A program made the translations under genes and the position numbers. From an uncultured Gammaproteobacteria bacterium (GTDB lineage Bacteria; Patescibacteriota; Patescibacteriia; UBA9934; GWF2-40-263), in contig CAYHWG010000001.1 in assembly GCA_964360375.1 (NCBI GenBank), forward strand, positions 1-38,201: DNA of 38,201 bases. The letters run 5' to 3'. The notes beneath the pieces are model-generated. The model saw only the letters and a list, made by a program, of their open reading frames with translations, was not told the origin of the DNA and ran no database searches. Shown piece after piece: positions 1 to 38,201 of the stretch (position 1 is its first letter; the number at the start of each line of letters is the position of its first letter).

Positions 1-632
1 GGCTGAAACTTTCTGATTACTGCACGGACAACTCCTTGGATGATGCAGTCTTGAACGTAGATTGGATCCATAGTTTTATTTGCGGGCTGAAGACGAATAC
101 GAGATGGTTCTCGATAAAATCGTTTGAGCGTTGCAAAGGCGTTATCAAGAAGAGCAACAACGACTTCTCCGTTTTTTGGTGAGGGATTTCTTTCGATGAC
201 CACGAAATCGCCATCCAAAATTCCATCATCAATCATGGATTGTCCTTTAATTTTGAGAACATACGAGTTTGCCCCATCGAGAACAAAACTCGCAGGAATA
301 GCCATCGTTTCATTATCCATGACAGCCTCAATAGGTTGACCGGCGGCGATGAGTCCCATCATGGGCAAATTTATAACATCTGCCGAGAGTCTGAAGCCTT
401 TATGGATTGGTTCCGCTTGCGGCATGATCTCGATTGACCGCGCCTCGCCTTCATCTCCAATGCGGATCATGTCTTTATCGACAAGGCTTTGAATGTGGCC
501 ATGCACTGTTGCGGGGGAAGAGAGCTTAAAGTATTCTCCGATTTCTCGGTAGGAAGGTGCGTATCCGTTGTTTTTGATATGGTCTTTAATGTATTCCAGA
601 ATCTCGTTTTGTTTTTTGGTTAGATTGGACAT
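1..632 (-). CDS. lexA: LexA repressor (S24 peptidase); C-terminal end runs off the left edge of the window
   Basis: Hand translation of the minus strand from ATG at 632-630 gives MSNLTKKQNEILEYIKDHIKNNGYAPSYREIGEYF...GQSMIDDGILDGDFVV...ATLKRFY...GVVRAVIRKFQ. It has a winged-helix N-terminus plus the Ser (GQSM) and Lys (LKRF) autocleavage dyad. It is absent from the ORF track because no stop lies in the window. Confidence 0.85.
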   Translation of the reverse strand, partial: MSNLTKKQNEILEYIKDHIKNNGYAPSYREIGEYFKLSSPATVHGHIQSLVDKDMIRIGDEGEARSIEIMPQAEPIHKGFRLSADVINLPMMGLIAAGQPIEAVMDNETMAIPASFVLDGANSYVLKIKGQSMIDDGILDGDFVVIERNPSPKNGEVVVALLDNAFATLKRFYREPSRIRLQPANKTMDPIYVQDCIIQGVVRAVIRKFQ

Positions 633-649
633 AGGACTGTTTATTGGCT

Positions 650-685
650 GAGCCTGTCGAAGCCTCTGTGCACCTCGACAGGCTC
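650..685. repeat. 11-bp-stem hairpin gagcctgtcga / tcgacaggctc in the lexA 5-prime untranslated region
   Basis: Perfect inverted repeat 650-660 / 675-685 with a 14-nt loop, read directly. Confidence 0.6.
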
Positions 686-697
686 GGTGAATAATGT

Positions 698-743
698 GTT
701 CGCTTCATGTTCGTATTCTAAACCGAACAAAAAGCGAACACAA
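698..743 (-). promoter_or_regulatory. Putative lexA promoter overlapped by two GTTC-N7-GTTC direct-repeat boxes (candidate SOS operators)
   Basis: The plus strand reads GTTCgcttcatGTTC (698-712) and GAACaaaaagcGAAC (725-739), mutually inverted. On the minus strand, -10 TAGAAT is the complement of 715-720 and -35 TTGTGT is the complement of 738-743, with a 17-nt spacer. Confidence 0.45.
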
Positions 744-763
744 GAGGGAGGGTGTGGATAACC

Positions 764-791
764 TTGACAAAAATGGTTTTTATGTTAAATT
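764..791 (+). promoter_or_regulatory. Candidate sigma70-type promoter divergent from lexA
   Basis: TTGACA (764-769), 16-nt spacer, TAAATT (786-791). Confidence 0.35.
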
Positions 792-912
792 ACGATGTCT
801 TTTGGGAATGAGAATGGTCTTATTTTCCAAAAACACCAACCTTCGCATAAAGCTTCGGTTGGTAAACTTGTGAATAGTGGTTCACACACGTTTTTATGAA
901 GGAGTAAAAGAA

Positions 913-1137
913 ATGGATAAAGAGAGCGGAAAGTGTCATGTCTGCGGAGGATCAGGCCAACAATATGTGCATTCAAGACTGACTTCCGAGTATGAGAACT
1001 GTGAAGTGTGCAAAGGGACAGGAAACTGCACCCGATGTGATGGTATGGGGACCAAGGACGAGGAGGATGGTGGCTGCTGGTACTGTCTCGGATCAAAAGA
1101 CTTTCCGAATGCAACATGCACTTCTCGGCAGCGTTAG
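913..1137 (+). CDS. Small DnaJ-type zinc-finger protein (four CxxCxGxG-like repeats)
   Basis: CHVCGGSG, CEVCKGTG, CTRCDGMG and CWYCLGSK. Start trimmed to ATG 913, preceded by AAGGAG 8 nt upstream. Confidence 0.6.
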   Translation: MDKESGKCHVCGGSGQQYVHSRLTSEYENCEVCKGTGNCTRCDGMGTKDEEDGGCWYCLGSKDFPNATCTSRQR

Positions 1138-1200
1138 GCACATACATGTAGTGCCAGAGTATGGGTTCAACTCGCGCTGTGCGTGGGGAATGATTTTCTA

Positions 1201-1230
1201 CCGTATCATCGACAAGATGTACGGTTTTTT
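1201..1230 (+). terminator. Rho-independent terminator-like hairpin
   Basis: ccgta-(14 nt)-tacgg followed by T6. Confidence 0.45.
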
Positions 1231-1335
1231 GTTCCATTTTTTGCCTCTGTTCACCTTTGTTCACTTTTGATATCCTTTTTGTCTCGAGGAGATCCTTCGG
1301 TCGTGGAACTCCCTCAGGATGACGCGTGAAAATAT

Positions 1336-2406
1336 ATGCGCAAAACTGTTGAATCAATGCTTCAAGGACAGCCCGATAAAGTCTGCGATCAGATCGCGGA
1401 CGCTATTGTGGATGAGTATTTACGTCGTGACAAAGAAGCCCATGTGGATGTGAATGTAATGGGTTCGCACGGGATGCTTATGATTGGCGGCGAGGTGAGC
1501 TCGACCGCGGATTTTGATGTGGGAGCGATTGCAAAAAAAGTGTATACGGACATTGGATACACGGATGACATCGAAGTGTTTGTGAATATTGAGGATCAAT
1601 CGACCGAAATGAAACGATCGCCTCATGGTGTGCAAGATACGGTTGTCGTGAATGGATACGCAACAAACGAAACGCGAGAGCGTCTTCCTCGTCCACTTGT
1701 GTTTGCACACAATCTCGCGCGTCGCATCGATGATCTTCGTAAAACAGATCCTGCGTTTTCTTGGCTTCGACCGGACGGAAAAATTCAATTGATTATGGAA
1801 AAAGATCAGGTGCATGCGGTGACGATTTTGGTTTCGCATGACAAAAATATGAAAGAGAAGGATGTGAAAACAGCCTTATTGGAGCGGGTTGTTGTTCCGA
1901 TTCTTGGTGAAGGAATTCAAATCTACATTAATCCGATCGGTTCATTTACGGATGTGTGTTTTCGTGCGGATTCGGGTGTCAGCGGACATAAAACGCATGT
2001 GGATTTGTATGGTGGGTTGATTCCACACGGTGATGGTGGGCTTTCTGGGAAAGATCCAATGCGTGTTGAACGCGCTGGTTCCTACATGGCGAGACTTGCG
2101 GCTCGATCACTCATTGAGCAAGGACTCGTTTCTGCCGCGCTTGTGAATGTCGTTTACACGCTCGGTCGCATTGATCCGATTCATGTGCATGTTGTCGGTA
2201 TGGGTGAAAAATCGCGAGGAACCAAAACATCCGGCGGAGCCGGATCCGGCTTCGCCGGAGATCTCACTCACACGATCAATCGACAATTTGATTTTCGTCC
2301 TGAGGCTATTGTTGAACGATTGGATTTGTTGAAACCCATTTATCAACCAACGGCTGTGTATGGCCACGTCGGCCGAGAAGAATTCCCATGGGAGAGACCT
2401 CTGTAA
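1336..2406 (+). CDS. metK: S-adenosylmethionine synthetase
   Basis: N-terminal GQPDKVCDQIADAIVDE (GHPDK motif variant) and C-terminal PIYQPTAVYGHVGREEFPWE. Carries a 10-aa in-frame palindrome insertion (see repeat 2230-2259). Confidence 0.85.
   Translation: MRKTVESMLQGQPDKVCDQIADAIVDEYLRRDKEAHVDVNVMGSHGMLMIGGEVSSTADFDVGAIAKKVYTDIGYTDDIEVFVNIEDQSTEMKRSPHGVQDTVVVNGYATNETRERLPRPLVFAHNLARRIDDLRKTDPAFSWLRPDGKIQLIMEKDQVHAVTILVSHDKNMKEKDVKTALLERVVVPILGEGIQIYINPIGSFTDVCFRADSGVSGHKTHVDLYGGLIPHGDGGLSGKDPMRVERAGSYMARLAARSLIEQGLVSAALVNVVYTLGRIDPIHVHVVGMGEKSRGTKTSGGAGSGFAGDLTHTINRQFDFRPEAIVERLDLLKPIYQPTAVYGHVGREEFPWERPL
2230..2259. repeat. 30-nt near-palindrome tccggcggagccggatccggcttcgccgga, in frame inside metK ([10 protein letters not shown])
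   Basis: Identical 30-mer also at 38161-38190 inside glyQS, in the same reading frame. Confidence 0.85.
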
Positions 2407-2442
2407 AAGCGCATCTTTTCGTTTCACAGGCGCCCCCGCCTA

Positions 2443-2477
2443 CCGCCTGCCTGCCGGTAGGCAGGGCAGGCAGGCGT
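2443..2477. repeat. GC-rich palindrome (gcctgcctgccggtaggcagggcaggcaggc) just after the metK stop
   Basis: Same cctgcctgccggcaggcagg core occurs twice inside the repeat at 34870-35038. Confidence 0.7.
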
Positions 2478-2522
2478 CGACCACACGGAAGCGTATATAA
2501 TCTACCTCTCTATACATTTTTT

Positions 2523-2551
2523 TTGCACGTTATTTGCTGGTCTGGTATACT
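2523..2551 (+). promoter_or_regulatory. Candidate promoter
   Basis: TTGCAC, 17 nt, TATACT. Confidence 0.4.
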
Positions 2552-2594
2552 TACAAAAAAATTAATTACCCTTTCTCAGGGAGGAGAGAAAAAT

Positions 2595-2978
2595 ATGTCC
2601 ATTAAAACAAAAGCAAGATTAAAGGTTGCGGCCACAGCAAAACCTGTTTTGGCACGACCGATTGTTCAAAAGGTGCAGGTACGAAAACAAAAACCATCCG
2701 TAAAATCTCGTGCAATAAAAGGTTCTTCAAAGCCAAAACCAGAGGTGATTTTGATCAATGAAATGATCGAAGATTCTCGTACTCCGTTGAATTTACCTGA
2801 CGAGATTAGTAAAGAATACATCGTCGTTCATCGTTGCGGAAATTGTTCGCATCTACCAATGTCTACAGATAAACTGATCACCATTTTTTCTGTTCTCGTT
2901 GCTCTTTTGACGGTTTCCGTGTTAATACAAGTCGGTCAATTAGACGTGAATCGTATTCTTGATCTTGTTAGATTTTAG
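2595..2978 (+). CDS. Hypothetical Lys-rich protein with C-terminal TM helix
   Basis: Start trimmed to ATG 2595 behind GGAGGAGA. C-terminal ITIFSVLVALLTVSVLI is hydrophobic. Confidence 0.5.
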   Translation: MSIKTKARLKVAATAKPVLARPIVQKVQVRKQKPSVKSRAIKGSSKPKPEVILINEMIEDSRTPLNLPDEISKEYIVVHRCGNCSHLPMSTDKLITIFSVLVALLTVSVLIQVGQLDVNRILDLVRF

Positions 2979-3015
2979 ATGTAGGTTTTATCTCATGTTA
3001 TTATTCGAATAGGTT

Positions 3016-3690
3016 ATGAAACGAACTTCTATTCTTTTGTCTCTTACATTTTTATTGCTTGTTGGCGCAGGATGTGTTAAATCAAATGAGTCTGATATCA
3101 AATTTAGTTATCCAGATTCTGTTCAAACATCAGCACCCGCTGCGGAAACACCAAAACCGGCAGAAACAACGCAAGCACCGGTTGTGGATCCTAGCGTAAA
3201 AACACCTATGCAAAAAATCGATTGGAAATTTCCAGGTAAATTAGCGGATAAGCAAATTAAACAGAAACAAATTCGCATAAACACAGAAAAAGGGGATATC
3301 GTTTTTGAAGTTTTTTCTGAGACAGCACCGCTTACTGTTTCAAACTTTGTGTATCTTACAGAAGGAAAATACTACGACGGACTCACATTTCATCGTCGTG
3401 AAGAAGGATTTGTCATTCAAGGCGGAGACCCAAGTGGAAACGGAACAGGTGGACCGGGATATAAATTTGAGGATGAGCTCAAAGATAAATACACATACGA
3501 TCGCGGGATTGTTGCGATGGCAAACGCTGGTCCATCAACAAACGGTTCTCAATTTTTCATCATGCTCGGTAACACCCCACTTCCAAAAGCCTATTCCATT
3601 TTTGGTCGCGTGACGTCCGGTATGGATGTTGTTGATAAGATTAAAGTGGGAGATAAGATGGTAAAAGTGACGGTCGAAGACAAGAAATAA
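3016..3690 (+). CDS. Cyclophilin-type peptidyl-prolyl cis-trans isomerase, probable lipoprotein
   Basis: Signal peptide with LLVGAGC lipobox. Cyclophilin motifs FHRREEGFVIQGGDP and MANAGPSTNGSQFFI. Confidence 0.9.
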   Translation: MKRTSILLSLTFLLLVGAGCVKSNESDIKFSYPDSVQTSAPAAETPKPAETTQAPVVDPSVKTPMQKIDWKFPGKLADKQIKQKQIRINTEKGDIVFEVFSETAPLTVSNFVYLTEGKYYDGLTFHRREEGFVIQGGDPSGNGTGGPGYKFEDELKDKYTYDRGIVAMANAGPSTNGSQFFIMLGNTPLPKAYSIFGRVTSGMDVVDKIKVGDKMVKVTVEDKK

Positions 3691-3713
3691 AAAAGAGCAT
3701 AAAATGATGGCAT

Positions 3714-4907
3714 GTGTTGCCATCATTTTTGATTTCAAAAAATTTTTTTGTTGTGGCGGCCGTGATTGTTGTGTTTGCAAGTTTGTTGATTTTATCTATT
3801 GAGATGATGCGATCGAATCGTGTGTATAAGGTGCAAACAGATTCTTTCAGAGATCCTTTTGTTTTCGCATTTTCTCAAGATGACAAAGAGGACAAGTCTC
3901 TGTCGATGGTTTTTCCTCGCAAGGATGTGCAACACATCCCACTTCCGGACGAGGTCCGTGGAATTTATTGGACAGCGATGACAGCAGCGGGGAAACGTGG
4001 AGATGCATTGATCGATTACATGCAAAAGACAGGACTCAATACGGTGGTGATCGATTTGAAAATGGATAATGGCGAACTTGCATTTGTTCCAAATGACGTG
4101 AGTTTATCGCTGTACGCGCAAAACAAGCCTGTGATTCAGGATCTTGATGATCTTCTGAATAAGCTTGCAGATCATCAAATTTATCGTATCGCACGTATTG
4201 CCGTGATGCGTGACAGTACGTTTGCGCGCGCGAAACCGGATGCTGCACTGCAATCGATCAATGGCGGTTTGTGGCAAGACAAAACTCATGCGATGTGGCT
4301 TGATCCGGCGTCGCTTGAAGTATCCACCTATGCGATTTCGCTTGCTCGTGAAGCTTATGCACGCGGGTTTGATGAGATTCAGTTTGATTATGTACGATTC
4401 GCCTCAGACGGAAAAATCGGTTTGATTCGCTATCCGGTTTATGACGAAAAAGAATCGAAATTGCTCACCATGAAAAATTTCTTCTCCGCCGTGGGAGATC
4501 CTCTGCGAGCGGAGGGTATTCCGATTTCGTTTGATGTGTTCGGACTCATTTGTATGACAAACGATGGTCTTGGCATCGGTCAGCGACTTTTAGATGTTCT
4601 TTCGACGGCAGATTTTGTTTCGCCGATGATCTATCCTTCACACTTTGCAAATGGATTTCAAGGATTCAAAAATCCTGCACAGTATCCGTATGAGGTAGTG
4701 AAGATTTCGCTTGATCATGCGATCTTGCAATCCGGCACATCCACAAAAAAACAATACCGCCCATGGATTCAGGATTTTGATATCGGGGCGATCTACACCG
4801 CGGAAAAAATTGAAGCGCAAATCAAAGCCGTACGCGATGCGGGGGCAAGCGGTTTTTTAATTTGGAACGCGAGGAATGTTTACGAACCGTCGCAGTATGT
4901 TGAATAA
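3714..4907 (+). CDS. Putative glycoside-hydrolase-like TIM-barrel protein (DUF4015-like), N-terminal TM anchor
   Basis: RGIYWTA...NTVVIDLKMDNG...YRIARIAVMRD...GFDEIQFDYVRF pattern recalled for this family. Not verified by search. Confidence 0.55.
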   Translation: MLPSFLISKNFFVVAAVIVVFASLLILSIEMMRSNRVYKVQTDSFRDPFVFAFSQDDKEDKSLSMVFPRKDVQHIPLPDEVRGIYWTAMTAAGKRGDALIDYMQKTGLNTVVIDLKMDNGELAFVPNDVSLSLYAQNKPVIQDLDDLLNKLADHQIYRIARIAVMRDSTFARAKPDAALQSINGGLWQDKTHAMWLDPASLEVSTYAISLAREAYARGFDEIQFDYVRFASDGKIGLIRYPVYDEKESKLLTMKNFFSAVGDPLRAEGIPISFDVFGLICMTNDGLGIGQRLLDVLSTADFVSPMIYPSHFANGFQGFKNPAQYPYEVVKISLDHAILQSGTSTKKQYRPWIQDFDIGAIYTAEKIEAQIKAVRDAGASGFLIWNARNVYEPSQYVE

Positions 4908-4953
4908 AAAACTCACGAACGAGTCGTGAGAAGAGCTGTACATCGTTTGAATT

Positions 4954-5460
4954 CTACGCAAGGCGTAGAGTTTTCTTGAGATTTTTGCCCGTACATTTTG
5001 CGTAGTTCATCCAGGTTTTACACTGCGTGTTTTTACACAATTCTTTTTCCGCAGCAACAACATCGCCGCACGCACACGTCCATGTGGTGTGTGGTTGCCG
5101 GTTGTGGATGTCTTTGTGTAAAATATTACGCTGCTGATTTCGTCGAATCCACCATGAGATGAGATCAAACAATTCTTCAAAATCGGCATCGATTCCAAGG
5201 AGATGCAGTTCAAACGGATGCTGATCGACGAGTGTAGAGATTGGACGATGGCTGTGAAAGTCCAGTGTCTGAATGTGGCGCTGTAAAAGAGCGAGAAGGA
5301 TCGGTTTCAACACCTGCCGCAATCGATTCGGCAGATCTTGAAACGTGAGCACAAGTCCATTAGAAGTTTGGAAATGTGTCCATAGATGATCATAGACATC
5401 AAGCGTGATCAATAAACAGACAGAGTTTTCATTGAACTTTTCAGGATCGTTTTCGTGCAT
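4954..5460 (-). CDS. Hypothetical protein with C-terminal Cys cluster
   Basis: 168-aa ORF. A hairpin ctcacga/tcgtgag (4912-4930) with a T-run on the minus strand lies downstream. Confidence 0.5.
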   Translation of the reverse strand: MHENDPEKFNENSVCLLITLDVYDHLWTHFQTSNGLVLTFQDLPNRLRQVLKPILLALLQRHIQTLDFHSHRPISTLVDQHPFELHLLGIDADFEELFDLISWWIRRNQQRNILHKDIHNRQPHTTWTCACGDVVAAEKELCKNTQCKTWMNYAKCTGKNLKKTLRLA

Positions 5461-5535
5461 GAATCCTCCATGAGACTTTTTTCAGCATAACAGACTCATA
5501 CGGAAAATGGTATACTGGGAAAAATAATATTCTTT

Positions 5536-6933
5536 ATGTTCCACAAAATTACGGAGAAAACATTTTATCAATACATTAAATGTCCAAATTGGGTGTATTT
5601 TGATTTGCACGAACAGGAGTCTCGGCCGCATCATCCGCTCATGGAGAAACTGATCGACGATGGCATGATTGACGCAAAGCAGCGAGAGGTCATCTCAGAT
5701 CGTGTGGATGTTGGGGAGGTAACCGCGGAAGATCCGGATGAAGCGTTCAGACAAACGCTTGGTTTTATGCGTGAGGGGAAGCAAACCATTTATCACGGGA
5801 CCCTTGTCGATCGTCATTGGGTCGGTCATCCGGATTTACTCGAGAAGGTTGAAGGGAGATCCAATTTGGGAAATTATTATTATGTCGCGGCGGATATTAA
5901 GCGTTCACGTTTTTTACGCGATGAATTTAAATTTCAAGGATGTTTTTATGCGGAGTTGCTTGAGCGTGTGCAGGGAGTGCGTCCTGTGATGGGATACACC
6001 ATCTCTCCGGATAAAGAAATTTTTTCGTATCTCATTGAGGAGTTTGGAGCGCATTTTCATTTGACGCTCTCCGAGATTGAAAAAATTGTTGCTGGACAAA
6101 AACCTGTCCATTTTGTGACAACGGGTTGCAAACAATCGCCGTGGTTTGCAAAATGTAAAAATCAATCGGACGCATGCGACGATCTGTCTTTATTGAATCG
6201 TGTGTGGCGTGAGGAAGTTTCCATGCTAGAAAAATCAAACATCAAAACGATTTCGGAACTCGCACAGACTTCGCTTTCGCAACTAGAACGAATCGTTCCT
6301 CACATGAATGGGACGCGTCTTGAAATTATGCACGATCAAGCGATCGCGATAAAAAAGGGAACACACATCATCCGAAAGTCAGTAAAATTGTTTGACGATA
6401 GTATTGAACTGTACTTTGATATTGAGAGCGATCCTCTTCGTGATTTCGATTATTTATTTGGAGTGCTTAAAATCGAAAATGGAGAAGAGAGCTATCATCC
6501 ATTTGTTGCGGAATCGCCGGTCATGGAATCAAAGATGTGGATGGAGTTTTGTGATTTTATCACACAGTACATGGATGCACCGCTGTATCATTACGGCTCA
6601 TTTGAAAAAGAAGTTGTGAATCGATTTTCTGCAAAGTACGGAGTTTCCTCGATCGTCGCCGATGCGTTTGATCGCAACATGATTGATATTTTGGAGCTCG
6701 TACGTCCCGCCATTATTTTTCCACTCTCCTTTTACTCCCTCAAAGATATCGCAAGTTATATCGGGTTTCATTGGCGTGCAGAAGACGCGTCTGGAGCAAA
6801 CTCCGTTTTGTGGTTTGAGGAATGGCTCACGTCAAAAAGTCCAACGTTGATGCAAAAAATTACCGAATACAACGAAGATGATGTTCGCGCCACATGGAAG
6901 TTAAAACAGTGGCTCAGAATCAATGCGACGTAA
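5536..6933 (+). CDS. RecB-family (TM0106-type) putative nuclease: PD-(D/E)xK/Cas4-like N-terminus plus RNase H-like C-terminus
   Basis: N-terminal YQYIKCPNWVYFD..., central cysteines, C-terminal YFDIESDP...YHYGSFE...YNEDDV exonuclease-like motifs. Confidence 0.65.
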   Translation: MFHKITEKTFYQYIKCPNWVYFDLHEQESRPHHPLMEKLIDDGMIDAKQREVISDRVDVGEVTAEDPDEAFRQTLGFMREGKQTIYHGTLVDRHWVGHPDLLEKVEGRSNLGNYYYVAADIKRSRFLRDEFKFQGCFYAELLERVQGVRPVMGYTISPDKEIFSYLIEEFGAHFHLTLSEIEKIVAGQKPVHFVTTGCKQSPWFAKCKNQSDACDDLSLLNRVWREEVSMLEKSNIKTISELAQTSLSQLERIVPHMNGTRLEIMHDQAIAIKKGTHIIRKSVKLFDDSIELYFDIESDPLRDFDYLFGVLKIENGEESYHPFVAESPVMESKMWMEFCDFITQYMDAPLYHYGSFEKEVVNRFSAKYGVSSIVADAFDRNMIDILELVRPAIIFPLSFYSLKDIASYIGFHWRAEDASGANSVLWFEEWLTSKSPTLMQKITEYNEDDVRATWKLKQWLRINAT

Positions 6934-6936
6934 GTT

Positions 6937-7407
6937 ATGGATTATTATCTTGGCGCAGCGCTAGGCGGTCTCATTGCGTTTGGTTATTCCATACCAGCAA
7001 TCGTTTTTGAGTTGATGGAGCGACGGAAATCGGCCGTGGTATCGCCTGTGATCACCGTCAAAACGATTTTCGGATATAACCTCAAAAAAGAAGAAGCGTT
7101 TTGGGTAGGTTTGCTTTTGCATATCGTGATTGGGACGTTGTTTGGTTTTGCGTACGTACTCTTTGTCGATCGCGGATGGCTCTTTGTCACCAATCATCCC
7201 TATCAATTTGATTCATTCGTCGTGTTTGGGCTTCTCAGTTGGATTTTTGTCAATGTGACTATTTATCCTCTCCTTCGCATGGGTTTTTTTGGTCGCCGTG
7301 AAGGCACACATATTTGGATGGAAACGCTTATCTCGCATTTGCTCCTTGGAGTCACCATGGCCGGATTGGTGCAGTGGTTTCAACCGGTGTTTTTTATGGC
7401 CGCATAA
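6937..7407 (+). CDS. Hypothetical integral membrane protein (about 4 TM)
   Basis: Hydrophobic segments throughout, tightly packed after the preceding gene. Confidence 0.55.
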   Translation: MDYYLGAALGGLIAFGYSIPAIVFELMERRKSAVVSPVITVKTIFGYNLKKEEAFWVGLLLHIVIGTLFGFAYVLFVDRGWLFVTNHPYQFDSFVVFGLLSWIFVNVTIYPLLRMGFFGRREGTHIWMETLISHLLLGVTMAGLVQWFQPVFFMAA

Positions 7408-7566
7408 TTCTAAATTCTTTATGAGTGAAAGTTTTGAGCCCTTGTTTGGTGCGATTGATTTGCATGAGTTGTTGATACAAGAAGTATCTCTCGATTTATT
7501 GTATGAGGCTGAGTGTGCGAAGCGTACGAAAAAATGTGATCTGATAAATTTGTGATCCTATTTCCC

Positions 7567-8036
7567 CGCGTTCTCCTCCCCTTATCGAGGGGAGGGTTAG
7601 GGAGGGGTGTTTTTTAAAGCGGGTATGTTTCCGGTAAAAAATAAAACAGAAATCAAAGAACAACGTCGTTATTTACGTTTGCATGAAACAGGAGCGGAGA
7701 AATTATTATGGAATGCTCTTCGAGGAAAACAGTTGGGGGTTAAATTTCGTCGACAACATAGTGTAGGAAAATACGTTCTTGATTTTTATTGTAGTGAGAA
7801 ACATATTGCAATCGAGGTTGATGGAGCTGTGCATTCTTTATCAGGTGCGAAACAATATGATGCGGGTCGAACAAGATTTGTAAACGATCATGGCATTCGA
7901 GTGTTTCGATTCACAAACGATGAAATTTTTGCAGACCTTGATAAAGTCATTGAGAAAATTGCTTGCCTTATTAACTTACATGCTTCAAAGAACACCCCTC
8001 CCTAACCCTCCCCTCGATGAGGGGAGGAGAAACGCG
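7567..8036 (+). mobile_element. DUF559 endonuclease cassette framed by about 45-bp inverted repeats
   Basis: Left arm is 7567-7611 (cgcgttctcctccccttatcgaggggagggttagggaggggtgtt). The reverse complement of the right arm 7991-8036 is nearly identical (cgcgtttctcctcccctcatcgaggggagggttagggaggggtgtt). Confidence 0.7.
7607..8005 (+). CDS. DUF559 (Vsr-like, very-short-patch-repair-type) endonuclease domain protein
   Basis: LWNALRGKQLGVKFRRQHSVGKYVLDFYC...IAIEVDGAVH...RVFRFTNDE. GTG at 7607, or ATG at 7625 as alternative start. Confidence 0.8.
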   Translation: MFFKAGMFPVKNKTEIKEQRRYLRLHETGAEKLLWNALRGKQLGVKFRRQHSVGKYVLDFYCSEKHIAIEVDGAVHSLSGAKQYDAGRTRFVNDHGIRVFRFTNDEIFADLDKVIEKIACLINLHASKNTPP

Positions 8037-8039
8037 CTT

Positions 8040-9251
8040 ATGTCCCCAACCATCCTCCATGTTTCCGACTACCTCGCTCTTCTCAACGAAGTCCTTCACG
8101 ACCGCGTTCCCTCGAACGAAATCTTGATCGAAGGTGAGGTTTCGGATTACCGCGTTGCTCAGCAGAAGTGGGTGAGTTTTGATTTGAAGGATGAAAAAGC
8201 CGAGGCTGTTTTGAAATGCTTCGCGACTGTTTGGCAAATCACGACGCCGATTGAAGACGGAATGCGCGTACATGTAAAAGGGTTTCCAAAAATGTATGAG
8301 CGTTTTGGTACGTTGAAACTCAACGTTCAATCGATCGAACCCGTTGGTGAGGGAGCGTTGAAACGCGCGTATGATCTTCTTAAGAAAAAATTAGAAGCCG
8401 AAGGATTATTTGATGCTTCTCGCAAGCGAACATTGCCACGATTTCCAAAGAAGATCGGACTCATTACATCTCGAGATGCAGCTGCCTACGGAGATTTTTT
8501 ACGCATCGTGAACAATCGATGGGGTGGAATTGAGATTTTGCACGCGCATGTGCATGTGCAAGGGCGAGAGGCCGTTGGTGAAATTCTTGGGGCATTTCAT
8601 TATTTCAATGCGCTTGCCCTCGAGGATCGTCCGGATGCGATTGTTCTCACTCGAGGCGGAGGAGGACTGGAGGATTTACACGCGTTCAACGATGAACAAG
8701 TTGCACGTGCTGTGTATCAATCGCTCATTCCTGTTGTGGTCGCTGTTGGACATGAACGTGATGAATCGCTCGCGGATTATGTTGCGGACTTGCGTGCAAG
8801 TACGCCATCAAACGCGGCAGAGCGTATTGTTCCATCGCGCGCGGATGTGAAGTATGAAGTTGATATGATGCTTACACATAACGAACAACAGTTGCGGTTT
8901 GTGATGGACGAGTACCGCACGGTCGCAGATAAGATTGCAACACGTGTCGGACACATTCTCGAACGTGAGCGTGATCGATTAATTACGATTCGCACACGAC
9001 TTCACGATCGTATAGAAGGTTGGTTGCCAACGATTCGAGAGTCAATCGAATCATCCGCAAGATTGCTTCGACAAGTCGATCCGACACGCATTCTCGCCCG
9101 TGGGTATGCGATTGTGCGCGTTGGCGGAGACATCGTTCGAGATACCTCGAAGCTTGCGATTGGTAAAGAGATCGCGATACAATTGGCCGGAGGTTCGCTC
9201 GACGCAGAGGTTTTACGTATAAACGGAAAAGGAAAACAAAAGTTGGTTTAG
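8040..9251 (+). CDS. xseA: Exodeoxyribonuclease VII large subunit
   Basis: MSPTILHVSDYLALLNEVL..., OB-fold N-terminus, GLITSRDAAAYGDF, TRGGGGLEDL, VGHERDES. The track ORF (7890) was trimmed to ATG 8040 because upstream codons read through the DUF559 cassette repeat. Confidence 0.85.
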   Translation: MSPTILHVSDYLALLNEVLHDRVPSNEILIEGEVSDYRVAQQKWVSFDLKDEKAEAVLKCFATVWQITTPIEDGMRVHVKGFPKMYERFGTLKLNVQSIEPVGEGALKRAYDLLKKKLEAEGLFDASRKRTLPRFPKKIGLITSRDAAAYGDFLRIVNNRWGGIEILHAHVHVQGREAVGEILGAFHYFNALALEDRPDAIVLTRGGGGLEDLHAFNDEQVARAVYQSLIPVVVAVGHERDESLADYVADLRASTPSNAAERIVPSRADVKYEVDMMLTHNEQQLRFVMDEYRTVADKIATRVGHILERERDRLITIRTRLHDRIEGWLPTIRESIESSARLLRQVDPTRILARGYAIVRVGGDIVRDTSKLAIGKEIAIQLAGGSLDAEVLRINGKGKQKLV

Positions 9252-9664
9252 TGTGTCATTGCGAGAAGGAGTCATCGACGACGAAGCAATCTTTTGTTTT
9301 TATGAAAACGTATTTTTTTTACATCATGACAAATTGGAATAACGAGGTTTTGTATATCGGAGTAACGAATCATATTGCAAGACGAGTTTTTGAACATAAA
9401 GAGAAACTCATCGAAGGATTTACAAAGAAGTACAACGTGAATAAACTGGTTTATGTTGAGTCCTGTGAGGATATACGAGACGCTCTCACAAGAGAAAAAC
9501 AATTAAAAGGAGGTTCGCGAAAAAAGAAAATTGATTTAATTATTAGCGATAACCCTCAGTGGAATGATTTGGCGCATACGTTATAAATGAAAGATTGCTT
9601 CGTACCTCGCAATGACACAATCTCAAAAAGATTGCTTCGTCGTCGAACTCCTCGCAATGACACA
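9251..9664 (+). mobile_element. gtcattgcgag-type palindromic element whose loop contains a GIY-YIG nuclease gene
   Basis: Left arm is 9251-9295 (gtgtgtcattgcgagaaggagtcatcgacgacgaagcaatctttt). Right arms are 9590-9618 and 9626-9664 (aagattgcttcg...ctcgcaatgacaca). Confidence 0.7.
9302..9586 (+). CDS. GIY-YIG nuclease family protein (UPF0213/YhbQ-like)
   Basis: YFFYIMTNWNNEVLYIGVTNHIARRVFEHK...REKQLKG. Start trimmed to ATG 9302 (upstream codons are the repeat arm). Confidence 0.85.
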   Translation: MKTYFFYIMTNWNNEVLYIGVTNHIARRVFEHKEKLIEGFTKKYNVNKLVYVESCEDIRDALTREKQLKGGSRKKKIDLIISDNPQWNDLAHTL

Positions 9665-9666
9665 CT

Positions 9667-9873
9667 ATGAAAAAACAAAATACGATTGATTTCGCAAAGT
9701 CATTTGAAGAACTGGAGAAAATCACACAGTGGTTTGATTCGGAAGAACATTTGGATTTAGACAAAGGGTTGAAGCAATTTGAGCGCGGGCTTGAGCTTGC
9801 GTCTCTTTTGAAAGAAAAATTATCCGAAGTGGAAAATAAAGTGGTGGAGATTAAGAAAAAATTTGAAGCGTAA
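9667..9873 (+). CDS. xseB: Exodeoxyribonuclease VII small subunit
   Basis: 68 aa, FEELEKITQWFDSEEHLDLDKGLKQFERGLELASLLKEKL. Confidence 0.85.
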   Translation: MKKQNTIDFAKSFEELEKITQWFDSEEHLDLDKGLKQFERGLELASLLKEKLSEVENKVVEIKKKFEA

Positions 9874-10225
9874 ACATATGCAACTTTTATTACGTTGGCT
9901 TTTGAACACACTTGCTCTGATGGTGGTAGCAAACATTGTGCCGGGCATTCACATCGACACGTTTTACCATGCGCTCATAGCTGCACTTATTTTAGGACTC
10001 GCAAACGCACTCGTTCGCCCAATTTTAATTATACTCACATTGCCTGTCACGATTCTTACGCTCGGGTTATTTATTTTCGTGATCAACGCGCTCATGATTT
10101 TATTTGCAAGCTCGATCGTCAAGGGGTTTACCGTGACAGGATTTGTTCCGGCGTTTCTTGCCGCGATCGTCTTTTGGTTTATGAGCATGGTGACAAACTG
10201 GTTTATTCAATCAACAGAAAAGTAA
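9863..10225 (+). CDS. Four-TM membrane protein of the DUF360 / holin superfamily IV type
   Basis: LNTLALMVVANIVPGIHI...LANALVRPILIILTLPVTILTLGLF. ATG 9878 is an alternative start. Confidence 0.65.
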   Translation: MKRKHMQLLLRWLLNTLALMVVANIVPGIHIDTFYHALIAALILGLANALVRPILIILTLPVTILTLGLFIFVINALMILFASSIVKGFTVTGFVPAFLAAIVFWFMSMVTNWFIQSTEK

Positions 10226-10249
10226 AACGCCATGCGGCATTTTTTTATC

Positions 10250-10330
10250 GTGTCATTGCGAGCGCAGCGAAGCAATCTTTTCTACGGGACGCGCAAGATT
10301 GCTTCGTCGTCTGACTCCTCGCAATGACAA
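10250..10330. repeat. gtcattgcgag-type palindromic repeat (short, ORF-less copy)
   Basis: tgtcattgcgagcgcagcgaagcaatctttt...aagattgcttcgtcgtctgactcctcgcaatgaca. Confidence 0.85.
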
Positions 10331-11034
10331 ACTTTATGATGAAACACGAAAATATCTTTATTCTCTCGGTCGGTGGTTCTCTCGTTGTTCCAAAAGAAGG
10401 AATTGATCATGTGTTTCTTTCTGAGTTTCACAAACTGATTACACGAGAAATAAAAAAAGGATGGAGGTTTGTTATTGTGGTTGGTGGGGGAGCAACAGCA
10501 AGAGCGTATCAGTCAGCTGCGCGTAACGTTGGAAAACTTACAACCGATGATGCAGATTGGCTTGGAATTCACGCGACGCGATTGAATGGACATTTAATGC
10601 GCACACTTTTTCGCGATGTTGCGCACCCAATCATGATAAAAGATCCATCGCGTCCGATTGTGAAATGGAAAGGTTCCGTGCTCGTTGCGGCTGGGTGGAA
10701 ACCTGGATGGTCGACGGATTATGTTGCGACACGTCTTGCAAAACAGATGAAAGCAACTACGATTATTAATCTTTCAAATATTGATTACGTCTACAACAAA
10801 GATCCAAACAAGTTTTTGGATGCAGAAAAAATCTGTGAGATTTCATGGAAAGATTTTCGTAAAATGGTCGGCAATGTTTGGGATCCTGGTATGAATGTTC
10901 CGTTTGATCCGGTTGCGTCCCGGCTTGCCGAGCAATCCGGCATGACCGTTGCCATTGTGAACGGAACAAATTTAAAAAATTTACAAAACGTCATCGAAGG
11001 AAAACGTTTTGTTGGAACGGTTATACGAGTTTAG
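10324..11034 (+). CDS. pyrH: UMP kinase, archaeal-type
   Basis: LSVGGSLVVPKEG, FVIVVGGGATARAY, LGIHATRLNGHL. The true start is probably ATG 10336, because 10324 lies in the repeat arm. Confidence 0.8.
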   Translation: MTNFMMKHENIFILSVGGSLVVPKEGIDHVFLSEFHKLITREIKKGWRFVIVVGGGATARAYQSAARNVGKLTTDDADWLGIHATRLNGHLMRTLFRDVAHPIMIKDPSRPIVKWKGSVLVAAGWKPGWSTDYVATRLAKQMKATTIINLSNIDYVYNKDPNKFLDAEKICEISWKDFRKMVGNVWDPGMNVPFDPVASRLAEQSGMTVAIVNGTNLKNLQNVIEGKRFVGTVIRV

Positions 11035-11053
11035 AATGTAGGTCTGCGGAAGA

Positions 11054-11193
11054 GAGATCGTTGAAAAACTTCAAATTGTGTCATTGCGAGGAGGAGTCAT
11101 CGACGACGAAGCAATCTTTTCTTCGGAAATACAAGGATTGCTTCGTCGTCGAACTCCTCGTAATGACAAAAAGATGAGTTTTTCAACGGTCTC
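11054..11193. repeat. Full-length MITE-like copy of the gtcattgcgag element with outer inverted repeat gagatcgttgaaaaact / agtttttcaacggtctc
   Basis: Nested inverted repeats read directly. Same outer arms at 31214-31353 and on the right side of 34870-35038. Confidence 0.8.
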
Positions 11194-11275
11194 GAAGATC
11201 GATTGACAAAATCGATCTTTTATGTTATGTTGAATCGTCCAATCTTGGACCAAATCAAAATCTCGAGGAGGGATT

Positions 11276-12136
11276 ATGAAGATTGATGTGTCTGTCATCA
11301 TGACCCCCGCACACGGGAAAATCATTTCAGAAGATGCGTTTCGCGTGAGCCAAAAGTCAACCGTTCCATTTTTTGTAACCGTTGTCGATGGGCATGGTCC
11401 AGGTCATTTGTTGAATGCGGAAACATCTGGTTTTTCACAATTTGTGGCAGATCAGTTGTCAAAGTTGTTTCAACAGAAAAAAAATGCAAATGCATTCGAT
11501 GATATTTTTGATTGCGTGCAAAAACAAGTATCGGTGATGTATGGAGATTTACCGTTCGGTGCGGTTGCAAGCTGCTTGTGCATTCAACCTGACAGTCTGA
11601 CGATCGCTCAAGCAGGAGATTGTCGATTGTATCGGTTTGATGTCGAAGAAGAGTGCGGATATACCTTGTTGACACAAGATCATTGTGTCGAGAACGCCAA
11701 AGAAATGATTCGTTTGCGCCCGTTTTATCAAACAGGACAGTTTGCTCCTATTGGAAATGGTTACGATGACTGGATGTCCGCTTTTCCCGAAGAGCGATTG
11801 CATTACAAAACAAAAGAAGGAAATTGGTCTACAAGTTCACTTGAACCTACACGTGGATTCGGTGATCCGGAATTTCATCCGGCATTTACACATGTCCCAG
11901 AAATTCGTTCGGTCGCGTTTGATGCCACACAGGAAGTCTTGTACGGATTTTGCTCTGACGGTGGGGCAAAAATTTTGCAGGAAGTGTTCAAATATACGCG
12001 TTGGAACGGAGGATGTCGAGATGAAGGATTTTTGGAACGTGTCTCCGCCACAACAAAAATGTTCATTCCGAATAAGCCAGAGGATGATGTGACGATCATT
12101 CTTCTCCGCATTCAACCAAACCTACCGACCTCGTAA
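11276..12136 (+). CDS. PP2C-family Ser/Thr protein phosphatase
   Basis: EDAF, VVDGHGPGH, AQAGDCRLY, TRGFGD, CSDGG and EDDVT motifs. Confidence 0.7.
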   Translation: MKIDVSVIMTPAHGKIISEDAFRVSQKSTVPFFVTVVDGHGPGHLLNAETSGFSQFVADQLSKLFQQKKNANAFDDIFDCVQKQVSVMYGDLPFGAVASCLCIQPDSLTIAQAGDCRLYRFDVEEECGYTLLTQDHCVENAKEMIRLRPFYQTGQFAPIGNGYDDWMSAFPEERLHYKTKEGNWSTSSLEPTRGFGDPEFHPAFTHVPEIRSVAFDATQEVLYGFCSDGGAKILQEVFKYTRWNGGCRDEGFLERVSATTKMFIPNKPEDDVTIILLRIQPNLPTS

Positions 12137-12228
12137 AGGCCGGTTTTTATATTGACAAGGAGAATTATGTGTGTGATGATCGTTTTGCAACAGATAACCT
12201 GTATGCGTTTCAGTGGGAGAAACAGAAG

Positions 12229-12720
12229 ATGAAAATGCTCTTTTTGGTCCTGATCGCGATCGTCCTGTGTGCAGCCTGCGATTCAGGTGATTTCAAGACA
12301 AAGCTCGTCGCATCGAATGCGCAAGCAAGTGCGACAGGTTCATCGAGCTATTTGCAGGTTGCCTATGCAACTAACAAGAATCGGACACTCACGATTCAGT
12401 TTGATTCCAATCTGGAACCGAACGGTCCCTACTGGGATCCTGTTCTCACGAGTTCTGGTTCCGCAGATCATGTCATCACACGCTTTCAAGATCCGTCTGT
12501 GCAATCAGGAAAAACCTTGCATGTTTACTTCAATGTGACAGAGCAGGGGAGTCCAAACAATACCTGGTACTGTGATTTCAATCGAAATCAAAATCAACCG
12601 CTTGACCAAAACGCAAAGGTCACCATTAGTCTCTTTGGAAAAACCTACAACGATTCGTCGGTGAAGTGGGCGCCTTCCTCAAAGGGGGGTTGTGCCGGCT
12701 TGATCGATATCAAACCCTAA
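12229..12720 (+). CDS. Hypothetical lipoprotein
   Basis: MKMLFLVLIAIVLCAAC signal/lipobox. Start trimmed to ATG 12229. Terminator hairpin ctcgtcttc...gacgag with T-run follows. Confidence 0.6.
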   Translation: MKMLFLVLIAIVLCAACDSGDFKTKLVASNAQASATGSSSYLQVAYATNKNRTLTIQFDSNLEPNGPYWDPVLTSSGSADHVITRFQDPSVQSGKTLHVYFNVTEQGSPNNTWYCDFNRNQNQPLDQNAKVTISLFGKTYNDSSVKWAPSSKGGCAGLIDIKP

Positions 12721-12818
12721 AGGGTTCTCTCTCGTCTTCAGAAAAAAAGACGAGTTTTTATTTACAGAAAAAAGTTTTTTTGTTATTGTGGACTTCTTCC
12801 ATTTTTTCGGAGGGTGAT

Positions 12819-13649
12819 ATGTTGATAGAGAAATGTGTCATTACTTTTCCCAAAAGGCGGGAGAAGGTCTCGGAAGATTGTCATGTGGTCGGTCGATCGC
12901 ATGACGGCTCATTTTTTGCGGCCGTGGTCGACGGACATGGGGCGGAACATTTGCACCAAAAGATTGTTCGATTCACTGCATGTGCGACTGGTCAGCTTGC
13001 AGAACGTTTTGTCACAAAAAAAGACATGTTTTCGTTTCCGGAAATTTTTACGGAGACGGATCGTCACCTCACACAAGAATTCGGTGGTGAGCAAATCGGT
13101 GCGGTTGCCACGTGTGTCGTGATTGAACCTGCCTTTATGACGATCGCCCAAGTTGGTGATTGTCGTGTGATGCAATTTGATCCCATGTGGCATGATGGTT
13201 TGCGTCTGATTACTCGCGATCACAACTGCGAGAACCCACTTGAATATGATCGCTTGAGGCCGTTGTTTCAAACGGGAACATTTCGGCGCGTATGCTACGG
13301 ACCGGAAGGTTACACGTTTTTTCGACTCCATCGTGCCTGTCAAGGTATGCCACTTGTGAGTGCTTCTCTTGCAATGACGCGCGGATTTGGAAATGCGGAG
13401 TTTCGTCCTGCATTCATTCAGACTCCGGAAATTCGATCAGTGCCTTTTCACGATCATGTCACAACTTTGTTTGCTCTTTGTTCGGATGGAGGAGCGGAAA
13501 CGGTTCGAAAGACATTTAAGTTTCTCAAAAAGCATGCAATTGATGTGTCGAGACTCGATACATCATCACTCGAGAAGATCGCTCGTCGCAAATCACCGCT
13601 TCGTCCGGATGATGATGTGACGGCGATTTTTCTCAAGGTTTCGCCTTAA
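12819..13649 (+). CDS. PP2C-family Ser/Thr protein phosphatase (paralog of 11276-12136)
   Basis: AVVDGHGAEH, AQVGDCRVMQ, TRGFGN, CSDGG, DDDVT. ATG 12819 behind GGAGGG. Confidence 0.7.
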   Translation: MLIEKCVITFPKRREKVSEDCHVVGRSHDGSFFAAVVDGHGAEHLHQKIVRFTACATGQLAERFVTKKDMFSFPEIFTETDRHLTQEFGGEQIGAVATCVVIEPAFMTIAQVGDCRVMQFDPMWHDGLRLITRDHNCENPLEYDRLRPLFQTGTFRRVCYGPEGYTFFRLHRACQGMPLVSASLAMTRGFGNAEFRPAFIQTPEIRSVPFHDHVTTLFALCSDGGAETVRKTFKFLKKHAIDVSRLDTSSLEKIARRKSPLRPDDDVTAIFLKVSP

Positions 13650-13755
13650 CCGATTCTTTCAGGAGTCGGTTTTTTGTTGAGTTTTAGACTACGCGGTTTG
13701 CCAATTCATCTTTCAAAAGGTATGATTTCTCCTGTGAGATCCCACATTTCTTTTT

Positions 13756-14043
13756 ATGGACATTCAAAAAACTATTCAGGCTGTTGCAAAAAAAACAAAA
13801 TCAGAACTTCCATTTGGGTATCGGGTTGTGCTTTTTGGTTCGTGGGCTGAAGGCAATGCACAGGCAGGATCGGATATTGATATCGGCATTTTGGGAAAGA
13901 AACCGTTATCTCAACGTACGTTGGTTCAAATTCGTCAGAAAGTGGATGCTGTTCCGACGTTGCGTAAGATTGATATTGTTGATTTAGCAAGTACTTCAGA
14001 ACGCTTTCGAACACGGGCGCTTAAGCACGCAAAACAATTATGA
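13756..14043 (+). CDS. Minimal nucleotidyltransferase (MNT / HI0073-like)
   Basis: LFGSWAEGNAQAGSDIDIGI NTase signature, 95 aa. Confidence 0.8.
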   Translation: MDIQKTIQAVAKKTKSELPFGYRVVLFGSWAEGNAQAGSDIDIGILGKKPLSQRTLVQIRQKVDAVPTLRKIDIVDLASTSERFRTRALKHAKQL

Positions 14044-14405
14044 ACGAACGCATTGAGTCATTTCATCAAGCCATCAAACGTTTGGAAGAAGCACTCGCAG
14101 AATCGGAAACCTCCTTAAACAGAGATGCCTCTATTCAGCGATTTGAGTTTACTGTGGAGCTTGCATGGAAATCCATCCAAAAATTTCTTGCCGCACAGCA
14201 AATTATTTGCCAATCTCCCAAATCTTGTTTTCAGGAAGCGTTTCAATTTGGTCTTATTGAGGATGATGAAAAATGGATTCTGATGATGGATGATCGAAAT
14301 TTAACCGTTCATACGTATAATCAGGAGTTGGCAAAGGAAATTTATAATCGTTTGTCCGGATATATACCTCTTTTGAATGCCTTATATGTTAAATTGTCTT
14401 CTTAA
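14040..14405 (+). CDS. Nucleotidyltransferase substrate-binding protein, HI0074-like (HEPN-type partner)
   Basis: RFEFTVELAWKSIQKFL...DDRNLTVHTYN. ATGA start/stop overlap with the upstream NTase gene. Confidence 0.75.
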   Translation: MNERIESFHQAIKRLEEALAESETSLNRDASIQRFEFTVELAWKSIQKFLAAQQIICQSPKSCFQEAFQFGLIEDDEKWILMMDDRNLTVHTYNQELAKEIYNRLSGYIPLLNALYVKLSS

Positions 14406-14426
14406 ATAGAATACGCGGCTCTGCAT

Positions 14427-14455
14427 TTGACACAATTTCAGTTTCTCTCTATTCT
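14427..14455 (+). promoter_or_regulatory. Candidate promoter of the rplJ-rplL operon
   Basis: TTGACA, 17 nt, TATTCT. Confidence 0.5.
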
Positions 14456-14459
14456 ATTC

Positions 14460-14681
14460 ACAAATCCATTCGCCCAAGACAACAGGTTTCCGCCAAAGGC
14501 GGAGTAAGTCCTGTCGAGGTGAAACAAGTATCGTTTTTCGATACGTTTCATGTAGTCCAGGCGAGAGCTTGGATTTTTGTTTCGCTTAAGCGAAACAACC
14601 CTCCGTAGCTCCGCAAGGAGCGAAGGATGGGTACAATTAAAGGTCGAATATTTAAAAATCTTCTCAATTCTTTCCCTCACT
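14460..14681 (+). promoter_or_regulatory. Structured 5-prime leader of rplJ (L10-leader-like autoregulatory RNA)
   Basis: About 220 nt between promoter and rplJ. Stacked hairpins: acagg..ccgccaaaggcgg..cctgt (14482-14512), gtatcgtttttcgatac (14528-14544), gtttcgcttaagcgaaac (14579-14596), gctccGCAAggagc (14608-14621). Confidence 0.5.
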
Positions 14682-15203
14682 ATGCCAAAAACACGTGCTC
14701 AGAAACAAGTCATGATCGACGAACTTGCGGATAAGTTTGGAAAAATGAAATCCGTTGTGTTCACTTCCGTTTCCGGTTTTACCATGAGTGATGCAGACAC
14801 ACTTCGTGCAAAAGGTCGTGCGGAATTTGTAGATTTTTTGGTGACAAAAAAAACCCTTCTCGTTCGCGCGCTTGAACAAAAAGGAATCACCCTCTCAAAA
14901 GATGTTGTAGATGGAAGTATTTTAACTGCCATCAGCTATATCGATGAAGTTGCTCCGGCAAAAATCGTGAAAGATTTCTCAAAAGGACGAGAAGGCTTCA
15001 AGATGGTTGCGGGAATCCTCGAAGGTTCCTTCGTCGATAGTGCAGCGGTTAATCAACTCGCAAGCTTGCCAAGTAAACAAGAGCTTCTTGCCAAACTTGT
15101 CGGTTCTCTCAACGCTCCGATTTCCGGCTTTGTCAATGTACTTGCCGGTAATCTCCGCGGCTTGGTATGCGTTTTAAACGCGATTCAAGAAAAAAAAGTT
15201 TAA
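14682..15203 (+). CDS. rplJ: 50S ribosomal protein L10
   Basis: MPKTRAQKQVMIDELADKFGKMKSVVFTSVSGFT...; followed by rplL. Confidence 0.9.
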   Translation: MPKTRAQKQVMIDELADKFGKMKSVVFTSVSGFTMSDADTLRAKGRAEFVDFLVTKKTLLVRALEQKGITLSKDVVDGSILTAISYIDEVAPAKIVKDFSKGREGFKMVAGILEGSFVDSAAVNQLASLPSKQELLAKLVGSLNAPISGFVNVLAGNLRGLVCVLNAIQEKKV

Positions 15204-15214
15204 ATTATTTTTTA

Positions 15215-15307
15215 TTGTCATTCCGACCGAGGAGTCATCGACGAGCGGAGGAATCTCGCGAATACGTGAGATCCTTCGACTGCGCTGCGCTTCGCTCAGG
15301 ATGACAC
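15215..15307. repeat. Variant palindromic repeat (gtcattccgac...ctcaggatgacaca) between rplJ and rplL
   Basis: Inverted arms read directly. A solo right arm of the same variant is at about 1296-1330. Confidence 0.75.
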
Positions 15308-15317
15308 AAACAACATT

Positions 15318-15716
15318 ATGGAAATGGAAAACGTAGAAGTTCCAGCAAAGTTTAAAGCGCTCGTTGAAAGTGTTGAACAAATGTCTGTACTTGACCTTGC
15401 AGAACTCGTAAAACTTCTCGAAAAGAAATTCGGTGTGAGCGCAGCGGCTCCCGCTATGATGATGGCAGCAGGTGCCGCAGCAGGAGCTCCAGCCGCAGAA
15501 GAGAAAACATCTTTTGATGTCGAACTCACTGCTTGTGGAGACAACAAAATTGGCGTGATTAAAGTTGTACGCGAAGTCACCGGTCTTGGACTCAAAGAAG
15601 CAAAAGATTTGGTTGATGGCGCACCAAAAGTTGTAAAAGAAGGTTTGTCCAAAGATCAAGCAGAAGAAATGAAAAAGAAATTAACAGACGCAGGCGGAAC
15701 AGCGGTCATCAAGTAA
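15318..15716 (+). CDS. rplL: 50S ribosomal protein L7/L12
   Basis: Ala-rich hinge [21 protein letters not shown] and C-terminal [36 protein letters not shown]. Confidence 0.9.
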
Positions 15717-15724
15717 AATTAATT

Positions 15725-15754
15725 ATCCGCGTTTCATGCGCGGATTTTAATTTT
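15725..15754 (+). terminator. rplL terminator
   Basis: atccgcg-tttcatg-cgcggat followed by ttttaatttt. Confidence 0.65.
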
Positions 15755-15824
15755 ATCCTGAGCGAGTTCGACGAGTCGAAGGATCTCATCCACAAAATCG
15801 CTGTAAAAGGCGATTTTTTTGTTT

Positions 15825-15858
15825 CCCCCTCCTTCACAAGGAGGGGGTGAGGGGGTGG
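15825..15858. repeat. Solo hairpin ccccctccttcacaaggagggggtgagggggtgg, same family as the DUF559 cassette arms
   Basis: Shares the CCCTCC-loop-GGAGGG-G-T(G/T)AGGG(A/G)GGGGTG architecture with 7567-7611. Confidence 0.6.
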
Positions 15859-15864
15859 TCTTGA

Positions 15865-15893
15865 TTGACAGATTCTCGTTTTTCTGGTAAAAA
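15865..15893 (+). promoter_or_regulatory. Candidate promoter driving the hairpin array and the IS110-like gene
   Basis: TTGACA (15865-15870), 17 nt, TAAAAA (15888-15893). Confidence 0.45.
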
Positions 15894-15933
15894 CTCAGGT
15901 CGCGTTTTCAATCAAATAATTGTCGATTTGCTT

Positions 15934-24272: not shown

Positions 24273-25325
24273 ATGTCACCAACCGTTTTTGTACATATTG
24301 TTGCATGGAATTCTCTTTCATTTCTTCCGGATCTTCTCGATTCGCTGTTTAAACAAACGTATACGGATTTTTCTGTCCTCGTGATTGATAATGGATCAAC
24401 AGACGGTGTTGGTGCGTTTTTAGAAGAAAAATATCCGAACGTGCGTTGTTTACGCAATGCACGAAATTTGGGATTTTCCGCCGCGCACAATCAAGGAATT
24501 CGTTATGTGATTGAGCATGTCGAACAAGATGCTTTGCGTGATAAATTTATTCTTGTCACGAATCCGGATATTATTTTTACTCCGACATTTTTGGAAGAAT
24601 TGATGCATGCTACCGAAGGGAAAGAACAAATCGGATCCTTTGGGGGGAAATTATTGCGTGCCTATGGGGACGGTGTTTCGGACGAGGCTCTCAAAAAAGC
24701 AATTCATTCAGATTTGATCGATTCAACAGGTTTGCAACTGCATAAAAATTTTACTTGTACAGACCGTGGTTCTGGAGAAATGGACAAAGGACAATATGAT
24801 GTTTCGGAAAACGTTTTTGGTATAACCGGAGCTCTTGTGCTGTATCGCGCAAGTACACTTCAACACATTCGTTTTAAGGATGAATTTTTTGATCATGATT
24901 TTTTTGCTTATAAAGAAGATGTGGATTTGGCTTGGCGCTTGCGACAAGCAGGTGTGGGCGCGTGGTATCAATCGACAGCGATCGCGTACCATTATCGCGG
25001 GATGTATGGTCAAGAAAAGATGGGATGGATCGATCGCCTACGTCATCGAAAATCGAAATCGCGTTTGCGGAGTTATTATTCTACAAGAAATCATTGGGCA
25101 ATGCTTTCAAAAAACATGGATATTTTTTCCTTTATCGTGTTTTTCCCGTATCTCTTTTTGACAGAGATGGCGCGATTTGTGTATGTGTTCTTTTTTGAAG
25201 GTTCAAATCGTCGTGCGATCGCGCATGCGATTTTATGGATTCCACGTATGTTTCAGAAACGTCGTTCGATGAAGAACATCAAAACTGTTTCTGTTTTTCG
25301 TTTGATGAAGCAATTTGCAAAATAG
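24273..25325 (+). CDS. Family-2 glycosyltransferase
   Basis: VHIVAWNS...FSVLVIDNGSTDG...NLGFSAAHNQG...YKEDVDLAWR. Confidence 0.75.
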   Translation: MSPTVFVHIVAWNSLSFLPDLLDSLFKQTYTDFSVLVIDNGSTDGVGAFLEEKYPNVRCLRNARNLGFSAAHNQGIRYVIEHVEQDALRDKFILVTNPDIIFTPTFLEELMHATEGKEQIGSFGGKLLRAYGDGVSDEALKKAIHSDLIDSTGLQLHKNFTCTDRGSGEMDKGQYDVSENVFGITGALVLYRASTLQHIRFKDEFFDHDFFAYKEDVDLAWRLRQAGVGAWYQSTAIAYHYRGMYGQEKMGWIDRLRHRKSKSRLRSYYSTRNHWAMLSKNMDIFSFIVFFPYLFLTEMARFVYVFFFEGSNRRAIAHAILWIPRMFQKRRSMKNIKTVSVFRLMKQFAK

Positions 25326-25326
25326 T

Positions 25327-26166
25327 ATGAAAAAGGATGTTTCTATTTTGATTGTACATTTCAATACACCACGACTTTTGCGTCAAACACTCAAAGGTAT
25401 TTTTTTGATGCGGACACAGGTCTCGTTTGAAGTGATCGTCATTGATAATAATCCGCTCATGCGTGTTTCGGAGATGATTCAAAAAGAATTTTCTGAAGTG
25501 AAATGGATTAGATCCGAAAAACATTTGGGATTTGGAGGAGGAATGAATCTCGCAATGCAACATGCGGTTGGGCGATATTTGTTTGTGTTTAATCCAGACA
25601 TTATTTTGCTCGACCATGTTCTTGATACGCTCACGGTTTACATGGACGGGGAGAACGATGTTGGCCTTGTCGCTCCGCGTCTTTCAAATCCGGACCACAG
25701 TTTGCAATACAGTTGTTATACATTCATGAAACCAGAAATCGTTTTGTATCGACGTTTGCCTTTTTTTTCCGAGACAACGTTTGCAAAAAAAGCGATTGAT
25801 ACCTATCTCATGAAAGAGTGGGATCATGCAGAATTGCGAGATGTGGATTATGTTCTTGGGGCCGCAATGTTTGTGCGGAGAAAAGCGTATGAAGACGTGG
25901 GAGGATTTGATCCAAAATTTTTTGTGTATTTTGAGGATCAGGATTGGTGTCGTCGTTTTTGGAAAGCGTCCTGGCGCGTTGTGTATTATCCAAAAGCAGA
26001 ATTATTGCATTATCATCGTCGAGAAACCGCTTCGGGTGGATTTATGGCGCAACTCTTGAATCCACTGACACGCATACAAATGCAAAGTGCGCTATACTAT
26101 TTTAGGAAGTATCGACGAGAAAAAAATCCTCGAGAGCAATTTTTTTTAACAACATTTCATAAGTAG
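25327..26166 (+). CDS. Family-2 glycosyltransferase
   Basis: VSILIVHFNT...FEVIVIDNNP...HLGFGGGMN...FEDQDWCRR. ATG 25327 chosen because it avoids overlap with the previous stop. Confidence 0.75.
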   Translation: MKKDVSILIVHFNTPRLLRQTLKGIFLMRTQVSFEVIVIDNNPLMRVSEMIQKEFSEVKWIRSEKHLGFGGGMNLAMQHAVGRYLFVFNPDIILLDHVLDTLTVYMDGENDVGLVAPRLSNPDHSLQYSCYTFMKPEIVLYRRLPFFSETTFAKKAIDTYLMKEWDHAELRDVDYVLGAAMFVRRKAYEDVGGFDPKFFVYFEDQDWCRRFWKASWRVVYYPKAELLHYHRRETASGGFMAQLLNPLTRIQMQSALYYFRKYRREKNPREQFFLTTFHK

Positions 26167-26169
26167 TGT

Positions 26170-28134
26170 GTGAAATATCGTCTCATTCACAAGATTTTTT
26201 TAGGAGGTCTCTTGTTTTTTTGTGTATGGTTTATCGCCTGTATTTTTTCGGCTGTGGTTATTTTTTCTCACGCGATAGAGGGTGTGAATACATTGCATCT
26301 TGTGAAATCGCAGATTCAAGAGGTTCAACTAAAAGAAGCATCTGTTTCTGTTTTGCATGCGCAGAAATCATTTCAAGATGCCGAAAAATATTTCCCTCTC
26401 TTTTTAACCGCACGTATCGTTCCTTTTGTTGGAACGTACGTTCGTTCGACACAAAGATTTGTTCAGATTGGGAATGATGTAACCGGTTCCCTTCATGCGC
26501 TTTTTGAAATCAAAGACAGTCTTTTGTCGTTATCCGGACTCACAGAGGAAAATGTGACAGATGCTCTTCAGGGAAATTCTGTCCGAGTGTCGTTTCATGA
26601 TTTACCTGCACAAACAAAACACCTTCTTCTTTCTCGCATCGAAGTCGCGGGAGAACAATCCAGTTTTTTATCGAATCGTCTCAGTATTGCACGCATGGAG
26701 CTTGATGCCCTTTCAAAAAAACAAGGCGGGTTCCCTTTTTTTTCATTGAGTGAAAAAATGCGCCTTGATCTTGAGAACGCACAAAAGACGATAGATCACG
26801 TTGCGCGTTTTGCCTCTCTTTTTCCTGCATTTTCGGGAATGGACGGGACAAGTCAATTTCTATTGTTGTTTTTAAATAATGCCGAACTAAGACCATCCGG
26901 CGGATTTGCGGGAAGTTATGGAATCGCTAAAGTGACAAAGGGGACTGTTGAATCGATAAAAACAGCGGATGTGTACGCTCTTGACCGTGCAGCCTCTCAA
27001 GTTGTGACGGAACCTGCTCCGTTCCCGTTGCAAAAATATAATGAAACACCTGTTTGGTTTTTTCGTGATGCAAATTGGTCGCCAGATTTTGTTGTGAGTG
27101 CGCAAAAATTTATGGAACTGTTTGTGCGAGAATCGAGCGTGCTTGCCACAGACGTACAAGAGATTATTCCATCTGCAAATAATCTTGATGGCGTGATTGC
27201 CTTTACACCACTTTTTATCATCGACGTCTTAAAAATTATCGGTCCTCTTACCGTTGGCGGTCAGACATTTACTTCTGAGAATATTTATTCAACCCTGGAA
27301 TATCAAGTCGAAAAAGGATTTGCCAAGCAAGGACTTCCTGAATCACAACGAAAAGAAGTGATTGGAGATTTGATGCAGGAGATGCTTGTAAAAGTATCTG
27401 ATCTTCCTTTGTCAGATTGGTTTCGTATTTTTAACGCAATAGAGCACGCGTTTCAAACACGTCAATTTTTTGTCTATCACGCAAATAAGGAAACGGAATC
27501 TATTTTAGAAAAAGTTGGATGGGCAGGAAATTATGTCTTGAACACACAAGATGTTCAACTTGTTGTTGATGCAAATCTTGCGAGTCTCAAAACAGATCCA
27601 TCCGTTGATCGAACTATCAAATACGCACTCTTCAAAAATACAAGCGGAGAATGGATAGGGCGTACAACTCTGACGTATAAGCATGTGGGTGCGTTTGATT
27701 GGAAAACATCACGATATCGAACCTACACACGATTATTTGTTCCAAAAGGTTCCGAATTGATTCGTGTCACAGGAGCTTTTCAAAATGATCGAATAAAAAA
27801 CCCTGAAAAAGACGTCGGGACTGCCGATATTTCAGAAGAACTAGGCATGACCGTTTTCGGAGCGTTTACATCGATCGAACCAGGGGAAACGCATGCATTA
27901 ATTTTTGAATATAAAATTGCGAATACTGTTAAAACGGCGATCGATCGAGGTTTTTACGATTTGACAGTGTTTCAACAAAACGGCGCCTTCAAAAAATCGT
28001 TGACGCTTGACCTGAATTTTGATACACAGGTGATGTACGCAACTCCTCCAGAGGATTCACGTGAATTGGGAGATAAGCATTATCGCTTGAACACTATTTT
28101 AGATCAGGATAAAAGGTTTGAAGTGGGTTTGTAA
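26170..28134 (+). CDS. DUF4012-like membrane-anchored protein
   Basis: N-terminal TM plus LLLFLNNAELRPSGGFAGSYG, remembered as the DUF4012 signature. Not verified. Confidence 0.6.
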   Translation: MKYRLIHKIFLGGLLFFCVWFIACIFSAVVIFSHAIEGVNTLHLVKSQIQEVQLKEASVSVLHAQKSFQDAEKYFPLFLTARIVPFVGTYVRSTQRFVQIGNDVTGSLHALFEIKDSLLSLSGLTEENVTDALQGNSVRVSFHDLPAQTKHLLLSRIEVAGEQSSFLSNRLSIARMELDALSKKQGGFPFFSLSEKMRLDLENAQKTIDHVARFASLFPAFSGMDGTSQFLLLFLNNAELRPSGGFAGSYGIAKVTKGTVESIKTADVYALDRAASQVVTEPAPFPLQKYNETPVWFFRDANWSPDFVVSAQKFMELFVRESSVLATDVQEIIPSANNLDGVIAFTPLFIIDVLKIIGPLTVGGQTFTSENIYSTLEYQVEKGFAKQGLPESQRKEVIGDLMQEMLVKVSDLPLSDWFRIFNAIEHAFQTRQFFVYHANKETESILEKVGWAGNYVLNTQDVQLVVDANLASLKTDPSVDRTIKYALFKNTSGEWIGRTTLTYKHVGAFDWKTSRYRTYTRLFVPKGSELIRVTGAFQNDRIKNPEKDVGTADISEELGMTVFGAFTSIEPGETHALIFEYKIANTVKTAIDRGFYDLTVFQQNGAFKKSLTLDLNFDTQVMYATPPEDSRELGDKHYRLNTILDQDKRFEVGL

Positions 28135-28136
28135 AT

Positions 28137-29141
28137 ATGTTCGCAAAAAAAATTGGGATTGATCTTGGGACAACGACCGTTTTGGTCTATGTCCCAAAGC
28201 GGGGGATCATTATTCACGAACCTTCGGTCGTGGCGGTTTCGTATACGGATAAAAAAGTTTTAGCGGTCGGAAAAGAAGCAAAAGACATGCTTGGGAGAAC
28301 ACCAGACACCATCATTGCGCGTCGTCCGCTTAAAGACGGTGTGATCGCAGATTATCGAACGACAGAAGCGATGTTGCGATATTTTATTAACAAAGCTCTC
28401 GGAGGATTTCGATTATTTCGTCCAGAAGTTATGGTGGCTGTTCCGGGCGGAATTACGTCCGTTGAGCGTCGTGCGGTGATTGATGCGACTCTTGCTGCGG
28501 GGGCAAAGGCGGCTTACATCATCAAAGAACCAATTGTTGCTGCGATTGGTGCCAATATTCCGATCGGTTCACCAAGCGGCCACATGATTATTGATATTGG
28601 CGGTGGAACCTCTGAAATGGCGGTGATTTCTCTTGGGGGAATTGTTGCTTCTGAATCTGTGCGAATTGGCGGGGTAAAATTTGATGCGGCCATTTCAGAA
28701 TATATTCGTCGAAAATACGGACTCGCGATTGGAGAACGCACCGCAGAAGATATTAAAATTCAAATCGGAGCCGCCATGTTTTTGTCTGATAAATTGACCA
28801 TGGAGGTGAAAGGACGCGATATGATCACAGGGCTTCCAAAAATTATTGAAGTTACATCTGATGATGTAACAACCGCTATTCAAAATGAATTAGAGGGAAT
28901 CGTCGCAACCGTGAAAGAAGTTTTACACAAAACGCCACCGGAGCTTTCTGCAGATGTGATGGATCGCGGAATTGTTCTTTCTGGAGGTTCGTCACAACTA
29001 CGTAGTCTTGATACGTTGATTGCAGAAGCAACAGGAGTCCCGACGTTCCTTGCCGAGGATCCACAACAGTGTGTTGCAAAGGGTACCGGTATTGCACTTG
29101 AGAATCTTGAGGCGTATAAGCGAAGTATTTTTACAAGCTAA
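28137..29141 (+). CDS. mreB: Rod-shape-determining actin homolog MreB
   Basis: IGIDLGTTTVLVYV, HEPSVVA, IIDIGGGTSEMAVISLGG, GIVLSGGSSQLRSLD. Confidence 0.9.
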   Translation: MFAKKIGIDLGTTTVLVYVPKRGIIIHEPSVVAVSYTDKKVLAVGKEAKDMLGRTPDTIIARRPLKDGVIADYRTTEAMLRYFINKALGGFRLFRPEVMVAVPGGITSVERRAVIDATLAAGAKAAYIIKEPIVAAIGANIPIGSPSGHMIIDIGGGTSEMAVISLGGIVASESVRIGGVKFDAAISEYIRRKYGLAIGERTAEDIKIQIGAAMFLSDKLTMEVKGRDMITGLPKIIEVTSDDVTTAIQNELEGIVATVKEVLHKTPPELSADVMDRGIVLSGGSSQLRSLDTLIAEATGVPTFLAEDPQQCVAKGTGIALENLEAYKRSIFTS

Positions 29142-29151
29142 GAAACATAAG

Positions 29152-29252
29152 AGTTATGAAGTTATGGAGTTATGAAGTCTTGGATGGTGTGTTTTTTAAA
29201 AAGGAAAAAACTTTCCAATACATTCATTTCATAACCCCACCACTCCATAACT
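29152..29252. repeat. Octamer repeats AGTTATGR x3 with inverted copies (tcataacc, ccataact) forming a long hairpin
   Basis: agttatga agttatgg agttatga at 29152-29175. Inverted units at 29229-29236 and 29245-29252. Confidence 0.6.
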
Positions 29253-29260
29253 TTTGTCTT

Positions 29261-30427
29261 ATGTCTTTAAACCTGCTCCCTTTAACCCGACCCATTATCT
29301 ATGCCATCGACGCTTGGTCCGCGAATCAAAAAAAGAAGTCCGGAGTTGAGACGTACGCATATCAACTGATTCAGACGATGAAACAACATCCGCTTGAGCA
29401 AAACGAGCGTGTTGTTTTGTATTCGCCAACGAAACTTCAAGGCCCACTCGCAGAATTACCAAATGGGTGGGAAGAAAAAACATTATCGTGGCCGTTTCGG
29501 TTTGGATGGATGCAAGGACGTGTGAGTTTAGAATTATTTCGTAGACCACCAAGTGTGTTCTTTGTTCCCGCACAAGGAATTCCACGACGACTTCCGACGG
29601 TTTCCTGTCCGATTGTGACAACGATTCATGATGTTGGTTTTGCACGAAGACCAGATTTGTATGATGCGGCATCTCGCAAACGTTTAGTAAAATTGACCAA
29701 GCGATCTGTTCGAAATGCATCACATCTCATCACCATTTCCGAATTTTCGAAGTCCGAGATTGTATCGATATATCGTGTTTCACCTGATCGCATCACAACA
29801 ACACATCTTGCTGCCGACACATCCATCTACAAGCAACTCTCACAAGAAGAGATCGAACCTGTGCTAGAGCGAAATCGACTCGGAAAACATTTTTTCTTGT
29901 ATGTGGGACGTCTTGATCAAAAGAAAAATGTGGAAACCATCATTCGCGCATTTGATCAATTCAAACTTGATCGCGGAGTTGGGGATCCGTACGAACTTGT
30001 TTTAGTGGGGGAGCCAGGTTTTGGTTTTGCTTCCATGAAAAATTGGATCGATCATGCACGTTCTAAAGATCAAATCCACACGCTCGGATATCTCGAAACA
30101 TCAGATATTGCCGCGCTCATGAATGCTGCGACCGCTTTTTTGTTTCCTTCTTGGTACGAAGGATTCGGCATTCCAAATTTGGAGGCGCTTGCGTGCGGAG
30201 CTCCGCTTATTCTTTCGGATATTCCAGCGCATCGTGAAGTGATTGGTGATGCGGGATTATTTGTTTCTCCCGAAAATGCGGATGCGTTTGCAAAAGCAAT
30301 GAAACAAATCGTCGAGGATCCTACGTTCAAAGAGACATTGAATCAAAAAGGGCTTGCGCGCACGGCTCTTTTTGATTGGAAAAAGACGGCTGAGAAAACA
30401 TGGGAAGTTCTAAAGGGTCTGGTATAA
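29261..30427 (+). CDS. GT4-type (group 1) glycosyltransferase
   Basis: FFLYVGRLDQKKNV and PSWYEGFGIPNLEALACGAPLILSDI (EX7E region). Start trimmed to ATG 29261. Confidence 0.8.
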   Translation: MSLNLLPLTRPIIYAIDAWSANQKKKSGVETYAYQLIQTMKQHPLEQNERVVLYSPTKLQGPLAELPNGWEEKTLSWPFRFGWMQGRVSLELFRRPPSVFFVPAQGIPRRLPTVSCPIVTTIHDVGFARRPDLYDAASRKRLVKLTKRSVRNASHLITISEFSKSEIVSIYRVSPDRITTTHLAADTSIYKQLSQEEIEPVLERNRLGKHFFLYVGRLDQKKNVETIIRAFDQFKLDRGVGDPYELVLVGEPGFGFASMKNWIDHARSKDQIHTLGYLETSDIAALMNAATAFLFPSWYEGFGIPNLEALACGAPLILSDIPAHREVIGDAGLFVSPENADAFAKAMKQIVEDPTFKETLNQKGLARTALFDWKKTAEKTWEVLKGLV

Positions 30428-30436
30428 TTCATTTGT

Positions 30437-31210
30437 ATGGATAAACTTCTTTTGGAACTCACTCATCTTGGCCTCTCAGAAAAAGAGGCGCTCGTTTATC
30501 TCTCAGCGATTGAACTTGGGCCAGCGCCTGTACAAGATATTTCGCATAAAGCAAAAGTGAACCGTGCGACAACGTATGTGATGATTGAATCGCTCAGTTC
30601 ACGCGGTCTCATGTCTACGTTTGTGAAAGGAAAGAAACGGTTTTATTCAGCAGAAAGCCCAGATCGTTTATTGTCTATTTTGCAAGTTCAAAAACAAGAA
30701 TTAGAAGTCAAACAAAGCGAATTAGAAAAAACATTGCCGATGTTGCTCGCCCTTTTTAATGCAGAAGGGGCAAAGCCACAGATTCGTTATATTGAAGGAC
30801 CAGAAGGTTTGCAAACGATGCGTGAATCGTTTGAAAAAATGGAGGGGGAGTTTATTCAAATTGTCTGCGTCGATGAAGCACAAACTATGAAGGAGATGAT
30901 GCAAGATCATCCGCGTCATGCCGCTTCGTTACACGAAAAGAAAACACCTCATCGGATCATTGCGGTTATGGATAAAAAAACACATTTGGATATTCCGCAC
31001 GTCGGCGTCGGTGAAATTCGTTGTGTGCCATTATCCGAGTTTCCTTTGCACGGAGAAATAACCGTTCGTGGAAATCATGTGTATCTGTTTTCGTATCGTT
31101 CCGCTATTTTGTCGATTGTGGTCGTAAGTAAAGAAATGGCCGATGCTGTGCGTGCTCTTTTTGATCTCGCCTGGAAAGGAGCAGAGTCCTATATTTCTGT
31201 AAAGCGCTAA
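30437..31210 (+). CDS. TrmB-family transcriptional regulator
   Basis: LGLSEKEALVYLSAIELGPAPVQDISHKAKVNRATTYVMIESLSSRGL. Confidence 0.7.
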   Translation: MDKLLLELTHLGLSEKEALVYLSAIELGPAPVQDISHKAKVNRATTYVMIESLSSRGLMSTFVKGKKRFYSAESPDRLLSILQVQKQELEVKQSELEKTLPMLLALFNAEGAKPQIRYIEGPEGLQTMRESFEKMEGEFIQIVCVDEAQTMKEMMQDHPRHAASLHEKKTPHRIIAVMDKKTHLDIPHVGVGEIRCVPLSEFPLHGEITVRGNHVYLFSYRSAILSIVVVSKEMADAVRALFDLAWKGAESYISVKR

Positions 31211-31213
31211 ATA

Positions 31214-31353
31214 GAGACCTTTGAAAAACTTATATTTTGTCATTGCGAGGAGTTAGACGACGAAGCAATCCTTGCATTTTGGACAAAAAGATTGCTTCGT
31301 TGTCGATGACTCCTCCTCGCAATGACACAATTTTTTAGTTTTGCAACGGTCTC
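31214..31353. repeat. Full-length MITE-like gtcattgcgag element (left border of island 2)
   Basis: Outer arms gagacctttgaaaaact / agttttgcaacggtctc. Inner arms tgtcattgcgagg / cctcgcaatgaca. Confidence 0.8.
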
Positions 31354-31355
31354 AT

Positions 31356-31383
31356 AAAAAAAACCACCTGTTGTGATGGGTGG
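31356..31383 (-). terminator. Terminator-like hairpin with T8 on the minus strand
   Basis: Minus sense reads ccacc-catcacaaca-ggtgg then tttttttt. Confidence 0.45.
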
Positions 31384-31816
31384 AGTGAGAGCAGCGAAGA
31401 TTGGAGAGAGGGCCATTCTGTTTTGTGTTGAACGCCTATGCATTCGAGAAAACAGGAACGGTTCGGTTTTTTCACGAACATCGGGCGAGGTCAAGAAACG
31501 GTTCGGTTCGGGAATGGGACTGTTTTTACGTTGCGAGAGTCGCTAGCCACCACCTACATTGCAGTGCATATTTGGCCTGATTGCTATGGGATCTTCAAGG
31601 AGGTTCATCCTCGAATACGCATAGAGGCACACAATACGTTGGGCTTTTGCGCTCATCTCGCACTCGATAAAAACAGAAACCATGCTTTCATTCCTTATCC
31701 GTTGGTTTTCGACACTTCGCCGATTAAGCCCTCCTCCTTTCGATTGGAGAAGATAATCAATCTATCAGTTTTAGATGAAAATGTCAAGGTATTATGTTGT
31801 CGAAAGGTAACAAAAA

Positions 31817-31844
31817 AGACGTCCGATAAAGGATGTCTTTTTTT
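31817..31844. terminator. Bidirectional terminator-like hairpin
   Basis: aaaaaagacgtcc-gataaa-ggatgtcttttttt: 8-bp stem, A-run and T-run on either side. Confidence 0.5.
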
Positions 31845-32204
31845 GAGGGAGAGATTTGGTCTTTCGACCGGCGCAGGACACAAGAGAGATAGATATTATG
31901 TCACATGCCGGTCGAAAGCAATTTGGGTACGATGATTCTAGCTATGAAGTATTTTATTTTCAGACCTCACCAAAATAATCTGATGGTTTCTGAAGATCGT
32001 ACAACGGATGCTTACAGGCTAATGCCCATAAACATCCGTTGCACAGCACATTTTTTGAGAGTTTTTTTGATTTTTTTGTTAAAAAATCTGGCGAGTATTC
32101 AGCATCGGACTTGTCAGGAAAACACGATTCCCTTTCACATAAGCATGAGGGTTCGCTGTGTCATCAAACCTCCATGCTCGTATCCGTTGAAGAATAACGA
32201 GCTG

Positions 32205-32339
32205 TTATTGAAAGAAGATCAGGACGACTACACCGATGATATACGCACCGGTGATGTACGGCATGATGTTTCCGAACCAGACGTGTCCGGCAAACCGCGA
32301 GTCGATTCCCGCATCCTCACATTCCTTTTTCGTCAACAC
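32205..32339 (-). CDS. 44-aa peptide with one C-terminal TM helix (candidate small membrane protein/toxin)
   Basis: Hand translation: (V/M)LTKKECEDAGIDSRFAGHVWFGNIMPYITGAYIIGVVVLIFFQ*. GGAGG lies 4 nt before GTG 32339 (TTG 32336 alternative). Below the ORF-track length cutoff. Confidence 0.4.
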   Translation of the reverse strand: MLTKKECEDAGIDSRFAGHVWFGNIMPYITGAYIIGVVVLIFFQ

Positions 32340-32392
32340 ATGACCTCCAACAGGCGATTGAATCGCCATTTTTTTTGTTTATTTTCCGCGAT

Positions 32393-32590
32393 CCACACAT
32401 CCGGAGGGTAAAGTGATTCAGTGACCTGTCTTTCGACTGGTATGGATCGTGGACATCGTTTTGTATGGAACCAGTCAGCCTCGTCTGCTGGTAGGCAGAT
32501 TTCGCCGAGTGATTTCATTTGATGTCCACCGCTCATGTTGTTCCAAGGGAACTCCGCGAGACGGCATTACTCTCTCCTCCGTGTGTGTGG
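32393..32590 (-). ncRNA. Pseudoknotted structured RNA motif, copy 1 (198 nt)
   Basis: Shares invariant blocks and compensated helices with copy 2 (34288-34461). GAAA tetraloop in minus sense. Confidence 0.6.
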
Positions 32591-32718
32591 AGCAGAAATG
32601 AGAAGATGAAATTTGGAATACTCGATTTAAAGAACGGTTTTTTGAGCATTCCAAATCTCATGTTCCAAATTATTTTGTTTCTCTCAGATGTCACGAGCAA
32701 GCTCATGATCTCTGGGGG

Positions 32719-32766
32719 AAAAGGGGACGGAAGTCATCGCGAAGATCTGCGATTCGTTCCGTCCCC
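32719..32766 (-). terminator. Terminator-like hairpin after the 311-aa gene
   Basis: Minus sense: ggggacggaa-(24-nt palindromic loop)-ttccgtcccc then tttt. Confidence 0.5.
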
Positions 32767-32836
32767 TCAAGACCGTTCTTTAGATCGCTGGAATTTTGCG
32801 ATAACTCTGATGCGTTCAGAGATGTGCCGTGCGTGT

Positions 32837-33772
32837 CTACTTGACCAAGTGGCCGAACAGGGTCGGACTCACGAAAGCCAAGGCTTCGGCGAGCGGGGTC
32901 AACTCCAGACGGCGGTCGTAGTACACGCTGCGAGCCTGACTCGCGGGCACGGCGAACTTGCACAACAGGGCCGGGCTCATGGGTTCGCCGCGGGCGTTGA
33001 ACAGGACGTACTTGCTCGGGGGCACCACAGCCTCCGAAACGAGCACGACCTGCGCATTGTCGCCGCGACCAACCTTGCACCAGTACCCGTTCCCCGTGGC
33101 GTACACGATCGAACGTCCCATGTTGGCTTCCGCTTCTGCCTTCTCCTCCTGGTACAGCAGCTCGTTTGCCTTCGTCCGCGCCTCGAACTCTTCTGCCTTC
33201 TGGTACTCGCGCACCATGTTGCAGGCGTGTTCCGGCTTCTCGAACGCTTGCCACGCGCAGCTCCGGTGCACCGCGACCTTGGACAGGTCTTCGGTCATGA
33301 GCGTGCACGAGACATGCAAGTCAAGCTTCTGCTTCGCGAGCCACGGGATCGGGGCCAGGAACGCACCGAGCGGGCCCTTGCGCGGCTTGTTCGAGTTTGC
33401 ACACGAACCGCACGTGCAGGTGAGGACGATCTCGGCCTTGGCTTCGGCGACGACAGGCGTCTCCTCAACCTTGGTTTCGACCTTCTCGGCCTGTTCGACT
33501 TCGACGAGCGCGGGCAACAACTTTTCCGTGACATCCGACGAAGCATTGGTGGCCATGAAGGCTGCCTTGTCCTCGACCGTGACGCGGCTGAAGTAGTCGT
33601 CGAGCTTCGCGAGACCGTTCACACCGTGACCCTTGCCGATCCACGCCGTCTCCAAACCATGCTTGACGCACAGTTCGGTGACCATCGCAGTGAGCTGAGC
33701 TTTGTGGCTCTTCTTGCTGCTGGTCGTTGCGACGGTGGTGACGGGGGCGACGGACTGAGTGATGTTCGACAT
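32837..33772 (-). CDS. Orphan 311-aa protein encoded in a G+C-rich island
   Basis: Start set at ATG 33772, preceded by AGGAG 7 nt upstream. Balanced K/E/A/V composition, unlike the Arg/Leu/Gly-rich antisense ORFs. No recognisable family. Confidence 0.6.
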   Translation of the reverse strand: MSNITQSVAPVTTVATTSSKKSHKAQLTAMVTELCVKHGLETAWIGKGHGVNGLAKLDDYFSRVTVEDKAAFMATNASSDVTEKLLPALVEVEQAEKVETKVEETPVVAEAKAEIVLTCTCGSCANSNKPRKGPLGAFLAPIPWLAKQKLDLHVSCTLMTEDLSKVAVHRSCAWQAFEKPEHACNMVREYQKAEEFEARTKANELLYQEEKAEAEANMGRSIVYATGNGYWCKVGRGDNAQVVLVSEAVVPPSKYVLFNARGEPMSPALLCKFAVPASQARSVYYDRRLELTPLAEALAFVSPTLFGHLVK

Positions 33773-34072
33773 GTGGGAACTCCTGACGCAGAGACTTGCT
33801 CTGCAAAAAGACACACTTGAGAGGCCTACCTTCCACGCCAATGCGGGGTCAGCTCAGCTTCGCAGATTCCACCCCACCTACATGGCGGGACGATCTCTGG
33901 AAAGCGGACGATGATTAACCAGAAGGGTTAAACTTCGTCCAGGTTGTTGGATGAGTAGGTTCGAGGATCTGCTTCCTCGCGGCTCCAGTGTGTTGCCTTT
34001 TTTTACGGCGGCATGCCCTGGATACTTTCCGTCGTCTCTTTTGAGATCATTGAATTTTTTTGCGCTTGTCCT

Positions 34073-34204
34073 CTACCGCGCGAAGAAGCCGCCGAAGATG
34101 ACGAAGGCGCCGAGGGTGCCGAACGTCAATGGGGCCGGGATCTTTTCGCACAGAGCGAGAAAGCGATCGAAGGGATTGGCTGCCCAGTCGTGGATGTTGT
34201 GCAT
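34073..34204 (-). CDS. 43-aa peptide with one C-terminal TM helix
   Basis: MHNIHDWAANPFDRFLALCEKIPAPLTFGTLGAFVIFGGFFAR*. AAGGAG lies 6 nt before ATG 34204. Confidence 0.45.
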   Translation of the reverse strand: MHNIHDWAANPFDRFLALCEKIPAPLTFGTLGAFVIFGGFFAR

Positions 34205-34287
34205 TTGGAACTCCTTGGTCGTAAAATTGTGAGGTACGGTTGTCGAACATTCGACTTCCGTTTCTATGTGTCTTACCCTTTTTCGAC

Positions 34288-34461
34288 TCACAAATCCGGA
34301 GGTAGGCGATTCAGTGACCGTCCCGAAGGACTGGTGTGAATCATGAGTATCGTGCGTATGGAATGAGTAAGCAATCGCCCAGTCAACCCATTTGATACTC
34401 ACCGCTCTCATTCGCCGAAGCGTTTTGAAAGACGGTTTATCTCTCTCCTCCAGGTTTGTGG
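34288..34461 (-). ncRNA. Pseudoknotted structured RNA motif, copy 2 (174 nt)
   Basis: See copy 1. UUCG tetraloops in minus sense. Confidence 0.6.
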
Positions 34462-34779
34462 TTCAAAAAAACGCCGATGGTTGAACATATGGTCTGTCTG
34501 CCATTTAGGCAGGAGAGATACGTTAAACAATCGACGTTTAAAATCGGCACTGTGAATACAGTGTAGATTTTAACCCCGCCAAAGGCGGTAGTTGTCGGCT
34601 GTCCCGTATGGGCCATGACAGTAATGGTCTCTCCCCGTTAAGTTGTAAGGTGAAAGAAGTAAGAAGGAGAGAAGGAAAGAATGATTGAAGTTGGAAGATT
34701 AAGCATCTGCTTTTTCTTCTTTTCTTCTCTCCTTCATTTCTTCTTTATTCTTCTGACCTCTTCTCATCTTCGTGGATAT

Positions 34780-34808
34780 ACAATACCACTTTTTGTCAGT
34801 TTTGTCAA
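34780..34808 (-). promoter_or_regulatory. Strong consensus-like promoter reading leftwards into island 2
   Basis: Minus sense TTGACA (complement of 34803-34808), 17 nt, TATTGT (complement of 34780-34785). Confidence 0.55.
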
Positions 34809-34869
34809 GACCCACATCAATCAAATAATAGAAATAATGCTAAAATTAGATAAAACAGTATGTCAGAAA

Positions 34870-35038
34870 GTTCTGAAATAAAACGTTCAGTTGTGTCATT
34901 GCGAGCCTTGCCTGCCGGCAGGCAGGGAGTTCGACGACGAAGTAATCCTTGTATTTTCGGAGAAAAGATTGCTTCGCCTGCCTGCCGGCAGGCAGGCTTC
35001 GCTCGCAATGACACAATTTGGAGTTTTTCAACAGTCTC
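34870..35038. repeat. gtcattgcgag element with two nested cctgcctgccggcaggcagg palindromes (right border of island 2)
   Basis: Arms gtgtcattgcgag (34893-) and ctcgcaatgacaca (-35015). Outer arm gagtttttcaacagtctc at 35021-35038. Confidence 0.8.
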
Positions 35039-35066
35039 TAGTATTTGTGCTATAATCCTTGCATCT

Positions 35067-36050
35067 ATGCAACCATCCGTTTTCCAATCGATTATTGGGC
35101 ATACAAACGCCCAAACGGTTTTGTGTCGCATGGCGAACGAGAATAAATTGCCACATGCTCTCTTGTTTGTCGGGGCACATCACCTTGGAAAAACGCTGAT
35201 GGCGCGTCAGTTAATCAAATTTTTGTTTGGTTATCCATCATCACTTGAGTCCCATCTTGATTTCATCGAACTCGCCCGTCTCATCGATGAAAAAACGGGT
35301 AAAAAAAAATCTAACATCTCTGTTGAGCAAGTGCGCGATATGTGCGAACGCGTTTCGCATAGTTCGCTGCATGGTGGGTGGAAAATTGTTTTTGTCAAAG
35401 AAGCGAATCACCTTTCTATTGCAGCCGCGAACGCTTTTTTAAAAACACTCGAGGAACCAAAAGGGAAGATGTTATTTATCTTACGCACCCCATCGCTTGA
35501 ATCTGTTCCCGCGACCATCGCTTCACGTTCACAGATTATTCGATTTCATTCCGTCGATCGTCAAGCGCTTACAGAGGCGATCGTGAAAAAAGGATTTGCG
35601 CGTCCGGATGCGATTGATGCTGCGGCCTATTCCATTGGACGTCCAGGAAACGCGATGCGTTTTTTAATCAAAAGTGAGGAACGTGCACAATCAGAAATTC
35701 GTGTGACGCAAGCCGTTCAATTGTTTTGTGGTTCGGTCAAAGATCAAATGCGTACCATCGCACAACAATTACCAAAAGAAGATGTGAATAAAAAAAATGC
35801 AGCCGATCAAATTCTCAAAGGATGGGAATGCATTTTGCGCGATGTATTTCTGACAGATGTTGGTTGTCGTGAACTCATAGCGCACACACGTCACAAAGAA
35901 CGTATCGATGAACTACATGCAAACATGAAACAACGTACGATTCTGAATGTGTTACACAAGATTCGTGATGCACGAGACGCATTGCATCACAATACAAATC
36001 CACTTTTAACTCTTGAACATATTTTGTTCACGACTCATTTACACGTATGA
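35067..36050 (+). CDS. holB: DNA polymerase III delta-prime subunit
   Basis: FQSIIGHTNAQTVL...KLPHALLFVGAHHLGKTLMA...FLKTLEEP. Start trimmed to ATG 35067 (upstream codons are repeat sequence). TATAAT at 35051-35056. Confidence 0.75.
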   Translation: MQPSVFQSIIGHTNAQTVLCRMANENKLPHALLFVGAHHLGKTLMARQLIKFLFGYPSSLESHLDFIELARLIDEKTGKKKSNISVEQVRDMCERVSHSSLHGGWKIVFVKEANHLSIAAANAFLKTLEEPKGKMLFILRTPSLESVPATIASRSQIIRFHSVDRQALTEAIVKKGFARPDAIDAAAYSIGRPGNAMRFLIKSEERAQSEIRVTQAVQLFCGSVKDQMRTIAQQLPKEDVNKKNAADQILKGWECILRDVFLTDVGCRELIAHTRHKERIDELHANMKQRTILNVLHKIRDARDALHHNTNPLLTLEHILFTTHLHV

Positions 36051-37096
36051 AAAAACTTTTTCCCATTTTACTCATTTTTGTTCTGCTTGGGGCGGGCTGT
36101 TCTAAAGCGACCACATCTAAAAAAGCGGATGGTGGTGTTTGGAAAACCGCCGATCAAGGAAAAACATGGATCTCTTCTTCTGTGGTCCCAACTGCAAAAG
36201 GGATCGGAACACTCACAACTGCCAATGTGATTACGATGGAAATGGATGCTCAAGACAACAGCATGTTGTATGTCGGAACTCGCGAAGATGGGTTTCTTTA
36301 TTCTGACAATGCAGGCACGTCTTGGCATCAGCCTCGCAATCGAGATCTTGCAACCGGTTTTATCCCGTCCATTCAAGTGAGCGCAAAAGATGTCTGTACG
36401 CTCTATGTCGTAAGAGGACCGCGTTTATATAAGTCCACAGATTGTATGCGATCGTTTAGCAGCGATACCTATGTGGAAAGTCGTCCGAAAGTTGAGATCT
36501 CGTTCGTTGCGCTTGATTGGTTTAATCCAGAGACGGTTTGGCTCGCTCTTTCAAACGGAGATTTGCAAAAATCCATGGACGGTGGAAAAACGTGGAGCAC
36601 ATCTTTGAATGTGAAAGACGTCATGACAAAAATTTTAATCAGTCAAGTGGATAGTCGAGTGATGCTGATTGGAACGCAAAAAACAGGGATACAAAAAACC
36701 GTAGACGGTGGTGAAACATGGCAAAAGATTACGGATACATCACGTGAGAGTTTGCTTGTTGGCGTCAATGATCTTATTCAAACAAAATCTTCCGATACAA
36801 TTTTTGCAGCAACCAAGTACGGGCTTGTTCGTTCAACAGATTTTGGTGATACATGGTCGCCGATTAAACTTGTGACGGCTCCTGGACAAGTGGCTATTCG
36901 AGCGATTGGTGTCGATTGGTTTAATCCATCAAAAATATTTTACGCGACCACCGCAACATTTTATCAATCCTCTGATGCAGGTGTAACGTGGAAAACAGGA
37001 AAGCTTCCGTCTGCACGCGTTCCGCGAGCGATGTTGGTTGACCCAAAACTCAGTTCGGTGATATACCTTGGCGCAGCAAGTGAGGTGAAAAAATAA
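36047..37096 (+). CDS. Lipoprotein with BNR/Asp-box (SxDxGxTW) repeats
   Basis: LLGAGC lipobox. Six repeats: TADQGKTW, SDNAGTSW, SMDGGKTW, TVDGGETW, STDFGDTW, SSDAGVTW. Confidence 0.75.
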   Translation: MKKLFPILLIFVLLGAGCSKATTSKKADGGVWKTADQGKTWISSSVVPTAKGIGTLTTANVITMEMDAQDNSMLYVGTREDGFLYSDNAGTSWHQPRNRDLATGFIPSIQVSAKDVCTLYVVRGPRLYKSTDCMRSFSSDTYVESRPKVEISFVALDWFNPETVWLALSNGDLQKSMDGGKTWSTSLNVKDVMTKILISQVDSRVMLIGTQKTGIQKTVDGGETWQKITDTSRESLLVGVNDLIQTKSSDTIFAATKYGLVRSTDFGDTWSPIKLVTAPGQVAIRAIGVDWFNPSKIFYATTATFYQSSDAGVTWKTGKLPSARVPRAMLVDPKLSSVIYLGAASEVKK

Positions 37097-37124
37097 AGTT
37101 GTCGATTCGCTGATAAAACAAAAT

Positions 37125-37679
37125 ATGCATGCACGATTGATTCAAAACAAGCCGTTGTTTGAAACGGTGATGGAACATTTACAGAAAGAACTCGGAGCGC
37201 TTCGCACGGGTCGCGCAACACCTGCGCTTATTGAGGATGTGCGGGTTCATGCCTACGACGGCATGATGGAACTCAAAGGTCTCGCCTCGATCGGTGTTTC
37301 GGATGCTAAAACATTACTGATCGACCCGTGGGACAAGGCATTGATTCCCGCGATTGAAAAAGCGATCCGTGATTCTGGCACAGGGCTTTCACCCGCAACA
37401 GACGGAGGAAAAATTCGCATCGTATTGCCACCGATGACAGAAGAAAATCGTATCAAGCTTGTGAAACTCATGAAGGAAAAAATAGAAGAGTCACGCATCG
37501 CGATTCGCAGTGTGCGTGAAGAGCTCCGCGAGGAAATTCAAGAAAGCGAAAAAAATAAAGAGATGAGCGAGGACGAGAAATTTAAATTGCTCGACGAACT
37601 CGATAAACTCACCAAAGAATACAACGAAGAGATTGGCACGATGGGGGAGAAGAAAGAACATGAAATCATGACTGTATAA
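37125..37679 (+). CDS. frr: Ribosome recycling factor
   Basis: LRTGRATPALIEDVRVHAYDG...LLIDPWDK...PPMTEENR. Confidence 0.9.
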   Translation: MHARLIQNKPLFETVMEHLQKELGALRTGRATPALIEDVRVHAYDGMMELKGLASIGVSDAKTLLIDPWDKALIPAIEKAIRDSGTGLSPATDGGKIRIVLPPMTEENRIKLVKLMKEKIEESRIAIRSVREELREEIQESEKNKEMSEDEKFKLLDELDKLTKEYNEEIGTMGEKKEHEIMTV

Positions 37680-37812
37680 AACGTTTAAAATTGGCGATCT
37701 GCTCGTGCTTCGAAAAAAAGCCGCTTCATCGTATATGAATACGATTTCAGCATCTTTTTTTCTCCAGCAATTCGCATCTCATCCAATTTAAAACGTTTTA
37801 TGAAATATTTTT

Positions 37813-38201
37813 ATGGAACATTCGAAAATTACCATGGAAAAAATTGTTTCACTCGCAAAAACGCGAGGGTTTGTTTTTCCAGGTTCGGACATTTATGGGG
37901 GACTTGCGAATTCTTGGGATTACGGTCCGCTTGGGGTTGAGTTAAAAAATAACATCAAACAGATTTGGTGGAAGATGTTTGTGCAGGAACGTCTTGATAT
38001 GGTTGGAATTGATGCAGCACTCATCATGAATCCTAAAGTGTGGGAAGCCTCCGGACATGTGGCAACATTTAGTGATCCGCTTGTTGAGTGTAAAAAATGT
38101 CATGAACGGTATCGTGCAGATCAAATCAATCTTGCGGCACCGTGTCAAAAATGTGGTAATTCCGGCGGAGCCGGATCCGGCTTCGCCGGAAAGGGAATGT
38201 T
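37813..38201 (+). CDS. glyQS: Glycine--tRNA ligase (class II, GlyQS type), N-terminal part; runs off the right edge
   Basis: [42 protein letters not shown]...[30 protein letters not shown] 37834 is an alternative start. Confidence 0.85.
38161..38190. repeat. Second copy of the 30-nt near-palindrome, in frame inside glyQS
   Basis: Identical to 2230-2259. Encodes [10 protein letters not shown] after ...CQKCGN. Confidence 0.85.

Follow-up and report, generated by a model that had tools for sequence, protein, structure and literature searches.

The locus examined here raises the question of what kind of RNA is encoded twice on its minus strand, and what such an RNA may do for the genes that follow it. 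In the 38,201-nt stretch of DNA that was analysed (the window), a first-pass annotation made from the letters alone had described two copies of an unclassified RNA motif with compensatory changes and a pseudoknot, each of which was placed ahead of a tiny membrane-peptide ORF.

Two copies of one fold on the minus strand

Both minus-strand copies are present where they had been placed, with ends at 34277-34467 (copy 2) and 32382-32596 (copy 1) once the full closing helix is counted (Table 1). The two are 63-80% identical, depending on the aligner, and nine base pairs are compensated between them alone. None of 200 shuffles folded as well as either copy by minimum free energy (MFE; z-scores in Table 1), and no third, degenerate copy was detected in the window by covariance model (CM) search.

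The elements which had been read from these two sequences correspond to helices of a common fold, i.e., the closing helix is P1, the variable hairpin is the tip of P2, the tetraloop hairpin (GAAA versus UUCG) is the tip of P4, and the pairing called helix a (GGACAUC/GAUGUCC versus GAGUAUC/GAUACUC) is P3. The extra insertion in copy 1 was recovered as well, as ~20 nt that make a hairpin within P3b. The blocks described as invariant were all found in both copies, but GAGCGGTG is not invariant across the family, being the 3' strand of P2, which covaries in the relatives.

The assignment of the RNA to the minus strand was upheld by the CM scores, which are 177 and 139 bits in the sense versus 30 and 22 bits in the antisense orientation for the two copies, and 99-187 versus 16-46 bits across the family, as well as by a G-U pair that is invariant in 24/24 sequences. 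A coding explanation was discarded, given that the ORFs overlapping the motif are not frame-conserved among the relatives and that the substitutions compensate one another within helices.

Table 1. Features of the locus, with positions numbered from the first letter of the window.
Feature	Position	Strand	Remarks
MITE-like palindromic repeats flanking the island	31205-31360, 34860-35045		
Further copies of the MITE-like element	~9250-9670, 10265-10335, 11050-11193, 15216-15256		
Putative sigma-70 consensus promoter, TTGACA-17-TgnTATTGT	34780..34808	(-)	10/12 matches + TG, promoter scan
Leader box ACGGGGAGAGA(G)CC upstream of T1	34626..34638	(-)	Invariant in upstream alignment, 7 loci
T1, long imperfect hairpin + U7, directly 5' of copy 2	34465..34539	(-)	
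RNA copy 2 (holB-proximal, "a-type")	34277..34467	(-)	CM 177.3 bits, E 3.6e-49; fold z = -5.3
Copy 2, P1 5' strand	34467-34444	(-)	CM alignment
Copy 2, J1/2 GAGAUAAA	34443-34436	(-)	CM alignment
Copy 2, P2, UUCG cap	34435-34402	(-)	CM alignment
Copy 2, P3	34400-34345	(-)	Includes P3a/b 34391-34358 and ACGCAC bulge; CM alignment
Copy 2, P4, UUCG cap	34342-34308	(-)	CM alignment
Copy 2, P1 3' strand	34305-34282	(-)	CM alignment
Whole downstream unit of copy 2	34073..34255	(-)	
Hairpin GUCGA-AUGU-UCGAC after copy 2	34255-34242	(-)	
SD AAGGAG after copy 2	34216-34211	(-)	
43-aa ORF MHNIHDW...GAFVIFGGFFAR after copy 2	ATG 34204..34073	(-)	C-terminal TM
311-aa ORF between the copies	32837..33772	(-)	GC 60%, SD AGGAG-N7-ATG
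T2, GC-rich hairpin (GGGGACGGAA...UUCCGUCCCC) + U4, between 311-aa ORF and copy 1	32718..32767	(-)	Inverted repeat
Small hairpin CAUGAG-CUUG-CUCGUG between T2 and copy 1	32692..32707	(-)	
RNA copy 1	32382..32596	(-)	CM 138.6 bits, E 5.5e-38; fold z = -7.5
Copy 1, P1 5' strand	32596-32573	(-)	CM alignment
Copy 1, J1/2	32572-32565	(-)	CM alignment
Copy 1, P2	32564-32529	(-)	CM alignment
Copy 1, P3	32527-32451	(-)	P3a/b 32518-32465 with additional ~20-nt hairpin; CM alignment
Copy 1, P4, GAAA cap	32448-32415	(-)	CM alignment
Copy 1, P1 3' strand	32411-32387	(-)	CM alignment
Whole downstream unit of copy 1	32205..32367	(-)	
Hairpin GGCGA-UUCAA-UCGCC after copy 1	32367-32353	(-)	
SD GGAGG after copy 1	32348-32344	(-)	
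43-44-aa ORF (M)LTKKECEDAGIDS...IIGVVVLIFFQ after copy 1	GTG 32339 or TTG 32336, to 32205	(-)	

Homologues, covariation and the conserved core

Relatives of the motif were located through the neighbouring TrmB-like gene, and then with a degenerate pattern derived from the family and run on metagenomes, which gave 24 distinct homologues from ~15 metagenomes and MAGs. This number rules out that the motif is only a recent local duplicate, a concern which the first-pass annotation had itself raised, and the motif is indeed a structured RNA that shows compensatory changes, with helices that are strongly supported by these further homologues. Exact-pattern scans of viral contigs (CCAGTC..GGTCACTGAATC and GAGCGGTGNNNATCAAATG) and of GTDB genomes (ACCAGTC..GGTCACTGAATC), in which the blocks had been chosen as invariant between the two window copies only, returned chance matches without any extension.

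The family architecture is a four-way junction, in which a P1 of ~21 bp closes the arms P2, P3 (with P3a/b) and P4, in an RNA of ~175-200 nt. In the CM alignment of 24 sequences, 95.2% of the cells are paired and 38 of the 56 pairs have double-sided changes, and a MAFFT-only alignment of 21 sequences gave similar values (95.5% of cells, both-side changes in 35/56 pairs), although the 24 sequences represent one clade and one locus, and hence fewer independent substitution events than these cell counts suggest. None of 500 shuffles of the 21-sequence alignment matched this support, and slid controls were only 34-49% paired. P1 alone has 21 consensus pairs, with 91% of their cells paired and 18/21 covarying, and it forms a near-continuous duplex of ~20 bp, the size of an RNase III processing stem.

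The tips of the arms are variable and end in inert UUCG or GNRA loops, and the conserved sequence lies further in, at the junction (GGRGG-A-GA / GAGYAA) and in the internal loops of P3 (AUC-AA-AUG ... CAU-ACGCAM-GAU) and P4 (GAUYCAYAC ... GUCACUGRRUC). Of the alignment columns, 28 are invariant and 53 are at least 90% conserved, and most of these fall in the junction and the internal loops, or in the base pairs of P3 and P4 next to them. The family has, in this sense, an aptamer-like core, with covarying helices arranged round conserved junction and loop nucleotides.

The a-b-a'-b' pseudoknot that had been proposed through a second helix (helix b, GACUGG/CCAGUC) was not borne out by the pair counts of the homologues. 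In 21 of them this pairing reaches 55.6% and 43.7% of the cells, values that were equalled by 278/500 and 423/500 column shuffles. The GACUGG positions are non-homologous, given that copy 2 has this sequence in the 5' arm of P3b and copy 1 has it in the 3' arm, and CCAGUC overlaps the tip hairpin of P4, which had been listed as a separate element. The fold is nested, without a pseudoknot.

Novelty and distribution

The absence of the motif from the known families, as the first-pass annotation had suspected, was confirmed with cmscan against the 4227 covariance models of Rfam 15, which gave no match at the gathering score in the whole window, nothing overlapping either copy at E<=10 and, in nine other motif-carrying loci, nothing overlapping the motif at E<=5. 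A literature search on structured RNAs of CPR/Uhrbacteria found nothing relevant and, to our knowledge, the blocks AUCAAAUG, CAUACGCA and GUCACUGRRUC belong to no known family. The two copies are paralogues of a new, previously uncatalogued structured RNA family.

The carriers belong to a small clade of groundwater bacteria with ultra-small cells (Uhrbacteria-like Patescibacteria), in which the motif occupies a single chromosomal spot, with the TrmB-like gene on one side and holB on the other wherever the flanks are long enough to show it. A second copy was not detected by CM search in L056, L058, L060 or L087. In conservation, the RNA is close to the TrmB gene (62-88% nucleotide identity), whereas the island proteins fall to 26-47% amino acid identity.

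An origin as a mobile-element or phage RNA (omega RNA, bridge RNA, retron msr or phage leader) was rejected on the basis of the fixed TrmB-holB locus and of searches of viral contigs, phage records and plasmids, in which the motif had no match. Similarly, no transposase or RT domains were found in the island proteins. The idea of a mobile island bounded by repeats was also abandoned, given that the flanking palindromes belong to a dispersed MITE-like element and do not, therefore, mark a boundary.

Promoter, leader and terminator-like hairpins

The order of the island is promoter, leader of ~300 nt, T1, RNA copy, small hairpin with SD and ORF, and big ORF, followed by T2, the second RNA copy and, once again, a small hairpin with SD and ORF. 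The candidate promoter, ~300 nt upstream of copy 2, probably starts the island transcript. Its block GGGTCTTGACAAAACTGACAAAAAGTGATATAGT is near-identical in L048, L051, L078 and L082, and L087 has an equivalent promoter. The leader box downstream of it is similar to a sequence of the motif itself, GGRGGAGAGAG, which is found where P1 meets J1/2.

T1, which looks like an intrinsic terminator or attenuator from its sequence, is kept in all the holB-proximal copies, and its U-tract abuts or overlaps the first P1 bases of copy 2; in 11 sequences, it has 14 consensus pairs, seven of them compensatory, followed by U5-7. Hairpins equivalent to T2 precede the second copy in L051 and L048, and the small hairpin that follows T2 covaries on inspection of three sequences (CGUGAGC/GCUCGCG in L051 and CGUGAG/CUCGCG in L048). 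No canonical promoter was seen directly upstream of the motif, and no terminator was found 3' of it.

The position of the copies at cistron boundaries, right after terminator-like hairpins, is one of the features that would suit a self-cleaving or self-processing ribozyme between cistrons, whose internal loops might dock as in the natural hairpin ribozyme. The four-way junction, the conserved loops in the adjacent P3 and P4 arms and the conserved purine-rich junction strand would agree with such a ribozyme, but analogy is its sole basis, no Rfam ribozyme model matches even weakly, and neither a conserved pseudoknot nor a known catalytic core signature was found, which makes it extremely unlikely.

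Downstream ORFs and island proteins

As had been described, a small hairpin, an SD and a tiny ORF come after each copy, and the ORF has 43-44 aa and a C-terminal hydrophobic segment. The relatives have analogous C-terminal-TM peptides of 42-55 aa, 54-72 nt past the motif, and the second copies in L048, L051 and L075 precede homologous peptides, with an E(C/L)(E/D)(D/E)AG(I/V) motif and a TM segment. In all cases the RNA and the island ORFs share a strand, and the distance to the hairpin, SD and ORF is 22-160 nt, most often 42-72 nt, although some copies (L058, L060 and L076) are 200-700 nt away from the next ORF. The SD is unpaired in the predicted MFE or centroid folds of the motif and its linker, that of copy 2 in the centroid fold.

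Between lineages, the downstream ORFs are unrelated and fall into at least four groups with no Pfam or PHROG match, including TM peptides of 35-55 aa, proteins of 117-122 aa and of 179-199 aa, and an acidic protein of 65 aa (L087). There is no coherent pathway or function among the downstream genes of the family, and no partner protein common to all the islands was found. The 311-aa ORF that separates the two copies is a member of an island-specific family that is rare and evolves fast, with one match in a word index and eight among 1.84 billion representatives in an exhaustive phmmer search. The ORF has no match in Pfam or PHROGs, and its AlphaFold model (pLDDT 71.6, pTM 0.37) has no Foldseek match in the PDB better than E = 0.9. 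Its SD, AGGAGTTCCC, is shared with the big ORF of the relatives. For a conserved 46-aa ORF, the protein index contained no homologue.

In the relatives, the big proteins of the island carry Cys-rich motifs and R/G-rich tails. In public assemblies, the genes of this holB-adjacent island are often called on the wrong strand.

The layout of a riboswitch or toxin leader which the first-pass annotation had seen here holds in the window, where the tiny TM-peptide ORFs do follow the motif, but both labels are weakened. As a riboswitch, the junction core would bind a small molecule or ion and control the downstream ORFs, here the small membrane peptides, and its platform would be an unconventional one, for example Rho, an RNase or the occlusion of a ribosome standby site. 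The conserved junction and internal loops, covarying helices and variable tips follow the classic aptamer pattern, the position is like that of a 5' UTR, the two copies per operon recall tandem or paralogous riboswitches, and the first gene is a tiny membrane peptide in both the window and the closest relatives. On the other hand, a P1 of ~21 bp is too stable for ligand gating, no intrinsic terminator or anti-SD follows or overlaps its 3' strand, the SD is free in the predicted folds, and an alternative pairing of the linker GACGC with the GCGUC of P1 does not covary on inspection. Together with downstream genes that are unrelated between lineages, none of which is recognisable as a transporter or enzyme, and with the lack of similarity to any Rfam riboswitch, these features make ligand sensing distinctly unlikely.

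It is very unlikely that the motif is the 5' UTR of a type I toxin mRNA, in which the leader would keep a small hydrophobic toxin untranslated until processing, and a nearby sRNA, such as a promoter-to-T1 transcript, could act as the antitoxin. Most of the copies in the window and its close relatives do precede C-terminal-TM ORFs of 35-65 aa, there is a strong candidate promoter with a long structured 5' region, and upstream polypurine/polypyrimidine tracts could, by inspection, pair with GGAGGAGAGAG. The SD and start codon are not sequestered in the predicted folds, however, there is no antisense promoter over the motif, and the complementarity of the leader is limited to low-complexity purine/pyrimidine tracts. 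In addition, the ORFs that follow the members in L056, L058, L069, L076 and L087 encode soluble proteins of 65-199 aa, and further co-oriented genes follow the peptides in an operon-like manner, unlike the compact toxin-antitoxin modules.

A possible generic leader or stand-alone RNA

The mode of action that we infer from the structure, strand, distribution and synteny of the RNA, and from its position relative to the promoter, terminator-like hairpins, SDs and ORFs, is that of a cis-acting leader or processing domain which is generic in character and belongs to a lineage-specific operon, rather than that of a classical riboswitch. We hold this reading with low confidence, at a probability of roughly 0.4. 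The RNA would be transcribed within the operon of the TrmB-holB island, with co-transcription through T1 and T2, which is suggested by the lack of a recognisable promoter beside the motif, and it would act on the entire transcript as an autonomously folding module. This module would be bound by a trans factor, either a protein or the RNA polymerase, or the long P1 would be cut, or both. The outcome, for the mRNA segment that follows each internal terminator, would be control of its stability, its 5'-end processing or its read-through. No metabolite would be sensed, and no adjacent expression platform would be switched.

What speaks for a generic rather than gene-specific role is that the downstream ORFs are non-homologous and that the RNA outlasts the island proteins in conservation. 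Given that 18/21 pairs of the 21-bp P1 covary, a stable processing or binding stem also fits better than a ligand-gated switch helix. What speaks against the leader is that a simple stabiliser or RNase III site needs no elaborate four-way-junction core with conserved sequence, given that the conservation of such cores is typical of ligand-binding aptamers, ribozymes and RNP scaffolds. The island proteins, moreover, have no recognisable domains, no partner protein was identified, and the gaps of 200-700 nt before the next ORF suit a stand-alone RNA as well as they suit a leader.

A stable ncRNA of this kind, either stand-alone or excised, which works in trans and probably as an RNP, is possible, albeit on the doubtful side. 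Its P1 would join the 5' and 3' ends in the way of rRNA precursor stems, Y RNA or 6S RNA, RNase III could free a core of ~150 nt, and this core might bind the small membrane peptides of the island or its big R/G-tailed proteins. The long covarying P1, which closes the entire domain, is in line with such an ncRNA, as are the conservation of the RNA, far better than that of any neighbouring protein, its vertical inheritance at a single locus, like that of a lineage-specific housekeeping RNA, the variable distance to the ORF, up to 300-700 nt in L058 and L060, and the Cys-rich and R/G-rich features of the relatives' big proteins. Against it, the motif has neither its own promoter directly upstream nor a terminator after it, an SD and ORF lie within 42-72 nt in most loci, and no partner protein is conserved across all the islands.

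A broader proposal, which we consider unlikely, would place the motif at the functional centre of a system specific to the Patescibacteria, either as a new riboswitch or ribozyme class or as the scaffold of a small membrane-associated RNP. In such an RNP, the RNA would be joined by the neighbouring tail-anchored peptides and by the Cys/Arg-rich proteins of the island, in an OLE-like manner, in genomes of ~1 Mb. If this were true, the array of promoter, leader, T1 and motif would be a multi-part RNA regulatory device of an undescribed kind.

The Patescibacteria (CPR) account for a large share of bacterial diversity, are nearly uncultured, and have tiny genomes with little non-essential sequence, and we know of very few lineage-specific structured RNAs from them. 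In this clade, more than 0.5 kb of covariation-supported RNA is retained at one locus, made up of one or two four-way-junction domains together with a leader and a terminator-like hairpin, and, as it is better conserved than the surrounding proteins, it is a clear and testable candidate for a regulatory RNA, or the RNA of an RNP, that is new. Its alignment and CM are suitable for deposit as a new family, and the finding flags an unannotated, fast-evolving island beside holB.

Comparison with known systems

The type I toxin mRNAs of tisB, zorO, hok and aapA1 share with this locus a long folded 5' region, a tiny hydrophobic ORF and a strong promoter. The SD of the motif is not occluded, however, this RNA is found ahead of non-membrane ORFs in other lineages, and the motif is a discrete four-way-junction domain, rather than a long-range 5'-3' lock.

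The putL/putR elements of phage HK022 and the Bacillus EAR element, which serve processive antitermination, are gene-independent cis RNAs at the operon level, and the paralogues of the motif head successive segments of the transcription unit in what may be a comparable manner. A difference is that each copy here sits downstream of the nearest terminator-like hairpin. The ~20-bp closing duplex is of RNase III-substrate size, which recalls the processing stems of the phage T7 early mRNAs and the rRNA operons. The put sites (~70 nt, two stem-loops), EAR (~120 nt) and the T7 R-sites (single hairpins) are smaller and structurally unrelated.

OLE RNA of the Firmicutes, with its protein OapA, is likewise a lineage-restricted conserved RNA beside small membrane-protein genes, a setting in which a membrane RNP is possible. 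OLE is ~600 nt long and has its own Rfam model, which gives no match to the motif, and OapA is a conserved multi-pass protein, whereas the peptides found here are single-pass, poorly conserved and missing in some lineages.

The nearest specific architecture is the yybP-ykoY Mn2+ riboswitch (RF00080), whose fold is likewise a four-way junction, with a 5' strand of conserved G/A-rich sequence, and which is often found ahead of genes for small membrane proteins. The motif differs from it, and from the orphan leader or riboswitch-candidate motifs discovered through comparative genomics (of the Weinberg/Breaker type, e.g., raiA), in having no cmscan match to RF00080 or any other family at E<=10, a P1 of ~21 bp, no terminator or SD-sequestering platform, and associated genes that are uncharacterised and not conserved. 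With the orphan motifs it shares the length of ~100-200 nt, the 5' UTR-like place, the covarying helices and the conserved core.

A structured RNA family folded as a nested four-way junction

The first-pass annotation described two copies of a pseudoknotted RNA motif with compensatory changes, and all of the elements that it listed are present on the minus strand in both regions, i.e., the closing helix (P1), GGAGGAGAGAG, the variable hairpin, GAGCGGUG, "helix a" (here P3), AUCAAAUG, UUCCAUAC, ACGAU, the tetraloop hairpin, and GGUCACUGAAUC. In the window, a covariance model (CM) of the motif detects exactly two copies, which share 80% column identity in a MAFFT alignment, where copy 1 has one insertion of ~20 nt relative to copy 2, and RNAalifold returned 51 pairs for the two together, 9 of them compensated. 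Given that the folding of each copy far exceeds that of its dinucleotide shuffles, none of which was as good (MFE -83.3 kcal/mol, z = -7.5, in copy 1; -69.9 kcal/mol, z = -5.3, in copy 2), the repeat and the common fold are real, rather than the product of chance.

The structural claim was greatly strengthened by the homologues, with the exception of the pseudoknot. A nested four-way junction was predicted by RNAalifold on A4, a MAFFT alignment of 21 sequences fitted to no structure, in which, after the addition of five P2 pairs, 95.5% of 1138 cells are paired and both sides change in 35/56 pairs. The covariation score was 0.413, against 0.204 +/- 0.009 in shuffles (reached by 0/500), and when the partners were slid by 1-3 columns as a control, pairing was only 34-49%. 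The same numbers were obtained from A7, a CM-based alignment of 24 sequences that is fitted to the model (95.2% paired, 38/56 pairs changing on both sides), although the substitution events are not independent because every sequence comes from one clade and one locus.

Helices of the motif in the CM-based alignment A7
Helix	Pairs	Covarying	Cells paired
P1	21	18	91.3%
P2 base	5	3	98.8%
P3	7	6	100%
P3a/b	12	6	94.9%
P4 (lower and upper)	11	5	97.2% / 100%

The junction and the internal loops of P3 and P4 hold the conserved nucleotides. This strongly conserved core would suit an aptamer, a ribozyme or an RNP scaffold equally. An excised, stand-alone RNP RNA is an unlikely but credible reading, and a ribozyme the most improbable of those considered. 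As the hairpin tips differ in sequence and length, with UUCG or GNRA loops as caps, they are not sites of tertiary contact; an extra hairpin within P3b is found in copy 1 and in L082, one of the related loci (L numbers) from metagenomes and MAGs. The minus-strand assignment holds, with CM scores of 99-187 bits in the sense orientation versus 16-46 bits on the reverse strand, and the RNA strand is fixed by one G-U pair that is invariant in 24/24 sequences.

On the other hand, the proposed a-b-a'-b' pseudoknot is rejected, given that helix b (GACUGG/CCAGUC) pairs no better than shuffles: two versions of it paired in 55.6% and 43.7% of the cells of 21 sequences, and 278/500 and 423/500 shuffles did as well. 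GACUGG forms the 5' arm of P3b in copy 2, but the 3' arm in copy 1, and the two are therefore not homologous. CCAGUC overlaps the P4 tip hairpin, and in L051a, one of the copies of L051, CCUGCC stands opposite GACUAG at the helix b position.

Distribution and novelty of the family

The neighboring genes of the window encode MreB, DUF4012, glycosyltransferases, a TrmB-like regulator, DNA polymerase III delta' (holB), and a BNR protein. At 100% identity, the TrmB-like protein matches that of an NCBI "Patescibacteria group bacterium" MAG, its nearest named relatives being Candidatus Uhrbacteria, and a 2.35-kb Hainich groundwater contig matches 31859-34209 at 99.8% identity.

Search patterns built from the blocks common to the two window copies alone gave chance matches only. 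Homologues were obtained by retrieving contigs that encode TrmB relatives, among them contigs with two copies (L048, L050, L051) and with one (L056, L058, L060, L087), and by scanning JGI/ENA metagenome contigs with a degenerate pattern built from 11 copies, which returned 25 loci, 18/25 of them true by nhmmer. Homologues beyond the window thus support the helices, and in total there are 24 distinct sequences from ~15 samples or assemblies, including GCA_016208545.1 (Ca. Uhrbacteria) and GCA_004297215.1. The locus L088, with 56% TrmB identity, has neither the island nor the motif. The family is restricted to a single syntenic locus in a clade of Patescibacteria, a taxonomic range that is a lower bound given the over-specific pattern of the GTDB scan, and the motif is duplicated in a subclade.

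In the Rfam 15 cmscan that had been suggested as a check on novelty, the entire window had no match at the gathering score, and a permissive scan (E<=10) of 31500-35500 matched neither copy, yielding only miRNA-like matches on unrelated long hairpins; the motif of nine further loci had no Rfam match at E<=5. Searches for the motif gave no matches in phage and plasmid records and no genuine match among IMG/VR contigs, literature searches turned up no account of this RNA, and no tRNAs were found in the window. Measured against Rfam 15, the family is new.

Organization of the island

In all loci with sufficient flank, the motif lies within one island flanked by the TrmB-like gene and holB, both of which are on the other strand, and the first copy (copy 2 in the window) is ~400 nt from the holB start. 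Each copy is placed 3' of a hairpin (T1 before copy 2, T2 before copy 1) called terminator-like from sequence alone, and 5' of a predicted Shine-Dalgarno (SD)-ORF unit.

Upstream of the first copy, between the consensus sigma-70 promoter and T1, there is a 150-300-nt leader with a conserved ACGGGGAGAGAGCC...GGUCCC box, which reads ACGGGGAGAGAGCC-GAGCUAUUCGG-UCCC upstream of copy 2. T1 is a long hairpin followed by U5-7, with 14 consensus pairs, 7 of them compensated (11 sequences), and no sigma-70-like promoter was found between T1 and the motif. A small conserved hairpin also precedes the second copy, after T2. Within the leader, GCUAUU/AAUAGC and CCGA/UCGG hairpins may form as alternatives, and in L078 both seem to covary. 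The promoter-leader-T1 region may be a separate sRNA or attenuator, and could act as the operon's true sensor. The long inverted repeat in the leader, much shorter or missing in relatives, produces spurious miRNA-family matches in permissive Rfam scans.

Features of the window
Feature	Position	Strand	Remarks
Motif, copy 2	34277-34467	-	holB-proximal
Motif, copy 1	32382-32596	-	
Promoter	34808-34780		TTGACA-17-TG.TATAGT consensus, nearly invariant; upstream of first copy
Promoter, leader and T1	34470-34808	-	also in L048, L051, L073, L078, L082, L087
Leader inverted repeat	34640-34760		both strands; purine-rich/pyrimidine-rich; arms 34663-34681 and 34717-34735, 95% complementary
T2	32767-32718		GC-rich hairpin ending the big ORF
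Inter-copy ORF	32837-33772	-	
Opposing ORF	32519-33820	+	
46-aa ORF	31543-31683	-	MVSVFIECEMSAKAQRIVCLYAYSRMNLLEDPIAIRPNMHCNVGGG; TrmB-proximal island end
MITE-like repeats flanking island	31205-31360; 34860-35045		
Other MITE-like repeats	about 9250-9670; 10265-10335; 11050-11193; 15216-15256		
holB ORF as called	34860-36050		
486-aa ORF	16722-18182	+	GC-rich stretch (52-55% vs about 43%)
Region past second peptide ORF	31340-32200	-	~850 nt
Promoter-like site	31787-31759	-	TTGACA-17-TAGATT
Inverted repeat	31861-31918	-	
Terminator-like hairpin	31379-31364	-	

Downstream units and island proteins

Each copy is followed, most often at 42-72 nt, by a small hairpin that covaries, an SD and an ORF, and the hairpin-SD-tiny TM ORF layout noticed in the first-pass annotation is present in the window and its close relatives, where the first ORFs encode 42-55-aa peptides with a C-terminal TM segment. 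The second-copy ORFs encode homologous 43-67-aa peptides with an E(C/L)(E/D)(D/E)AG(I/V) motif and a TM segment, sometimes preceded by a 117-122-aa protein. A type I toxin mRNA fold would fit such peptides, and is nonetheless quite improbable; the downstream ORF is a 179-199-aa soluble protein in L056, L058, L069 and L076, and a 65-aa acidic protein, 22 nt past the motif, in L087. None of the downstream island proteins matched Pfam or PHROG. The RNA retains 62-88% nucleotide identity to copy 2, similar to the TrmB gene, whereas the island proteins are just 26-47% identical.

Of 1.84 billion representative proteins, 8 are related to the 311-aa ORF between the window copies, for which there was no fold match. 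The inter-copy stretch (60% GC) has long ORFs on both strands, of which the minus-strand one is favored by a conserved SD (AGGAGTTCCC-ATG) and cross-species protein similarity, and for this reason the public gene calls on the other strand in L048 (3174-4601), L050 (4764-6053) and L051 (13476-14735) are probably wrong. An N-terminal motif, G(I/V/L).(P/A).W(L/I).G.(D/N)G...G(V/I)(D/N)G(L/M).K(L/V), is common to otherwise unrelated island proteins (this minus-strand ORF; the 117-aa and 408-aa proteins of L051; 310-aa, L060; 130-aa, L065), and the large island proteins of relatives carry Cys motifs of the RRF(T/A)C.P.C type and tails rich in Arg and Gly. By their sequences, the island proteins look like an unrecognized domain family that may bind nucleic acids.

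Of the protein-like elements of the island, the 46-aa ORF is the best conserved. Its C-terminus (...LL(E/D)DPI(A/T)(I/L)RP.MHC..G..) shows 41-78% identity across 13 related loci (tblastn), and inspection by eye reveals a degenerate form in L056, L058 and L060. The protein index has no entry for this ORF, which has therefore probably never been annotated; its sequence has the look of a RiPP precursor.

Other features of the window

The island is flanked by copies of a palindromic, MITE-like repeat (~110-180 nt, ending in terminal inverted repeats) that is dispersed in the window. The copy at 34860-35045, which contains a GC-rich palindrome (GCCTGCCGGCAGGCAGG), overlaps the N-terminus called for holB, a gene that probably starts further downstream. 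The 486-aa ORF has a weak Transposase_20 (IS110/IS116/IS902) match (23.5 bits vs cut-off 21.3) and may mark an IS110-family element, in which case a bridge RNA would be expected. Past the second peptide ORF, a region with no convincing ORF may hold further non-coding transcripts.

Possible role of the RNA

Transcripts from the upstream promoter would read through to include the motif, which would act in cis, at the operon level. As candidate functions, it might bind a protein or RNA polymerase, be processed within the 21-bp P1, or affect the mRNA segment behind it, through stabilization or control of read-through. In predicted folds of motif plus linker, the motif is self-closed and the SD single-stranded, and no terminator was found 3' of the motif copies.

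The RNA finding is real and worth follow-up. No expression platform exists and the downstream genes differ between lineages, which argues against a classical riboswitch and for a generic leader function; a riboswitch with an unconventional platform, for which the conserved core would provide the aptamer, is rather improbable. Given this, the reading preferred over the classical riboswitch, tentatively and with a probability of about 0.4, is that of a generic cis-acting leader.
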